Below are positions 1 through 64,000 of a stretch of DNA of 64,000 nt, piece by piece. Numbering within the stretch: position 1 is the stretch's first letter; the number at the start of each line of letters is the position of its first letter. This DNA comes from Sediminibacterium sp. (GTDB lineage Bacteria; Bacteroidota; Bacteroidia; Chitinophagales; Chitinophagaceae). A model generated the notes under the pieces. It saw only the letters and a program-made list of their open reading frames with translations, ran no database searches and had not been told where the DNA came from. The stretch lies in contig JBILDC010000012.1 of the NCBI GenBank assembly GCA_044352855.1, positions 4,892 through 68,891 on the forward strand, in the 5' to 3' direction. The position numbers and the translations under genes are program-made.

Positions 1-2
1 AG

Positions 3-554
3 AACATTAACGATAATGGCATAACAGCCCCCATTAATTATTTATATAATAGTCTTAATAGCAATAGTTATGAAGCTGGCTTTAGTGGTGGTTTTAGAAT
101 TGATGGTATTTACAATGAAAAACACCGCTATTCATTCAATTTTGGTATTAATAGAATTGCAACAGGTAATAATTATAAGAACTTACATAAGTTAACTCCC
201 TTTATTGATGAATTTACTCATTTTAAAGCAGACAATGTATTTACGACTTTCAATATAGCCGCGCATTATAAAAAATTACTACCTATTGGGGATACGAACA
301 AGTATAAGTTCTATGCTATAATAGGCCCCAGCTTTGATTATAAAATTTCAAGCATTAGTGAAGAGAATTTAATTAATGGTGCTGGCAATAGAGCTATTAT
401 CAATGGAGATTTTGGAGCAGAGTTTGATAATAAGGGCTATTATATTTTATTCGCTCATTATAAATATGGTGTGAATATTAAAAGCTCATCAGTACCCATT
501 CAATTAAACCGTTTTGAAATAGGAATGAGCATTAAAACCAAGGATTTATTCTAA
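3..554 (+). CDS. Outer-membrane beta-barrel (porin/PorT-like family) protein, 5'-truncated by window edge
   Basis: Open frame from nt 3 to TAA 552-554 (NINDNG...YEAGFSGGFRIDG...FEIGMSIKTKDLF*). Alternating aromatic/Gly strands and a C-terminal Phe. Not in the ORF track because the start lies outside the window. Confidence 0.7.
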   Translation, partial: NINDNGITAPINYLYNSLNSNSYEAGFSGGFRIDGIYNEKHRYSFNFGINRIATGNNYKNLHKLTPFIDEFTHFKADNVFTTFNIAAHYKKLLPIGDTNKYKFYAIIGPSFDYKISSISEENLINGAGNRAIINGDFGAEFDNKGYYILFAHYKYGVNIKSSSVPIQLNRFEIGMSIKTKDLF

Positions 555-592
555 AATCTTTAATACAATAAGTACATCAATACTAATAGCCA

Positions 593-1021
593 ATGAAACA
601 AATTTATACCCTACTCATAGCAATAAGTGCATTCACCCTGTTTTCATGCAGTAAAGAAACATCTACCACACAGGTTAATGTCATGAATAATTTACTTACC
701 AATAAAAATTGGTACTTAGATTATAGTATTACAGAAGCCACAAATTCAAGTACACCAGTGGTAGTGAAATCATATGTAGGTCAATCCACCTACTTTATAA
801 CTTATTTAAAAAATGGCGACACCAAGGACTCCGATGGTATCACGGGTACTTATACCGTTGAACTTATCAATGGCCAATCTCAAATACATAAGCAACTAAA
901 AACAGGAAATGGTAACCCCTTTGAAGTTATTTATAATATTATTTCAGTAGGGGAGTCTAATATGGTTTTATCTAAAGTAGTATCGGGACCAAATACTAAA
1001 TTATATTTTACTACCAAATAA
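593..1021 (+). CDS. Hypothetical lipoprotein (lipocalin-like beta fold possible)
   Basis: Signal peptide II with lipobox LFSC followed by SKE; beta-rich mature part. Confidence 0.65.
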   Translation: MKQIYTLLIAISAFTLFSCSKETSTTQVNVMNNLLTNKNWYLDYSITEATNSSTPVVVKSYVGQSTYFITYLKNGDTKDSDGITGTYTVELINGQSQIHKQLKTGNGNPFEVIYNIISVGESNMVLSKVVSGPNTKLYFTTK

Positions 1022-1043
1022 ATAATTAAACAATTAGAGAAAA

Positions 1044-1574
1044 ATGAAAAGAATTATTAAATATATCATACTACCTCTGAGTATTTTATTATTTGTGGTA
1101 GCCTTCCCCCAAAGCTTAAAAGCGCAGCAAATTACTGGGACTTTTATTATGAGCAGTGTAGGTGGTATACAAAATGCTTCCAACAACAGCATGGCAATTG
1201 CTTTTAATAGTAGCGCCACTTGTTTGAATGTACAAAACGGAACAGCTGTTTTAACTGGCGACAGAGGAACGGGCAACTTTGCTATTAACTGCGAGGTGAA
1301 TGCTGTTTTTAATAGTTTAGGTATTAAGCTTTATCCTAATCCAGTGGGAGTCAATACCAAGGTTAAGTTTATGAATGCACCTCCTTTAAACGATCAATTT
1401 TCAATCACAATTTGGAACGCTGAAGGCATTCAAGTGGGAACTATAAAAGCTACAGGATTTGAAATATTTCAAGGCAAACAGCTTGATTTTGCTTCATTGT
1501 CTGTAGGTAGTTATGTGATTCAAATAGAATCAGAAAAATATATAGATGCTATAAAATTTATCAAGGCTAATTAA
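1044..1574 (+). CDS. Small T9SS type A sorting-domain (CTD) protein
   Basis: Sec signal, ~65-aa N-domain with 2 Cys, then KLYPNP...LSVGSYVIQI...IKFIKAN, typical of a T9SS CTD. Confidence 0.8.
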   Translation: MKRIIKYIILPLSILLFVVAFPQSLKAQQITGTFIMSSVGGIQNASNNSMAIAFNSSATCLNVQNGTAVLTGDRGTGNFAINCEVNAVFNSLGIKLYPNPVGVNTKVKFMNAPPLNDQFSITIWNAEGIQVGTIKATGFEIFQGKQLDFASLSVGSYVIQIESEKYIDAIKFIKAN

Positions 1575-1605
1575 TAATTAAAATTTACAATTCATCCATT
1601 TCAAT

Positions 1606-4600
1606 ATGAAGACTCAAAAGATTACTATTATAAAAAAAATTCTAATTGTAGCTCTGCTAAGTATATGTACTAGTCAGTCCTTTGCCCAAAGCAGTAATGG
1701 AATATTTTTCCAAGCCGTGGCTAGAGATAATTTTTCTAATCCAGCCAAGGATAGAAATATCTACGTTCAGTCAACCATTATACAAAACACCACAACGGGT
1801 ACTAAAGTATTAATAGAGATACATAAGTCTAGTACCGACGCCATGGGCGTTTTTAATATTACTATTGGTAATGGACAAAGAACCGGCGGTGCTGCTACCA
1901 GTATTGCTGCCATTGATTGGTCTAAGGGCCCTTTTTATTTAAATTTAAAAATTGCCATTACGCCATTTAGTGCTAGTGATAGTTGGGACTACTCTAAAGA
2001 ATTAGTAGACATGGGTACTACAAGTTTTGGTGCTGTGCCATTTGCATTTTATTCAGCAAGTTCTGCTAAAATAGATGATAAGTTAAATGCTAACGATACT
2101 ACTAAGATGTTGGCAGTATACGCCAAGGCCATGTCGGTAAAAACATTAGAAACATCTTTAGCCACTAAGTTAACTGCAGCCGATACACTTACAATGTTAG
2201 CGCCCTATGCAAAGGCTGCTTACACCATTGATTCAAATTTCTTTAGAACACAACTAGCTACCAAATTATCTATAGCAGATAGTGCTAAGTACGTAACTAC
2301 AACACAGTTAGCGAGCTATAATTTTTCAAGTGGAGGAGGCGGAGTCACTGTGGATACCTCAAATTTGTCAAATAGAATTAATCTAAAAGCGAATGCTACT
2401 GAATTAACTAGTTTGACTTCATCTTTAGGGAATAAAATAAACATTGCTGACAGTACCACAAAATATGTTACTCCTACACAGCTTTCAAGATATAACTTTT
2501 CAAGTGGAGGAACTACTATTACTATTGATACCACAAGTTTGTCTAATAGAATTAACCTAAAGGCAAATGTTTTAGATATGAATTCGGCAATAGCTTCCGA
2601 AGCTGCCGTTGCAAGAACTGCTGAATTAGCACTTTCAAATAATATTGCTTCTAATACAACCAACATAGCAACTAACACAACAGCTATTGGCAGTTTGAAT
2701 ACATCTGTAGCTTCTAATACTTCTAATATAGCTACAAATAATTCTGCTATAGCTGCAGAAGCGACAACAGCTAGAGCTGCTGAATTAACGCTTACAAATA
2801 ATCTAGCTTCAAGCACAGCTAGTATAACTGCAAACACTTCTAGCATAAATAGTTTAAATACCAATATTGCTTCAAATACTATAAGTATCACTTCATTAAG
2901 CTCCTTCGTTTTAGGACAAGTTGCAACTTCTAGTTCTTCAGAATTAACAATTACTAATAATTTAAGTGCTAATACTGCTGCGATTAATTCTTTAAATACC
3001 AATGTTGAAAGTAATACTAAAAGTATAACTGCAAATACAAATGCAATCGCATCTGAAGCAACAACTGCAAGAGCTGCTGAATTAACGCTTACAAACAATG
3101 TAGCATCAAATACCTCAAGTATTACATCTAATACAACTTCTATTAATAATCTAAATACGAATGTAGTATCAAATATTTCAAGTATTAACTCATTAAATAC
3201 AACAATTGCTGCTGCTACAAATAGCAATACTGCAAACACTATTGTAAAAAGAGATGCTAGTGGTAATTTCTCAGCTGGAACAATAAATGCAAGTACTATT
3301 AATACACCTATCTATGCATCTACACCACAAGCATTAACAGATGGTGCAATCATTAGTTGGAATCCAGCAAATGGATTAAATGCAAGTGTAACCTTAGCTG
3401 GAAATAGAACTTTAAGTTTTACTTCTACTCCTGTAGCAGGTTCTTATGGTACCTTAGTAGTAACGCAAGATGCTACAGGTGGTAGAACAATTACATTACC
3501 ATCAACTACCAATAAAGTATTGGGTTCTACATCAGGCACAACCATTGCATTATCTACAACAGCAAATGCTAATGACATTTTAAATTTTTATTACGACGGA
3601 ACAAACTGTTATTGGAATATAGGACAAGGATATGGTAGTGCAGCAACAGCGCCATTAACTTTAACTACAACAGGTACGGGTGCTGCTACTTTATCAGGCA
3701 CTACTTTAAATATTCCATCTGTTTCATCTACTGTAAATGCAGGAAGTATATCTGGAACAATTGCTGTGGCTAATGGAGGAACAGGTGCAAGTACGCAACA
3801 AGCATCTATTAATGCTTTGACGGGAACACAATCTTCAGGTAAATACTTAAGAAGTGATGGAACCAATGCAACATTAACTTCTATTCAAGCTGCAGACATT
3901 CCAACATTAAATCAAAATACAACTGGTAATGCTGCAACAGCTACGCTTGCTACTAATGCTACAACAGCCGGAAATATAACAGCAACTAGTAATGGAACAT
4001 TAATTTCTTTATCAAGTTTAAATACGGTTGGAACTATCACAAGTGGAACAATAAGTGTTACAACTGATATTAAAACAAGTGGCATATTAACGGCAGGAAC
4101 AGTTACCTATCCAAAAATACATGGAACAAGTGGTCAAGTATTAAGTACAACGGGCAGTGGAACTTTAACCTGGACAACTACAGCTGCGCAAGGTGTACCT
4201 TATTCAGGTGCAACAGGAGCAGTGAATTTAGGAGGCTATGATTTAACTGTGAATGGGGTAACGGTGGGTCGAGGTAACTTGAAAATGACCAATAACTATG
4301 CATTTGGGTACGCAGTTCTTTCTGCGAATACAACTGGTAATTATAACAATGCATTTGGTCATCAAGCACTTACCGCGAATACTACTGGTACAGAAAATAA
4401 TGCATTTGGTGAATATGTATTGCCCAAAAATATAGGAGGAAGTCAAAATACTGCTGTGGGATCAAATGCTTTAAAAGAAAATACTACAGGAAACGGTAAT
4501 ACAGGATATGGCCGTCAGGCTTTAATTGCTAATACGACTGGTTCATATAACACGGCTATTGGTCATCAGGCTGATGTTGCTTCCAATAACTTAACGAATG

Positions 4601-5220
4601 CGACAGCTATCGGAAATGGTGCAAGTGTGAGTACAAGTAACACTATACAATTAGGTAATACAAGTGTAACCAATGTAAAAACAAGTGGAACAATAACTGC
4701 CAAAGATGTAACCTATCCAAATGCTCATAATGCAACTGCTGGACAGGTGCTTACAATTAATGCTACTGGAACAGCAAGCTGGGCAACGCCTTCGAGCGGC
4801 GGGACAGGTTCTGGACATTATGTTGGGGAAGTATATGGGGGTGGAATAGTTTTTTATGTAACCACTGGGGGTTATCATGGGTTGATTGCATCTTCAACTG
4901 ATATCATGACAAGTCCTATTACAGCTATTGATAGGGCGACTAGCCCTGATTATCATGGATATACCACCAATGGTGAGAATTTGTATATAGATTGGGAAGC
5001 ACCAACATTTAGTCAATTAAAACTTCTCCGTGCTGCTAGAAATACACCTGGATTAAATTTGAATTTAAGTAGTAATGTATCTTATATAAGTACAACAACC
5101 GATTCTGGGGATACATTTAAATTTACGTGTTTAAGGTTTGTAGATAACGTTATTGAGTATCCTAATGGAAACTGGACTAATGATGGAAGGCTTGTTTTAC
5201 GATCAATTCGTACTTTCTAA
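1606..5220 (+). CDS. 1204-aa exported tail-fibre-like adhesin (FQAVARD N-domain, coiled-coil stalk, NTTG beta-repeats, divergent DUF1566-like C-terminus)
   Basis: Sec signal; GIFFQAVARD domain; IxxN heptads; ALTDGAIISW...YYDGT domain; NTTGxxNTAxGxxAL repeats; C-terminal HYVGEVYGGGIVFYV...DWEAPT...LRSIRTF. Confidence 0.75.
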   Translation: MKTQKITIIKKILIVALLSICTSQSFAQSSNGIFFQAVARDNFSNPAKDRNIYVQSTIIQNTTTGTKVLIEIHKSSTDAMGVFNITIGNGQRTGGAATSIAAIDWSKGPFYLNLKIAITPFSASDSWDYSKELVDMGTTSFGAVPFAFYSASSAKIDDKLNANDTTKMLAVYAKAMSVKTLETSLATKLTAADTLTMLAPYAKAAYTIDSNFFRTQLATKLSIADSAKYVTTTQLASYNFSSGGGGVTVDTSNLSNRINLKANATELTSLTSSLGNKINIADSTTKYVTPTQLSRYNFSSGGTTITIDTTSLSNRINLKANVLDMNSAIASEAAVARTAELALSNNIASNTTNIATNTTAIGSLNTSVASNTSNIATNNSAIAAEATTARAAELTLTNNLASSTASITANTSSINSLNTNIASNTISITSLSSFVLGQVATSSSSELTITNNLSANTAAINSLNTNVESNTKSITANTNAIASEATTARAAELTLTNNVASNTSSITSNTTSINNLNTNVVSNISSINSLNTTIAAATNSNTANTIVKRDASGNFSAGTINASTINTPIYASTPQALTDGAIISWNPANGLNASVTLAGNRTLSFTSTPVAGSYGTLVVTQDATGGRTITLPSTTNKVLGSTSGTTIALSTTANANDILNFYYDGTNCYWNIGQGYGSAATAPLTLTTTGTGAATLSGTTLNIPSVSSTVNAGSISGTIAVANGGTGASTQQASINALTGTQSSGKYLRSDGTNATLTSIQAADIPTLNQNTTGNAATATLATNATTAGNITATSNGTLISLSSLNTVGTITSGTISVTTDIKTSGILTAGTVTYPKIHGTSGQVLSTTGSGTLTWTTTAAQGVPYSGATGAVNLGGYDLTVNGVTVGRGNLKMTNNYAFGYAVLSANTTGNYNNAFGHQALTANTTGTENNAFGEYVLPKNIGGSQNTAVGSNALKENTTGNGNTGYGRQALIANTTGSYNTAIGHQADVASNNLTNATAIGNGASVSTSNTIQLGNTSVTNVKTSGTITAKDVTYPNAHNATAGQVLTINATGTASWATPSSGGTGSGHYVGEVYGGGIVFYVTTGGYHGLIASSTDIMTSPITAIDRATSPDYHGYTTNGENLYIDWEAPTFSQLKLLRAARNTPGLNLNLSSNVSYISTTTDSGDTFKFTCLRFVDNVIEYPNGNWTNDGRLVLRSIRTF

Positions 5221-5228
5221 AAATAAGT

Positions 5229-6017
5229 ATGAAAAACCTGCTCACAATATTATTTCTTCTAGTAACATTTATTTCTAATGCGCAACGCACTATGTTTGGT
5301 GGGCAGAATAATTACGTGGCGCTGGTGGATCCTACTGTAGTAACTACCGGATCTAACCCTGTTACAAATGGGTTGATTTTATATTTAAATGCAAGCTCAT
5401 ATAGTGGTTCTGGAAATACTTGGTCGGATTTAAGTACACAAAATAACAATGCATCGCTGACGGGTAACCCAACATTTTCTTCTAGCCCAAAAAGCTTTAC
5501 ACTTTCCAGTAATAAATATGCCTTAACCTCAAATTTAATTAGTTCATTTTCGTCAGCAACATTTATTGCTTGGGTGAATCCATCTCAGACACAGGTAAAC
5601 TATACTGGCGTAATATTTAGTAGGGGTCCAAATGCTGGGGCAACAGCGCCAGCAACAGGTATGAACTTTTTTAGCAATAATTCAGTTGGTTATTCCTGGA
5701 ATGATAATGGAAATACATGGAGCTGGGATTCAAGACTTCAAGTACCCTTAAATGCTTGGTCTATGATTGTTGTTAGCATTAATTCATCAAGCGCAACTGC
5801 CTATCTATTGAATGCTAGTGGAATCGTATCGTCAATTAATTCAGTTTCCCATCCCACTGTATCTGGATTAAAATTTTATGTAGGTACTGATCCTTTAGAT
5901 TTTAACACAAGGGCCATGGTTGGTAAAATAGCAACAGCGATGGTATATAGTACTGCATTGTCGCTGGAAGATATTACTTCAATATATAACGCACAAAAAG
6001 CTTCATTTGGTTTATAA
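5229..6017 (+). CDS. Exported LamG/ConA-like lectin domain protein
   Basis: Signal peptide, QRTMFGGQNNY, LILYLNASSYSGSGNTWSDLS...AWSMIVV...ALSLEDITSIYNAQKASFGL. Confidence 0.75.
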   Translation: MKNLLTILFLLVTFISNAQRTMFGGQNNYVALVDPTVVTTGSNPVTNGLILYLNASSYSGSGNTWSDLSTQNNNASLTGNPTFSSSPKSFTLSSNKYALTSNLISSFSSATFIAWVNPSQTQVNYTGVIFSRGPNAGATAPATGMNFFSNNSVGYSWNDNGNTWSWDSRLQVPLNAWSMIVVSINSSSATAYLLNASGIVSSINSVSHPTVSGLKFYVGTDPLDFNTRAMVGKIATAMVYSTALSLEDITSIYNAQKASFGL

Positions 6018-6026
6018 AATATATAA

Positions 6027-6836
6027 ATGAAAAAACTCTTTACCATACTATTTCTTCTTTCTGCATTTATTTCAAATGCGCAGCGTACTATGTTTGGTGG
6101 GCAGAATAATTATGTTGCACCGGTGGTTGTTGCTCCACCCGCTTTAGTAACGGCTGGCCTAGTCTTGAATTTAGATGCAGGCAATGCTTCAAGTTATAAT
6201 GGCACTGGAACTACTTGGTTGGATTTATCTGACAAACGAAACAATGGTACTCTAGTAAATACAATTACACATAATACTGCTAATCCTGGTTATTTGATAT
6301 TTAATGCGAATGGGAATGGTATTGCACAAGGAGGAATGAATCCCTATGTGAGTTTGCCTCAATCAACTGATTTTGATTTTGGAACGGGAGATTTTACTTT
6401 AGAAATGTGGGCCTACACAACAACTGCAAATGCTCATCCCGATTTTATTACTATTAATGCAAATGCATCCACGTACGCAGCAATACGAATAGAATATTGG
6501 AATAACAACTTAATTGTTTTCCATTCCTATGATGGCAATAGTCATGTAACTGGAGCTAGTGTTCCATTTACTTTGAATTCATGGCAGCAAATTGTGGTAT
6601 CCAGAATATCTGGGTCAGTTAAACTATATCTAAATAGCGATATAAAATCGACTTATTCATTACCGGGTTCTTTATTAGCGCAACAAGAAACACGTATAGG
6701 TGATTTAAGAGGTTCACTAGGCTATTATAGCTTTTCAGGAAATATCTCTATTGTTAAGATGTTTAAAAATAAGGGGTTGACTGATACGGAGGTGACAAAT
6801 CATTTTAATCTTACCAAATCACGTTTCGGTTTATAA
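6027..6836 (+). CDS. Exported LamG/ConA-like lectin domain protein (paralog of 5229-6017)
   Basis: Same N-terminus QRTMFGGQNNY; LVLNLDAGNASSYNGTGTTWLDLS, DFTLEMW, WQQIVVSR, LTDTEVTNHFNLTKSRFGL. Confidence 0.8.
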   Translation: MKKLFTILFLLSAFISNAQRTMFGGQNNYVAPVVVAPPALVTAGLVLNLDAGNASSYNGTGTTWLDLSDKRNNGTLVNTITHNTANPGYLIFNANGNGIAQGGMNPYVSLPQSTDFDFGTGDFTLEMWAYTTTANAHPDFITINANASTYAAIRIEYWNNNLIVFHSYDGNSHVTGASVPFTLNSWQQIVVSRISGSVKLYLNSDIKSTYSLPGSLLAQQETRIGDLRGSLGYYSFSGNISIVKMFKNKGLTDTEVTNHFNLTKSRFGL

Positions 6837-6853
6837 ACTGTAAAAATATTTTT

Positions 6854-7669
6854 ATGAAAAAATACATCACACCTATTATTATAATATTCTCTCTTGCTGC
6901 CTGCATTCCTCCGGGAAAGCTTAATGAGTCATTAGATGCTAATACTTTACTTACTAAAAAGTACGATACATTAAATAATAAATTAAATGATACTGTGGCT
7001 AGTTTTAGTGCAAGCCTAAGTAATTTAAAAAGCAGTATTAATAATTTAAAAGATAGTGTAAGCTATTACCGTGGTTTAGTATCAACCACTCCTGCACAAA
7101 CGCAGGGAGATATTTTTTTAAATCAAATGCTTGGCTATTCTTTATTAAGTAAGTCGGAATTGGCTAACATTAAAGCCGCTAATACATCAAATAATGCAAA
7201 CAATGCTTGGCTAGAAAGCTTCAAAGCCGACGTAAAGAAATATGCAGTAGCTGATGTCGATATTAAATTAAATAAAGGTTTTGTATTTGTAGATATTCCA
7301 TCTAATATCATGTTTGCTAGTGGAAGTGCTTCACTCAATAAAAAATCAATTCAAATGTTAGGCGAAATTGCAAAATTATTAAATACACAACCTTCAATGA
7401 ATTTTTTAATTGAAGGCCATACCGATAATAAAACCTTTAAAGCTAATAAGACGAATGATAACTGGACGCTTAGTGTAAACCGAGCAGCAGCAGTAGCAAA
7501 AGTTTTACAAACTAAATACAAGATTGATCCAAAAAGAATGATTGCTGCAGGAAGAAGTGAGTATTTGCCTATGGGTGACAATAATACAAAAGCGGGTCGT
7601 TCAAACAACCGTCGTATACGTATTGTGTTAATGCCTTCGATGAAACAAATAATGAATTTGAATAATTAA
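6854..7669 (+). CDS. OmpA/MotB-family lipoprotein with peptidoglycan-binding domain
   Basis: Lipobox LAAC; coiled-coil N-part; MFASGSA, IEGHTDN, NWTLSVNRA, GRSEYLP, NRRIRIV motifs. Confidence 0.9.
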   Translation: MKKYITPIIIIFSLAACIPPGKLNESLDANTLLTKKYDTLNNKLNDTVASFSASLSNLKSSINNLKDSVSYYRGLVSTTPAQTQGDIFLNQMLGYSLLSKSELANIKAANTSNNANNAWLESFKADVKKYAVADVDIKLNKGFVFVDIPSNIMFASGSASLNKKSIQMLGEIAKLLNTQPSMNFLIEGHTDNKTFKANKTNDNWTLSVNRAAAVAKVLQTKYKIDPKRMIAAGRSEYLPMGDNNTKAGRSNNRRIRIVLMPSMKQIMNLNN

Positions 7670-7681
7670 TAAATTATAAAA

Positions 7682-7891
7682 ATGGAAATTACAATGAGTA
7701 TTGATCCCATAAAATTATCTAGCAGAGAAACTGAAGTTTGTAATTTATTATTAACTGGTAGCAGTACAAATAAAATTGCAGAGTTATTAAATATAAAGTG
7801 CAATACTGTATCTACTATAAAGAAATCTATTTTTTATAAAACAAAGACTAATAACTTAATTGAATTGTATGAGGTGTATAAACAAGTTTAG
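7682..7891 (+). CDS. Stand-alone LuxR-type HTH protein (69 aa)
   Basis: LSSRETEVCNLLLTGSSTNKIAELLNIKCNTVSTIKKSIFYK matches the LuxR HTH pattern. Confidence 0.8.
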   Translation: MEITMSIDPIKLSSRETEVCNLLLTGSSTNKIAELLNIKCNTVSTIKKSIFYKTKTNNLIELYEVYKQV

Positions 7892-8387
7892 TATAATTAT
7901 ACTGGCTACATTTTTATTTCCCTCTACAACAAATGCTCAATCACTTAGCCCATTTACTTTTAATAATGGTGGGGGGTATAGTAATACTTTGGACTGGAGT
8001 GTAGGAGAATCTGTATCTATTGCTCATTTTACTAGTTTTGGATATTCTTTAAATACAGGTGTATTACAACCTAGCACCACTATTACAACATCAATTGAAG
8101 AATATGGCCCTGTGGTATTTGGCAATCAAATTATAATGGGCCCCAACCCCACTAGCAAACTACTTCATATTAAAGCAAGCTTTAATGAACTGGGAGAAAT
8201 TTCATTTCAAATGTTTAATAGTAAATCAAACAATGTTTTAAACTATAATGGCGGAACCATTTTTAGTAGATACGAAAAAGACCTTTACTTAGAAAATTTA
8301 CCCTCTGGAGCCTACTATATGAGAGTCAATTTCAAACCTAGTACTGGAAATACTAAAACGGGTATTTATAAAATTATTAAACTATAA
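7869..8387 (+). CDS. Small T9SS type A sorting-domain (CTD) protein
   Basis: ATG 7869 (track uses TTG 7860); Sec signal; GGG...LDWSVGE...GVLQP N-domain; GPNP...LPSGAYYMRV...YKIIKL CTD. Confidence 0.8.
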   Translation: MRCINKFSIIILATFLFPSTTNAQSLSPFTFNNGGGYSNTLDWSVGESVSIAHFTSFGYSLNTGVLQPSTTITTSIEEYGPVVFGNQIIMGPNPTSKLLHIKASFNELGEISFQMFNSKSNNVLNYNGGTIFSRYEKDLYLENLPSGAYYMRVNFKPSTGNTKTGIYKIIKL

Positions 8388-8429
8388 ATAATTCTTAAAT
8401 AATGTCAAATACATTATTATAAACATTTT

Positions 8430-10634
8430 ATGAAAAAGTATAAGTTATTAATTAAATATTTATGTATGCTATTATTTGTATTATATATAAATAATGCAAA
8501 TGCGCAAACTGGTTTAAATTTTCAGGGTGTAGCAAGAACAAGTAATAATGTAATTATTGTCTCTCAAGACATTAGTTTAAAATTAAGTATTCTTCAAGGA
8601 AGTGCAACGGGTATACCAGAATATATAGAAGTTAGAAAAGTAAAAACCAATGCACAGGGTTTATTTACTGCCGTTATAGGCGATTCAGAAACAACAATTA
8701 CTTTAGGCAACTTTGCAGATATTGATTGGAAGCTTAGTCCTAAGTTTTTGAAAATTGAAATTGACCCTTTTGCTGGAAATAATTTTATTAGTATGGGTAC
8801 CACACAGTTTCAATACGTTGCTTATGCAAAGTTTGCGAACAGTGTGAACGCTGAAAATATATCAGGTGTTGTTCCAGTAGCCCGGGGGGGCACTGGGGCA
8901 AGCAGCCTTTCAATACTTAAATCTAATTTGTCTTTAGATAAAGTAAACAATACAGCAGATACGCTTAAGCCTATTAGTAAATTAATACAATCGGCTTTAG
9001 ATCTTAAATTAAATATAGTGGATAGCACTAAGGCCTATGTTACACCCACGCAGTTGGCAAGCTATAATTTTTCAAGTGGGGTTGCCACTATTGATACCAC
9101 AGGTTTATCCAACAGAATTAATTTTAAACTAAATATTTCCGATACTGCTCTATTATTAAGAAAGGCCGATACATCTACATTATCGAACCGTATTAATTTA
9201 AAATTAAACATTACAGATACATCTACATTATCGAACCGTATTAATTTAAAACTGAATACTTACGACACTTCTACTTTATCAAATAGAATTAATTTAAAAT
9301 TAAATACTACAGATACTTCTAGTTTACTCAGAAAATCTCAAGTGGGAGCTAATAATGGTGCTGCTAGCTTGGATGCAACAGGGAAAGTGCCTTCCGTTCA
9401 AATTCCTGCTATTTCATTTTCATCGGTAGATGTAGTAAATAGTATGGAAAAGATGTTAAGTTTCACAACTGGAACTAACAAAGCAACCGACAGATTAGTA
9501 GGAAGTATTGTTGTTAGATTAGATTCAAGTAAAAACTTTGTTTTATCAAATTTACCTGCGAGTAATAGAGCCAATTGGATTGAACTAGTCAACCCTGACG
9601 CGCCAGTACAAACCGTTAATGGATTAACAGGCTCTGTCGATTTAAGAAAAGCAAACATATCGGACTTAATCTATATAGACAATACTAGTGATAAGGATAA
9701 GCCGGTTTCAGACGCTACAAAAGATTCATTAAGAACGAAATTATATATAACGGACACTTCGCTTTTATTAAAAAAATCTGATACTGCTTTCTTATTACAA
9801 AAAGTCGACACAGCAGCTATTTTAGCTATGTATGCAAAGAAATTTACGAAAGACGTAGTGGTTAATTTTGGAGGTGGTAGTTTAGGGAAATACGCAAATG
9901 GCACTACCATACCTGCAAAAGGAAAAACCTTAGATGAATTTCTTACAGATTTAGTTTCAAATTCAATTCCCCCAACATTTTATCTTCCATCTGTTTCTAT
10001 AGGAGCAAACCCTGGGTTCGGGAATTATGAAATTGGCTATGTACCAGGCTTAGTTACTTTAAATAATACCTATACTGCAAATAATGGTGGTGCTGTGATC
10101 TCGGCTTTATATTATAAAGATGCATCGTCAACACCATTGACTGGGGGGAACTCAATTACACTTGATACCTTAAAAACAACAGTAAGTTTTAAAGTAGTAG
10201 TGAATTATGCCAAGGGAACTGGAACAAAACCCGATAATTTAGGCACCCAATTCCCAAATACTATAAACGCTGGATCTATCTCTGCAACCAATAACTTTAC
10301 TCCTTATTCAAAAAGATATTGGGGTGGAATTACTTCACCGTTTCTTGAAAATCAAACCTATAAAATCGAAGACTTTAATCCAAGTTCTGATCAAAATGGA
10401 AGTAATAAAGGATTTAGTTTCAACTTCACTCCAAACGGTCGTCAATATATTTTTGTTGCATATCTCGCTTCTAATGCTGCAGATATAACTAAAGTAACCT
10501 GGGGTTCTTTAGACTATACTTTTACTAAATCCCTTGTTTGGTTTGAAAACGCAAGAGGGTATAAACAACTTTACAAAGTATTCACATCGACAGAAACTTA
10601 TGATGCTGGAATTACAGGGATAAGTACTCAATAA
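8430..10634 (+). CDS. 734-aa exported fibre protein (FQGVAR N-domain, DTxxL stalk repeats, ASLDATGKVP/PVQTVNG modules, C-terminal domain X)
   Basis: Sec signal; GLNFQGVARTS; DTSTLSNRINLKLN repeats; tail-fibre-like motifs; C-terminal KFTKDVVVNFGGGS...YKVFTS domain shared with the next gene. Confidence 0.75.
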   Translation: MKKYKLLIKYLCMLLFVLYINNANAQTGLNFQGVARTSNNVIIVSQDISLKLSILQGSATGIPEYIEVRKVKTNAQGLFTAVIGDSETTITLGNFADIDWKLSPKFLKIEIDPFAGNNFISMGTTQFQYVAYAKFANSVNAENISGVVPVARGGTGASSLSILKSNLSLDKVNNTADTLKPISKLIQSALDLKLNIVDSTKAYVTPTQLASYNFSSGVATIDTTGLSNRINFKLNISDTALLLRKADTSTLSNRINLKLNITDTSTLSNRINLKLNTYDTSTLSNRINLKLNTTDTSSLLRKSQVGANNGAASLDATGKVPSVQIPAISFSSVDVVNSMEKMLSFTTGTNKATDRLVGSIVVRLDSSKNFVLSNLPASNRANWIELVNPDAPVQTVNGLTGSVDLRKANISDLIYIDNTSDKDKPVSDATKDSLRTKLYITDTSLLLKKSDTAFLLQKVDTAAILAMYAKKFTKDVVVNFGGGSLGKYANGTTIPAKGKTLDEFLTDLVSNSIPPTFYLPSVSIGANPGFGNYEIGYVPGLVTLNNTYTANNGGAVISALYYKDASSTPLTGGNSITLDTLKTTVSFKVVVNYAKGTGTKPDNLGTQFPNTINAGSISATNNFTPYSKRYWGGITSPFLENQTYKIEDFNPSSDQNGSNKGFSFNFTPNGRQYIFVAYLASNAADITKVTWGSLDYTFTKSLVWFENARGYKQLYKVFTSTETYDAGITGISTQ

Positions 10635-10642
10635 AAAATTAC

Positions 10643-13165
10643 ATGAAATATTTAATCATTTTATTTACAGTGATTGCATTTTTTAATTTAAATGCAAATG
10701 CGCAAGTTAAGTTAGGATCCTATGCTGTAAGAAACAGCCCAGGAGATTTATATCCAACCCATTTAGATAGCTTGGGACAAGGTGGTTTTATGAGTTTACA
10801 AACTATAGCAAATAGAAATGCCATTTTGAGTAGACAAAGAAAAGTGGGGATGATGGTGTATGTGCAAGCTAATGATTCATTGTACAAATTAGCTACAGCA
10901 GATTTAAGTAATAATGGTTGGGTAGCTATGGGATTATTAACCCAACAAAAATTAAGCGACTCTTTGAATACAAGGCTAAAAGGAACAGACACTTTAAGCT
11001 TATCAAGTAGAATAGACTCAAAGGCAAATGTGGGTAATATTACGGATGTTAATAATGAGTTGGTTCTAAAATTAAACATCATTGATACTGCTTTTTTATT
11101 GCAAAAAGCAGATACGGCTTTTTTATTACAAAAAAAAGATACGGCTAGTTTATCAAATAGAATAGATTTAAAAGCCAATACAACCACACTTAATAATATA
11201 AATACGGCTATTAGCAATAAACTTATTGCAGATACTGCCTATTTATTGCAAAAGGCAGATACGGCTTTTTTATTGCAGAAAAAAGATACGGCTTTTTTAT
11301 TACAGAAAAACGATACGGCTAATTTATCCAATAGAATAGATTTAAAAGCTAATACAACGACACTTAATAATATAAATACTGCTATAAACAATAAACTTAT
11401 TGCAGACACTACCTATTTATTGCAGAAAAAAGATACGGCTAGTTTATCTAATAGAATCAATTTAAAAGCCAATACAATAGATGTAAATAATTTATATACA
11501 TCTATAAGCAATAAACTTATTACAGATACAACCTATTTATTACAAAAAAAAGATACAGCTAGTTTATCCAATAGAATTAATCTAAAACTAGATGCAAATA
11601 AATCTGGAGTAGCGAACGGGGTTGCAAGTCTAAATGCATTAGGTAAAATACCTACAGATCAAATACCTGCTATTTCATTTTCTTCGGTAAGAATAGTAAA
11701 TACTGAAGCTGAAATGTTAGGATTGAATTCGGCAGTGGTAGGAAGTGTTGCAGTTAGAACCGATGTGAATAAAAGTTTTATATTGGCTGTAAGTGATCCT
11801 ACTATTTTGACCAATTGGACCATGCTTTTAACGCCAGCCCCGCCAGTACAATCAGTGAATGGATATAGCGGAAATGTTTCCTTAACCAAAGCCGATATTG
11901 GTTTAGGTAATGTAGATAATTACAGTTCGGAAGATTTGCCAGTTTCACTTGCTTCAAGAAATGAATTAGCATTAAAATTAAAAATCACAGACACTTCTTA
12001 TTTATTTAAAAAAACAGACACTTCTTTTCTTTTACAAAAAAAGGATACTACAATTTTATCGAATAGAATTAATTTAAAATTGACTACCACAGATACCTCC
12101 TTCTTATTAAAGAAAACAGACACTTCATATTTATTAAAGAAAACAGACAGTTCTTTTCTTTTACAAAAAAAGGATACTACAAGTTTATCCAATAGGATTA
12201 ATAAAAAATTAAATATAACTGACACTTCGTTCTTATTAAAGAAGACAGATACTTCCTTCTTATTAAAGAAAACTGATACATCATTTTTATTAAAGAAATC
12301 AGATACCACCTATTTATTACAAAAAGTAGATACTACAGCTATATTGTCGATGTATGCAAAAAAATTCACCAAAGATGTGGTCGTTAATTTTGGTGGTGGT
12401 AGTTTTGGTAAATATGCAAATGGGGAAACCGTACCTGCAAAAGGAAAAACTTTAGATGAATTTTTGTACGATGTACTAACTAAATCAGTTCCTCCAAACT
12501 ATGTTGCACCTAGAGTTTCAATAGGTGCTAGTCCAGCATTTGGTGCTTATGAAATTGGGTACAATCCTGGATTGGTTTCCTTATCCAATAGTTATACAAA
12601 AAATGATGGTGGTAATGTGACTTTGACTATATATAATAAAGGTGGAGCCTCTTTGGGAACTGGCGTGAATACCAATACACCAGGTACAATAACAAGTACT
12701 GTTAGTTATAATGTTACAGTTAATTATGGTGCTGGAAATGTGAAAACCGACAATTTAGGCAATCCATATCCTACTGGTCAAATCACTGCTGGATCTACTT
12801 CTTCTGCTTCAGGTGCCTATACGACTTATTCAAAAAGATATTATGGTGGCACAAGTGTCGCATTCACTGAGTCAAATACTTATAATTATGCTTCATTAAG
12901 TCAAGCACTAGGTTCAGATCCAGATGGACATATTAATTCTAAGACTGTAAGTCTTACGCCAACAGGTACCCAAAATGTATTTTTTGCTTATCCCGCAGGT
13001 TTATCTGATCTCAGTTCTATTTTATACAATGGGAATGAATCTATTGATTCATTTACTAAATCAATAATATTAATAACAAATGCGCAAGGTTATACACAAT
13101 CCTATAAAGTGTATGTGTCTAAAGAAGTGTATAGCTCAACGTTAAATAATCTTAACATTAAATAA
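10643..13165 (+). CDS. 840-aa exported fibre protein (N-domain Y, DTAFLLQK repeats, C-terminal domain X)
   Basis: Sec signal; LYPTHLDSLGQGGFMSL...RQRKVGMMVYVQANDSLYKL; two blocks of DTxxLLxK repeats; C-domain homologous to that of 8430-10634. Confidence 0.75.
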   Translation: MKYLIILFTVIAFFNLNANAQVKLGSYAVRNSPGDLYPTHLDSLGQGGFMSLQTIANRNAILSRQRKVGMMVYVQANDSLYKLATADLSNNGWVAMGLLTQQKLSDSLNTRLKGTDTLSLSSRIDSKANVGNITDVNNELVLKLNIIDTAFLLQKADTAFLLQKKDTASLSNRIDLKANTTTLNNINTAISNKLIADTAYLLQKADTAFLLQKKDTAFLLQKNDTANLSNRIDLKANTTTLNNINTAINNKLIADTTYLLQKKDTASLSNRINLKANTIDVNNLYTSISNKLITDTTYLLQKKDTASLSNRINLKLDANKSGVANGVASLNALGKIPTDQIPAISFSSVRIVNTEAEMLGLNSAVVGSVAVRTDVNKSFILAVSDPTILTNWTMLLTPAPPVQSVNGYSGNVSLTKADIGLGNVDNYSSEDLPVSLASRNELALKLKITDTSYLFKKTDTSFLLQKKDTTILSNRINLKLTTTDTSFLLKKTDTSYLLKKTDSSFLLQKKDTTSLSNRINKKLNITDTSFLLKKTDTSFLLKKTDTSFLLKKSDTTYLLQKVDTTAILSMYAKKFTKDVVVNFGGGSFGKYANGETVPAKGKTLDEFLYDVLTKSVPPNYVAPRVSIGASPAFGAYEIGYNPGLVSLSNSYTKNDGGNVTLTIYNKGGASLGTGVNTNTPGTITSTVSYNVTVNYGAGNVKTDNLGNPYPTGQITAGSTSSASGAYTTYSKRYYGGTSVAFTESNTYNYASLSQALGSDPDGHINSKTVSLTPTGTQNVFFAYPAGLSDLSSILYNGNESIDSFTKSIILITNAQGYTQSYKVYVSKEVYSSTLNNLNIK
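11080..12330 (+). repeat. Coding DT(A/T/S)(F/Y)LL(Q/K)K and DTASLSNRI repeats, in two blocks
   Basis: Visible in DNA (gatacggcttttttattacagaaaaa; gacacttcxttxttattaaagaa) and in the protein. Confidence 0.85.
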
Positions 13166-13173
13166 ATATTACA

Positions 13174-16100
13174 ATGAAGTATAAAATATTTTTTTTTATA
13201 ATAATCGCTTTTTTTACTACAAAACTACATGCACAAATTAAATTAAGCTCCTATGCAACTACACAAGACGCTGGTTCATTGTATCCAACCCATTTAGATA
13301 GTTTGGGTCAAGGCGGTTTCATGAGTTTATCAAGTATAGCGTCAAGAGATGCAATAATAACAAGGAGAAGAAAACAAGGTATGTTGGTATATGTGCAAGC
13401 CAATGATTCTTTATATAAATTAACCACTGCCAATTTAAGCAACACAGGATGGGTCGCTGTTGGTCTATTAACATCACAACAATTAAGAAATTTTGTCAAT
13501 AGCTCAGTGAATGGATTAACCAACACTAATTTATCAGGAACTGCAGGCATCACTGATGCTAACTTAGGCACTATATCAACAGCAGGTAAAGTAAGCAATA
13601 GCGCCACTTCTGCAACTGCATCCAATACTTCTTATACAATTGTAGCAAGAGATGATATAGGCAATTTTTCTGCAAATACTATAACAGCCAATTTAAATGG
13701 TACCGCTTTAATAGCAACCAATATAGAAGGCGGTGCCTCAGGATCTATGCCTTATCAATCATCCAATAACACAACAGGCTTATTAGCAGCAGGAACCAAT
13801 GGACAATATTTACAACTAGCAAATGGTTTACCAAGTTGGCAGACATTATCTACAACAGTAAGTGCATCTAATATTACAGGAACAGTTGCTTTAGTAAATG
13901 GAGGAACGGGACAAACAACCATTGCAGGCATACAATCTGCATTAGGCTTGTCTGGAAATAAGATTGCTTTAGGAAGTTTATCGGGTACTTTTTCTCAAAG
14001 TGCAAATGCAGTAGCAATAGGATCTAATGCAGGAAATACGAGTCAAGGTGCTCAATCTGTAGCAATTGGATTTCTTGCTGGCAAAGAAAATCAAGGTAAT
14101 TACACAATTGCCATAGGAAGTGCAGCAGGAGTTACAAGACAATTTGAAGGTTCTGTTGCAATAGGATATGGTTCTGGAAATTTAAATCAAGGAACTAACG
14201 CTGTTGCTTTAGGGCCAGGATCGGGTTCAAGTAATCAAAGTGATTATGCTTTAGCTTTAGGATATAATGCAGGGTATAGTAATCAGGGTGCTAATTCAGT
14301 TGCAATAGGAAGTAATGCAGGAAAAACTACGCAGTCAACAAACTCAGTGGCACTAGGTGCTTATGCTACTTCGGGATATACTAATTCGACAGCCATAGGT
14401 TATGGTGCAGTAACTGCTGCAGCAAATACCATTCAATTAGGTGCAGATGGCTCAAATGTAGATGGAGTTACAACTACAGCCATCGCCAATGTTAAAACTT
14501 CTGGAACATTAACTTTAGGTACTGTTACTTATCCTAGAGCACATGGAACGAATGGTCAATTATTAACGACTAGTGGTAGTGGAACATTAACATGGACTAG
14601 TAATGTTGTTCCGTATACCGGTGCAATTAAAAGTGTTAATCTTGGATATTACGATTTAATGGTTTCTGGTATCACGGTTGGTAGAGGACCTGGAACAGGT
14701 AATTTCGGAAATACCACTTTTGGAGACTCTGCGCTTGCTTATAATAATACAGGATCTAGAAACAATGCATTTGGAAATAACGCACTTCAAAATAATACTT
14801 CAGGTAGTGATAATATTGCCATGGGTACTTCGGCACTTATGCAAAATACAACAGCATCCTCTAATATCGCTATAGGATCACAAGCACTTGGTGCAAATTC
14901 ACCTGGTTCTTACAATGTAGCTATAGGATCTTTTGCACTTGCAAAAGACAGCACAGGTTATAATAATACAGCCATTGGTTATGCATCACTTAGGGCTAAT
15001 ACCACTGGTTTTAATAATACTGCTACTGGTATGTTTTCACTTATCAGTGATACAAGTGGATCTTATAATACTGCCAATGGTTTTCAATCACTCAACTATA
15101 ATACAAATGGTTCTCATAACACTGCTAGTGGAGTTCAATCTTTATATTTTAATTCAATAGGAAATTATAATTCAGCCTTTGGTAATGAGTCGCAATATTT
15201 CAATAAGGGATCTTATAATACATCTATTGGCAGAAAAGCTTTATTAAATAATAGCACAGGCAATCATAATACAGCAGTAGGAAATAAAGCAGATGTCTTA
15301 TCAGATAATTTAGAAAATGCAACTGCTATTGGCGATAGTGCGATTGTGACAGCAAGTAATACCATACAGCTTGGAAATATCAATGTAACCAATGTTAAAA
15401 CTAGTGGAACTGTAACTGCAAATGCAGTTACCTATCCCAATAGTCATGGTACTAGTGGACAATTATTAACGACTACAGGAAGCGGAACTTTAACATGGAC
15501 TACTTCAACAATTACTTTGGTGCCATACACAGGAGCAATTAAAGCTGTCAATCTTGGGGCTTATGATTTAACAGTAAATGGGTTAACGGTTGGAAAAGGC
15601 GTTGGTGCATTTGCATCTAATACTGTTATTGGTAATGGACTATCAAATACAAATAATACTGGCACTAATAATACCGCAATTGGTTTTAATTCGCTTAAGT
15701 CAAATACAACTGGAGTATCCAATACTGCTAATGGAGTATCAGCTCTATTTTCAAATACGACTGGTAATTTCAATACTGCTTATGGTATAAGTGCGCTTTA
15801 TCTTAATGAGAGTGGATATTACAATACAGCAATTGGCATGACATCTTTATTGACGAATACAACAGGCAACCATAATACTGCAATTGGATATAAGGCAAAT
15901 GTAGGTTTCGGTAATTTAGAAAACGCAACAGCCATTGGAGATAGTGCGATTGTTACAGCAAGCAATACCATTCAGCTTGGAAACATCAATGTGATCAATG
16001 TTAAAACCAGTGGAACGCTCACTGCAGGTGCTATTACTTATCCTAAAACACATGGCACCAATGGTCAGTTTTTAACTACAACAGGGACTGGTACTTTATC

Positions 16101-18618
16101 ATGGACAACACTTAATGATGCAACCACCACTATAAAAGGTATTATTCAATTAGCAGGAGATCTAGGAGGAACAGCAACATCACCCACAGTCAATACTGTA
16201 GGAGGAGTGAACTCATCTACCATATCAACTTTTGATACAAGAATAGCATCCAATACAAATAGTATTACTTCTTTAACTACAGCTTTAAGTTCAAATACAA
16301 ATAGCATTACTACATTAACTAGCACTGTAAATACAAATACGGCAAGTATAACTTCACTAAGTACAAATATTTTAGCTTCAACATTAACCGGCACAGTTGC
16401 AGTTGCCAATGGAGGAACAGGTCAAACAAGTATTGTAGGGTTACAAACTGCATTAGGATTATTAGGAACTCAAGTGGCTATAGGAGCAAATGCAGGCACG
16501 AGTACACAAAGTGCCTATTCAGTTGCAATAGGAAATGCTGCAGGACAAATAAGTCAAAACACGAATTCAGTTGCAATAGGCAATGGTGCTGGATACAATA
16601 CCCAAGGAAATGGTTCAACATCTTCTGGTGGAGCTGTTGCAATTGGTGCGAATGCAGGTAACAAATTACAAGCAGTTGGTGCAGTAGCCATTGGAGCCAG
16701 TGCTGGTCAAAATGATCAAAGTGCCTATGCAGTAGCAATAGGGTATGGTTCGGGTGTAACAAGTCAAGCAGGTTATACTGTAGCCATTGGACAAAACGCA
16801 GGAGCAACGAGTCAAGAAATAGGTGCGGTTTCTATGGGACCCAATGCTGGTTATAATGCACAAAAAAATCGTGCTGTTGCAATAGGTGATAATGCAGGAT
16901 ATGATTTGCAAGCACAAAGTGCAGTTGCAGTGGGTAATAAAGCAGGAAGAGAAAATCAACAGGAACTTGCAGTTGCGGTAGGATATGAATCTGGAAGAGT
17001 ATCCCAAGGACAAAATGCAGTTGCTGTGGGAAATCAAGCAGGAAAAACAAGTCAAGGAATTTATGCAGTTGCAGTTGGAGTGAATGCAGGAAACAATACA
17101 CAAGGCAATTATACAGTTGCAATAGGTAATAGTGCAGGTAATGACAGACAAAAAATTGGAGCTATTGCAATAGGTAATAGTGCAGGACAAATTACCCAAG
17201 ATGAAGATGCTATTGCGATTGGGAAAAGCGCAGGATATACTAGTCAAGGTACTTTTTCTGTTGCGATAGGAACTAATGCTGGAAATTCTGGTCAAGAGAG
17301 TCAGTCCATTGCCATTGGAAACAAAGCTGGAAACTCTAGTCAAAAATTTAACTCGGTTGCCATTGGAGCCATGGCAGCAGAAACTTCACAAGGAGATAAT
17401 GCTATTGCAGTTGGATACACTGCAGGAAACAATACACAAAGCAATCATACCGTTGCAATAGGCAATGGTGCGGGTAAAAATACTCAAAAAGAATTCGGCA
17501 TTGCAATAGGTTATGATGCTGGACAAAATACACAGAGTACTAAATCAATAGCTGTTGGAGCTAACGCTGGTCAAACAACGCAAGGGGAAAGTTCAGTTGC
17601 CATAGGAGATCAAGCAGGGAAAACTAGTCAAGGTAATTACACAGTTGCATTAGGAATTAATGCAGGAAATAATACGCAAGGCAATCATGCTGTTGCAATA
17701 GGCAATGGTGCGGGTAAAACTACTCAAAAAGAATTCGGAATTGCAATAGGATATGATGCTGGACAAAATACGCAGAGTACTAATGCGATAGCGATTGGAG
17801 CTAACGCAGGTTTGACAACTCAAGGAGAAAATTCAGTTTCTATTGGTTATGAATCTGGAAAATCAAGGCAAAAAGATTTTTCAGTTGCTATTGGACCCTA
17901 TGCTGGATATTTAGATCAAGCCCGCGCATCAGTTGCAGTAGGTCCAAATGCGGGTAAAGAAAATCAAGGTGTTAGTGCAGTGGCAGTTGGAGATCAAGCA
18001 GCTCAATTTACTCAAAGTAATTATGCTGTTGCAATAGGAGTTAACGCAGGTCAAAATAGTCAAGGTTTGAATGCGGTTGCCATTGGTAGCGGAGCAGGAC
18101 AAACCAATCAAGGTACTAATTCAGTAGCATTAGGTGTTGCTTCAAGTAGTACAGGTAGCACGGCAACTGCATTAGGCGCAATAGCTTCTGCAGCCCATTC
18201 GAATTCAACTGCCATTGGATATCAAGCAGCTACGACTGGAGATAATACTATTCAATTAGGAAATAGTAGTGTAACAAATGTTAACACAAGTGCTGCTATA
18301 AATGCAAAATCATTTTATTTAAATAGTTCAAATTCAATCACAGCAGGGAATACTACTACAATTGATTTATCTAACAATAATATTTTTAAAATAAGTCTAG
18401 GTACAGATATAGCTACACTTAGTTTAAATAATGCTAAACCAGGCACCTATATTATTGAAATTATTCAAGGGGGCACCTATAATGTATCTTTCCCAAGTGC
18501 CTGGAGATGGGCCTCTGGTTTAATTCCTATTATTACACCCACTGCAAATAAAATTGATATAGTCACGCTTGTATATGATGGATCAACCTATTTTGCATCT
18601 ACAGTTCAAAATTTTTAA
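13174..18618 (+). CDS. 1814-aa exported fibre/adhesin (N-domain Y, YadA-head-like 16-aa repeats, 17-aa NTTG repeats, C-terminal domain Z)
   Basis: N-terminus homologous to 10643-13165; QxxxAVAIGxxAGxxx repeats; ends TIDLSNNNIFKISL...IDIVTLVYDGSTYFASTVQNF. Confidence 0.8.
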   Translation: MKYKIFFFIIIAFFTTKLHAQIKLSSYATTQDAGSLYPTHLDSLGQGGFMSLSSIASRDAIITRRRKQGMLVYVQANDSLYKLTTANLSNTGWVAVGLLTSQQLRNFVNSSVNGLTNTNLSGTAGITDANLGTISTAGKVSNSATSATASNTSYTIVARDDIGNFSANTITANLNGTALIATNIEGGASGSMPYQSSNNTTGLLAAGTNGQYLQLANGLPSWQTLSTTVSASNITGTVALVNGGTGQTTIAGIQSALGLSGNKIALGSLSGTFSQSANAVAIGSNAGNTSQGAQSVAIGFLAGKENQGNYTIAIGSAAGVTRQFEGSVAIGYGSGNLNQGTNAVALGPGSGSSNQSDYALALGYNAGYSNQGANSVAIGSNAGKTTQSTNSVALGAYATSGYTNSTAIGYGAVTAAANTIQLGADGSNVDGVTTTAIANVKTSGTLTLGTVTYPRAHGTNGQLLTTSGSGTLTWTSNVVPYTGAIKSVNLGYYDLMVSGITVGRGPGTGNFGNTTFGDSALAYNNTGSRNNAFGNNALQNNTSGSDNIAMGTSALMQNTTASSNIAIGSQALGANSPGSYNVAIGSFALAKDSTGYNNTAIGYASLRANTTGFNNTATGMFSLISDTSGSYNTANGFQSLNYNTNGSHNTASGVQSLYFNSIGNYNSAFGNESQYFNKGSYNTSIGRKALLNNSTGNHNTAVGNKADVLSDNLENATAIGDSAIVTASNTIQLGNINVTNVKTSGTVTANAVTYPNSHGTSGQLLTTTGSGTLTWTTSTITLVPYTGAIKAVNLGAYDLTVNGLTVGKGVGAFASNTVIGNGLSNTNNTGTNNTAIGFNSLKSNTTGVSNTANGVSALFSNTTGNFNTAYGISALYLNESGYYNTAIGMTSLLTNTTGNHNTAIGYKANVGFGNLENATAIGDSAIVTASNTIQLGNINVINVKTSGTLTAGAITYPKTHGTNGQFLTTTGTGTLSWTTLNDATTTIKGIIQLAGDLGGTATSPTVNTVGGVNSSTISTFDTRIASNTNSITSLTTALSSNTNSITTLTSTVNTNTASITSLSTNILASTLTGTVAVANGGTGQTSIVGLQTALGLLGTQVAIGANAGTSTQSAYSVAIGNAAGQISQNTNSVAIGNGAGYNTQGNGSTSSGGAVAIGANAGNKLQAVGAVAIGASAGQNDQSAYAVAIGYGSGVTSQAGYTVAIGQNAGATSQEIGAVSMGPNAGYNAQKNRAVAIGDNAGYDLQAQSAVAVGNKAGRENQQELAVAVGYESGRVSQGQNAVAVGNQAGKTSQGIYAVAVGVNAGNNTQGNYTVAIGNSAGNDRQKIGAIAIGNSAGQITQDEDAIAIGKSAGYTSQGTFSVAIGTNAGNSGQESQSIAIGNKAGNSSQKFNSVAIGAMAAETSQGDNAIAVGYTAGNNTQSNHTVAIGNGAGKNTQKEFGIAIGYDAGQNTQSTKSIAVGANAGQTTQGESSVAIGDQAGKTSQGNYTVALGINAGNNTQGNHAVAIGNGAGKTTQKEFGIAIGYDAGQNTQSTNAIAIGANAGLTTQGENSVSIGYESGKSRQKDFSVAIGPYAGYLDQARASVAVGPNAGKENQGVSAVAVGDQAAQFTQSNYAVAIGVNAGQNSQGLNAVAIGSGAGQTNQGTNSVALGVASSSTGSTATALGAIASAAHSNSTAIGYQAATTGDNTIQLGNSSVTNVNTSAAINAKSFYLNSSNSITAGNTTTIDLSNNNIFKISLGTDIATLSLNNAKPGTYIIEIIQGGTYNVSFPSAWRWASGLIPIITPTANKIDIVTLVYDGSTYFASTVQNF
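13996..14380 (+). repeat. Block of 8 coding 16-aa (48-nt) QxxxAVAIGxxAGxxx repeats
   Basis: Counted by hand in the translation of 13174-18618. Confidence 0.8.
16507..18150 (+). repeat. Block of ~34 coding 16-aa (48-nt) repeats
   Basis: Hand count of QxxxxVAIGxxAGxxx units; near-identical DNA at 17461 and 17701 (240-nt offset = 5 units). Confidence 0.85.
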
Positions 18619-18619
18619 G

Positions 18620-20179
18620 ATGAAATTTTATTTAGTTACACTAAGTTTTTTTTTAATAGGCATAACACATGCGCAAGTAATGCCACAATCATTTATTACT
18701 AATAATAATGCGTATCCAATTAGTACAAGTGGCGCTAATGTAGCATTTAATTTTGAATCCGCTATTTCTACCGTGGTAGCAAATACTTATCCAGCAATAA
18801 AAAGTGATTTTTCATTCAATTTTAGTAACACAACACCATATACGATACAATTTTTTTTTAATAAAGTAGTTAGTAACAATACCAGATTTGGGTTTATTGG
18901 TTTCACAACTGCAACAAATGGATTTTCTTATGACCCTGCGTGCTTTTTATTTTATGAATTTCAGAATGGTGTCATGAGAAATTTTGTAAAAAATGAATAT
19001 TTAGGCGGAAATATTAATGTAAATAGTTTTGTTATTGGACAAACTTATCAAATTACTACAACTTATAATGGTAGTCAATGGAAACACTATGTGAATGGAG
19101 TTTTATTTTCTATAGTCAACAACAATAGTACATGGAGTGGTACTGGAAATTTAATGTTAGGCAATATTGGAGGCTATACCAATATAATTTTAGACGAAGT
19201 AAGATTTTGGGATAGAGCTTTAACGCAAGATGAAATTTCAAATAATTATAAAAAGCCTTTAATAGGAAATGAAAACGGATTAAAACTGTATTATAATTTT
19301 AATAATCAAGGTAATCCATCAGAAAACAATTCAAATATTCAATACCTAAAAGATCTAACATCCAATAATAATAAAGGGACATTTAATAATTTGTCTTTAT
19401 CAGGCACACAAAATAATTTTATACCTAGTATAGCATATTACGATAGTATCGCAATTTCTTTGGATGCAAATGATTTAGATAGTTATCCTGGCACTGGGAA
19501 TGCTTCCTCGCTCATTGCTGGAGGCAATGCTTGGCATGATTTAAGTACTAAGCAAAGTTTATTTTTTTCTAATAATTTGAACTATAATACAAATGCGGCT
19601 CCAATACTTAATGCAGATGGAGGGCGTTCTTTATATATAAAAAATATGTATGGGCGTTCAAATTTAAATACGGGCATTTCAGGTAGTTCTCCAAAATCAA
19701 TTGAAGCTTGGGTTAAATTTAATTCTTTAGACAATATTTCAGTTGCTTCAATTGGTAATTTGTCTGACTATAATCAATTTGAACTGGCAGCTAACAACAA
19801 TAAATTAATTCTAAATATTGGATCAAATTTTTCAAGTAATCTACTTATAAAAAGCACAAGTACATTGGTAATTAATAGATGGTACCATGTTGTAATTACT
19901 TGGTCTCGTAGTTTTGCAAAAACGGCAAATTATAAATACGGTGCTTTTACCATGTATATTAATGGCATAAAAGATAATGACTTCTTTAATAGAGACGGAG
20001 AATACAATCATAGTATTGATATAACATTAGTTAATTCCACAAGTACCCCAGTTTATATAGGAACAAGTCTAAGGCCTTTTAATGGTAAATTAGGAATATT
20101 AAAAGTGTACCGAAAAGAATTACTTGAAACAGAAGTTTTAAATAGGTTTAATGCCACAAAAAGCAGGTTTGGGTATTAA
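18620..20179 (+). CDS. Exported tandem LamG/ConA-like domain protein
   Basis: ATG 18620 just after the upstream stop (track start 18569 overlaps it); signal peptide; LDEVRFWDRALTQDEI; second domain ISLDANDLDSYPGTG...RWYHVVITW...EVLNRFNATKSRFGY. Confidence 0.8.
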   Translation: MKFYLVTLSFFLIGITHAQVMPQSFITNNNAYPISTSGANVAFNFESAISTVVANTYPAIKSDFSFNFSNTTPYTIQFFFNKVVSNNTRFGFIGFTTATNGFSYDPACFLFYEFQNGVMRNFVKNEYLGGNINVNSFVIGQTYQITTTYNGSQWKHYVNGVLFSIVNNNSTWSGTGNLMLGNIGGYTNIILDEVRFWDRALTQDEISNNYKKPLIGNENGLKLYYNFNNQGNPSENNSNIQYLKDLTSNNNKGTFNNLSLSGTQNNFIPSIAYYDSIAISLDANDLDSYPGTGNASSLIAGGNAWHDLSTKQSLFFSNNLNYNTNAAPILNADGGRSLYIKNMYGRSNLNTGISGSSPKSIEAWVKFNSLDNISVASIGNLSDYNQFELAANNNKLILNIGSNFSSNLLIKSTSTLVINRWYHVVITWSRSFAKTANYKYGAFTMYINGIKDNDFFNRDGEYNHSIDITLVNSTSTPVYIGTSLRPFNGKLGILKVYRKELLETEVLNRFNATKSRFGY

Positions 20180-20399
20180 TTTTTTTGAGGGTTAGCATAA
20201 TGTCGCAACTTAGAAAATTTTATAATTATATTTTAATAAAATAATATATTATTAAAATAGTTTAATATTTTTCATTTCGAAGAAAATATTAAAACAGTTT
20301 AACTACAAGCTATTTTTAATAATTGTATTTTTATTTTAATAATTTTAATCACAGGGAAGCCGAAAACTGTATTATAGAGTAGGCGCAAATTTTAATTAT

Positions 20400-20693
20400 A
20401 TGAAAAATAAGTTTGTAACATTCGCTTTATTGTCATTTTTATGTTTAAGTATGGCTTCTTGCTATACTGTATCCTATGCAGTCGGTACTGGTTCTCAGAC
20501 TGGTGAGACTATTATGGAAAAAAATCATTATTTGGTTGCTGGCTTAGCGCCTATTAAAACAGCCAATCCTACTCAAATGGCTGGAGATGCTAAAAACTAT
20601 CAAGTAACTATTTCACATACTGTAGTTGATGGCCTAATAAATATTTTAACAGGTGGGTTATATACGCCTACTACAACTATTGTTAAGAAGTAG
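20400..20693 (+). CDS. Bor/Iss-family small lipoprotein
   Basis: Lipobox MASC; HYLVAGL and HTVVDGLINILTGGLYTPTT resemble the Bor family. Confidence 0.65.
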   Translation: MKNKFVTFALLSFLCLSMASCYTVSYAVGTGSQTGETIMEKNHYLVAGLAPIKTANPTQMAGDAKNYQVTISHTVVDGLINILTGGLYTPTTTIVKK

Positions 20694-20720
20694 TTTTTTA
20701 ATTTATTTTAAATTTTATTC

Positions 20721-20759
20721 TAAGAAAAAGGAGCTTATAATTTAAGTTTCTTTTTCTTA
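20721..20759. terminator. Intrinsic terminator hairpin
   Basis: taagaaaaaggagctta-taatt-taagtttctttttctta: 17-bp stem with G-U pairs and A/T tracts on both sides. Confidence 0.75.
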
Positions 20760-20869
20760 TTTTATTTTACGGCATTCCACACTAGAAAAATTTATATGAA
20801 TGTATTCGATATAAAAAATATTAAATTAGTTTAAGAAGAAATTAATACAATCTGTTGTAAATTTATTTT

Positions 20870-22384
20870 ATGAAAAAAGTATTTCTTTTCTTTTTTATTT
20901 TTTTTTCATCACTACATGTATATGCACAAACTGGAATATTTTTCCAAGCAATTGCAAGAGATAATACTTCCAATCCTGCTAAAGACAGAAAATTATATGT
21001 ACAAACTAATATTATACAATCAACAACAACGGGCACTATAGTTTTAACAGAAGAGCATGAAACCTTTACCGATGCATTTGGCATATTTAGTATAATGGTA
21101 GGCAGCGGAAGAAGAGTAGGAGGTACCGTTACTAGTTTAAGTACTATTGATTGGGCTAAAGGCCCTTACTATTTAAATATTAAAATTGTTATTACACCAG
21201 TGGGAGTAGGTGCTGGCTGGGATTATACAAAAGAGTGGGTAGATATAGGAACCACTATTTTTGGAGCTGTACCATTTGCATTGTATTCAGCTAGTACAGC
21301 AAAAATTGATGAAAAATTAAATTCTTCAGATACAACTAAAATGTTAAACCCTTATGCCAAAGTGCAAGCGGTTCAAACATTATCAACTATCATTGATACA
21401 AAATTAGCGACCAGGGATACTTCAGCTATGTTAGCGCCTTATGCTAAATTGTCTTACAGCTTAGATAGTATTTATTTAAAAAAACAAATAGCTAGTTTAT
21501 TAGGCGCATTGGATACTATAAAATACACCAAACAAACTTATACCGATTCTGCATTACTTTCAAAAATGAACATTTTTGATAAAAGCATATATGCAAAACA
21601 AATTTATACTGATTCTGCTTTGCTTACAAAATTATCAACTACAGGAAGTGCAGCAAGTTTAACTAATTTTCCAATATTCAATCAAAATACAACAGGTAAT
21701 GCTGCTACTGCAGACAATATTACGGCAACTAATAATACAACCTTAACTAGTTTATCTAATTTAAATACAGTCGGGACTATTACAACTGGTGTATGGAGTG
21801 CTACTACTATAGATATAGCACATGGAGGAACTGGTTTAACTAAAGCTGGCTTAGATGGGCAGGTCTTGAGTACAGCATCTGATGGAAGTCTTCAATGGGT
21901 TAGCTTAACTTCATCGACTACTACACATAGAATTGGTGAGAGATTCGGAGGAGGCATTGTATTTTATGTATATGATAATGGTAAACATGGCTTAATAGCA
22001 GCAACTTCTGATCAAGCTTCTTTTGTTAGATGGGGAAATACTAATGCTGTTAATGCTGTAAGAGATGGAATTAATGCAGGTATGGCCAATACTGAAAGAA
22101 TTATTTTAGTACAAGGTTCCGCTGGAGATTATGCAGCACAGATTGCTGCAAATTACCAAGGTGGTGGATTTGGTGACTGGTATTTACCCTCTAAATATGA
22201 ACTAAATCTGCTTTTTCAAAAAAAAGCCTTTGTTGGATTGTTTCCAGGTTTCGGTTATTGGAGTTCTAATGAGTCTGGCAATAGTAATGCATGGGGGCAA
22301 GATTTCGCTGATATATGGGGGACTCAATTTTATACTAATAGAACTCAAAAACATAGTTCTGTCCGCGCTATTAGATCGTTTTAA
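20870..22384 (+). CDS. 504-aa exported FQAIARD-domain fibre protein with DUF1566 (Lcl-like) C-terminus
   Basis: N-domain closely homologous to 1606-5220; C-terminal HRIGERFGGGIVFYV...GDWYLPSKYEL...YWSS...VRAIRSF. Confidence 0.8.
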   Translation: MKKVFLFFFIFFSSLHVYAQTGIFFQAIARDNTSNPAKDRKLYVQTNIIQSTTTGTIVLTEEHETFTDAFGIFSIMVGSGRRVGGTVTSLSTIDWAKGPYYLNIKIVITPVGVGAGWDYTKEWVDIGTTIFGAVPFALYSASTAKIDEKLNSSDTTKMLNPYAKVQAVQTLSTIIDTKLATRDTSAMLAPYAKLSYSLDSIYLKKQIASLLGALDTIKYTKQTYTDSALLSKMNIFDKSIYAKQIYTDSALLTKLSTTGSAASLTNFPIFNQNTTGNAATADNITATNNTTLTSLSNLNTVGTITTGVWSATTIDIAHGGTGLTKAGLDGQVLSTASDGSLQWVSLTSSTTTHRIGERFGGGIVFYVYDNGKHGLIAATSDQASFVRWGNTNAVNAVRDGINAGMANTERIILVQGSAGDYAAQIAANYQGGGFGDWYLPSKYELNLLFQKKAFVGLFPGFGYWSSNESGNSNAWGQDFADIWGTQFYTNRTQKHSSVRAIRSF

Positions 22385-22385
22385 T

Positions 22386-22754
22386 TTATTTCTTTGCTTC
22401 CTGTAATTTATGAAAACTAATATAAGAGGTAAGAAGTAGGCCGAAGAAAATGACAGACATTATACCAAAGGGAATAAAAGCATCACCAACTGCTATATGT
22501 GCAATCAACGCTGTTATATACATGATACCATAACCCACATAGGCCCATTCTTTAAAACGAGCAGGCACAGCTGGTACTATTAAAAGTACTAAACCAATTA
22601 ACTGACCAATACTCACTTCAAGACCAAGGTAACGTGGAATAAGCAAATGGTTTGCGCCATCAATAGCTACTTGAGAATTCATTTGTATCGCACCTAAAGA
22701 GAATAAACAAATAATACCTGTGCTTATCCAGTAAATAATTTTTGTTGTTTTCAT
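22386..22754 (-). CDS. DoxX-like membrane protein
   Basis: Probable start MKTTKIIYWISTG at 22754; RFKEWAYVG motif; 4 TM segments. Confidence 0.8.
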   Translation of the reverse strand: MKTTKIIYWISTGIICLFSLGAIQMNSQVAIDGANHLLIPRYLGLEVSIGQLIGLVLLIVPAVPARFKEWAYVGYGIMYITALIAHIAVGDAFIPFGIMSVIFFGLLLTSYISFHKLQEAKK

Positions 22755-22883
22755 GGTTTGAATTTTGGTTTTACTGATAAATATCATAGGCAAAGTTAAA
22801 GTTATTACAATAAGTCATACTAATTTTTCTTCATTTTTTCTGTTCTTTTTTTCATTTTTTCATGTTCGCATGAAACTGCCGTA

Positions 22884-23834
22884 TTGAATCCATTATTGAC
22901 GAGCAGATTAAATGACACAGTTGCAAAAATACCTTTTGATTCCACTGGAACAACTGGCAGCTGTGATACTATAAAAGTAAATTACATAGAAAATATAAAG
23001 CCTATAATGACCAAGTATTGCACGAGCTGTCATAGTACTGCACTTAATTTAGGTGGCTATGATTTGTCTACCTATGCAGGTACAGTCATTCCGGGTAAGT
23101 CGGGTAAATTATTGGGCTCAGTGATGCATGCTGTGGGCTTTATAGCTATGCCTTCTGCAAGCCAATATATTAGTACTTGTGAAGTCAATGCCATTAAAAG
23201 CTGGATTGCTCAATCTTATCTTCTTGATTCCATTGGAAGTACAGATACTACAAAAATAGTGAATCCTATTCTGACGCCTGCAGGGATAAACACTTGCAAT
23301 CCTGATACTGTATATTTTGCCTCGCAAATTTTGCCACTCCTAGTTTCAACTTGCGCAATGAGCGGATGCCATGATGAAAAAAGTAGGAAAGACGGTGTTG
23401 TAATGACTGATTACGTAAATAGCATGAAAACTGTGAAAGCAGGGGATCCTAAAAATAGTGAATTATACAAATCCTTAATAGATAAAGACCCAGAAGATAG
23501 AATGCCAATGGCACCTATTCCTCCCTTTAACCAAACACAAATTGAATTAGTCAGTAAATGGATAACACAAGGCGCAAAAAACAATGCATGTACAAATACA
23601 ATTGCTAGTAATTGTGTAATTTCGAATATGTCTTTTTCAAAGGATGTGTTACCCATTTTTATATCAAATTGTAATGGATGTCATTTACAAACTTATATAT
23701 CCAATGGAAGCCTAATGAATTCAATATTACAAAATGGCAAAGCGGCACCCATGCCTAAAAACGCCTATAAACTTAATAGTTGCTCTATTGCAACAATACA
23801 GGCATGGATTATTAAAGGGGCTCTTAACAATTAA
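22884..23834 (+). CDS. Multi-domain c-type cytochrome (Planctomycete cytochrome c-like), probable lipoprotein; start uncertain
   Basis: CTSCH, CAMSGCH and CNGCH heme motifs with distal MP motifs; in-frame upstream FFFIFSVLFFIFSC lacks an ATG. Confidence 0.7.
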   Translation: MNPLLTSRLNDTVAKIPFDSTGTTGSCDTIKVNYIENIKPIMTKYCTSCHSTALNLGGYDLSTYAGTVIPGKSGKLLGSVMHAVGFIAMPSASQYISTCEVNAIKSWIAQSYLLDSIGSTDTTKIVNPILTPAGINTCNPDTVYFASQILPLLVSTCAMSGCHDEKSRKDGVVMTDYVNSMKTVKAGDPKNSELYKSLIDKDPEDRMPMAPIPPFNQTQIELVSKWITQGAKNNACTNTIASNCVISNMSFSKDVLPIFISNCNGCHLQTYISNGSLMNSILQNGKAAPMPKNAYKLNSCSIATIQAWIIKGALNN

Positions 23835-23845
23835 ATAAATACCCA

Positions 23846-24382
23846 ATGAAAAATTTATTTTTAAGCATTTTACTTTTCGTAGTTCTTTCTCCATTGAGCG
23901 CCCAGAAATTATATTCCACCAAAAGTGGTCAAATTTCATTTAATGCAACTGGGGACTTGGTCAAAATTATAGGATTAAATAATCAAGTCGATTCTAAGTT
24001 CGCCGAATCAAGTGGACAAATAATTTTTGGTGTACTTATTAAAGGCTTTAAATTTGAGAACCAGTTAATGGAGGACCATTTCAATGAAAACTATATGGAA
24101 TCAACTCAGTTCCCTAAGGCCGATTTTAAAGGGTATATTACTAATATTAAAGAAGTAAATTTTTCTAAAGATGGCGAATACCCCATTCTTGTAGAAGGAA
24201 CGCTTACAATTCATGGGGTAGGAAATAAAACAAGCAATAAAGGGGTATTAATCATAGACAAAGGAATACCCACTATAAAAGGAGAATTCAAAGTATCCCT
24301 AAAACAATATGGCATTAAGGGTTCTTACATTGGAGATAAAATTGCAAGCGATGCTATTATTAAATTAAATTGCAAGTATTAA
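23846..24382 (+). CDS. YceI-family protein
   Basis: Signal peptide; FKFENQLMEDHFNENYMESTQFPKADF, GTLTIHGV. Confidence 0.9.
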   Translation: MKNLFLSILLFVVLSPLSAQKLYSTKSGQISFNATGDLVKIIGLNNQVDSKFAESSGQIIFGVLIKGFKFENQLMEDHFNENYMESTQFPKADFKGYITNIKEVNFSKDGEYPILVEGTLTIHGVGNKTSNKGVLIIDKGIPTIKGEFKVSLKQYGIKGSYIGDKIASDAIIKLNCKY

Positions 24383-24383
24383 T

Positions 24384-25277
24384 ATGAAAAAATTTATTCC
24401 TATTTGTTTATTTGTTTTATCAAGTCTTTCTTCGAAAGCGCAAGAAATTGATTTATTCAAAATAAAAGATGAAAAAACAAAAGATATTACTACCGCTACT
24501 TTTAAAGCATCCAGAGTGGTTAATGGGCAATCTATTGAAAACGTAGGAAATGGCGTTTTGGATTTAAAAATATTACATCGTTTTGGAAATATAAGTACAG
24601 GTGCTTATGAATTATTTGGATTAGATCAAGCCTCCATGAGAATGGGATTAGATTATGGCGTGAATAAACGTCTTATGGTGGGTATTGGAAGAAGCACATT
24701 TGAAAAACAATACGATGCTTTTTTTAAATATAAATTAATACAACAACAAACCGGTTTAAAAGAAATACCTGTTTCAGTTAGTATGGTGAGCACTATTATT
24801 TATAAGTCTTTAAAATCTAATCCTAATGCAGAATATATTACCTATAACTCAGACAGATATTCTTATGCACACCAACTACTTATTGCTAGAAAATTTAATG
24901 ATTATTTTTCATTACAGCTAAGCCCTACACTTATTCATTATAATATTGTTGCCAGTTCTACTATCCCAAATGATTTTACATCCTTAGGTATTAGTTTTAG
25001 GCAGCGTATTAGTAAGCGTGTAAATTTTACAACTGAATATTTTTATAGAATAGATAAATTAGATGGGTATTATGACCCATTAACACTAGGCGTTGATATT
25101 GAAACGGGAGGCCATGTGTTTCAATTACATGTCACTAATTCTACAGGTATGACAGAACGAACATTTATCAATGAAACAACTGGTAGCTGGGGCAATGGGG
25201 CACTTCGTTTTGGGTTCAATTTAACGCGTGCATTTACTTTGAAAAAACCTAAGGAACTTAAAAATGTAAAGTGGTAA
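24384..25277 (+). CDS. DUF5777-like outer-membrane beta-barrel
   Basis: TFKASRVVNGQSIE, LHRFG, LFGLDQA, GVDIETGGHVFQLH, GFNLTRAF. Confidence 0.75.
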   Translation: MKKFIPICLFVLSSLSSKAQEIDLFKIKDEKTKDITTATFKASRVVNGQSIENVGNGVLDLKILHRFGNISTGAYELFGLDQASMRMGLDYGVNKRLMVGIGRSTFEKQYDAFFKYKLIQQQTGLKEIPVSVSMVSTIIYKSLKSNPNAEYITYNSDRYSYAHQLLIARKFNDYFSLQLSPTLIHYNIVASSTIPNDFTSLGISFRQRISKRVNFTTEYFYRIDKLDGYYDPLTLGVDIETGGHVFQLHVTNSTGMTERTFINETTGSWGNGALRFGFNLTRAFTLKKPKELKNVKW

Positions 25278-25280
25278 TAT

Positions 25281-25700
25281 ATGATTAAGCGCCTACTTGT
25301 TCCGGTCTTATTGTTTCTACTTATTACCATTGCTGCCGTGTATTATTATGTATTTGTTTATTCTGTTCAAAATCATAGAAATATAAATAAAGAAACAGCT
25401 ATTACTATTATTGCTGATGATTTAATTCAACAATATACAGATAACGAAATAAATGCTAATACTACCTATTTAAATAAAGTATTAATGATTAAAGGTGTTT
25501 TAATTGATACAGCAACCAATCAACAGGGTAATCTCACAGTTACAATAGGTAATCCTATGAGCCTATCTAATGTATATATAACATTAAATGAACGCCCAAA
25601 TTATAAGCTTATAATAAATGACTCCATACAAATTAAAGGAGTCTGTACTGGCCTTTTAAGTGATGTAATAATTAATGAAGCGCAAGTAATTAAAAATTAA
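25281..25700 (+). CDS. OB-fold (tRNA_anti-like) membrane-anchored protein
   Basis: N-terminal TM; ADDLIQQY...ANTTYLNKVLMIKG...IQIKGVCTGLLSDVII. Confidence 0.7.
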   Translation: MIKRLLVPVLLFLLITIAAVYYYVFVYSVQNHRNINKETAITIIADDLIQQYTDNEINANTTYLNKVLMIKGVLIDTATNQQGNLTVTIGNPMSLSNVYITLNERPNYKLIINDSIQIKGVCTGLLSDVIINEAQVIKN

Positions 25701-26311
25701 TTCTCCATCTTCGAATTTCTTTTTCTCATTCGAATAAGCTTGGGTCCGTACCATAACCAGAAGCCTGTTGCACAAAACATAAATAGAGAAACACTCATTA
25801 TAAGTGTGTAGGTAAGTTTTATAGGTTCGCCTTTGGTTTTGAAATAAAAATCCAGAAAGGAAGCGTCATGTATATCTTCTATAAAATCGGATTTCCTAAG
25901 ATTGGTTTGTAGCGCTTTTCCAGTACTGCCATCTAATTGAATTTCCCAGTAATGATTTTTATATATAAATTTTACAATACCTTTTTCTTTTCTAATATCA
26001 ATTCTATCAATTTCAGTAGACAAGGTAGCGTCAACCGAATGTATTAAAACACTATCTGCTATTTTATGTAATTCCTTGATTGGTTTCCAGGTATCAAAAT
26101 TTGACGAGGTTCCTTCTGCTGTTGCTGGTAATATCCAACCATTTGAGTTTTTCTTCCAGCCTAGTAAAAAACCAGTAATTGCAACCACAAAAAATAAAAT
26201 AAATAATAAAGCACCCATTGTCCTGTGCACTTTTCTAAAAGTTCTTAAAACTGACACTTTATCTGATTTAGCGTTATTCATTAGATATGAAATTACGCAT
26301 TTTTTTAGCAT
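25697..26311 (-). CDS. PepSY-associated TM helix domain protein
   Basis: RKVHRTMG...ITGFLL, IEDIHD, TGFWLWY; true start may be MNNAK at 26281. Confidence 0.8.
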   Translation of the reverse strand: MLKKCVISYLMNNAKSDKVSVLRTFRKVHRTMGALLFILFFVVAITGFLLGWKKNSNGWILPATAEGTSSNFDTWKPIKELHKIADSVLIHSVDATLSTEIDRIDIRKEKGIVKFIYKNHYWEIQLDGSTGKALQTNLRKSDFIEDIHDASFLDFYFKTKGEPIKLTYTLIMSVSLFMFCATGFWLWYGPKLIRMRKRNSKMEN

Positions 26312-26429
26312 CTACTGCAGTAAATCTTTCCTAGTGTCGAGACTAAAGCGGGTCGCTTAAGCTATTTTATTATTTACCTAAATTTTAATTTCTGTTAAGA
26401 AATTTTTATATCAGATATATGTTTTAATA

Positions 26430-26858
26430 TTATAACAACTGTAGCCCAAAATAACCAATAGCTGTAAATAGGGCACATCTTAATAATACGCCTAGGCTGC
26501 ACCAAAATACCATTTTGTTGGTGGGCACATTAAAGCCCACGCCAATACCAATACTAATAGGAGCACCAACAGTCATCGTACCCAATAAGCCTAAACCCAC
26601 AACACCATATTTCTGCCAAATTTTTAAGGCAAATCCTGGCTCTTTGGCAACTTTTTCGACTTTATTTTTTCTGAATGTACTTATCCATTTTTTAATGATG
26701 TCACCTAAGTAGGCTGCTACAAAGACACCTATTAAACCTCCAATGAGACTGTATGAAAAAATGGCAATTGGATTTAGTTTGAAAGCAAAGCCTGCAGGAA
26801 TTGCAGCATATATTTCAAAAGTGGCTAAGCCAATTACAGTAAGTATTTTATAAATCAT
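26430..26858 (-). CDS. Small multidrug-export-like membrane protein
   Basis: EIYAAIPAG; KYGVVGLGLLG; hydrophobic throughout. Confidence 0.55.
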   Translation of the reverse strand: MIYKILTVIGLATFEIYAAIPAGFAFKLNPIAIFSYSLIGGLIGVFVAAYLGDIIKKWISTFRKNKVEKVAKEPGFALKIWQKYGVVGLGLLGTMTVGAPISIGIGVGFNVPTNKMVFWCSLGVLLRCALFTAIGYFGLQLL

Positions 26859-26866
26859 TTTAAGTT

Positions 26867-27205
26867 CTACTTTTTAATTAATTCGAAATAAGTGGCTTCG
26901 AACCTGCCCTTCACAATACTGCCTTGCACTTTTGCTTTTTTAATGGCATTGCAAAAACCTTCTGTGTCATGTGCATCGCCATGATCATCAATATTTGTTC
27001 CATCTACAAAGTAGTTCTTGCCTTTTAGTTTAACAGCTAAATTGCAGCCATCGCCTTTCATTTTATACATACAATTGCCACAGGTAGCTTCCACCTCATA
27101 GGTTGGACTTTTTGGGTTGAATACTAATTTTTTCTTATTAGTGTCTTGAGCATAAGTAAATGAAAAAGAAACTAACATAATAACTAAGAATAATAATTTT
27201 TTCAT
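26867..27205 (-). CDS. Exported Cys/His-rich protein (DUF6370-like)
   Basis: Signal peptide; EATCGNC, GCNLAV, DDHGDAH...GFCNA. Confidence 0.65.
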   Translation of the reverse strand: MKKLLFLVIMLVSFSFTYAQDTNKKKLVFNPKSPTYEVEATCGNCMYKMKGDGCNLAVKLKGKNYFVDGTNIDDHGDAHDTEGFCNAIKKAKVQGSIVKGRFEATYFELIKK

Positions 27206-27362
27206 AAAATTTATTTTAAAATGTAAACTAATATTTTTCGGATTTTCTAATGCTGAAATTAGGTTAAAATTGGCTTAAATAGAGGTAAATAACTGTTATA
27301 AGAAGTATAAAATGCCTAATTTTGTGTATTCATTCATAAGGTTAACAATAATATAAAACAAA

Positions 27363-27875
27363 ATGAAAAAATTATTCATACTTACAGTTATACTATTTGT
27401 TTCAGTAGCAGTAAATGCCCAAATTTTGAAGGCAGAATTAACGGCTACAGGACTTACCTGTTCTATGTGTTCTAAAGCCACTTATAAGCAGCTAATTTCT
27501 ATAGAAGCTATAGAAAAAGTAGAACCCGATTTAAACAATACAGCCTTCTTACTTTATTTTAAAAATGGCAGTGCTGTGAATATTGGTGACGTTAAAAAGA
27601 AAGTAGAAGATGCAGGCTTTTCAGTGGGCGAATTAGTGGTGGTGTTTAATTTTAAAGATCAGCAGGCAGCTAATAACAGCTCATTTACTTTAGATAATAA
27701 CAAGTATACTTTTATGGATACCAAGGCCGGTACTTTAAGCGGAGAGGTAAAAGTAAAAATTTTAGATAAAGGTTTTATCGTAGATAAAGAGTACAAACAA
27801 ATTGCAAAGACGGCAAAGCAATATCCTACTTACGCTAGCAATAGTAAAAATGTATACCATATTAAGGTATTGTAA
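27363..27875 (+). CDS. Exported heavy-metal-associated (HMA) domain protein
   Basis: Signal peptide; GLTCSMCSKA (CxxC); VEDAGFSV. Confidence 0.85.
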   Translation: MKKLFILTVILFVSVAVNAQILKAELTATGLTCSMCSKATYKQLISIEAIEKVEPDLNNTAFLLYFKNGSAVNIGDVKKKVEDAGFSVGELVVVFNFKDQQAANNSSFTLDNNKYTFMDTKAGTLSGEVKVKILDKGFIVDKEYKQIAKTAKQYPTYASNSKNVYHIKVL

Positions 27876-27876
27876 T

Positions 27877-28686
27877 ATGCATAAAATTTTTCTTTTCATT
27901 TCCCTTTTTATTTTCTCTACCGCATTTTCTCAAGAGCTATTTGTATTTACAGAGCCTGCTAGTAATATGCCTGCAAAGTCATTGGGTTTTAGAAATATGA
28001 ATGGTTTCTTTTTGGAGAAAGATAATAAATTGAATTATCATAATATGCCAGAGCTTATGTGGGGCATTAATAAAAAATGGATGGTGCATGCGCAAGGGTT
28101 TATAAGTAACCGACAAGAAGGTGGTTTTGAAACAGAAGGCGGAAGTTTATATGCGAAGTATAGGTTCTTTAGTGAAGATGCAAAACAAAGTCATTTTAGA
28201 ATGGCCTTATTTGCGCGTGCCAGTAAAAATAGAGCCGATATACACCAGGATGAAATTGAGACAATGGGACATAACACAGGCTACGAGGCGGGGTTTATTG
28301 CTACTAAATTATTGCATAAAGTGGCTATTAATACTACTATTAGTTATGAAAGGGCATATGATAATAAACCCAATTATAAGTTCCCTCCAACGCAGTCTAA
28401 TAGTGCAATGAATTATACTTTATCTCTGGGTAAGCTAATGCTACCTAAAATATATACAAGTTATAATCAAACGAATGTGAATCTAATGTTTGAACTCATT
28501 GGTCAGCGTTTGAACGGGAATCAAAAATCGTTTTTAGATATGGGTCCTTCCATACAATTTATAGTGAAAAGCCAGGCTAGGTTTGATATTGGTTACCGCC
28601 AGCAATTATATTCTACCATGGAAAGAACAGCACCCAATGGTATGGTATTTAAATTTGAGTACTTATTTTTTAATGTTTTTAAGTAG
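27877..28686 (+). CDS. Hypothetical outer-membrane beta-barrel protein
   Basis: ATG 27877 (MHKIFLF); QELFVFTEPASNMP; amphipathic strands; aromatic C-terminus. Confidence 0.6.
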   Translation: MHKIFLFISLFIFSTAFSQELFVFTEPASNMPAKSLGFRNMNGFFLEKDNKLNYHNMPELMWGINKKWMVHAQGFISNRQEGGFETEGGSLYAKYRFFSEDAKQSHFRMALFARASKNRADIHQDEIETMGHNTGYEAGFIATKLLHKVAINTTISYERAYDNKPNYKFPPTQSNSAMNYTLSLGKLMLPKIYTSYNQTNVNLMFELIGQRLNGNQKSFLDMGPSIQFIVKSQARFDIGYRQQLYSTMERTAPNGMVFKFEYLFFNVFK

Positions 28687-28722
28687 TTAGTTGACTACTT
28701 AAAGTATTTTCTTTTAAACTTC

Positions 28723-29289
28723 TTAATTCATTTTTTTAGCAAGCGTAGCAACGCGGCTGCCAAGTGCAAATCCTTTTTGTAAAAATAGTTTGTCTAGTTT
28801 TTCTGTTTTGAAAATACCTTCATTCGTAATGGCAGAGGCTCCAAATGCAGAGGTCCACTGATCTCCGCCCACCACAATCATTCCAAAAATTAACATAGAG
28901 TGTAATATATTAACCTGCGCGAGTTCCTCCCCAGCAGATATACCACCAGCGGTAACAAATGCAGCACCTATTTTATCTTTTAATGGGTTTCCCTCAAATG
29001 GCCATTCACTCATAAACTGAACCACTTCGGGTGCGAGGTTCGCATTGTAAACAGGGCTGCCAATTATAATTGCATCTGCATCCAATAAATCCTTCGTTGT
29101 TGTTTGTTGAATACTTTTAAGTACCACGTGAACGCCTGGTATAGATTGCGCTCCTTTTGCTACTTCTTCGGCTAAGGATTGCGTATTGGCTGTTTTACTA
29201 TAATAGGTAATAAGTACATTTTTTGACTTTAGCTGTCCGTAACTAAGTTGACTGATAAAAAATAAAGAGACGATTAGATATAGTTTCAT
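28723..29289 (-). CDS. WrbA-like flavodoxin / NAD(P)H:quinone oxidoreductase with signal peptide
   Basis: YYSKTANT, DAIIIGSPVY, KIGAAFVTAGG. Confidence 0.85.
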   Translation of the reverse strand: MKLYLIVSLFFISQLSYGQLKSKNVLITYYSKTANTQSLAEEVAKGAQSIPGVHVVLKSIQQTTTKDLLDADAIIIGSPVYNANLAPEVVQFMSEWPFEGNPLKDKIGAAFVTAGGISAGEELAQVNILHSMLIFGMIVVGGDQWTSAFGASAITNEGIFKTEKLDKLFLQKGFALGSRVATLAKKMN

Positions 29290-29437
29290 ATTTCGATTAC
29301 TAATATTTTAAAGATAGCTAGTATAAATATATTACATAAATTAATATGATTTAATGTAATTAGGCTATAGCGCTATTGGGAGAAAGGATTATTTAAGTAT
29401 ATTTAAGGTAGTATTTACCAAAGCCCATTGCCTTAAG

Positions 29438-31006
29438 ATGAATTACTTAAAATCAATTTTACTGAGCTTTATTTTTTTAGCTAGCCATTCTAGTCAGTTG
29501 TTGGCTCAAATCTCCACTAAAGCCAAACAGCCCAATATTGTTTTCATTATTTCCGATGACCACGCTTTTCAAGCCATTGGTGCTTATGGAGGTAAATTAA
29601 TGCCTACCCCGAATATTGATCGAATAGCGAAAGAAGGTGCTATTTTTCAAAATTCGTTTGTGACTAATTCAATCTGCGGGCCAAGCAGAGCTACTTTATT
29701 AACTGGAAAGTACAGTCATCAAAATGGATATACTATAAATGAAAAAAAGTTTGATGTAAATCAATTTCTTTTTTCACGCTTGTTACAGGAAAATAATTAT
29801 CAAACAGCATGGGTGGGTAAATGGCATTTAGGAAATCTACCGCAAGGCTTTGATTATTTTAACATACTAAGAGGGCAGGGGAATTATTACAATCCAGATT
29901 TTATTAGCAGCAATAAAGATACGATTAAGCAAAATGGATACGTCACTAATATTATCACTGATAAATCTTTAGATTGGCTAAATACAAGAGACCCAAATAA
30001 GCCCTTTTGTTTAGTGATAGGAGAAAAAGCTACCCATAGGGAATGGATACCAGATTTGCCCGATTTAGGCGTTTATGATGACATTGATTTTCCCCTACCT
30101 TCTAATTTTTTTGATACCTATGAAGGAAGAGAAGCGGCCATGCATCAGGATATGACTGTGGAAAAAACCATGCGTATGAATGAGGATGTAAAAGTACATA
30201 TGGATTATATCACTGGCGATTTTAAAAGACTTAATGATGAACAACGCGCAGTTTTAAAAAAATATTATGATGGAGTGACCAAAGAATTTGACGAAAAGAA
30301 GTTAAGTGGGAAAGAATTATCTAAATGGAAATTTCAACGCTACATGAAGGATTATTTAGCAGTAGCAAAATCGATGGATCGAAATATTGGGAAAATTCTT
30401 GATTACTTGGATAAGAATAATTTGGTTGAAAATACAGTGCTGGTGTATGTTTCAGATCAGGGCTTTTATCTGGGAGAACATGGTTGGTTTGATAAAAGAT
30501 TTATGTATGAAGAATCATTGAAGACGCCTTTCTTAATAAGATATCCTACACTCATAAAACCAGGTACCCATATTACTAGGTTTGCTTCTAATATAGATTG
30601 GGCACCCACTATTTTAGATTTAGCACAAGTAAAGATACCAGCAGAAGTGCAGGGTGTATCATTAGTGCCTGTATTAAAAAACAATCAAGTCAAGCAATGG
30701 AAGGATGAGCTTTACTATCATTATTATGAATATCCAGAGCCCCATCATGTGAGCCCGCATTTTGGTATACGTACCCCACAATATAAATTAATTCGTTTCT
30801 ATAACGCAAAAACGACTTGGGAGTTTTATGATTTAAAAAATGATCCAAGTGAAATAAAAAATTCGATTCATGATAAAAATTATCAATCTACCATTAGCAA
30901 TTTAAAAACTAAGCTTGCTATTTTAATATATAAATATCAGGATAAGGAAGCGAAAGCTATTTTAGAAAAAGAAACATCTTCCACAAAAAATTCTTCCAAA
31001 AAATAA
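29438..31006 (+). CDS. Cys-type sulfatase (family S1)
   Basis: PNIVFIISDDH, CGPSRATLLTGKYSH, GKWHL, SDQG. Confidence 0.95.
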   Translation: MNYLKSILLSFIFLASHSSQLLAQISTKAKQPNIVFIISDDHAFQAIGAYGGKLMPTPNIDRIAKEGAIFQNSFVTNSICGPSRATLLTGKYSHQNGYTINEKKFDVNQFLFSRLLQENNYQTAWVGKWHLGNLPQGFDYFNILRGQGNYYNPDFISSNKDTIKQNGYVTNIITDKSLDWLNTRDPNKPFCLVIGEKATHREWIPDLPDLGVYDDIDFPLPSNFFDTYEGREAAMHQDMTVEKTMRMNEDVKVHMDYITGDFKRLNDEQRAVLKKYYDGVTKEFDEKKLSGKELSKWKFQRYMKDYLAVAKSMDRNIGKILDYLDKNNLVENTVLVYVSDQGFYLGEHGWFDKRFMYEESLKTPFLIRYPTLIKPGTHITRFASNIDWAPTILDLAQVKIPAEVQGVSLVPVLKNNQVKQWKDELYYHYYEYPEPHHVSPHFGIRTPQYKLIRFYNAKTTWEFYDLKNDPSEIKNSIHDKNYQSTISNLKTKLAILIYKYQDKEAKAILEKETSSTKNSSKK

Positions 31007-31021
31007 TCTTCCAAAAAATAA
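30977..31021 (+). repeat. Three tandem 15-nt units (tcttccacaaaaaat, tcttccaaaaaataa x2)
   Basis: Read directly; spans the sulfatase stop codon. Confidence 0.8.
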
Positions 31022-31032
31022 TTTTATAAAAT

Positions 31033-32502
31033 ATGATGTATTTAAATAAAATAAAATTCGTTTTTATATTTTGCATGATCCTAATGTTTTCTGTTGGGTT
31101 TTCGCAAAACAAAGAACAAACACCAAATATTGTTTTAGTGTTGATGGACGATTTAGGCTATGGAGATTTATCTTGTTATGGTGCTTTGGATATTCGAACT
31201 CCAAATATTGATCAAATTGCATTAGACGGCATCCGTTTTACAAACTATTTAACACCTCAAGCTGTTTGTAGTGCATCAAGGGCAGCATTGCTTACAGGAT
31301 GTTACGCCAATAGAGTGGGTATGGCAGGGGCATTAGGCCCAAGAAGTGAAACAGGTTTAGCGCATTCAGAAGTGACCATTGCAGAGATGATGAAGCAAAA
31401 AAATTATGCCACTGCTATTATTGGAAAGTGGCATTTAGGAGACAATAAAGCCTTTCTACCTTTATCTCAAGGCTTTGATGAATACTTAGGCATTCCTTAT
31501 TCAAACGATATGTGGCCAATGGACTACGATGGGTCGCCTGCCAAACCTGAAAATTATAAATCTAAACATCCGATTTTGCCTTTAATTAAAGGCAATGATA
31601 AAATAGCAGAGATAAAAACCTTAGAAGATCAATCTACTTTAACTGGCATATATACAGATGCAGCCATTTCTTTCATCAAGCGAAATAAAAACAAGCCTTT
31701 CTTCTTATACCTTGCACACAGTATGCCACATGTTCCTATCAATGCCTCTAAAAAATTTAGAGGAACCAGCAAGCAAGGATTATTTGGAGATGTAATACAG
31801 GAAATAGATGATGGAATTGGTCGCATTATGGAAACTCTAAAATCAAATGGTTTAGATAAAAATACCATTGTCATTTTTACCAGTGATAACGGGCCTTGGT
31901 TGAACTATGGTAATCATGCAGGTAATCCAGGTGGATTTAGAGAAGGCAAGGGCACTACCTATGAAGGAGGTCATAGAGTTCCATTTATTGTAAGATGGAA
32001 AGGGAATATACAATCAGGTCAAATTTGTAATCAATTGGTTTCTGCTATAGATATAATGCCATCCATAGCGAGTATTTGTAAATTAGAATTACCTGAAAAT
32101 AAAATTGATGGAGTAAGCTTACTTTCAATTTTTAAAGGAGATATGAATGCAACACCTCGTAAGAATTTCCTTTATTATTACAGAAACAATTCTTTGGAAG
32201 CGGTAAGAAGAGATAATTGGAAATTAGTATTTGAGCATCCATCTAGGTCTTATTTAAATCAGGCCCCAGGAAAAGACGGCTACCCAGGAAATGCACCTGA
32301 AAATATAATGATGCCATATGCCTTATATGATTTAAGAAGAGATCCGTCGGAAGCCTATGATGTAAAAAATCAAAATCCATTAATCGTAAGCGAATTAAAT
32401 AAATTAGCCGAGGAGGCAAGAAAGGATTTAGGAGATGATATACAAAATAGAAAAGGAGAGCACGTAAGACCAGTTGGAAAATTGACAAATAAAATTAATT
32501 AA
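31033..32502 (+). CDS. Cys-type arylsulfatase (family S1)
   Basis: PNIVLVLMDDLGYGD, CSASRAALLTG, GKWHLG, SDNGP. Confidence 0.95.
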   Translation: MMYLNKIKFVFIFCMILMFSVGFSQNKEQTPNIVLVLMDDLGYGDLSCYGALDIRTPNIDQIALDGIRFTNYLTPQAVCSASRAALLTGCYANRVGMAGALGPRSETGLAHSEVTIAEMMKQKNYATAIIGKWHLGDNKAFLPLSQGFDEYLGIPYSNDMWPMDYDGSPAKPENYKSKHPILPLIKGNDKIAEIKTLEDQSTLTGIYTDAAISFIKRNKNKPFFLYLAHSMPHVPINASKKFRGTSKQGLFGDVIQEIDDGIGRIMETLKSNGLDKNTIVIFTSDNGPWLNYGNHAGNPGGFREGKGTTYEGGHRVPFIVRWKGNIQSGQICNQLVSAIDIMPSIASICKLELPENKIDGVSLLSIFKGDMNATPRKNFLYYYRNNSLEAVRRDNWKLVFEHPSRSYLNQAPGKDGYPGNAPENIMMPYALYDLRRDPSEAYDVKNQNPLIVSELNKLAEEARKDLGDDIQNRKGEHVRPVGKLTNKIN

Positions 32503-32503
32503 G

Positions 32504-33649
32504 TTGATGTTATTTTTAAATCATAGAATAACTAATAAAGTAGTGGTAGTAAGTGTATTACTAATATATACTAGCTTATCAGTTACATTAGTGGCTGCGC
32601 AAAAGGCTACAAAAATAGATACGCTTCCATCTTGTTGTATGAAAATACCCTCTAGATTTTCTACTAATACACATGACAGCATTCATTTTCATCTTACTGC
32701 AGAAAAGTCAATCAATGGAATGGTATTGATACCAGGAGGAGCATTTAATATGGGAGGAGACAATGAACAAGCCGATAGAGATGAATTTCCGAAACACAAA
32801 GTAAGTGTTGATTCATTTTTTATGGATATAACAGAAGTAACCAATGCGCAATTCAAAAAATTTGTTGAGGCAACAGGTTATGTAACTACTGCAGAAAGAA
32901 AACCTGATTGGGAAGAATTAAAAAAATCGGTACCGCCGGGCACGCCTAAACCGCCAGCTGAATTGTTGATTGCAGCTTCATTAGTTTTTAAACAAGCAAA
33001 AGGCCCAGTAGACTTAAATAATTACAATCAATGGTGGGAATGGATGGCTGGTGCAGATTGGCAACATCCTGATGGACCCAATTCTACTATAATAGGAAAA
33101 GAATTTTTCCCCGTTGTGCAAGTAAGTTGGGATGATGTGAATGCTTATTGTAAATGGGCCGGAAAAAGATTGCCAACAGAAGCGGAATGGGAATACGCAT
33201 CAAGAGGTGGAAAATTAGATCAGGTGTATCCTTGGGGGAACGAACCTATTAATGAAGGAAAGCCTAAAGCAAATACCTGGGAAGGAAAGTTTCCTTATCT
33301 GAATCTGAAAAAAGATGGCTATGAACTTTTAGCTCCAGTAAAATCTTATTTGCCCAACGGATATGGTTTGTATGATATGGCGGGCAATGTTTGGGAGTGG
33401 TGCAGTGATTGGTATAAACATGATTACTATACCTCTTTAAAAGATTCAGCATCAAAAAATCCGCTGGGTCCAAATACAAGCTATGATCCGGATGAACCTT
33501 ATACCCAAAAAAGAGTTTTACGTGGAGGGAGTTTTTTATGCAATGATGCGTATTGCTCAGGCTATAGAGTATCAAGAAGAATGAAAAGCAGTCCAGATAC
33601 AAGTTTGCAGCACACAGGATTTAGATGTGTTCAAGATATTTCGAAATAA
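32504..33649 (+). CDS. Formylglycine-generating enzyme (SUMF1/FGE)
   Basis: EVTNAQF, RLPTEAEWEYA, NGYGLYDMAGNVWEW, RGGSFLCNDAYCSGYR (catalytic Cys pair). Confidence 0.9.
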   Translation: MMLFLNHRITNKVVVVSVLLIYTSLSVTLVAAQKATKIDTLPSCCMKIPSRFSTNTHDSIHFHLTAEKSINGMVLIPGGAFNMGGDNEQADRDEFPKHKVSVDSFFMDITEVTNAQFKKFVEATGYVTTAERKPDWEELKKSVPPGTPKPPAELLIAASLVFKQAKGPVDLNNYNQWWEWMAGADWQHPDGPNSTIIGKEFFPVVQVSWDDVNAYCKWAGKRLPTEAEWEYASRGGKLDQVYPWGNEPINEGKPKANTWEGKFPYLNLKKDGYELLAPVKSYLPNGYGLYDMAGNVWEWCSDWYKHDYYTSLKDSASKNPLGPNTSYDPDEPYTQKRVLRGGSFLCNDAYCSGYRVSRRMKSSPDTSLQHTGFRCVQDISK

Positions 33650-33673
33650 TTATTTATATTTTTACTTTTAAAT

Positions 33674-35245
33674 ATGCAAAATATTCCTGTTGTTGATTTG
33701 ACAATCGTATTCATTTACCTCTTTGCAATGATTGGTATCGGGTATTATTTTTCAAGAAAAAATAAAAATACGGATCAGTTTACAAAAGCTTCTGGACAAG
33801 TACCAGGATGGGCCATTGGTATTTCTATCTATGCTACTTTTTTAAGCAGCAATACTTTTTTAGGAGTGCCTGGAAAGGCTTTTGGTAGTAATTGGAATGC
33901 ATTTGTTTTCAGCATCTCTATGCCTTTCGCCGCTTGGGTAGCGTCTAAATATTTCGTTCCCTTTTATAGAAATACAGGAGAGATTTCGGCTTATACCAAT
34001 TTAGAAAAACGATTTGGTGCATGGGCTAGAACCTATGCCGTAATCTGTTTTTTATTAACCCAATTTGCGCGTATGGGTTCGGTCTTTTTTGGAATGGCAT
34101 TAACGCTTCAGGCATTGCTGGGTTTTTCTATGTCTTCAATTATGATAGTGATGGGTATTTGTATTATTATTTATACTGTTTTAGGGGGAATTGAAGCTGT
34201 TATCTGGACAGAAGTGGTACAGGGTATACTTAAAACACTTGGGGCCATATTAATTCTGGTGTTAATTATTTGGGAGATCCCTGGTGGCCTCAGTACTGTT
34301 TATGATATTGCCAAATCAGAGCATAAATTTAGTTTGGGGACAGCCGCATTGAATTTTAAAGAAAGTAGTTTTTGGGTAGTTCTTTTTTATGGCTTTTTTA
34401 TAAATCTCAATAATTTTGGAATGGACCAAAATTATGTACAACGTTATCACACGGCTATTTCTGATAAACAAGCACGCAAGTCGGTTTGGTTATCTGTTTT
34501 TATATACGTACCTGCTTCCTTATTATTTTTTATTATTGGAACCTCTTTATTTGCCTATTACCAAATCAATCCGGCTATTGCAGATTCTTTGAAACAAGGA
34601 ATGGCAATACAAAAACTAGGCGTAAATGCGAGTGCGCTAGATATTTCTAATTTTATGCATCAACTTACTCCCGAAGATTATGCCGATAAAGTCTTGCCTC
34701 ATTTTATGGTTAATAAAGTACCTACTATTTGTTTAGGGTTATTGGTAGCAGCTATATTATCTGCAGCCATGAGTACTATTAGTTCTGGTATGAATGCTTC
34801 GGCTACTGTTTTTACAAAAGATATTTATAAAAGATATTTTTACCCACAATTATCGGATAAAAAGGAATTTGTGACGCTCTACGGAGCAACTATTATAGTG
34901 GGTATCATTGGATTATTAGTGGGGTTATCTATGATAGGTATCAAAAGTATTTTAGATCTTTGGTGGGAGCTATCTGGTATTTTTTCAGGAGGCATGTTAG
35001 GCTTATTTTTATTAGGCATTATTAGTAAACAAACAAAAAATACAGAAGCATTAATAGCAGTAATTGTTGGTGTGATTGTGATAATATGGTTTAGTTTTTC
35101 AGACAAACTGGGCCCTGAGTTATTTTATTTAAAAATTGCACTGCATAAAAATATGATCATTGTAGTGGGCACGCTAACTATTTTTTTTACTGGATTATTA
35201 TTCACTAAAATAAAACAATTAAATAAAAAAAATAATCAATTATAA
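33674..35245 (+). CDS. Sodium:solute symporter (SSS family)
   Basis: Polytopic; YTVLGGIEAVIWTE, DQNYVQRY, AAMSTISSGMNA. Confidence 0.95.
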   Translation: MQNIPVVDLTIVFIYLFAMIGIGYYFSRKNKNTDQFTKASGQVPGWAIGISIYATFLSSNTFLGVPGKAFGSNWNAFVFSISMPFAAWVASKYFVPFYRNTGEISAYTNLEKRFGAWARTYAVICFLLTQFARMGSVFFGMALTLQALLGFSMSSIMIVMGICIIIYTVLGGIEAVIWTEVVQGILKTLGAILILVLIIWEIPGGLSTVYDIAKSEHKFSLGTAALNFKESSFWVVLFYGFFINLNNFGMDQNYVQRYHTAISDKQARKSVWLSVFIYVPASLLFFIIGTSLFAYYQINPAIADSLKQGMAIQKLGVNASALDISNFMHQLTPEDYADKVLPHFMVNKVPTICLGLLVAAILSAAMSTISSGMNASATVFTKDIYKRYFYPQLSDKKEFVTLYGATIIVGIIGLLVGLSMIGIKSILDLWWELSGIFSGGMLGLFLLGIISKQTKNTEALIAVIVGVIVIIWFSFSDKLGPELFYLKIALHKNMIIVVGTLTIFFTGLLFTKIKQLNKKNNQL

Positions 35246-35249
35246 AAAG

Positions 35250-36206
35250 ATGGAAAATAAATTTGTACCGGTAATGATTACGCCATTTAATTTAAAGGCA
35301 AAAGTTGATTTTGATGCCATTTCTGCATTGATTGAATTTTATTTAGCAGCAGGTGTTAAGGGGTTTTTCGCTAATTGTTTAAGTAGCGAGATGTATAGCT
35401 TAACTGAAGATGAGCGATTAGAGCTCACCAGTTTTATTGTAAAATCTGTGGATGGAAGAGTGCCCATTGTAGCAACTGGTTCATTTGGTTTAACCATTGA
35501 AGACAAAGCCATTTTCGCAAAAAAAATATATGAAACAGGCATTGATGCGGTCATTTTAATTACTGGACATTTTGCTAATATAGAGGATAGCGATGAAATT
35601 TTAATACAAAATTTTAATCGAATACTTGCACTTTGTCCTGATATTCCATTTGGATTATATGAATGCCCAGCTCCCTATAAACGCATTCTTTCTGCAAATG
35701 TTTTTAAAACATTAGTAGCATCTGGTAGATTTATTTATCATAAAGATACCTCCATTGAACAGGAACAAGTAAAAGAGAAACTTGCTATTTTGAAAGAAAG
35801 TGGCAATACTAATTTTGAATTTTTCGATGCCCATACGCCTAATACATCCTTTGTGATGCGAAATAATGGAAAAGGAATGAGTGCAATCTCTGGAAATTTC
35901 TATCCTGAAATTCTAGTTTGGATGGTTAATAATGCAGCGAATCCTGCTTTAAAGCAGCAAGTAGACTGGTTGCAGAATGAGTTGATACAAGTGGATCCTT
36001 TAATTCATGTAGCCTATCCTATGAGTGCTAAATATTTTTTGACAAAAAGAGGATTACCCATTAGAACAATAAGTCGTGCGCATGTGCTAGAATTAACTCC
36101 TTCACAAAAAGAAACACTAAATGAAATTTATGAAAGATTTTTAGGATGGTGTGATAAATTAGGAATTGAAAAAGTAAACATCGAGTCTATTGCAGCTCCA
36201 AAATAA
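35250..36206 (+). CDS. DHDPS/NAL-family aldolase-like protein
   Basis: VPVMITPF, GLYECP, YHKDTS (Schiff-base Lys); NCLSSE in place of the usual GTTGE. Confidence 0.85.
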   Translation: MENKFVPVMITPFNLKAKVDFDAISALIEFYLAAGVKGFFANCLSSEMYSLTEDERLELTSFIVKSVDGRVPIVATGSFGLTIEDKAIFAKKIYETGIDAVILITGHFANIEDSDEILIQNFNRILALCPDIPFGLYECPAPYKRILSANVFKTLVASGRFIYHKDTSIEQEQVKEKLAILKESGNTNFEFFDAHTPNTSFVMRNNGKGMSAISGNFYPEILVWMVNNAANPALKQQVDWLQNELIQVDPLIHVAYPMSAKYFLTKRGLPIRTISRAHVLELTPSQKETLNEIYERFLGWCDKLGIEKVNIESIAAPK

Positions 36207-36238
36207 AATATATACCTTGAGAAAAATCAATTATACCT

Positions 36239-37252
36239 ATGAATAAATTTATAAAAATAGTAGCCTTATGTGCGCTAACAAGTCCCATTTTTGGTCAACA
36301 AATGACTGCTGAGTTTATTTATGAAACTGCGCCTTTTCCCTCTTGTCATGCAGCTACGATAGAAGAAACACCGCGTGGTATTATCGCTGCTTGGTTTGGA
36401 GGCACAGAAGAGCGAAATAAAGATGTAGGAATTTGGGCTAGTCGTTTAGAAAATGGAAAATGGACTGTACCAATGGAAATAGCCAATGGGGTTCAAAATG
36501 AAGAACTGCGTTATCCAACTTGGAATCCCGTTTTATTTAAAATGCCTGATGCCGATTTAATTTTATTTTATAAAGTGGGCCCTTCTCCCTCTACCTGGTG
36601 GGGAATGCTAAAACGATCGAAAGATAATGGGCTAACTTGGTCAGAGGCTGAAAAGTTACCAGATGGTATATATGGACCTATCAAAAACAAACCTGTTTTA
36701 CTTAATAATGGCACTTTATTATGTCCTACCTCCTCTGAAGACAAAGGGTGGCGTGTGCATTTTGAAATGACTAAAGATGCTGGAAAGACATGGACCCGAT
36801 CGGAGGCAATCAATGATGGTAAAGAGTTTTCAGCAATTCAACCTAGTGTGCTATTTTTAAAAGATGGCAAACTGCAATTACTTTGTCGTAGTAAAAATGG
36901 AGTATTGTTAGAAGCGTTCTCTAATGACCTTGGTATTAGTTGGTCCGCATTAAAGGCCACTTCGCTACCTAATCCAAATTCTGGTACCGACGCCGTTACC
37001 TTAAAAGATGGCCGACATATTCTAGTCTATAACCATGTGACAAAAAAATCTAGTGCATGGGGAGGAAGTAGATCCCCTCTAAATGTGGTTATTTCTAATG
37101 ACGGTCAAAATTGGAATGAAATTGCGATTTTAGAGAACACCCCCAAAGAAGAATTTTCCTACCCTGCCGTAATTCAGACAAAAGATGGTAAAATTCATAT
37201 TGTATATACTTGGAATCGTAAGAAAATCAAACATGTGGCTATTCAACTATAA
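36239..37252 (+). CDS. BNR/Asp-box sialidase-like protein
   Basis: CHAATI, SKDNGLTW, TKDAGKTW, SNDLGISW, SNDGQNW Asp-boxes; FSYP. Confidence 0.85.
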   Translation: MNKFIKIVALCALTSPIFGQQMTAEFIYETAPFPSCHAATIEETPRGIIAAWFGGTEERNKDVGIWASRLENGKWTVPMEIANGVQNEELRYPTWNPVLFKMPDADLILFYKVGPSPSTWWGMLKRSKDNGLTWSEAEKLPDGIYGPIKNKPVLLNNGTLLCPTSSEDKGWRVHFEMTKDAGKTWTRSEAINDGKEFSAIQPSVLFLKDGKLQLLCRSKNGVLLEAFSNDLGISWSALKATSLPNPNSGTDAVTLKDGRHILVYNHVTKKSSAWGGSRSPLNVVISNDGQNWNEIAILENTPKEEFSYPAVIQTKDGKIHIVYTWNRKKIKHVAIQL

Positions 37253-37284
37253 TAGATGAATTGGGCAGATGCTTATAAAATTAA

Positions 37285-38088
37285 CTATGGATTTAAAATT
37301 TTACCAATTTCTTGATACATCAAATGAATCCCAGGAAGATTCATGCTACCATGACTAAATCCCTGCAATTCAAATAGTGAAATTTTTTTATTCCCTGCTA
37401 ATTTCATCATTCTTACAAAATAAGCATTCTCTTCATATCTACCTAGTAATTCTAGTTCTCTATCTCCTGTAATATCAATAATGATTGGAGTATTTGCTTT
37501 TATAAAATTCATTGGGGCATATTCGTCTATTACTGGCTGTATGTCTTTGATTTTATTTTCTGCTCTTATGGTAAAGTGCGTAATTACTTGAGGACTTAAA
37601 GGAATGCAGGCTTTGATTTTGTTGTTAGAAATATTTTGCTTTGCCAACCAGGATTCATCCATAGTTAACATCATCGCTAAATAGCCGCCTGCGGAATGCC
37701 CCGATAAAAATAGTTTACTAGTATCCCCACCATATTGCTGGATATTATTGAACACCCATGCTACAGAAGCTGCTGCATCTTCTATAAATGTGGGGGATTG
37801 TACTTTAGGGCTTAATCTATATTCTGCGGAGACAATTATAAATTTATCATTTTTTAATTCCTCGGGAATTGCTTTAGTTCCAGCTGTTAAACCTCCTCCA
37901 TGAAACCAAACAATTACTGGCAAAGATTTACTACTATTATTAGGGATATAAATATCCAATTTACATTGACTTTGTTTATAAGGGTCGTTGTCATTTTGAA
38001 TGTAATAGGGAACATTTAATACTTCCCTTTTTTGTGCAATAGTTATATTGCTATATAATACACACAAACAAATTAATAGATACTTCAT
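37285..38088 (-). CDS. Alpha/beta hydrolase (esterase)
   Basis: WFHGGG, GHSAGG. Confidence 0.9.
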   Translation of the reverse strand: MKYLLICLCVLYSNITIAQKREVLNVPYYIQNDNDPYKQSQCKLDIYIPNNSSKSLPVIVWFHGGGLTAGTKAIPEELKNDKFIIVSAEYRLSPKVQSPTFIEDAAASVAWVFNNIQQYGGDTSKLFLSGHSAGGYLAMMLTMDESWLAKQNISNNKIKACIPLSPQVITHFTIRAENKIKDIQPVIDEYAPMNFIKANTPIIIDITGDRELELLGRYEENAYFVRMMKLAGNKKISLFELQGFSHGSMNLPGIHLMYQEIGKILNP

Positions 38089-38098
38089 ACTTATTCTT

Positions 38099-38872
38099 TT
38101 ACTTTTTTAAATAGATTCTCAATAAATATAATAATTCATGACATTGCTTTTGGGCAGGCTCAACTCTTATTTCATTAGAACGTTTAATTACATTATTCAT
38201 TCCTCCGGTGATATTGATAAAAGAGGACTCACTAAATGTATTTTCTTCTAATAGAAAAATACGATTCGGTAATTTTTTTAATGGTTTTGTATAAACAGAA
38301 TCTCCACTAATAATGGCATTGTCGTAATTAACTGCATATAAAATAGATTGATCAAAATATTTAAACCTGATAGGGTCTATGAATTGACTTAAAAAGTTTT
38401 CTTCCCTTAATTCTCTCGATTCTAATATTTTAGTAAAGTGACTATAGTTCTGTATGGCATTTATTAAATTATCATCCTCTATAAAGTTAAGCCTACCTGT
38501 ATTTTTAACCTCGTCAAGCGCCATATTATTAATATTTGGTATTGAACGATTAGAAATCTGACCTAGTAAAACATAGCTTTCTATTAAATGGCTCTTTAAT
38601 TCTCCTTTTACATAATGCTTTGAAATTATTTCGAATAAACTATCTACTTTTTTTCTTTTAGGTAATACGGTAGAAAAAAGAACCGAATCTTTTTGGATAT
38701 TAAGGTATAAAGTGTTTAAACTTTTTTCTGTTTTCTGAATTTCAACTTGATGCTCTCTTATATTTTCTGCAAAAAAACCTAATGTTACCGCGGTAAATAA
38801 AAGTAAAAATTCAAGAATGTATTCAGACCATTTCTTTTTATGTGTCGGGTGGTGTGGGTGATGTACTTCCAT
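38099..38872 (-). CDS. Hypothetical single-TM protein, MEVHHPHH paralog 1
   Basis: MEVHHPHHPTHKKKWSEY...TM...GFFAENIREH, then a helical domain. Confidence 0.75.
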   Translation of the reverse strand: MEVHHPHHPTHKKKWSEYILEFLLLFTAVTLGFFAENIREHQVEIQKTEKSLNTLYLNIQKDSVLFSTVLPKRKKVDSLFEIISKHYVKGELKSHLIESYVLLGQISNRSIPNINNMALDEVKNTGRLNFIEDDNLINAIQNYSHFTKILESRELREENFLSQFIDPIRFKYFDQSILYAVNYDNAIISGDSVYTKPLKKLPNRIFLLEENTFSESSFINITGGMNNVIKRSNEIRVEPAQKQCHELLYLLRIYLKK

Positions 38873-38896
38873 ATTTAATTAGAATTGATAATAGTT

Positions 38897-39664
38897 TTAG
38901 TTTTCGTTTAAATCTTCATTTAACAATTTAGTAAGTTCTTTGTTTTTTTCTTCAAATAATTTCATTAAATATAAATATATACCTACTCTGTCAATTGCTT
39001 TTTGATTGTAAATAATAAAATCTTTGGTTAATAATGATTTTTCAAAAAGTCCATTTGATACGTATAATTTTTTTAAAATAGTTATTTTATCTGATTCAGC
39101 TCTTTCAATTATACTTGTAAGTCGTCCTCCAGGTTTTGGCAATGTGTTTACTGTATAATATTCTACAACATCGTCAAGTATTTTATTATTATCGATTAAT
39201 TTAGCTCCGAACACTTCATAATAGTTTGATATAGTACGTTTTAATTCTATAGAGTTTATATTACTAAAGCTACCACTTGCAATTGTGTTTTTATAGGAAG
39301 AATTATTTATATAGAATGAAGTTCCAAATGTAATGCTATCACTTAGTAATAATGCTTTTTCTAAATATTCATTTTTTGATATTTTATTGAGCTGAAAGTC
39401 TACAAAAACTTCATTCAATCTATTTAAATAAATAAAAGCATACTTATACTCTAGAATTCTTTCTTGCAGTAATACTGAGTCTTTCTTTAAATCAAGTACA
39501 ACTGATTGTAGGTTTTGGTGTGTTTTGTGTTCAATTATTTGATGCTCTCTAACATTCTCTGCAAAAAATCCAAGTGTAACCGCAGCAAACAACATTACAA
39601 ACTCAATTATGTATTCTGACCACTTCTTTTTATGAGTTGGATGGTGTGGGTGATGTACTTCCAT
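38897..39664 (-). CDS. MEVHHPHH paralog 2
   Basis: Same N-terminal ~42 aa. Confidence 0.75.
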   Translation of the reverse strand: MEVHHPHHPTHKKKWSEYIIEFVMLFAAVTLGFFAENVREHQIIEHKTHQNLQSVVLDLKKDSVLLQERILEYKYAFIYLNRLNEVFVDFQLNKISKNEYLEKALLLSDSITFGTSFYINNSSYKNTIASGSFSNINSIELKRTISNYYEVFGAKLIDNNKILDDVVEYYTVNTLPKPGGRLTSIIERAESDKITILKKLYVSNGLFEKSLLTKDFIIYNQKAIDRVGIYLYLMKLFEEKNKELTKLLNEDLNEN

Positions 39665-39673
39665 ATAGTATAA

Positions 39674-40435
39674 TTAAAATTCTTTTTTATTCAATTGAGA
39701 AAGAAGTCTTGTGTTCAGCTCCTTAGCTGTTTGCATTACATATAGATAATAGCCACATCTACCCTCAATTTTATTTACTAATAATCTAAATTCTGGATCA
39801 ATAATTCTTTTTCTTAAAGCAGGAATAGATTTAAAATCTTCTACCTGCATAGAACTTGATCTTGTCTGGAAGGGGAATTTTTCATTTGAATTAATAACAA
39901 ATCCAAATCCAAAAGTTTTGCCAACAAATTCATTATAGTCATTGTCTAATAATGTATTGTTCACAACTAATTTGCCATATAAAGCTTCATAATACTCTGC
40001 AATAAGCTTTTTGGTTTCTTTATTTTTAATAAAACTTAAACTACCAGAGGAAATTGTATTTTTATATGAAGCATTGTTAATAAAGAGGGCTACACTAATT
40101 GTAGTATTTAAATATGCATTAAGTACTGAATCTATTAGCTTATTTTCATTCATTTCTTGATGACTAAATGCAAAAGACAAGTCTTTCATTTTCTCAAACT
40201 TTACCAAAGAATTACTGTGTTCATATATTCTTTTATTAATTTGAACTGAATCTTGTTTTAAATCATCAATCATAGCGATCAAATTCTGATTCTTATGATT
40301 ATCAATAATTTGATGTTCTCGTAAGTTCTCTGCGAAAAATCCAAGTGTAACAGCCGCAAATAACATTACAAATTCAATTATGTATTCTGACCACTTCTTT
40401 TTATGAGATGGATGGTGTGGATGATGTACTTCCAT
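39674..40435 (-). CDS. MEVHHPHH paralog 3
   Basis: Same N-terminal ~42 aa. Confidence 0.75.
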   Translation of the reverse strand: MEVHHPHHPSHKKKWSEYIIEFVMLFAAVTLGFFAENLREHQIIDNHKNQNLIAMIDDLKQDSVQINKRIYEHSNSLVKFEKMKDLSFAFSHQEMNENKLIDSVLNAYLNTTISVALFINNASYKNTISSGSLSFIKNKETKKLIAEYYEALYGKLVVNNTLLDNDYNEFVGKTFGFGFVINSNEKFPFQTRSSSMQVEDFKSIPALRKRIIDPEFRLLVNKIEGRCGYYLYVMQTAKELNTRLLSQLNKKEF

Positions 40436-40522
40436 TGATTAATTTATTATTATAGTTGAAAATAAGCTAATGTTTGCAATTTTACAATACCCTTAGAATT
40501 AAGGGTATATTATGCTTTAGTA

Positions 40523-41041
40523 TTAGTTTTCCACTTCCACTATCATCTCAATTTCCACTGCCATATTCAAGGGTAGTGCTACCATTCCAACGGCTGATCT
40601 CGCATGCTTACCCTTTTCTCCAAATACTGCTACCATTAAGTCCGAAAATCCATTGATTACCTTTGGTTGATCCGTAAAGCTTTCGGTACTATTGACCATA
40701 CCCAATACCTTCACAATTCTTTTTACTTTATTCAAATCCCCAACAGCATTCTTCAAATTTGCAATCATATTGATCCCTGTAATTCTTGCTGCTTCTTTGC
40801 CTTGTTCAATTGTCATGTCTTTTCCTAATTTCCCTCTAACATATCCTCCATCCTCTACCGCTGGTCCTGAACCTGAAAAATAAATCAAGTTCCCAGTTCT
40901 AACATAAGTCACATAATTCGCAATAGGAGCCGATTGCTTGGGAAGGATGATGCCAAGCGCTTTTAAATTGTCTTCTGGGCTTTGTGCTTCACTGTATATG
41001 TTAAACAATAAGAAAGCAAAGAGTAGGTAGTATTTTTTCAT
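40523..41041 (-). CDS. RidA/YjgF-family protein with signal peptide
   Basis: ANYVTYVRTGNLIYFSG, INGFSDL...GKHARSAVG, AVEIEMIVE. Confidence 0.9.
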   Translation of the reverse strand: MKKYYLLFAFLLFNIYSEAQSPEDNLKALGIILPKQSAPIANYVTYVRTGNLIYFSGSGPAVEDGGYVRGKLGKDMTIEQGKEAARITGINMIANLKNAVGDLNKVKRIVKVLGMVNSTESFTDQPKVINGFSDLMVAVFGEKGKHARSAVGMVALPLNMAVEIEMIVEVEN

Positions 41042-41118
41042 CAGTATTTTTATTTATCCATAAATTTATAATATATTTTTATTTTATTTGCTTTAGTTAT
41101 ACCATTTAAATTTTTTCT

Positions 41119-41589
41119 ATGCTTGAATCCTTACAAATTGTTGAATACAGTCCTGAGTATCGTTCTGCTTTTTCTAATTTAAATAAAGAGTGGATTTCCA
41201 AATATTTCGTAAAGGAGGAAACTGATTATAAGGCTTTAGATCACCCAGACACCTATATCATTGACAAAGGAGGCTATATCTTGGTGGCATTATATAATCA
41301 AGCGCCCATAGGTGTTTGCGCTTTAATCAAGATGAACGATTCAGACTATGATTATGAATTATCTAAGATGGCTGTTTCGACAGTAGCGCAAGGAAAAAAA
41401 ATTGGATGGAAGCTAGCAGAAGCAATTATAGAAAAGGCAAGAAAACTAGGCGCTAAAAAGCTTTATTTAGAAAGTAATACCATTTTAGAACCTGCAATAA
41501 ATTTATATCGAAAATTAGGTTTTACAGAAGTGGTTGGCAGACAATCTGCTTATGAAAGGGCCAATATAAAAATGGAACTAATTTTATAA
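41119..41589 (+). CDS. GNAT N-acetyltransferase
   Basis: ELSKMAV...AQGKKIG, AINLYRKLGF. Confidence 0.9.
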   Translation: MLESLQIVEYSPEYRSAFSNLNKEWISKYFVKEETDYKALDHPDTYIIDKGGYILVALYNQAPIGVCALIKMNDSDYDYELSKMAVSTVAQGKKIGWKLAEAIIEKARKLGAKKLYLESNTILEPAINLYRKLGFTEVVGRQSAYERANIKMELIL

Positions 41590-41648
41590 CTTCAATCATA
41601 AGTAGCCATTTGAGCCTACTTATTTGTAATTTTAAAAAAACCAAATTC

Positions 41649-42935
41649 ATGAAAAAATCAATTTTAACGCTGGCTGTTTTTATAAGCTTGATGGGAAATG
41701 CACAAGAGTTACCTAAAAACTTTAATGAACTAGTTAAAAATATTGAACCTCAGCTAATTGGCTGGCGTCATCATTTTCATGAATTTCCAGAACTATCTAA
41801 TAGAGAATTTAACACTGGTAAATATATCGCAGACTACTTACGCTCTGTTGGTTTAGAAGTAAAGTATCCTATTGCTAAAACGGGCGTAGTCGCAATTTTA
41901 AAAGGAAATAAGCCAGGTCCAGTGATTGGATTGAGAGCAGACATTGATGCTTTACCCGTTACAGAGAGGGCCCCAATCCCTTTTGCATCGAAGGTAAAGG
42001 CTGAATACAATGGCCAACAAGTGAGTGTCATGCATGCTTGTGGACATGATGCCCACACAGCTATATTAATGGCGACTGCTAAAGCTTTAAAAGAAATGCA
42101 AAAGGACCTCGCAGGTACAGTTGTTTTTTTATTCCAACCAGCCGAGGAAGGTGCTCCAAATAATGAAGAAGGTGGCGCCCCATTGATGATTAAAGAAGGC
42201 GCAATGGACGCTCCAAAATTAGAAGTGGTATTTGGCTTACACATGGCTGCACAATTACCTACCGGGATGCTAGCTTATAAGTCTGGTGCTGCACAAGCAT
42301 CTTCTGATTTATTTAAAATTGTAGTAAATGGAAAGGGAAGTCATGGCGCCATGCCTTGGGGAAGTATTGATCCAATTGTTGTGTCTGCTCAAATTATTGA
42401 AGGCTTGCAACATATTGTAAGTAGACAGTCCGATTTAACAAAAGCACCATTGGTGATTTCAGTGGGTTCTTTACATAGTGGTGTTAGAGCGAATATCATA
42501 CCGGAAACTGCTCAAATGGAAGGCACCATTCGTTCCTTAGATGCGACTATGCGCAAGGAGACCCATGAAAAGATTCGCCAAACAGCGAAGTCAATAGCAG
42601 CAGCCTCTGGCGCAACTGCAGAAGTTGAAATTAAAACGCAAACATTGGTGAACTACAATGATCCTATATTAGCTAAAAAATCAGTTTTATCTTTAAATAA
42701 AGTGGCAGGTCCAGATAATGTGTATGAAGCAAATTGGACAACTGCAGCAGAGGATTTTTCTTTTTATGGCGAAAAAACACCTACTTTCTTTTTTAGTTTA
42801 GGTGGCATGGAGAAAGGTAAAAAAGCAAGTGAAGTAGGTGGTCATCATACGCCAGATTTTTATTTAGATGAATCTGGTTTTATCAATGGCGTGAAAGCAT
42901 TTTGTAATTTAGTATTTGATTACAATAAGAAATAA
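41649..42935 (+). CDS. M20D amidohydrolase/peptidase
   Basis: HEFPELS, RADIDALP, MHACGHD, FQPAEEG, EDFSFY; ATG at 41649. Confidence 0.92.
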   Translation: MKKSILTLAVFISLMGNAQELPKNFNELVKNIEPQLIGWRHHFHEFPELSNREFNTGKYIADYLRSVGLEVKYPIAKTGVVAILKGNKPGPVIGLRADIDALPVTERAPIPFASKVKAEYNGQQVSVMHACGHDAHTAILMATAKALKEMQKDLAGTVVFLFQPAEEGAPNNEEGGAPLMIKEGAMDAPKLEVVFGLHMAAQLPTGMLAYKSGAAQASSDLFKIVVNGKGSHGAMPWGSIDPIVVSAQIIEGLQHIVSRQSDLTKAPLVISVGSLHSGVRANIIPETAQMEGTIRSLDATMRKETHEKIRQTAKSIAAASGATAEVEIKTQTLVNYNDPILAKKSVLSLNKVAGPDNVYEANWTTAAEDFSFYGEKTPTFFFSLGGMEKGKKASEVGGHHTPDFYLDESGFINGVKAFCNLVFDYNKK

Positions 42936-42968
42936 AATAAAATGAATTGCATAGACAACTTAGTTTGG

Positions 42969-44105
42969 CTAGTCTCTTGATTGTATTAATGTAAATTTTC
43001 TTTTTAGTTTCAAAAACGGTTGTTCAAAAAAGTGGTAAGATAAAGTAGCAAATATTACTGTGAATATAAATGCTATGATAATACCCAATTCATTTTTCCA
43101 TTCATATAATCCAATCGTTTTACTAAAGTCAGACAATTCAACTTTAAATATGCTAAAGATTATCCAATACATAGTAATATGAGAAACGTACATTCCATAA
43201 GAAATACGTCCAAGATAAACCAGGGGTTTGGGCATAAACTTTGCAGAGGACCCATAAAAGGATATAAAGAAACATATTACTCCAACGAGTATTAAAAGCC
43301 AACCCATGATTGATTTTGTCGTTGATGCAAGATGAGGAGCGTCTGCATTTATTTCACAAACCATCGATGCTATTAACCAACAAGCATAGCCTATAAAAAA
43401 TAATACAATACGTGAAAAGAAATTGTATTTGGGTTCCCAACCTTTTACAAAAATTGAAAATAATATTCCTGCTGAGAAAAATTGAAATTGAACAAAACTG
43501 TTTGTCCACTGTCCGCTAAATTTTTCTGTAGGACTTTGTGCATAATAGATAATAGCAATGTATGCAAATATAAATGCACAAAAAGAGAAAACTTTTAATC
43601 CTTTCTTACCAGTATAATATAAGACTAAGGGTAGCAAAATATAAAGTTGTTCTTCAACAGATACACTCCATAGTGGATTGATACAATAGGATTGCCATTT
43701 ATTAAATGTTATGTACCAGTTACCTGAAAAAAAAGTGAATGCTAATTGAGCGTTCAACGGAATAGGTGTTCCAAAAATACTAGTAGTAGATGTTAGTAAT
43801 ACTATTGAAAAAAAGAAAACGAAATATAAAGGCCAGATACGTAGCATTCGTCTAATGTAAAATGATTTAATACTTATTGTGCCAAATTTTTGCTGCTCTC
43901 GATTAAGAAGTTCAGTAATTAAAAATGCACTCAAAAAAAAGAATAAGGGCACACCATAATTACCTACTAAGCTAAAATGATAAGCCCAATAATATTCTGC
44001 AGGGTTAATGGAAGCGAGGTCTAGTCTATGAACAAAGAATACAAAAAGAAATGCACAAAGACGAAGTACATCTAACTCAGGTTTGTAATAACGTTCTGTT
44101 TTCAA
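42969..44105 (-). CDS. Acyltransferase family 3 (OafA-like)
   Basis: LDVLRLCA, FFFLSAFLIT, RRMLRIWPLY, WSVSVEEQ, LGRISYGMY, FFEQP. Confidence 0.9.
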   Translation of the reverse strand: MKTERYYKPELDVLRLCAFLFVFFVHRLDLASINPAEYYWAYHFSLVGNYGVPLFFFLSAFLITELLNREQQKFGTISIKSFYIRRMLRIWPLYFVFFFSIVLLTSTTSIFGTPIPLNAQLAFTFFSGNWYITFNKWQSYCINPLWSVSVEEQLYILLPLVLYYTGKKGLKVFSFCAFIFAYIAIIYYAQSPTEKFSGQWTNSFVQFQFFSAGILFSIFVKGWEPKYNFFSRIVLFFIGYACWLIASMVCEINADAPHLASTTKSIMGWLLILVGVICFFISFYGSSAKFMPKPLVYLGRISYGMYVSHITMYWIIFSIFKVELSDFSKTIGLYEWKNELGIIIAFIFTVIFATLSYHFFEQPFLKLKRKFTLIQSRD

Positions 44106-44310
44106 AGGTTTAGTTTTAAAGTTTATTTTACTAGATTTTGTAATGCTATATTTTTAATTAGTTATAAATATAATAAACACGGCCCGGAACCTAGCCGAGA
44201 TTATTGTTACTATAATACTAAATTTACATCTAAGTCTGTAGATAATTCTAAGTTATCCAAGTAGTGAAGGGTAGTGGTACGAGGGTAAAGGGTAATTTCA
44301 ATTTTTATCA

Positions 44311-45081
44311 TCAATGCATCTCTGATCTTAATAATTTTAACAGTTTATCATTATTCTTTTTGGCATTTAATAAACTAATACGATAAATGAATATCCAATT
44401 ATAATATTTTTGTACTTCATAGATAAATTCATCTGATTGTAAAATATTTTTTGTTTTATTTAGGCTCATCATAAAATCTTGATAACCTTCCTTACTGTTA
44501 GTTAAGTACTCTTTTGAGAAATTTTCATTTTTTCTAATTAATTTTCCAACACCAATGGGTAAGTAATTATTAAATGCAGTACCAACTTGATCAAAAAATT
44601 CATTTGCAGCCTCTATTCCTTTGAAGTTTACTTCGTAGTAGGATGCTAATGTATTTTTTAACTCACCTTCATCCAAATAACTTAGTAGGCCACTTGACTG
44701 CATATTTTTAAATGAACTATTATTCACATAAAGTGTAGTAGAATAGGCAATTAAATTATCAAACTTTTTTATCGAATCAATTAATTGATTTTGATTAATT
44801 TTATTTGTTTTGGCCAGATACAAGATATTATTCAATCTATTAAATGTATAAATACATGAGTCTTCTATTGCAAGTGCACTTGAAATATTAATAGAATCTG
44901 CTTGTAAATCTTTTAGAATAGTAATCTTATTTTGCTCTACCCGATGGCTCATAATCTGATGCTCTCTTATATTTTCTGCGAGAAATCCTAAGGTAACAGC
45001 AGTAAAAAGCATTACAAACTCAATAATATATTCTGACCATTTCTTTTTGTGCGTTGGATGATGTGGGTGATGTACTTCCAT
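44311..45081 (-). CDS. MEVHHPHH paralog 4
   Basis: Same N-terminus; shares upstream attatagttgaaaataag(c/a)taatgtt with paralog 3. Confidence 0.75.
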   Translation of the reverse strand: MEVHHPHHPTHKKKWSEYIIEFVMLFTAVTLGFLAENIREHQIMSHRVEQNKITILKDLQADSINISSALAIEDSCIYTFNRLNNILYLAKTNKINQNQLIDSIKKFDNLIAYSTTLYVNNSSFKNMQSSGLLSYLDEGELKNTLASYYEVNFKGIEAANEFFDQVGTAFNNYLPIGVGKLIRKNENFSKEYLTNSKEGYQDFMMSLNKTKNILQSDEFIYEVQKYYNWIFIYRISLLNAKKNNDKLLKLLRSEMH

Positions 45082-45201
45082 GTTTTTATATTATAGTTGA
45101 AAATAAGATAATGTTCTCAATTCCACACCTTCACCTCCATTCACACCTGTTTTCCTTTTAAAAACACAAAACCTGGCCCGAACTTGGCCAAGAATTACCC
45201 C

Positions 45202-45240
45202 AAACAAAAAGGGTCTACGCTTTTGACAGCATAAACCCTT
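45202..45240 (-). terminator. Intrinsic terminator downstream of tRNA(CAU)
   Basis: On minus strand: aagggtttatgc-loop-gcgtagaccctt followed by a T-rich run. Confidence 0.7.
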
Positions 45241-45261
45241 GAAAATCTTGCCTTTCGGCTG

Positions 45262-45335
45262 TGGGCCCACCTGGGCATGATCCAGGGACCCCCTGATTAT
45301 GAGTCAGGTGCTCTAACCAACTGAGCTATAGGCCC
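45262..45335 (-). tRNA. tRNA with CAT anticodon, most likely tRNA-Ile2 (lysidine-modified)
   Basis: GGGCCTA/TGGGCCC acceptor stem, D-arm GCTCAGTTGGTTAGAGC, anticodon arm CCTGA-CTCATAA-TCAGG, T-stem CCTGG/CCAGG with atypical loop ATCATGC. Ile2 versus Met is inferred from the acceptor stem. Confidence 0.9.
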
Positions 45336-45355
45336 GCATCTTTCGATGTAGGCGG

Positions 45356-45363
45356 CAAAAGTA
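45356..45363 (-). promoter_or_regulatory. Bacteroidota -7 promoter element for tRNA(CAU)
   Basis: TACTTTTG on minus strand matches TAnnTTTG. Confidence 0.6.
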
Positions 45364-45407
45364 CTAATTTTTAACCTTTTTTAAAGGTATCTACCCTTTT
45401 TTTCTGC

Positions 45408-45415
45408 TATTTTTG
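45408..45415 (+). promoter_or_regulatory. -7 promoter element immediately before ATG 45420
   Basis: TATTTTTG matches TAnnTTTG. Confidence 0.55.
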
Positions 45416-45419
45416 CGGG

Positions 45420-46160
45420 ATGAAGAAAGTTATTTTATCAGTCGTTTCCATTTTATTCTTTGGCATGTTTTTAAATGCCCAAACAGCCGCAACTACAGGG
45501 AGTAAAAAATTAGACCTTACAGGCCGCCCAGCCGATCATTTCATGTTCCAATTTGGTACCGATATTTGGACAAACCGTCCAGACAGTGTTAATGTAGGAG
45601 GTGGTTTAAGCCGTCACTTCAATTTGTACTTTATGTACGATAAACCTTTTGCTACAAATCCTAAGTATTCTGTGGCCTTCGGAGCAGGTATAGGAACTAC
45701 TAATATTTTCTTTGATAACCGCACTTTTGTAGATGTAAAATCTCCAGCGAACACTTTACCTTTTCGTAAAATAGATGCAGTTTCGAATCACTTTTCTAAA
45801 TTTAAAGTAACTACTGTTTATTTTGAAATACCGGTAGAGTTAAGATATTTTAGCAATCCTGCACATCCGGGTAAATCTTGGAAAGCCGCTGCAGGCTTTA
45901 AGTTGGGAACTTTATTAAAGTCTTACTCTAAAGGTAAAAATATGGTAAACAGTAATGGCAACTCTATTAATGGTAAAGCCTATATTCAAAAAGATCAAAA
46001 CAAACGCTTTTTTAATGCAACCGATATTGCATTAACAGCAAGAGGGGGTTATGGTATATTTTCATTAGATCTAGGCTATCAAGTAAACGGAGTTTTGCGC
46101 GATGGTTATGGCCCGCTTATGAATAAGTTCTCTGTAGGTTTCACGATTAGTGGCTTATAG
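45420..46160 (+). CDS. Outer-membrane beta-barrel (porin/PorT-like family) protein
   Basis: Signal peptide; YFEIPVELRY, GFKLGTLL, FSVGFTISGL. Confidence 0.8.
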   Translation: MKKVILSVVSILFFGMFLNAQTAATTGSKKLDLTGRPADHFMFQFGTDIWTNRPDSVNVGGGLSRHFNLYFMYDKPFATNPKYSVAFGAGIGTTNIFFDNRTFVDVKSPANTLPFRKIDAVSNHFSKFKVTTVYFEIPVELRYFSNPAHPGKSWKAAAGFKLGTLLKSYSKGKNMVNSNGNSINGKAYIQKDQNKRFFNATDIALTARGGYGIFSLDLGYQVNGVLRDGYGPLMNKFSVGFTISGL

Positions 46161-46180
46161 TAATTAATATAATATTTACG

Positions 46181-46208
46181 AAACCCTCTATAACGGAGGG
46201 TTTTTTTA
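46181..46208 (+). terminator. Intrinsic terminator
   Basis: aaaccctc-tataacg-gagggttt followed by a T-run. Confidence 0.8.
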
Positions 46209-46227
46209 TGGACCTAATGGATTAACC

Positions 46228-46235
46228 TATCTTTG
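46228..46235 (+). promoter_or_regulatory. -7 promoter element of hflX
   Basis: TATCTTTG, 15 nt before TTG 46251. Confidence 0.6.
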
Positions 46236-46250
46236 TAAAAACAAGTAAAG

Positions 46251-47441
46251 TTGATAGAGAAAAAGAAAATATTTAAGAAGGAAGAGAAGTCGGTACTAGT
46301 GAGTGTCATACAGAAAGATCAAACTGAAGCACAGGTAGATGAATATTTAGATGAGTTAGCTTTTTTAGCAGAAACAGCAGGGGCTACTACTTTAAAATCG
46401 TTCAAGCAAAGACTACCGCATCCCGACTCTAGAACTTTTGTGGGCAAGGGAAAGCTAGAAGAAATAAAACAATATGTTGCGCAAAAAGATATCGACGTAG
46501 TTATTTTTGATGATGAATTATCAGGCTCTCAAATTACCAATATTGAAAAAGAAGTAAAGTGCAGGGTCATTGATAGAAGTGATTTAATCTTAGACATATT
46601 TGCGGCGCGTGCAAGAACGGCGCAAGCTAAAGTGCAAGTAGAGTTAGCACAGTATCAATATATATTACCCCGCTTAAAAGGTATGTGGACGCATTTGGAA
46701 AGACAAGGTGCGGGTATTGGATCGAGAGGTCCGGGAGAAACAGAAATTGAAACGGATCGTCGTATCGTAAAAGATAAAATTTCTTTACTACGCAAACGCT
46801 TACTTGAAATTGATAAGCAAGCCTTCACACAAAGAAAAGAAAGAGGAGAGTTTATACGCGTGGCGCTAGTGGGCTATACCAATGTGGGTAAGAGTACCAT
46901 TATGAATTTAGTTAGCAAGAGTGATGTGTTTGCTGAAAATAAATTATTCGCCACCCTTGATACCACTACGCGTAAAGTAGTTTTTGAGAACACGCCTTTT
47001 TTATTAAGTGACACAGTTGGGTTTATTAGAAAATTGCCACATCATTTAGTAGAAAGTTTTAAAAGTACTTTAGATGAAGTAAGAGAGGCCGATGTATTAT
47101 TACATGTAGTAGATGTTTCTCATGCGCAGTATGAAGACCAAATAGGTGTGGTGAATAAAACTTTGCAAGAATTAAAAGCATTTGATAAACCTATCATTAC
47201 CATTTTCAATAAAATGGATTTATACAAAGAAAAATATTTTGATGAGTGGATATCGGATGAAGTCAAACAAGATTTACTCATTGAATTAAAAGATAAGTGG
47301 AACGGCATTACCAATAACCAAGCTGTTTTTATTAGCGCTATAGAAAAACAAAATATTGAAGAATTAAGAACTGTTATTTTACATAAAGTAAGAGACATGT
47401 ATCAAATAAGATTCCCTTATAAAACTGTTTATTATACCTAA
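46251..47441 (+). CDS. hflX: Ribosome-splitting GTPase HflX
   Basis: GPGETEIETDRR, VGYTNVGKST, LFATLDTT, DTVGFIRKLPH, NKMD. Confidence 0.97.
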   Translation: MIEKKKIFKKEEKSVLVSVIQKDQTEAQVDEYLDELAFLAETAGATTLKSFKQRLPHPDSRTFVGKGKLEEIKQYVAQKDIDVVIFDDELSGSQITNIEKEVKCRVIDRSDLILDIFAARARTAQAKVQVELAQYQYILPRLKGMWTHLERQGAGIGSRGPGETEIETDRRIVKDKISLLRKRLLEIDKQAFTQRKERGEFIRVALVGYTNVGKSTIMNLVSKSDVFAENKLFATLDTTTRKVVFENTPFLLSDTVGFIRKLPHHLVESFKSTLDEVREADVLLHVVDVSHAQYEDQIGVVNKTLQELKAFDKPIITIFNKMDLYKEKYFDEWISDEVKQDLLIELKDKWNGITNNQAVFISAIEKQNIEELRTVILHKVRDMYQIRFPYKTVYYT

Positions 47442-47782
47442 TGAGTAAGTTGGACTGGAAATTAATTACCGATGCGCCATTAAGCTTGAACTGGGCTGAA
47501 AATAATATGGTAGAATTGGAGGTAGAAGGCAAGCAATTTACCCTAGCAAAATGGAAGGAAGGATACTTAGCTTTTGCAAGCAAATGTCCACATGCCAGTG
47601 GTCGCATGTCACAGGGCTATATTAACCCTTTGGGCCAGGTGGTTTGTCCATTACATAGATATTGTTTTGATATGAAAAATGGCCGAAATACAAGCGGCGA
47701 GGGCTATTTTTTGAAAACCTACCCCATTGAGTTAAGAGAAGAGGGTCTTTTTATTGGTTTTCAGTCATTTTCTTTGTTTTAA
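47441..47782 (+). CDS. Rieske 2Fe-2S ferredoxin
   Basis: CPH...CPLH ligands; TAATG overlap with the hflX stop. Confidence 0.9.
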   Translation: MSKLDWKLITDAPLSLNWAENNMVELEVEGKQFTLAKWKEGYLAFASKCPHASGRMSQGYINPLGQVVCPLHRYCFDMKNGRNTSGEGYFLKTYPIELREEGLFIGFQSFSLF

Positions 47783-47807
47783 TGTTTTGTTCTTAACTAA
47801 ATTTTAT

Positions 47808-47815
47808 TATTTTTG
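47808..47815 (+). promoter_or_regulatory. -7 element of tRNA-Asn promoter (with TTTG -33 at 47786-47789)
   Basis: TATTTTTG plus an upstream TTTG. Confidence 0.65.
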
Positions 47816-47834
47816 CCACCCTTAAAAGGAACAC

Positions 47835-47908
47835 TCCTCCTTAGCTCAGTTGGTTAGAGCACATCACTGTTAATGATGGGGTCCTCCGTTCAAGTCGGAG
47901 AGGGGGAG
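47835..47908 (+). tRNA. tRNA-Asn(GTT)
   Basis: TCCTCCT/AGGGGGA acceptor stem, CATCA-CTGTTAA-TGATG anticodon arm, CTCCG-TTCAAGT-CGGAG T-arm. Confidence 0.97.
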
Positions 47909-47980
47909 CAAGAGTGCACAAGGCGACAGAAATGTCGCCTTTTTTGTTGTCCGTCAATGAGTTAGGCTAGCTGCATCTTT
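47903..47980 (+). repeat. Junction J0: tRNA 3' end + terminator + tgtccgtcaatgagttagg + tagctgcatc
   Basis: 47903-47966 is identical (64 nt) to 49275-49338. Confidence 0.9.
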
Positions 47981-47988
47981 GTAAAAAA

Positions 47989-48351
47989 TCAAGCAAATTC
48001 TTTTATAATCTTCTTTGCAGTATGGGTTTTACCCCAATTGGCAAGTTCGTGTAATAAAGGAAGTAGTGATTTCCCTGCATTTGTTAAAGAGTATTCAACT
48101 CTTGGTGGCATTTCGGTGAATTCAATTCGATGAACCAATCCAAATTGTTCTAATTCTTTCAGTTCCCCAGCCAATACTTTGTTCGAGATTGAAGGAATGA
48201 TTTGATTGAGTTTACCAAATCGAATGGTTCTGTCTCCGATACAGTTCAATATAATTGGTTTCCATTTACCGCCAATGATACTCATTGTTCGGGTTACAGG
48301 ACAATTTAATGGGTTATCGATGAATTTATTACTCATATTTCTGGTTACCAT
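47989..48351 (-). CDS. HxlR-family winged-helix transcriptional regulator
   Basis: CPVTRTMSIIGGKWK, RFGKL, LKELE, PPRVEYSLT. Confidence 0.93.
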   Translation of the reverse strand: MVTRNMSNKFIDNPLNCPVTRTMSIIGGKWKPIILNCIGDRTIRFGKLNQIIPSISNKVLAGELKELEQFGLVHRIEFTEMPPRVEYSLTNAGKSLLPLLHELANWGKTHTAKKIIKEFA

Positions 48352-48422
48352 TTGGTTACTTGTATTTACTAAATCAGTTACAAATGTAAACCATTGAATC
48401 TATTTTTGTAAAAAAATAAATT

Positions 48423-49184
48423 ATGAAAAGGTATATACAAATTGTCGGTGTAGTTTTAATTCAATTAGTTGTTGTTTCTTCAACTCTTGCTCAAACGAAA
48501 TTAAAGTTGGGAAAACAGGAGTTTGAATTACATAATGTAACAGGCTCTATCATTAAGTTCCAAGGTGAAAATGTCCTGAAAATAGAAAGAGATTTGCAGT
48601 CATTACCATTTGATGTGAATAGACTAGAAGCAACAGTTGACGAAAAGCATTATGCAAAATTGGTAGGATTAGATGATTTTGAAAATGGGACGATTGAGAT
48701 TAAGATGTATAGTCAAATCCAAGACCCATCTCCATTTGCAGGAGCTGCTGGTTTTATTGGTTTATATTATCGAATAGCACCAAATGATTCTGCATTTGAA
48801 TCCATCTATTTGCGACCTAAAGTGGGAAGAGCATCTAATCAAATGTTTAGAAACCATGCTGTTCAATATTTTTCATATCCTCATGCAAAGTTCGAAACTT
48901 TGAGAAAGAATTATCCTCCGGGTTCTTATGAAGGGTCTGCTCCTGTTGCACTTAAAGAGTGGATCACCATGAGAATTGAAGTGAATGGTGAAACTGCTGA
49001 AATGTTCATTAACAATATGAAATACTCTTCTTTTATCGTTGATAAAATGTTGGGGAATGTTAAAAAAGGAGGAGTTGGACTTTATGTTGATATTGCGACC
49101 ATTGGATATTTTAAGGACTTGAAAGTAATTAAAAGAGCATACAAAGCTCCAGCGAAGAAAGAGGATAATCAGGATGGAATTTAA
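48423..49184 (+). CDS. Exported hypothetical protein (ConA-like/DUF1080-like)
   Basis: Signal peptide; FENGTIEI, FESIYLRP, WITMRIEVNG, GGVGLYV. Confidence 0.6.
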   Translation: MKRYIQIVGVVLIQLVVVSSTLAQTKLKLGKQEFELHNVTGSIIKFQGENVLKIERDLQSLPFDVNRLEATVDEKHYAKLVGLDDFENGTIEIKMYSQIQDPSPFAGAAGFIGLYYRIAPNDSAFESIYLRPKVGRASNQMFRNHAVQYFSYPHAKFETLRKNYPPGSYEGSAPVALKEWITMRIEVNGETAEMFINNMKYSSFIVDKMLGNVKKGGVGLYVDIATIGYFKDLKVIKRAYKAPAKKEDNQDGI

Positions 49185-49214
49185 CTTCTTGTAATCTTGC
49201 CGGAAGTTAAGTGT

Positions 49215-49350
49215 TTAAATTCCATATAGTTACGTAAAAAATAAGAGGTTGATAGCTGCATCTTTTGTCGAAAAGGGGAGCAAGAGTGCACAAGGCGACA
49301 GAAATGTCGCCTTTTTTGTTGTCCGTCAATGAGTTAGGTTAGTTGCATCT
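49215..49350 (+). repeat. Junction J1: degenerate A element + GGGGAGCA + terminator + B element
   Basis: tagctgcatcttttgtcgaaaaggggagcaagagtgcacaaggcgacagaaatgtcgcctttttt...gagttaggttagttgcatc. Confidence 0.9.
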
Positions 49351-49403
49351 ATTTGTTTTTCTTTGATTAACTTCAGTACTTAAATAATCAAACTTATATA
49401 AAA

Positions 49404-49886
49404 ATGAAAAGAATTGCCCTACTATCGCTTTTACTTCTACCATTTCTTGGTTTTGCACAAAACACCCAATATACGGTTACCTCTTTTTTACCTGATGGGC
49501 CATTGGCTCCTAATACACATTATATTGGGGAGGCTTGGTTAAGTAGTGTACTTCAGGGGGATACTGAATTGAATTATAATATTACCAAAGCAACATTTAG
49601 AAAAAATTCCACGCTCGATTGGCACAAACACTCCACACCTCAAGTACTTATTATTTTGGAAGGAGAAGGCTATTATCAAGAAAAGGGTAAAGAACCAATT
49701 ATCATTAAAAAGGGTGACGTTGTTAGATGTCCAAAAGATATAGAGCATTGGCATACAGCAAGTAAAGAAAGTTTAGTTACTTATCTAGCTTTATATGATG
49801 GTTCAAAACCAACTATTTGGACAGATAAACTAACTCAAGCGTATTATGATGATGTCGCTCAGAAACTGAAGGGAGATAAAAAGTAA
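49404..49886 (+). CDS. Cupin-domain protein with signal peptide
   Basis: WHKHSTPQVLIILEGEG, GDVVRCPKDIEHWH. Confidence 0.9.
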   Translation: MKRIALLSLLLLPFLGFAQNTQYTVTSFLPDGPLAPNTHYIGEAWLSSVLQGDTELNYNITKATFRKNSTLDWHKHSTPQVLIILEGEGYYQEKGKEPIIIKKGDVVRCPKDIEHWHTASKESLVTYLALYDGSKPTIWTDKLTQAYYDDVAQKLKGDKK

Positions 49887-49891
49887 AGATA

Positions 49892-50035
49892 TTCAACCTT
49901 TCAATTTCCCGATAGTAACATACTCAATCATCGAATTATAGTTGCATCTTTCGTCGAAAAGGGGAGCAAAACTGGACAAGCCATCAGAAATGATGGCTTT
50001 TTCTTTGTCCATCAATGAGTTAGGGTAGTTGCATT
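49892..50035 (+). repeat. Junction J2: A element + GGGGAGCA (49961-49968) + terminator + B element
   Basis: ttcaatttcccgatagtaacatactcaatcatcgaattatagttgcatctttcgtcgaaaaggggagca; aagccatcagaaatgatggcttttt; tgtccatcaatgagttaggg. Confidence 0.9.
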
Positions 50036-50133
50036 TTTTTTATTTATAGAGGTTTATATTTTTTGAAAAGCTACAACTCAATATCTTTGTTTTTATAGTG
50101 GGATTTCCAATAAATCAACTCATCTCCCTAAAT

Positions 50134-50661
50134 ATGACAAACTATTTAATTGTACCTGGTCTGGGGAATTCTGGTCCAGAACATTGGCAAACTTATTTCC
50201 AAAACTCCGATCCCAATTTTTTTCGAATCGAACAGGCCGATTGGGATACGCCCATTTGTGAAGATTGGATTAAGAATATAGATGCAATGGTAACATCATA
50301 TGACCTATCATCTGTTGTTTTAATTGGACATAGTTTAGGATGTTCAACCATTGCGCATTGGTCAGCTAAGTTTAAAAGAAATATTAAAGGGGCAATGCTA
50401 GTAGCACCTAGTGACCTTGAAGCACCAAATTACACTTTCCCGACAAAAGGATTTTCACCGATACCACTTGATAAATTAAATTTCAATTCTATTGTTATAG
50501 CAAGCTCAAATGATATTTGGGTTTCTTTGGAGAGAGCAAAATTTTTTGCAGAAAATTGGGGCAGTGAATTTATAAACATTGGCGATGCCGGTCATATAAA
50601 TGCATCTTCCGGACACACTAATTGGGAAGAAGGATTAACGATATTGAAAAAACTGGGATAG
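50134..50661 (+). CDS. RBBP9/YdeN-family alpha/beta hydrolase
   Basis: VPGLGNSGPEHWQ, GHSLGC, GDAGHIN; ATG at 50134. Confidence 0.9.
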   Translation: MTNYLIVPGLGNSGPEHWQTYFQNSDPNFFRIEQADWDTPICEDWIKNIDAMVTSYDLSSVVLIGHSLGCSTIAHWSAKFKRNIKGAMLVAPSDLEAPNYTFPTKGFSPIPLDKLNFNSIVIASSNDIWVSLERAKFFAENWGSEFINIGDAGHINASSGHTNWEEGLTILKKLG

Positions 50662-50785
50662 TTTACCCCTTTAATTTCCTGATAGATACCTACTCAATCA
50701 TAGCATTATAGTTGCATCTTTCGTTGGAAAGGGGAGCAGATATAAAATATAAAAGGGTTATACTTTAATTGTATGATCCTTTTTT
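50662..50785 (+). repeat. Junction J3: A element + GGGGAGCA (50731-50738) + terminator hairpin (50751-50785)
   Basis: aatttcctgatagatacctactcaatcatagcattatagttgcatctttcgttggaaaggggagca. Confidence 0.9.
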
Positions 50786-50788
50786 AAT

Positions 50789-51505
50789 TCATACTCTTTT
50801 GAGAATTGAAAATGGCATTATTCTTAATAAGAGGGCAATTAACCTCCACCTCTTAGTGATATAAACCACCTTCTTTTTTTGTTTGATGGCTTGAAGTATT
50901 TGTTCAGCAGCCTTTTGAACAGGGGCTACCCAAAAGAGACCTTCACCCTTCGCCATTGCGGTGTCAACAAATCCTGGTCGAACATCTGTAATGTAGACAG
51001 GTAAATTAGATTTATGGGCATTCAACCTTAACCCTTCCAAATAATTGATTTGATATGCCTTTGTCGCATTGTATGATGGGGCAATACCATTTCCCCTGAT
51101 TCCTGCAATAGAGCTAATGTTGACGAGATGACCATAACCTTGTTCTTTAAAATACCGTACAGCCCAATCAGCAATGCACGTAAATCCTTGAATATTCGTT
51201 TTGATTACACTATGCTCAACATCAAAATTTAAGTTTTTATTCTCCTCGCCGATTCCTGCTGAAATAATCAATAAATCCAATCCACCCATCTGACTCACCA
51301 ATTCATTACAGATTGCCTCTAAAGTTGATAAATCCTGAACATCCATTTTTTTAAAGACAATTCTATTTATCTCTTGCGTCTGTATGGATTGGAATAATCC
51401 ATCACGTCTGCCAGTTACTCCAACTACAAAACCATGTCGCAAAAGTAACTCAGCCAATGATTTGCCGATTCCACTTGTTGCTCCTATGATGATAGCTTTT
51501 TTCAT
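50789..51505 (-). CDS. Short-chain dehydrogenase/reductase (SDR)
   Basis: GATSGIG, NISS, YNATK; start MKKAII at 51505. Confidence 0.93.
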   Translation of the reverse strand: MKKAIIIGATSGIGKSLAELLLRHGFVVGVTGRRDGLFQSIQTQEINRIVFKKMDVQDLSTLEAICNELVSQMGGLDLLIISAGIGEENKNLNFDVEHSVIKTNIQGFTCIADWAVRYFKEQGYGHLVNISSIAGIRGNGIAPSYNATKAYQINYLEGLRLNAHKSNLPVYITDVRPGFVDTAMAKGEGLFWVAPVQKAAEQILQAIKQKKKVVYITKRWRLIALLLRIMPFSILKRV

Positions 51506-51563
51506 TTTTATAAAAGTAGATAAACTAAGTATGAATGCCAACTTCCTGCAAATTGACACGAAG

Positions 51564-51675
51564 TTTAACCCTTCAATTTCCTAATAGTCACATACTCAAT
51601 CATCGCATTATAGTTGCATCTTTCGTCTGTAAGGGGAGCACTCAAGAAAAGCCATCAGCAATGATGGCTTTTTTG
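51564..51675 (+). repeat. Junction J4: A element + GGGGAGCA (51633-51640) + terminator
   Basis: ttcaatttcctaatagtcacatactcaatcatcgcattatagttgcatctttcgtctgtaaggggagca; aaaagccatcagcaatgatggctttttt. Confidence 0.9.
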
Positions 51676-51694
51676 CTAAATAAAGAGATCCTGT

Positions 51695-53299
51695 TTATGG
51701 CTGACTTAAGAATGCTTTGGAATAATTAATCTTCAAAGCATCCATCGAAGGCATGTGTCCTTTCAAACGCTTTTTGAAATCCTCATAATTTTTTGATCCT
51801 TTGGGAGACCAAGAAACTTCTGATAAAGCCAAAGCTCTTGGATAGGTCATATACTCCGCATAAGGTAAATTACTGACATATTCGGTCCATAAGTTGGCCT
51901 GAATGCCCACCACATGTTTCGCTTCCTCAGCCGTCAATTCAGGTAAATCTGGTTCAAAAGAATAGCATTTGCTTAAAGGTAAAAATCCACCGATGGCGAT
52001 GGGTTCTGTTTTAGCCTCCGCTTGGTAATAATCGATGTAGAAATAGGAGTTAGGCGACATCACAACATCGTGATTTTGTTTCGCAGCTTCGATACCACCT
52101 TTAGTTCCCCTCCAAGACATGACCATCGCATTTGGCGATAAACCACCTTCTAAAATTTCGTCCCAACCTAATAATTTTTTTCCTTTGGACGTAATAAATT
52201 TATCAATCCGACGAATGAAATAACTTTGTAATTCATTTTCATCCTTCAGGCCTAATTTTTTAATTAAGTCTTGGCAAAAACGACTTTCCTTCCATTGAGT
52301 TTTGGGACATTCATCCCCTCCAATGTGGATGTATTGGCCTGGAAATAATGCCATCACTTCGGTTAGCACATCTTCTAAAAAAGTAAAAGTTTCTTCACGT
52401 GGAAATAAGACGTCTTCAGCCACGCCCCATTTTGTTTTTACTTGTAATATTTTATCCCCATTAGCACCAAATTGTGGATAGGCTGCCAATACAGCCGTCG
52501 AATGACCTGGCATTTCAATTTCAGGAATTACCTGAATATATTTAGAAGTGGCGTAAGCAACTACTTCCTTAATTTGCTCTTGTGTATAAAATCCGCCATG
52601 TGGCTTTCCGTCGTATTTTTGGTCCTGGTAATGGCCCAACATACTTTCCTTTCGCACCGAAGATATAGAGGTCAACAAAGGATATTTTTTTATTTCAATA
52701 CGCCAGCCCTGATCTTCAGTCAAATGCCAATGAAACGTATTTAATTTATAAATAGCCATCAAATCGATGTAGCGTTTTACCGCATCCACTGAGAAAAAAT
52801 AACGGCCTACGTCTAGCATTAAACCGCGGTAGCTAAAACGTGGAGCATCTTCGATCAAACAATTAGGAACTGTTAAAGCAACCGTCGACAACTCATTTCC
52901 GTAAATAGGCGCAGGCATCAATTGGAGCAAAGTTTGTAAACCATAAAAAGCACCTTTTCCAGTTTTTGCTTGAATTTCTACTTTTTTAGACGTCACTTGT
53001 AAACGATATTCCTCATCTCCTAAAGCATCATTTTTGCTAAATACTATTCCTGAAGTGGCGGACTTAGCGATTTTAACAGGAACTGTTTGACCCGACGCAT
53101 TTTTAATTTGCAAGGCTAGTAAATTAGCCGATGGACTAAATTCATCTGAATTTATGTACACTGAAATTCCTTTCTTGATCGTAAAAGTACCCTCAGCAGG
53201 TTTTAAAGATTTAGGCAAAGGGATAATGTTGTATGCATTTTGGGCTAAAGAACTCCAAGCTATACACAAGCATAAAATAATGAATTGGATTTTTTTCAT
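51695..53299 (-). CDS. GH20 beta-N-acetylhexosaminidase
   Basis: DAPRFSYRGLMLDVGR, HWHLTEDQGWR, EIEMPGH, HIGGDE, YPRALAL. Confidence 0.96.
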   Translation of the reverse strand: MKKIQFIILCLCIAWSSLAQNAYNIIPLPKSLKPAEGTFTIKKGISVYINSDEFSPSANLLALQIKNASGQTVPVKIAKSATSGIVFSKNDALGDEEYRLQVTSKKVEIQAKTGKGAFYGLQTLLQLMPAPIYGNELSTVALTVPNCLIEDAPRFSYRGLMLDVGRYFFSVDAVKRYIDLMAIYKLNTFHWHLTEDQGWRIEIKKYPLLTSISSVRKESMLGHYQDQKYDGKPHGGFYTQEQIKEVVAYATSKYIQVIPEIEMPGHSTAVLAAYPQFGANGDKILQVKTKWGVAEDVLFPREETFTFLEDVLTEVMALFPGQYIHIGGDECPKTQWKESRFCQDLIKKLGLKDENELQSYFIRRIDKFITSKGKKLLGWDEILEGGLSPNAMVMSWRGTKGGIEAAKQNHDVVMSPNSYFYIDYYQAEAKTEPIAIGGFLPLSKCYSFEPDLPELTAEEAKHVVGIQANLWTEYVSNLPYAEYMTYPRALALSEVSWSPKGSKNYEDFKKRLKGHMPSMDALKINYSKAFLSQP

Positions 53300-53569
53300 A
53301 GTTCTATTGGATTGAATCGTAAAGATATTGGATCGAATTTAAAATCACTGTAATAAATAATTATAAATTTTAAAAGAAAAGCACAGAGGTCGCAACCTTT
53401 AAATTGTAATAATTCAATGTAATTTTTTAGCAGGTATTTTATGCGGTATTGATAAAGCAATCCATATTCATTAAAGTCCTAATTACAAGGTATGGTTTTG
53501 TACAAAATGGTATTTTCGTTTGTATTCGACTGGAGTTAGGCCCTGATTCTTTTAAAATTTCCCACAAAG

Positions 53570-53600
53570 GGCTTTTTCTTTGTCCGTCAGTGACTTAGGG
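53570..53600 (+). repeat. Junction J5: isolated B element
   Basis: ggctttttctttgtccgtcagtgacttaggg matches 49995-50025 at 28 of 31 positions. Confidence 0.75.
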
Positions 53601-53726
53601 CTTTCTTGTTCGCGTATAAATACGCTGTTTTCTTTTCATTTTCCTTCAGATATTTATTTTCAATAAAGTAGTTAAAATATTTTATTAAAGTTCCATTTTA
53701 AGTTAACTTTGTAAACGAGGAATTCA

Positions 53727-53951
53727 ATGAATCAAGTAAGAGAGCTGGTTTTTTATAGAAATCATTTTCATGACTTTTTTGATAAGCAATCAGAGAAAGC
53801 TAAAGAAAAAATTGATTAAGTTTTATTCTTACTAACTCATATCGATAAAGTTCCAGAGAAGTTTTTAAAACATATAGAAGGACAAAAAGGATTGTATGAA
53901 ATAAGAGTTGAACATGGCAGCAATATTTTAGTACGACTAAATAAACAAGTA
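53727..53951 (+). pseudogene. Disrupted RelE/HigB (gp49-like) toxin
   Basis: MNQVRELVFYRNHFHDFF...KID* (TAA 53817-53819), then VLFLL...KFLKHIEGQKGLYEIRV...GSNI. The C-terminal third is missing and the frame runs into the antitoxin. Confidence 0.8.
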
Positions 53952-54254
53952 ATGGCAAAGAAAGAAAATAAGAGTACAAATTTTAATGAGCATTTAACTC
54001 GACGTTATGGTATAAAAGGTTCAGAGAGGAGAACTGAGTTTGAAATAAAGGCTAAAGCCTATCTTATAGGAGAGTTAATAAAAGAAGAAAGAAAAAATGC
54101 AAAAATGACTCAGGAGCAATTAGCGGATAAGATTGGCGCCAAAAAAAGTTTTATCTCTAGAATTGAAAATGGTAAAACAGATATTCAACTTTCTACTTTA
54201 TACAGGCTGCTTGAATTTGGACTAGGAAAAAATGTTGAGGTTTCTGTTAATTAA
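53952..54254 (+). CDS. HigA-like XRE HTH antitoxin
   Basis: ATG 53952; MTQEQLADKIGAKKSFISRIENG...DIQLSTL. Confidence 0.85.
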   Translation: MAKKENKSTNFNEHLTRRYGIKGSERRTEFEIKAKAYLIGELIKEERKNAKMTQEQLADKIGAKKSFISRIENGKTDIQLSTLYRLLEFGLGKNVEVSVN

Positions 54255-54305
54255 TTTCAATTCTTTTCCTTTCTAAAAAGGAATTAATTTTGCTCTAAAT
54301 CAAAC

Positions 54306-54557
54306 ATGCTCAAAATGAACGCACCTTTCAGCAAGTATCTTTATATTGGTTTTTTACTATTAGGCTCATACCAAGCCATTTTCTCTAAAGACTATGTTCA
54401 AGCAGCAGCTTCAATGGGTATAGGATTGGCATTTGATCCATTCAATCCAGACCAAAAATGGAATGACCGACCTACATGGCAAAAGGCAGTTTTAATTATT
54501 CACCTAGCCTTAGTCGCAGCAATGTTCGGATTGGGCGTTGGCTTGAATGATAAGTAA
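54306..54557 (+). CDS. Small hypothetical membrane protein
   Basis: TM segments; GIGLAFDPFNPDQKWNDRP. Confidence 0.6.
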   Translation: MLKMNAPFSKYLYIGFLLLGSYQAIFSKDYVQAAASMGIGLAFDPFNPDQKWNDRPTWQKAVLIIHLALVAAMFGLGVGLNDK

Positions 54558-54581
54558 ACCTGCTTCAATATATATTTCATC

Positions 54582-55229
54582 ATGAAGATTAAAGTAAAAA
54601 TTTGTTGCATTAGTAGTATTGAAGAGGCTTCACTAGCAATTGTGCACGGCGCCGCAGCTATTGGCTTGGTGGGAAGAATGCCCAGTGGCCCTGGCATTAT
54701 CACAGATGACCTTATTCATAGTATAGCTAAAACCGTACTTCCTCCCATTGATAGTTTTTTATTAACCAGTGAAACAACAGCTGAAGCAATTATTGAACAC
54801 CACAATAAAGTCAATACAACTACTATTCAAATGGTTGATGCCTTAAGTGGCCGTGAATATCATAAAATAAGAGAAGCCATACCTCATGTTAAACTGGTTC
54901 AAGTAATTCATGTGTTGGATGAAAAGGCTGTTCAAGAAGCTATTGAAATAGCAGAATGGGTAGATGCTATTTTACTAGACAGTGGTAATCCTAATTTGTC
55001 TACCAAGGTATTGGGAGGAACAGGCAAAACACATAACTGGGATTTAAGTAAAAAAATTAGAGAAAACATTAGTATTCCTACCTATTTAGCTGGAGGCATT
55101 AATAAAGACAATATTAGAAAGGCCATTGATCATGTGCAACCATATGGCATTGACTTATGCAGTAGTGTAAGAACCAATGGACAATTAGATGAGCGTAAAT
55201 TAGAAGAATTATTTAAAGCCTTGCAATAG
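54582..55229 (+). CDS. Phosphoribosylanthranilate isomerase-like (TrpF-like) TIM barrel
   Basis: VKICCISS, AILLDSG, GGTG, LAGGI, DLCSSV; not within a trp operon. Confidence 0.8.
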   Translation: MKIKVKICCISSIEEASLAIVHGAAAIGLVGRMPSGPGIITDDLIHSIAKTVLPPIDSFLLTSETTAEAIIEHHNKVNTTTIQMVDALSGREYHKIREAIPHVKLVQVIHVLDEKAVQEAIEIAEWVDAILLDSGNPNLSTKVLGGTGKTHNWDLSKKIRENISIPTYLAGGINKDNIRKAIDHVQPYGIDLCSSVRTNGQLDERKLEELFKALQ

Positions 55230-55284
55230 GTTTTTTATAATGCTAGTTTCATCATAATATCGGTTTGCTTTTCATTACCTAATT

Positions 55285-55334
55285 CATTAATCTCCTAATA
55301 GTTACATACTCAATCATCTTATTGTAGCTGCATC
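55285..55334 (+). repeat. Junction J6: degenerate A element lacking the tRNA core
   Basis: tctcctaatagttacatactcaatcatcttattgtagctgcatc aligns to J2-J4. Confidence 0.75.
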
Positions 55335-55527
55335 CATAAAGTAATTTTAGGAGGGTAAAACCATAGCTTAGACCGAACCTGCGAATTCAAATACAGGAAC
55401 TGGTGTGGGCGGGGTTAAAAATTAAAATTGCCTCAGATGCAAAAACTTTATAACTTGTATAGACTAAATTGGATAGATTAATAAATTCATGGCATCTTAT
55501 AATTAATTTTTAACACAAAACTTATTT

Positions 55528-56427
55528 ATGAAAAAAACTATTTTCTTTTTATCGTTTTTACTTATTGGATTATCTGCTTCTGCACAAGGTCCGAAAGTAT
55601 TGGTAATTACTGCACATCCAGATGATGAGAGTTCCATTTCTGTTGCAATGTTTAAAATAGCCAAAGAATTGAAAGGCACTGTTGATATGGCTGTAATGAC
55701 TGATGGTGCTGGGGGTTTTGCGGATGCACAACTAGGCGCAATATATTATGGCATAAACTTGACCGATTCTATTGTAGCTAGAACCCATATTTCAATTATT
55801 AGAAAACAAGAAATATTAAATGTTGCTAAAATACTTGGGGTAAGAAATATCTATTTTATGGAACAACCAGATGACCTTTATTCTACTAATTATGAGCCTT
55901 ATTTATATGGTAAAAATTGGGATATTGGTTTCATTGAAAAAAGATTAGACAAATTACTTGCAGAAAGAGAGTATGATTTTATTATTACTATGTCTCCAAG
56001 AACAGGACAACATGGCCATCATATTACTTCTGTTATAATGGGCCTAAGAGCAGTTGAGCGTTATAAAGGGAATAATAAGCCAATCATTATTGCAGGAGCC
56101 TCTAAGGTGAAAGGTAATGCCGACCCTGTTTTGACAGGAATACCAGGTATTGACGTAAGTAAAATCAATACGAATGTCCCTCCATTTAGATTAAACAGGG
56201 CCTATAGATTTGCTGAAAACGATAAATTAAGCTACAAAATTGTAGCAGACTGGACAATTGCAGAATATAAATCACAAGGAGCTATTCAAGAAAATGCCAT
56301 GCATAGAACCGATGAAGAATTATATTTTTACTATGAAATAAATCCTTTAAACGGTACAGAAAAAGTAAAGAAATTATTTGAAGACCTAAGTAAGAGTGGT
56401 TTTCTCCCATCACCCACAAAAAAGTAA
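55528..56427 (+). CDS. PIG-L/LmbE-family deacetylase
   Basis: AHPDDE, TDGAGG, HGHH. Confidence 0.9.
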   Translation: MKKTIFFLSFLLIGLSASAQGPKVLVITAHPDDESSISVAMFKIAKELKGTVDMAVMTDGAGGFADAQLGAIYYGINLTDSIVARTHISIIRKQEILNVAKILGVRNIYFMEQPDDLYSTNYEPYLYGKNWDIGFIEKRLDKLLAEREYDFIITMSPRTGQHGHHITSVIMGLRAVERYKGNNKPIIIAGASKVKGNADPVLTGIPGIDVSKINTNVPPFRLNRAYRFAENDKLSYKIVADWTIAEYKSQGAIQENAMHRTDEELYFYYEINPLNGTEKVKKLFEDLSKSGFLPSPTKK

Positions 56428-56468
56428 GATAGACAATCTTAAAATACTATACTAATAAAATACTACTT

Positions 56469-57872
56469 ATGAAAAACGACAGTTTAAATTCAAGAAGAAA
56501 ATTTCTACAACAAATTGGTGTAACTAGTTTTTTAGCAGCCGCTTCGCCCCTTTCTTCTTTGGCAGCATCTGCGCATGCGGAAGAACGTATGCTAATATAT
56601 AATAGAAAAATTTCATCAAACGATAAGATACGAATTGGCGTGATAGGATATGGCATACAAGGTCACAACGATTTAAGAACTGCACTAAAAGTTCCAGGTG
56701 TTGAATTAGCAGGTATTTGTGATCTATATACTGGAAGGTTAGAAAATGCAAAAGAAGAATTTGGAAAAGAATTGTATACCACTATTAATTATAAGGATTT
56801 ACTCGACAAAAAAGATATTGACGCAGTATTAATTTGCACAACTGATGTTTGGCATGCACGTATTACAATAGACGCCTTAGCAAAAGGGAAGCATGTGTAT
56901 TGTGAAAAACCAATGGTTTATAAAATTAGCGAAGGTTATCCAGTGATAGAAGCTGTAAAAAAATCGGGTAAAGTATTACAAGTAGGAAGCCAAAGAGTAA
57001 GCAGTATTGGTTATGCAAAAGCAAAAGAATTATTGGCTGCAGGAGAAATTGGAGAATTGAATATGGTCAATGCAGTATATGACAGACAAAGTTCTATTGG
57101 TGCATGGGAGTATACCATACCTAAAGATGCAGATGCCATGACCACCAATTGGGACACCTTTATTGAGGCTACCGCTAAAATGGAATTTGATGCCAAAAAA
57201 TTCTTCTGGTGGAGAGCGTATAAAGAAGTGGGCACAGGTGTGGCAGGAGATTTATTTGTGCATTTATTAAGTGGGTCACATTTCATAACCAATTCTTATG
57301 GCCCTGAAAATATTTATAGCACAGGTCAATTTAGTTACTGGAATGATGGTAGAAATTTACCAGATGTAATGACAGGTGTCCTACAATATCCAAAAACTAA
57401 AGAGCATGCTGCTTTCTTAATGACATTACAAGTGAATTTTATTAGTGGTACTGGTGGTCAAGAAGTAATAAGATTAGTGGGTTCTGAAGGGCTTATAGAA
57501 GTAGCTGGTAGTAATCTTACTATAAAACATAGCATAATGCCTGAGGCGCCTGGTTTTGGCGGAGGTGGCGATTCTTTATTTACTTTCTCAAAAAGCATAC
57601 AAGAAGAAATGCAAAAAGACTATGATGCAAAATGGACTTTAGATCAAAGAAAAAGAAAAACAAAAGAAGATATTATTTTCAAAGCACCTATTGGCTATAA
57701 TGCTAATTTAGATCATTTTACAAATTTCTTTGATTCAATTAGAACTGGTAAGCCAGTAATAGAAGATGCGGTGTTTGGATTTAGAGCAGCAGCTCCTGCC
57801 TTAGCATGTAATGAGAGTTATTTTACTAAAAAAATTATCAAATGGGACCCCGTAAATATGAAATTAAGGTAG
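56469..57872 (+). CDS. Tat-exported Gfo/Idh/MocA oxidoreductase
   Basis: SRRKFL, IGVIGYGIQG, KHVYCEKP, DLFVH. Confidence 0.92.
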   Translation: MKNDSLNSRRKFLQQIGVTSFLAAASPLSSLAASAHAEERMLIYNRKISSNDKIRIGVIGYGIQGHNDLRTALKVPGVELAGICDLYTGRLENAKEEFGKELYTTINYKDLLDKKDIDAVLICTTDVWHARITIDALAKGKHVYCEKPMVYKISEGYPVIEAVKKSGKVLQVGSQRVSSIGYAKAKELLAAGEIGELNMVNAVYDRQSSIGAWEYTIPKDADAMTTNWDTFIEATAKMEFDAKKFFWWRAYKEVGTGVAGDLFVHLLSGSHFITNSYGPENIYSTGQFSYWNDGRNLPDVMTGVLQYPKTKEHAAFLMTLQVNFISGTGGQEVIRLVGSEGLIEVAGSNLTIKHSIMPEAPGFGGGGDSLFTFSKSIQEEMQKDYDAKWTLDQRKRKTKEDIIFKAPIGYNANLDHFTNFFDSIRTGKPVIEDAVFGFRAAAPALACNESYFTKKIIKWDPVNMKLR

Positions 57873-57883
57873 CCTTACCTTCT

Positions 57884-59650
57884 ATGAAATTCATTTTTTC
57901 TATTGGCTTACTGTTTCTTTTTTACACCATCAGTATTGCGCAACCATACGCGACTCAACCCCCGAATATAGTTGTCATACTTGCTGATGACCAAGGCTGG
58001 GGCGATCTTGGTCTTACTGGAAATCAGGCGGCATCTACACCGAACATAGATCAAATGGCAAAGCGTGGTGCTTTTTTTAACCACTTTTATGTAAGCCCCG
58101 TTTGCTCTCCAACCCGGGCAGAGTTCCTTACGGGTAGATACCATCTAAGGGGCGGGGTGAATGGAGTAGCTTCTGGTAAAGAAAGATTAAACTTGGATGA
58201 AGTTACCATAGCTGATATTTTTAAAAAGCGTGGCTATGCAACAGGGCTATTTGGAAAATGGCATAATGGTGCGCAAGGACCTTATCATCCAAATGCAAGA
58301 GGGTTTCAAGAATTTTACGGATTTACGATTGGGCATTTAGGAAACTATTTTGATCCTCAATTGCAAATGAATGGAAAAATAGTTCAAGCAAAGGGGTTTA
58401 TCACAGATAATTTAACACAACATGGATTAGATTTTATAGAACAAAACCAAAAAAAACCTTTCCTTGCTTATTTCGCATTTAATACACCACACAGCCCCAT
58501 GCAGGTTCCAGATGAATACTGGCAAAAGTATAAAGATAAAATGCTGGTACAAAAAGGAACATTACCTAATAAAGAAGATATTGAACACACAAAGGCTGGT
58601 TTAGCAATGAATGAAAATTTAGATTGGAATGTAGGTAAGATTATACAATTGCTAGAAAAATTGAATTTAATTGAAAACACCATCATCGTTTATTTTTCTG
58701 ATAACGGCCCTAATGGTAATAGATGGAATGCAGGTATGAAAGGTATCAAAGGTAGCACTGATGAAGGGGGCATAAGATCGCCGTTGATTATCCAATGGAA
58801 AAATACCATCAAAGCATCTCAAAAAATAGAGAACCTATCTGGCAGCATTGACTTATTACCTACTTTACTTGGCTTGTCTGGCGTAGAATACAAAACAATA
58901 AAATCTTTTGATGGAGTTAACTTAACGCCCTTATTAATGGGCCAAAATCCTAGCGCTTTACAAAACAGATTTATACCCACTTATTGGAATGGCAAAACCA
59001 GTATTCGCACAACACAATATCGATTAGATGCCAGCAATCAACTCTATGATATGATTCGTGATACCGCGCAAACAACTGATGTAGCAAAAATATATCCTGC
59101 ATCATACAATGATATTTTATTTAAAAAGAAACAATGGGAAAATGAGGTGGTTGCAGCACTACCTCTCAAAGATGAAAGACCTTTACTCGTTGGTGACCCA
59201 CTATTTATCAATGATGTTTTACCCGCCTCAGAAGCCAATGCGAGAGGTAATATTGTCCGTTCAAGCATTCATCCTAATGATAGTTATTATAAGCAATGGC
59301 GCAGTACAGAGGATAGTATATTATGGGATATAGAAGTACTAGAAAAAGGGGAATTCGAAATTGAATTTTACTACGCTTGTTCCGAAAAAAATATTGGTAC
59401 AAAAATTGAATTAAGTTTTCAAAACAGTTCTGTCACCAAGCCCATTATTGTAGCAAATGATGTGCCTCTTCTTGGTGTCCAAAAAGATAGAGTTAAAAGA
59501 GATGAATCTTTTCTAAAAGATTTTAAACCCTTAAACTTGGGGCGCATTATACTGCCAAAAGGAAAGGGAGTAATGAGTGCAAAAGCAACTATTTTAAATG
59601 CAGCTGATGATTTAGAATTTTATATGATACGATTGCAGCGCATTAAATAA
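57884..59650 (+). CDS. Cys-type arylsulfatase (family S1)
   Basis: PNIVVILADDQGWGD, CSPTRAEFLTG, GKWHNG, SDNGP; ATG at 57884. Confidence 0.93.
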   Translation: MKFIFSIGLLFLFYTISIAQPYATQPPNIVVILADDQGWGDLGLTGNQAASTPNIDQMAKRGAFFNHFYVSPVCSPTRAEFLTGRYHLRGGVNGVASGKERLNLDEVTIADIFKKRGYATGLFGKWHNGAQGPYHPNARGFQEFYGFTIGHLGNYFDPQLQMNGKIVQAKGFITDNLTQHGLDFIEQNQKKPFLAYFAFNTPHSPMQVPDEYWQKYKDKMLVQKGTLPNKEDIEHTKAGLAMNENLDWNVGKIIQLLEKLNLIENTIIVYFSDNGPNGNRWNAGMKGIKGSTDEGGIRSPLIIQWKNTIKASQKIENLSGSIDLLPTLLGLSGVEYKTIKSFDGVNLTPLLMGQNPSALQNRFIPTYWNGKTSIRTTQYRLDASNQLYDMIRDTAQTTDVAKIYPASYNDILFKKKQWENEVVAALPLKDERPLLVGDPLFINDVLPASEANARGNIVRSSIHPNDSYYKQWRSTEDSILWDIEVLEKGEFEIEFYYACSEKNIGTKIELSFQNSSVTKPIIVANDVPLLGVQKDRVKRDESFLKDFKPLNLGRIILPKGKGVMSAKATILNAADDLEFYMIRLQRIK

Positions 59651-59700
59651 AATAGTATTGCACGAACTAAAACTCAAAACTACTTCTTCTTTTGAGTCAT

Positions 59701-60792
59701 CTATTTTTTAAAAGTCGTATTAATCGTTTGTACCAAACCATTTTTTGAATAGTCATGCCCTAGTTGCCAAAACATAATGCCTCCCAACTTATGTTTTATA
59801 ACATAATTCGATTTTGCTTTTATGGATTCTTTGTCATCAAAAGTGGCATAGCTTTTTTCAGTTGCATTATAGGCATAAGGGGCTTGCGCTTCATTGTCCC
59901 AATAAAACTTATATCCAGTATTTTCAGAAATACGATTCGGAAACTCATTGTAGCCAATGAAGTGTTTAAATTTTCCCTTTTGGTATAAACCATTATTTTC
60001 ATCAATTACGCCCTCCCAGGTTCTAGCATAAAATGCCGCACCTATAATTAATTTTTTGGCAGGTACCCCCAAGGATAATAAATATTGAATACAATTATCG
60101 GCCGACTCTTTTTGTTTAGATGTACTAAATAAAGCAGAATGATGTCCAGTGGTGGTTGCATATCCGCTAACCAAATCATAGGTCATCAAATTAACATAAT
60201 CCACATAGGGCATTATATCGCTCCAATTTACCGCATCATTTGCAAATTTTTGAAAACCTCCCGCAGCAAAAGTGATGGTCATTTTTTTACCCAATTCCTT
60301 TCTCAAGGATTTTACTAGTTCAGTAAAATTAGGTTTGTCCTCAGGTGTAAATTTATGATTCGGAAATCCAGCAATAGCGGGGTATTCCCAGTCTAAGTCA
60401 ATGCCGTCAGTACCAAAATAGTCCGTTAAGGATTTAATAGATTTTGAAAAATTAACACGTCCTGCATTAGTACTAAATACGTCCGAACAAGGCTCACATC
60501 CGCCCCATCCACCCAAAGACAATAGTACTTTTAAATCCTTGTTTTGGGATTTCATGGATACCATTTTTTGAATAATGGCGGTATCGTTTGCCCCTCTTAA
60601 TTTTAATTGATCGCCTTGCAAGTGTCCAAAACAATAAATAATATGTGTGAAATTACGCGCGTCAAATGAATCTAGTTTTTCTAAGCTTCCTGCATAATAA
60701 GCAATGACAGCTTTCTTTTGCGCAATACTTGATAAAGAAATAAATAGCAATAAAAATATGGGTAAACCTAAATAAAATAAATTTTTTTTCAT
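59701..60792 (-). CDS. GH18 chitinase
   Basis: SLGGWG, DGIDLDWEYP (DxxDxDxE), NLMTYD, GGIMFW. Confidence 0.95.
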   Translation of the reverse strand: MKKNLFYLGLPIFLLLFISLSSIAQKKAVIAYYAGSLEKLDSFDARNFTHIIYCFGHLQGDQLKLRGANDTAIIQKMVSMKSQNKDLKVLLSLGGWGGCEPCSDVFSTNAGRVNFSKSIKSLTDYFGTDGIDLDWEYPAIAGFPNHKFTPEDKPNFTELVKSLRKELGKKMTITFAAGGFQKFANDAVNWSDIMPYVDYVNLMTYDLVSGYATTTGHHSALFSTSKQKESADNCIQYLLSLGVPAKKLIIGAAFYARTWEGVIDENNGLYQKGKFKHFIGYNEFPNRISENTGYKFYWDNEAQAPYAYNATEKSYATFDDKESIKAKSNYVIKHKLGGIMFWQLGHDYSKNGLVQTINTTFKK

Positions 60793-60875
60793 TAAATCGT
60801 AGAATTTTAGTGATGTTCTTTAATATTAGTGATCTTCATTAATAAAGATAGCTAAGTAGTTGCTTGGTTAAAAAA

Positions 60876-61805
60876 TTATCCCATTGCCTTTCTCAATAGG
60901 TCCACACTTTTTTTCACTCCAGTATGTGGATCTTCTTTGCCTTCAAATTCAATAGATATATAACCATGGTAGTTAACTTTTTTGAGTATTTCAATAATTC
61001 TAGGATAATCAAGTTCGAGTGAATACCACTCCCCGCCTCCATAATATGTTTTCGCTTGAACAAAGCTTGTTTTTGAGGCAATTTTTTCAAGTTTATCATA
61101 TGGGTCTTCAAGAAAATTACCCGTATCCATTAGCAGTCCAAGCCATGGTGAGTTTACCGTGTCGTGCAATTTTAGCATTCCTTCCGGCGTAGATCCAAGT
61201 CCCCAGTGGTTTTCTAGTGCTAATAGAATTCCACATTCCTCGGCTTTTTTAAGACATTGTTGGATACCATCAACACACCATTTGTAGCCATCTTCTTCAG
61301 CGTAGCCTGGTAGCACTGGTTCAATGCCTTTATTTTTCATTAAATCATCGAAAGATTTGATGGTATTCCAGCGTCCTGTATTCAACCTCATGCAGGGTAT
61401 TCCCATTTTGTAGGCCAATTCAATGCAATGGATTGTGTGCGCTACATTCTTTTTTAATTCTTCCTTATCAGGGGTAACAAAACCTTGATGAATAGAAAGA
61501 CAGGTCATGGCAATGCCATTAACAAAAGCATGTTTTTTTAGCATTTGAAGATAGGCATTGTCTTCGCTCTCCATTTGGCGATGCAATACATCAATGCCTT
61601 CTAATCCTAACAAAGCGGCTTGATCTATTACTTTTTGAATAGGGTATTTTTCACCTTTGAAATGCCAATAAGAATAGCTAGAAACGCTAAGCTTAATTTT
61701 TGAAGCATTTTTTGGGGTACTAATATTGTTATCTGATGAATGTAGAGGCATGAACCCCATGGCAGGTAATAGTGTAGCTGCTTGAACAAAATTTCTTCTA
61801 TCCAT
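60876..61805 (-). CDS. Tat-exported sugar-phosphate isomerase/epimerase (xylose-isomerase-like TIM barrel)
   Basis: MDRRNF, LALENHWG, LMDTGNF, ISIEFEG. Confidence 0.88.
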   Translation of the reverse strand: MDRRNFVQAATLLPAMGFMPLHSSDNNISTPKNASKIKLSVSSYSYWHFKGEKYPIQKVIDQAALLGLEGIDVLHRQMESEDNAYLQMLKKHAFVNGIAMTCLSIHQGFVTPDKEELKKNVAHTIHCIELAYKMGIPCMRLNTGRWNTIKSFDDLMKNKGIEPVLPGYAEEDGYKWCVDGIQQCLKKAEECGILLALENHWGLGSTPEGMLKLHDTVNSPWLGLLMDTGNFLEDPYDKLEKIASKTSFVQAKTYYGGGEWYSLELDYPRIIEILKKVNYHGYISIEFEGKEDPHTGVKKSVDLLRKAMG

Positions 61806-62020
61806 AATATATAGTTTTAGTACTTAAATATACTAAATAAATGCAACTAATTTGGTAGAAGATAGTCTATGAAAAAGCAGTTTTTGCGTTTATTAACCCC
61901 CTTTTGTTTAAGAACTGAGGAGGGGGGATAAAACACAATTTTTTGTTAATAATTTATTTGGTTTATATTACAATTTAATTTAAGTTGTGTTTGTAAATTT
62001 TTTAACTAAAACAAAATTAT

Positions 62021-64000
62021 ATGCGAAACAAATTACCTTTCTCAAGGTTAATTAGACTGTTTAGTTTAACTTTTGTACTAACTCTATTTTCAGTGTTTGC
62101 TATGGCTCAGCAAGCTGTAAGTGGTAAAGTCACAGATGCTGAAACTAAATTACCTTTATCCGGAGTGTCAGTATTAATCAAAGGTTCTAATCTTGGAACT
62201 ACAACAGACGCTGAAGGAAATTTTAAATTAACTTTAAATGCCAACCAAAAAACTTTGGCATTCTATTACAATGGTTACCTTGGAAAAGATGTAACAGCTA
62301 CCACTGGAACGCTAAATGTAGCGCTTGACGTGGACGTTAACATGCTACAATCGGTCGTGGTTACAGGTTATTCTGCACAAAGAAAAAAGGATATCACCGG
62401 TGCCGTTGCAGTAGTTTCTGCTAAAGAGCTTCAAGCTACCCCTACAGCAAGTGTAACGCAAATGTTACAAGGAAAAGCTGCTGGTGTGGTGGTTGGTAAT
62501 GACAACTCTCCAGGTGGTGGAACCATGGTTCGTATTAGAGGATTTGGTACGATCAATAATAATAGTCCCTTATATGTAATTGATGGAGTTCCTACGCAAG
62601 GCAACCTCAATCAAATCAACCCTTATGATATAGAGTCAATGCAAGTATTAAAAGACGCTTCTGCTGCCTCTATCTATGGTGCTCGTGCTGCAAATGGAGT
62701 AATCATTATTACTACCAAAAAAGGTAAGGCTGGAGACCCTAAAATTACTTTTGAAATGTATTCGGGTACACAAACCCCCGGTAAGATGCTAGACATGCTT
62801 AACGCAGAAGAACTAGGTAAATATCTATTTAAATCAAATGTGGGAGCAGGCAATAAGCCATGGATTAGTTCTCCATCGGCTCAATATCGCTTCACTGAAA
62901 GTGGAGGAGTGACCATGGCGGACTATATTTTCCCTAACCTTTTTGGTTCAGAACCTGATCCAGCTTCATACACAAATGATATTAATAATCCTGAATTAGG
63001 AAAAACAAGATTTAACATCAATAAAGCTAATAAAGCAGGTACCGATTGGCAGGATGTGATTTTTGATCCCGCTTCTATAACTAATTATCAAATTGGTGCT
63101 TCTGGTGCTACAAGCAAAGCAAAGTATTCCTTTTCGGGAAACTATTTTAAACAAAATGGTATACTTCGTTATACTGATTATGAGCGTTATTCAATTCGTG
63201 CTAATACCGAATTCACACAAGGAAAGTTTACAGTTGGTCAAAACCTAACTTTTTCTTATGACAAAAGAACTGGTATTACTAATAACCAAGAGTCAAACCC
63301 TATAATGCTTGCCCTTCGTATTCATCCAATAATTCCTGTTTATGACGTAACTGGTGGCCCACCAGCACTTGGCGGAACTAATCTTTCTGCTTATAATGGC
63401 TTTGGTGGACCTAGAGGTTTAAATCTGGGAAATGCTACTAATCCATTGGCAGGCTTGTACAGAGACAAGGACAACAATACACAGGGGACCCATGTATTTG
63501 GCAATGCATTTGCTGAAGTGGCCATTTTAAAAAACTTAAAGGCGCGTTCTAGTATTGGAGTTGAGTATAATAATTTTAACCGCTCAGAATACTTCATTAG
63601 AAATATTGAAGCAGCAGAACCAAGAAATACCAATGGTCTGAATGTATTCAATAATTTTGATAACTCATGGACATGGTTTAATACATTAAACTACAATACC
63701 ACCTTAAAGGATGCACACAATTTTAATGTGCTTGTAGGAACGGAAGCGGTGAGTACTTATGCATTTGGTTTTAGTGCTAGCAGAAGTAACTTCGCATTCG
63801 ATGATCTGGGTTATCGTTATCTTAACGCAGGTTCTGCTGCAGGTCTAGCCAATGCTGGTACCGGCGCAATTAGAACTAGATTGTTTTCTCAATTCGCAAA
63901 AGTGAATTATGATTATAACAATTTCTTGTTAGGTGACTTCACCCTTCGTAGAGATGGTACTTCTCGTTTGGCTGAAGCAAATCGCTACGGAGTTTTCCCT
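62021..64000 (+). CDS. SusC/RagA TonB-dependent receptor, 3'-truncated
   Basis: ATG 62021; VSGKVTDAET...LSGVSVLIKGSNLGTTTDAEG; VVVTGYS; PLYVIDG; LKDASAASIYGARAANGVIIITTKKG. Absent from the ORF track because there is no stop in the window. Confidence 0.95.
   Translation, partial: MRNKLPFSRLIRLFSLTFVLTLFSVFAMAQQAVSGKVTDAETKLPLSGVSVLIKGSNLGTTTDAEGNFKLTLNANQKTLAFYYNGYLGKDVTATTGTLNVALDVDVNMLQSVVVTGYSAQRKKDITGAVAVVSAKELQATPTASVTQMLQGKAAGVVVGNDNSPGGGTMVRIRGFGTINNNSPLYVIDGVPTQGNLNQINPYDIESMQVLKDASAASIYGARAANGVIIITTKKGKAGDPKITFEMYSGTQTPGKMLDMLNAEELGKYLFKSNVGAGNKPWISSPSAQYRFTESGGVTMADYIFPNLFGSEPDPASYTNDINNPELGKTRFNINKANKAGTDWQDVIFDPASITNYQIGASGATSKAKYSFSGNYFKQNGILRYTDYERYSIRANTEFTQGKFTVGQNLTFSYDKRTGITNNQESNPIMLALRIHPIIPVYDVTGGPPALGGTNLSAYNGFGGPRGLNLGNATNPLAGLYRDKDNNTQGTHVFGNAFAEVAILKNLKARSSIGVEYNNFNRSEYFIRNIEAAEPRNTNGLNVFNNFDNSWTWFNTLNYNTTLKDAHNFNVLVGTEAVSTYAFGFSASRSNFAFDDLGYRYLNAGSAAGLANAGTGAIRTRLFSQFAKVNYDYNNFLLGDFTLRRDGTSRLAEANRYGVFP

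Follow-up and report, generated by a model that had tools for sequence, protein, structure and literature searches.

A tRNA-Asn gene of Sediminibacterium with a probable tandem array of small non-autonomous integrative cassettes at its 3′ end

How did a run of short gene units with little in common come to lie directly downstream of a tRNA-Asn gene in a Sediminibacterium contig, in the stretch of 64,000 nucleotides analyzed here (the window)? In the reading that we consider probable, small non-autonomous integrative cassettes have accreted in tandem at the tRNA-Asn 3′ end via site-specific recombination at GGGGAGC, and their arms are the ends of an element encoding a large serine recombinase (LSR). 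The tRNA-Asn (GTT) gene, identified with ARAGORN and Rfam, occupies positions 47835-47909 of the forward strand and ends at the final C of GGGGAGC (47903-47909), the core, which recurs at 49275-49281, 49961-49967, 50731-50737, and 51633-51639. Core-to-core spacing gives units of 1372, 686, 770, and 902 bp, each beginning with a terminator hairpin and finishing with a conserved element, A, that runs into GGGGAGC. A preliminary description of the region had proposed repeat-separated units in constant orientation whose A element ends like the tRNA, and this holds: the array consists of discrete cassettes whose boundaries are the tRNA 3′-end core, all set one way round directly 3′ of the tRNA-Asn, and the 7 nt are common to the tRNA and four A copies. 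It had also placed a terminator hairpin, often followed by a second motif (B), after each core; the terminator stands and B is present in only some units, but the hairpin is variable between units, and in those with B a further sequence follows (TAGTTGCATCTTT).

Tandem accretion predicts junctions of the form P-core-P′, as seen here. Each cassette would comprise a left P′ arm opening with the terminator hairpin, one to three cargo genes, and a right P arm consisting of A ending in the core, and the P′ hairpin would also terminate the tRNA or the preceding cassette. Cassette 1 (1372 bp, 47910-49281, forward strand, as are all the cassettes) has a P′ arm of terminator (47920-47947), B (47948-47966), and a 13-mer (47968-47980), two cargo genes encoding an HxlR regulator (47989-48351, reverse strand) and a secreted 253-aa protein with weak likeness to 3-keto-disaccharide hydrolases (48423-49184), and a short A (49197-49281), degenerate in its left part and intact over its ∼30 last nt, ending in GGGGAGC. 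Cassette 2 (686 bp, 49282-49967; terminator 49292-49319, B at 49320, 13-mer at 49340) carries a cupin gene (49404-49886) and an A with core (49885-49967), and cassette 3 (770 bp, 49968-50737; terminator 49978-50005, B at 50006, 13-mer at 50026) carries a YdeN-type serine hydrolase gene (Ser_hydrolase, 50134-50661) and an A with core (50656-50737). Cassette 4 (902 bp, 50738-51639) has as its P′ arm an A/T-rich bidirectional hairpin without B (about 50750-50786), followed by an SDR gene (50789-51505, reverse strand) and an A with core (51550-51639).

Cassette 5 (51640-53569) retains a terminator (51647-51676) and a GH20 beta-hexosaminidase gene (51695-53299, reverse strand) and has lost its own A and core. 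It is followed by the remnant of a P′ arm (53570-53600, forward strand), comprising half a terminator and B (53581) without core or 13-mer. Decayed distal units (53601-55338, forward strand) contain a toxin-antitoxin remnant (a broken toxin fragment and an HTH_3 antitoxin, about 53728-54254), a gene for an 83-aa membrane protein (54306-54557) that recurs in 12 or more further loci, a PRAI/TrpF-like gene (54582-55229), and, at the end, an A copy (55280-55338) that stops after TAGCTGCATC and has no GGGGAGC. A spacer (55339-55415) reaches the distal edge of the variable region, and homology with a close relative (locus L043) restarts at 55416. The gene calls of the preliminary description proved correct.

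Element A is about 93 nt long (GCAAATTTGCACGAAGTTCAACCCTTTAATTTCCTGATAGTCACATACTCAATCATCGCATTATAGTTGCATCTTTCGTCTGTAAGGGGAGC) rather than the ∼77 bp first given, and every copy in the window lies on the forward strand; B has the sequence TGTCCGTCAATGAGTTAGG. The A and B motifs gave four matches each against zero expected from shuffles, with none in the 64-kb window outside the array, and the 13-mer (TAGYTGCATCTTT), which occurs inside A and again just 3′ of B in cassettes 1 to 3 (47968, 49340, 50026), had 7 sites where 0.2 would be expected. Conservation covers the left ∼60 nt of A as well, and the likely recombinase half-site is the ∼30 last nt, GYTGCATCTTT-N9-AAGGGGAGC; we saw no symmetric half-site on the right. 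Counted back from the AG of the core, GTTGCAT in A starts at 24 nt and GTTCAAG in the T-loop of the tRNA at 19 nt. Serine integrases have a known offset between their attP and attB half-sites, which the 5-bp offset seen here may resemble.

An exact-pattern scan for A, with one genome per species, returned more than 119 loci, mostly in metagenome bins labeled as freshwater Bacteroidota (Chitinophagaceae/Sediminibacterium, Aquirufa/Cytophagaceae, Flavobacterium, Sphingobacteriia, Saprospiraceae, and others). Among the matches listed, nhmmer located 222 copies of A in 119 loci, with a maximum of six per 8 kb, and ARAGORN found about 23 tRNA-Asn genes in loci with A, the only other tRNA being a syntenic tRNA-Met. 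In about 20 of 21 clear cases among these matches A lies downstream of tRNA-Asn on the same strand, the exception being L005.

Neither an LSR, a small serine recombinase, nor a tyrosine recombinase was found within the 64-kb window, as the preliminary description had stated for integrases, and no recombinase was present in the 119 listed loci with A; with none in the 64 kb, movement in the window organism would need an enzyme supplied in trans. In related genomes a 7-10 kb element is integrated at the same tRNA-Asn junction, and its ends match the cassette ends. It encodes an LSR of about 520 aa (Resolvase, Recombinase, and weak Zn-ribbon domains), a ParB-N/DNA methylase that neighbors the LSR in every case, and often a small serine recombinase. 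The LSR gene lies on the opposite strand, its 3′ end abutting the core, and overlaps the tRNA-Asn 3′ end in L123, L126, and L138; loci recovered with the LSR as query include eight more with this overlap and two others with partial tRNAs. LSRs of 82-97% identity are present in Aquirufa and Flavobacterium isolates and in bins labeled Sphingobacteriia, Chitinophaga, and Lishizhenia. The whole element of L123 (3232-13773) is delimited by tRNA..GGGGGAGC and a short A-end..GGGGAGC, that of L121 ends in a full A with core, and in Aquirufa rosea the element has the tRNA on one side and three A cassettes on the other. Partial matches of cassette P′ arms to LSR residues about 436-521 suggest that terminator, B, and 13-mer are a remnant of the 3′ end of the LSR gene and that the two cassette arms correspond to both ends of the autonomous element. 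Many cassettes have a P′ arm unrelated to the LSR-type arm, the direct link from LSR to A is seen in few loci (L121, L123, L126), and no A lies within 10 kb of six Flavobacterium-type LSR elements.

The same accretion architecture could instead come from a tyrosine integrase that targets tRNAs and acts in trans, in the manner of tycheposons or CIMEs, and this was the agent first proposed, on the premise that such an enzyme duplicates the tRNA 3′ end. Tandem accretion at tRNAs is classically its work, as tycheposon islands with their partial tRNA repeats show, and the TTGCA motifs repeated in A and the P′ arm might serve as arm-type binding sites. In one related island, L120, an A copy does have a tyrosine integrase about 3 kb upstream, one with an arm-binding domain; however, fragments of a different tRNA flank that element, its homologs in L132-L134 do not adjoin A, and a search of the window and L001-L119 gave neither a box-II tyrosine recombinase motif nor a homolog of this integrase. 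The premise fails because the stretch in common with the tRNA is only 7 nt long and neither the window nor the 119 listed loci yielded a tyrosine recombinase, and the gene that abuts the tRNA-Asn junction encodes a serine recombinase in at least 11 loci. We therefore regard a tyrosine integrase as an unlikely agent.

The positions at which homology begins and ends bear on whether a dedicated recombinase is needed at all. Six copies with the same left flanks and the same A split right after GGGGAGC into three right arms, and the sequences that follow ...GGGAGC in 21 tRNA-Asn 3′ ends (20 from related loci and that of the window) belong to the same terminator families as those following A...GGGGAGC. 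One right-arm cluster, with a AAAAGGGTTATAC-type hairpin, accounts for 36 of 144 exact-pattern copies. Cassette content differs completely in a close relative and recurs in other contexts and taxa; we saw neither a gene order held in common among relatives nor a scatter of A independent of tRNA-Asn. L043 is 94-96% identical on both flanks, yet the cassettes between are entirely different. The two-gene unit of cassette 1 also adjoins the tRNA in L079 and follows a different short A-end in L119, and cupin homologs form the first cassette after tRNA-Asn in L043 and L072. The YdeN cassette (88-90% identity) immediately follows tRNA-Asn in L006 and stands behind a short A-end in L053; across its three contexts the limits of homology are the two cores, and in L006 it is 88% identical against 73% for the adjacent HflX gene. 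SDRs are the commonest cargo protein family among the matches listed (cluster 0, 20 ORFs in 19 loci plus the window), with 85% identity for that of Aquirufa rosea, and L011 shares 51547-53380, the region of the GH20 unit, at 94.8% identity. In lake metagenomes the depth of the cupin, YdeN, and SDR cassettes is about 1.5-4 times that of the flank; two bins with A reach about 20-30 times and others 2-8 times. No circular forms or cassette-precise indels within one population were seen in assembled contigs.

Such exchange might proceed with no dedicated recombinase at present if A were a portable homology block. After DNA uptake, RecA-dependent recombination, with one A copy or the tRNA end pairing with another A, would then let cassettes be gained, lost, and swapped. 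With its 93 nt, near-identical within and between genomes, A offers enough length for homologous exchange. Among copies that share a left flank, some diverge only over the right third of A (L113 vs. L103), which suggests that A itself has been a site of exchange, and in 14 of 144 copies homology ends with TAGTTGCATC, an outcome that recombination or slippage between the two 13-mers would give. This model leaves unexplained why the first unit always starts from the last base of tRNA-Asn, where 7 nt are shared, and it does not account for breakpoints exactly after GGGGAGC, for arms that match the ends of the LSR element integrated there, or for the conservation of A across several orders. Its probability is similarly low.

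That A is a dispersed noncoding element unrelated to gene mobility, be it an sRNA or regulatory module or a MITE/REP repeat, seems very improbable. A precedes a terminator, is covered by metatranscriptome contigs, and has a left edge resembling a Bacteroidetes −7 box; against this, it showed no significant folding as RNA or DNA on either strand (z +0.5 to +1.3) and no match in Rfam, it is near-identical without covariation across several Bacteroidota groups, all its copies in the 64 kb lie in one array tied to tRNA-Asn, and its flanking cargo is unrelated between loci and turns over. A classical integron cassette array without integrase (CALIN) would share the small, mostly single-gene cassettes, the repeated site at each end, and the co-orientation seen in 76 of 87 cargo genes, but is effectively refuted because A shows no fold and hence no attC hairpin, and with no IntI or other tyrosine recombinase found in the window, a tRNA rather than attI at the start, and a terminator opening every cassette, we give it almost no credence.

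Our best reading is that the system resembles SCC/psiSCC and the Dehalococcoides ssrA islands and is not an integron. The earlier view that it is neither an integron nor a normal island overstated its novelty, since arrays at conserved gene 3′ ends that include recombinase-less units are known from these two systems, CIMEs, and tycheposon islands. Staphylococci and enterococci have SCCmec, psiSCC, and composite cassette chromosomes, in which cassettes with resistance cargo are integrated by large serine recombinases at the 3′ end of a conserved gene; short direct repeats separate the cassettes of composite arrays, and ccr-less cassettes can be mobilized in trans. Judged from sequence alone, our array has in common with them a probable large serine recombinase, the conserved-gene 3′ end, the short-repeat composite structure, and recombinase-less units that would be mobilized in trans, but its target is a tRNA rather than rlmH, its cassettes are ten to fifty times smaller, and phylum and recombinase lineage differ.

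The ssrA islands of Dehalococcoides form a tandem series downstream of a gene for a small stable RNA, with a short repeat of the 3′ end of that gene bounding each island, and have an integration module on the reverse strand beside attL that encodes a ∼540-aa CcrB-like serine recombinase (DsiB), a second serine recombinase of ∼200 aa, and a ParB-domain protein; recombinase-less units were interpreted as cis-mobilizable elements (McMurdie et al. 2011, PMC3146451). The LSR elements described here carry the same trio at the same position. The present system differs in targeting tRNA-Asn rather than tmRNA, in a repeat of 7 rather than 20 nt, in single-gene cassettes of 0.7-2 kb rather than islands of roughly 10-30 kb, in the conserved ∼93-nt end, in hosts from several orders of Bacteroidota, and in an LSR with only remote similarity to Ccr/XisF models, far below family cut-offs. 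In Prochlorococcus tycheposons, each new integration at a given tRNA displaces earlier elements outward, leaving islands with degraded elements, partial repeats, and adaptive cargo in abundant aquatic bacteria (Hackl et al., 10.1101/2020.12.28.424599). The likeness lies in tRNA-seeded accretion, decayed elements, adaptive cargo, and aquatic hosts; tycheposons, however, are much larger, mostly carry their own tyrosine recombinase, and leave partial tRNA copies of about 40 nt, whereas our units have no recombinase and 7 nt in common with the tRNA. As in integron arrays and CALINs, small single-gene cassettes, mostly co-oriented and with one end recombination site each, form an exchangeable platform, but here IntI, a folded attC, attI, and a Pc promoter are absent, each cassette is insulated by a terminator, and the likely enzyme is a serine recombinase.

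Under the site-specific accretion that we favor, the LSR would be the enzyme that moves the cassettes, and tandem growth would entail repeated insertion into a site already occupied. Canonical serine integrases recombine only attP with attB; insertion into tRNA-core-P′ (attL) would require relaxed site choice, as in Ccr enzymes. The cassettes of Sediminibacterium and other freshwater Bacteroidota appear to be stripped-down relatives of an LSR-carrying mobile element that uses the same tRNA, and they may still be mobile.

The cassette array begins at tRNA-Asn(GTT) (47835-47909), whose last seven bases, GGGGAGC, form a core that recurs at 49275-81, 49961-67, 50731-37 and 51633-39 as the end of four units of 1372, 686, 770 and 902 bp. 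The same order is found in every unit, comprising a hairpin with a T run, the cargo, the conserved element A and the terminal core. A scan detected hairpins with T runs at the unit starts 47920, 49292 and 49978, and further unit-start hairpins are found at 51647 and, in A/T-rich form, at ~50750. In three units the hairpin is followed by element B (TGTCCGTCAATGAGTTAGG) and then by the 13-mer TAGYTGCATCTTT. All A copies of the window belong to this single 7.5-kb array and have one orientation. Neither A nor B has a copy outside the array within the 64-kb window (shuffles expect 0 matches), and the 13-mer occurs there at 7 sites against 0.2 expected, one inside each A and one behind each B. The array noted at tRNA-Asn in the preliminary description is confirmed, and the cargo genes it assigned agree with the gene calls.

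Distal to 51640 the array decays. The GH20 unit beyond this position has lost its own A, half a terminator and B remain at 53570-53600, and next along are the remains of a toxin-antitoxin pair and genes for a small membrane protein and a TrpF-like protein, with the last A (55280-55338) ending prematurely after TAGCTGCATC. In the toxin-antitoxin remnant (53728-54254), stop codons interrupt the frame upstream of an intact HTH_3 antitoxin-like gene (53892-54254). The gene for the 83-aa predicted membrane protein (54306-54557), which is without Pfam match, is among the most widely shared cargo genes, with copies of 75-90% nucleotide identity in 12 or more further loci. Positions 1-44000 resemble a glycan-utilisation region with three sulfatases, a sulfatase-modifying enzyme, BNR/sialidase-like and GH18 proteins and a TonB-dependent receptor plug.

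An exact-pattern scan for A in one genome per species returned at least 119 loci, most of them from lake and river metagenome bins whose taxonomic labels are unevenly reliable and include Chitinophagaceae/Sediminibacterium, Aquirufa/Cytophagaceae, Flavobacterium, Sphingobacteriia, Saprospiraceae, Cryomorphaceae and Crocinitomicaceae. A profile search identified 222 copies of A among the 119 loci listed (L001-L119), with up to six per 8 kb. A tRNA-Asn gene is present within ~23 of these loci, and A is downstream of it on the same strand in all of the ~21 clear cases except L005, in which A is on the + strand at 960 and tRNA-Asn on the - strand at 7353. The only other tRNA in the listed loci is tRNA-Met, which neighbours tRNA-Asn in the window too. 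Some Aquirufa genomes have oppositely oriented A copies 6-25 kb apart (L014 and L107 are on one Aquirufa contig), which suggests that two arrays converge or that an inversion took place between arrays.

The boundaries of the units are precise. Six A copies that are identical in A and its left flank split directly after GGGGAGC into three unrelated right arms, and 21 tRNA-Asn 3' ends (20 related loci and the window) read ...GGGAGC followed by the same terminator-arm families as found behind A...GGGGAGC; the T-arms of these 21 genes vary between taxa. The YdeN cassette is found in three settings, behind the cupin cassette in the window, directly behind the tRNA in L006 and, in L053, behind an unrelated gene and its short A-end, and in each its homology starts and stops at cores. 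Between the window and L006 this cassette is 88% identical, as compared with 73% for the neighbouring HflX gene. In L043, a long-read bin, both flanks are 94-96% identical to the window and enclose a different cassette set between the same boundaries, namely genes for a cupin homologue (74% identity) and a SnoaL-like protein as well as a small gene in reverse orientation and one for an S9 peptidase. The differences in cassette content between relatives that the preliminary description proposed to look for are thus present, with breaks at cores, and favour accretion cassette by cassette at the end of the tRNA.

The window derives from a lake population, and lake metagenome data, as assembled contigs that are short and break at repeats, indicate how its cassettes are distributed. 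In four lake metagenomes, depth relative to unique flanks was ~20-30x in two A-containing bins and 2-8x in the other A-containing bins. The cupin, YdeN and SDR cassettes were at ~1.5-4x flank depth and the HxlR and GH20 units at flank depth, indicating that other genomes in the same water share single cassettes and not the whole array. Metatranscriptome contigs cover both the cassettes and A, indicating that both are transcribed.

Not every copy of A extends to the core. Homology ends right after TAGYTGCATC (TAGTTGCATC) instead of at GGGGAGC in 14 of 144 copies from L001-L119 as listed (including L001, L025, L028, L031 and L085), and likewise in the last A of the window. Three early-ending copies (L004, L048 and L105) have the alternative continuation TCCTCTGCGTGAGG in common. 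Crossover at the 13-mer may account for the 14 copies, and recombination or slippage between two 13-mers is also a possible cause; as the crossover site in place of the core, however, the 13-mer is at odds with the tRNA-proximal junctions. Short A-ends occur at intact-looking junctions (window cassette 1, L053, L119 and L123), which suggests that ~30 nt may constitute the essential half-site.

We built a consensus of A from 140 copies (~93 nt) and folded it and its reverse complement as DNA and as RNA. The z-scores were +0.5 to +1.3, with 136-186 of 200 shuffles folding equally well or better, and A has no Rfam match, the matches in the window being two tRNAs and a DUF805b RNA motif only (20350-20385, + strand; 38 bits, gathering score 35.6), which is unrelated to the array. 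A is therefore neither a structured RNA nor an attC-like hairpin, both being ruled out by the absence of a fold on either strand. Nor is A recognisable as a decayed copy of tRNA-Asn because, without the core, the two align no better than shuffles (z -0.2 to -1.0). A promoter for reverse-oriented cargo in the left part of A can be dismissed as the left 16 nt are equally conserved whatever the cargo orientation, and a dispersed repeat of MITE/REP type, which would be scattered in many copies and have terminal inverted repeats or a palindrome, is contradicted by the confinement to one array in the 64-kb window, the lack of a fold and the linkage to tRNA-Asn. A has no match in a viral contig collection.

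The window has no match to the serine or tyrosine recombinases of related loci, no tyrosine-recombinase box-II motif and, for its other ORFs, no recombinase among 25 listed of 51 matched Pfam families. A search with a broad motif pattern and tblastn found no tyrosine recombinase motif or homologue in the window or among the listed L001-L119. Three loci have a small serine recombinase, the stop codon of which is inside A in one (L010/L120), and searching with this protein led to elements of 7-10 kb directly 3' of tRNA-Asn in L123, L126 (isolate Aquirufa rosea CAR-16) and L138. Their first gene, on the opposite strand, encodes a large serine recombinase (LSR) of 517-521 aa with Resolvase, Recombinase and weak zinc-ribbon domains, and its frame crosses the terminator hairpin to end inside the oppositely oriented tRNA-Asn gene (L126:4093-4330, also L123 and L138). 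The LSR tail is conserved between loci at the protein level, with compensatory changes in the hairpin, and after excision the frame would continue into A, read as its reverse complement, for ~24 codons. The LSR query recovered 21 loci, in 8 of which tRNA-Asn, as called by ARAGORN, overlaps the LSR gene at its 3' end, with a partial tRNA there in 2 more. A ParB-N/DNA methylase gene always adjoins the LSR gene and the small serine recombinase is often found further along. LSRs from Aquirufa and Flavobacterium isolates and from bins labelled Sphingobacteriia, Chitinophaga and Lishizhenia are 82-97% identical, which points to recent transfer.

The LSR element and the cassettes have the same kinds of ends. 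At its far end the element terminates in A with core in the case of L121 and, in L123, in a short A-end (TATAGTTGCATCTTTCGTCTGTAAGGGGAGC), and in Aquirufa rosea (L126/L199) the tRNA is followed by the LSR element and then by three A cassettes, so that units with and without a recombinase occur with the same ends in one array, a pattern also seen in L121 and L123. Several cassette left arms have partial translated matches to LSR residues ~436-521, and the left arm of the window shares its first ~40 nt with the LSR arm, with compensatory changes in the hairpin, indicating that terminator, B and 13-mer are remnants of the 3' end of the LSR gene. Many other cassettes have left arms unrelated to the LSR type. 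Cassette arms match both ends of the LSR element, and the cargo consists of metabolic or regulatory genes only. In longer left arms the 13-mer is present as an inverted pair (GYTGCAKCTTTTCC, ~22 nt, GAAAAGATGCARC; L126:4236-4284 and 10745-10793, also L082, L123 and L138), making a 49-bp dyad with the half-site length of the A-end; this could be a second recombinase binding site.

Two other enzymes were considered. The small serine recombinase has ~20 close homologues, with a full A adjacent only at L010/L120 and a truncated A at one more, and an accessory role beside the LSR is more probable for it than that of the cassette enzyme. The tyrosine integrase of L120 (Arm-DNA-bind_5 and Phage_integrase domains) is rejected because its element is bounded by fragments of another tRNA. 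It belongs to a second kind of element in the same island (L120:2400-2620 and 6310-7803), which has on one side two fragments of the 3' half of that tRNA and homologues in L132-L134. In outline the proposal of the preliminary description stands, with non-autonomous cassettes, accretion at a tRNA att junction and no recombinase close by; the tyrosine enzyme class it named is probably wrong, an LSR being the better candidate.

We predict that the autonomous element enters the end of tRNA-Asn through LSR-mediated recombination within GGGGAGC, and that the cassettes are miniature derivatives retaining both ends, which the same enzyme would insert, and perhaps excise, in trans. Newer units would be those closer to the tRNA. 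Since a unit landing directly behind the tRNA gene must bring a terminator, this would explain the invariable left-end hairpin. Counted back from the AG of the core, the motif GTTGCAT in A begins at 24 nt and the similar T-loop motif GTTCAAG of the tRNA at 19 nt. Half-sites of serine integrases show such a 5-bp offset between attP and attB, and by analogy A and the tRNA may differ as attP and attB do. To our knowledge, canonical serine integrases do not use attL, and entry of a further unit at an occupied site (tRNA-core-P') would call for relaxed site choice. Overall, we tentatively propose, as a reading with slightly less than an even chance of being correct, that freshwater Bacteroidota share a cassette platform at tRNA-Asn which is built on a serine recombinase and functions analogously to an integron. 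In this reading, a trans-acting LSR with relaxed site choice would capture single genes, each packaged between a left arm with terminator and an A arm of 93 nt, reshuffle them and pass them across orders of Bacteroidota, the cargo already including subclass B1 metallo-beta-lactamase genes.

The array is integron-like in its small, mostly co-oriented cassettes (76 of 87 cargo genes), yet fails both defining integron tests. The attC sites of integrons and CALINs are imperfect palindromes (R''-L''...L'-R') that fold as single-stranded hairpins, a fold that A lacks, and integron arrays are headed by IntI and attI (absent by definition in CALINs), whereas the head here is tRNA-Asn and no tyrosine recombinase was found in the window or the listed L001-L119. 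Like CIME-type elements, the cassettes have the att sites of an autonomous element and no recombination or transfer genes. SCC-like and ssrA-GI-like elements insert at the 3' end of a conserved gene with short direct repeats bounding the units, as here with GGGGAGC and breaks exactly after it; their LSR gene is beside the attachment site, as in L123, L126, L138 and 8 further loci although not in the window, and their arrays mix units with and without recombinase, as do those of Aquirufa rosea, L121 and L123. In such elements it is the recombinase that excises and integrates DNA at the repeats. SCCmec, psiSCC and composite cassette chromosomes are experimentally studied relatives of this scheme. 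The closest architectural match is the ssrA islands of Dehalococcoides, which stand in tandem behind a stable-RNA gene whose 3' end recurs as a short repeat at their boundaries (McMurdie et al. 2011, PMC3146451). Their module, on the reverse strand beside attL, combines two serine recombinases, one CcrB-like and of ~540 aa and the other of ~200 aa, with a ParB-domain protein, and recombinase-less units have been read as cis-mobilizable elements (McMurdie et al. 2011, PMC3146451). Tycheposon islands accrete by pushing outward at tRNAs, using tyrosine recombinases and long partial tRNA repeats (Hackl et al., 10.1101/2020.12.28.424599). Tycheposons have their own tyrosine (or large serine) recombinase and ~40-nt partial tRNA copies, whereas the present units have no recombinase and a 7-nt core only. 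The impression that the arrangement is unprecedented was thus overstated, since the accretion architecture is known from ssrA islands, SCC and tycheposons. We found no published description of tRNA-Asn cassettes in Bacteroidetes, Aquirufa islands or serine recombinases at tRNA-Asn, which is weak evidence of novelty given incomplete literature coverage. What is new here is that the units are of single-gene scale and have a conserved end of 93 nt, that the target is tRNA-Asn and that the system spans several freshwater Bacteroidota groups.

Cargo in other arrays includes SDRs, DUF3703, ABM and SnoaL genes, regulators and subclass B1 metallo-beta-lactamases. A 251-aa member of the latter reaches 278 bits with NCBIfam NF033088, for which the cut-off is 200, and its nearest family is CHM. 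The metallo-beta-lactamase is a single-gene cassette between two A copies in L001 (3362-4384) and L054 (5532-6557; Aquirufa rosea CAR-16), the hosts of such cassettes being a Flavobacterium bin and this isolate, and is also found as cargo in L039, L041 and L050. The platform therefore bears on natural reservoirs of mobile carbapenemase-type genes. If the proposal is true, a serine recombinase with a tRNA target, possibly relaxed site choice and minimal sites would be added to the known repertoire, and the A arm beside tRNA-Asn would serve as a marker to trace the platform in metagenomes. If the cassettes move as proposed, abundant lake bacteria of several orders would swap single genes via a common, compact and integron-independent platform, which would partially explain strain-level differences in gene content among freshwater Bacteroidota.
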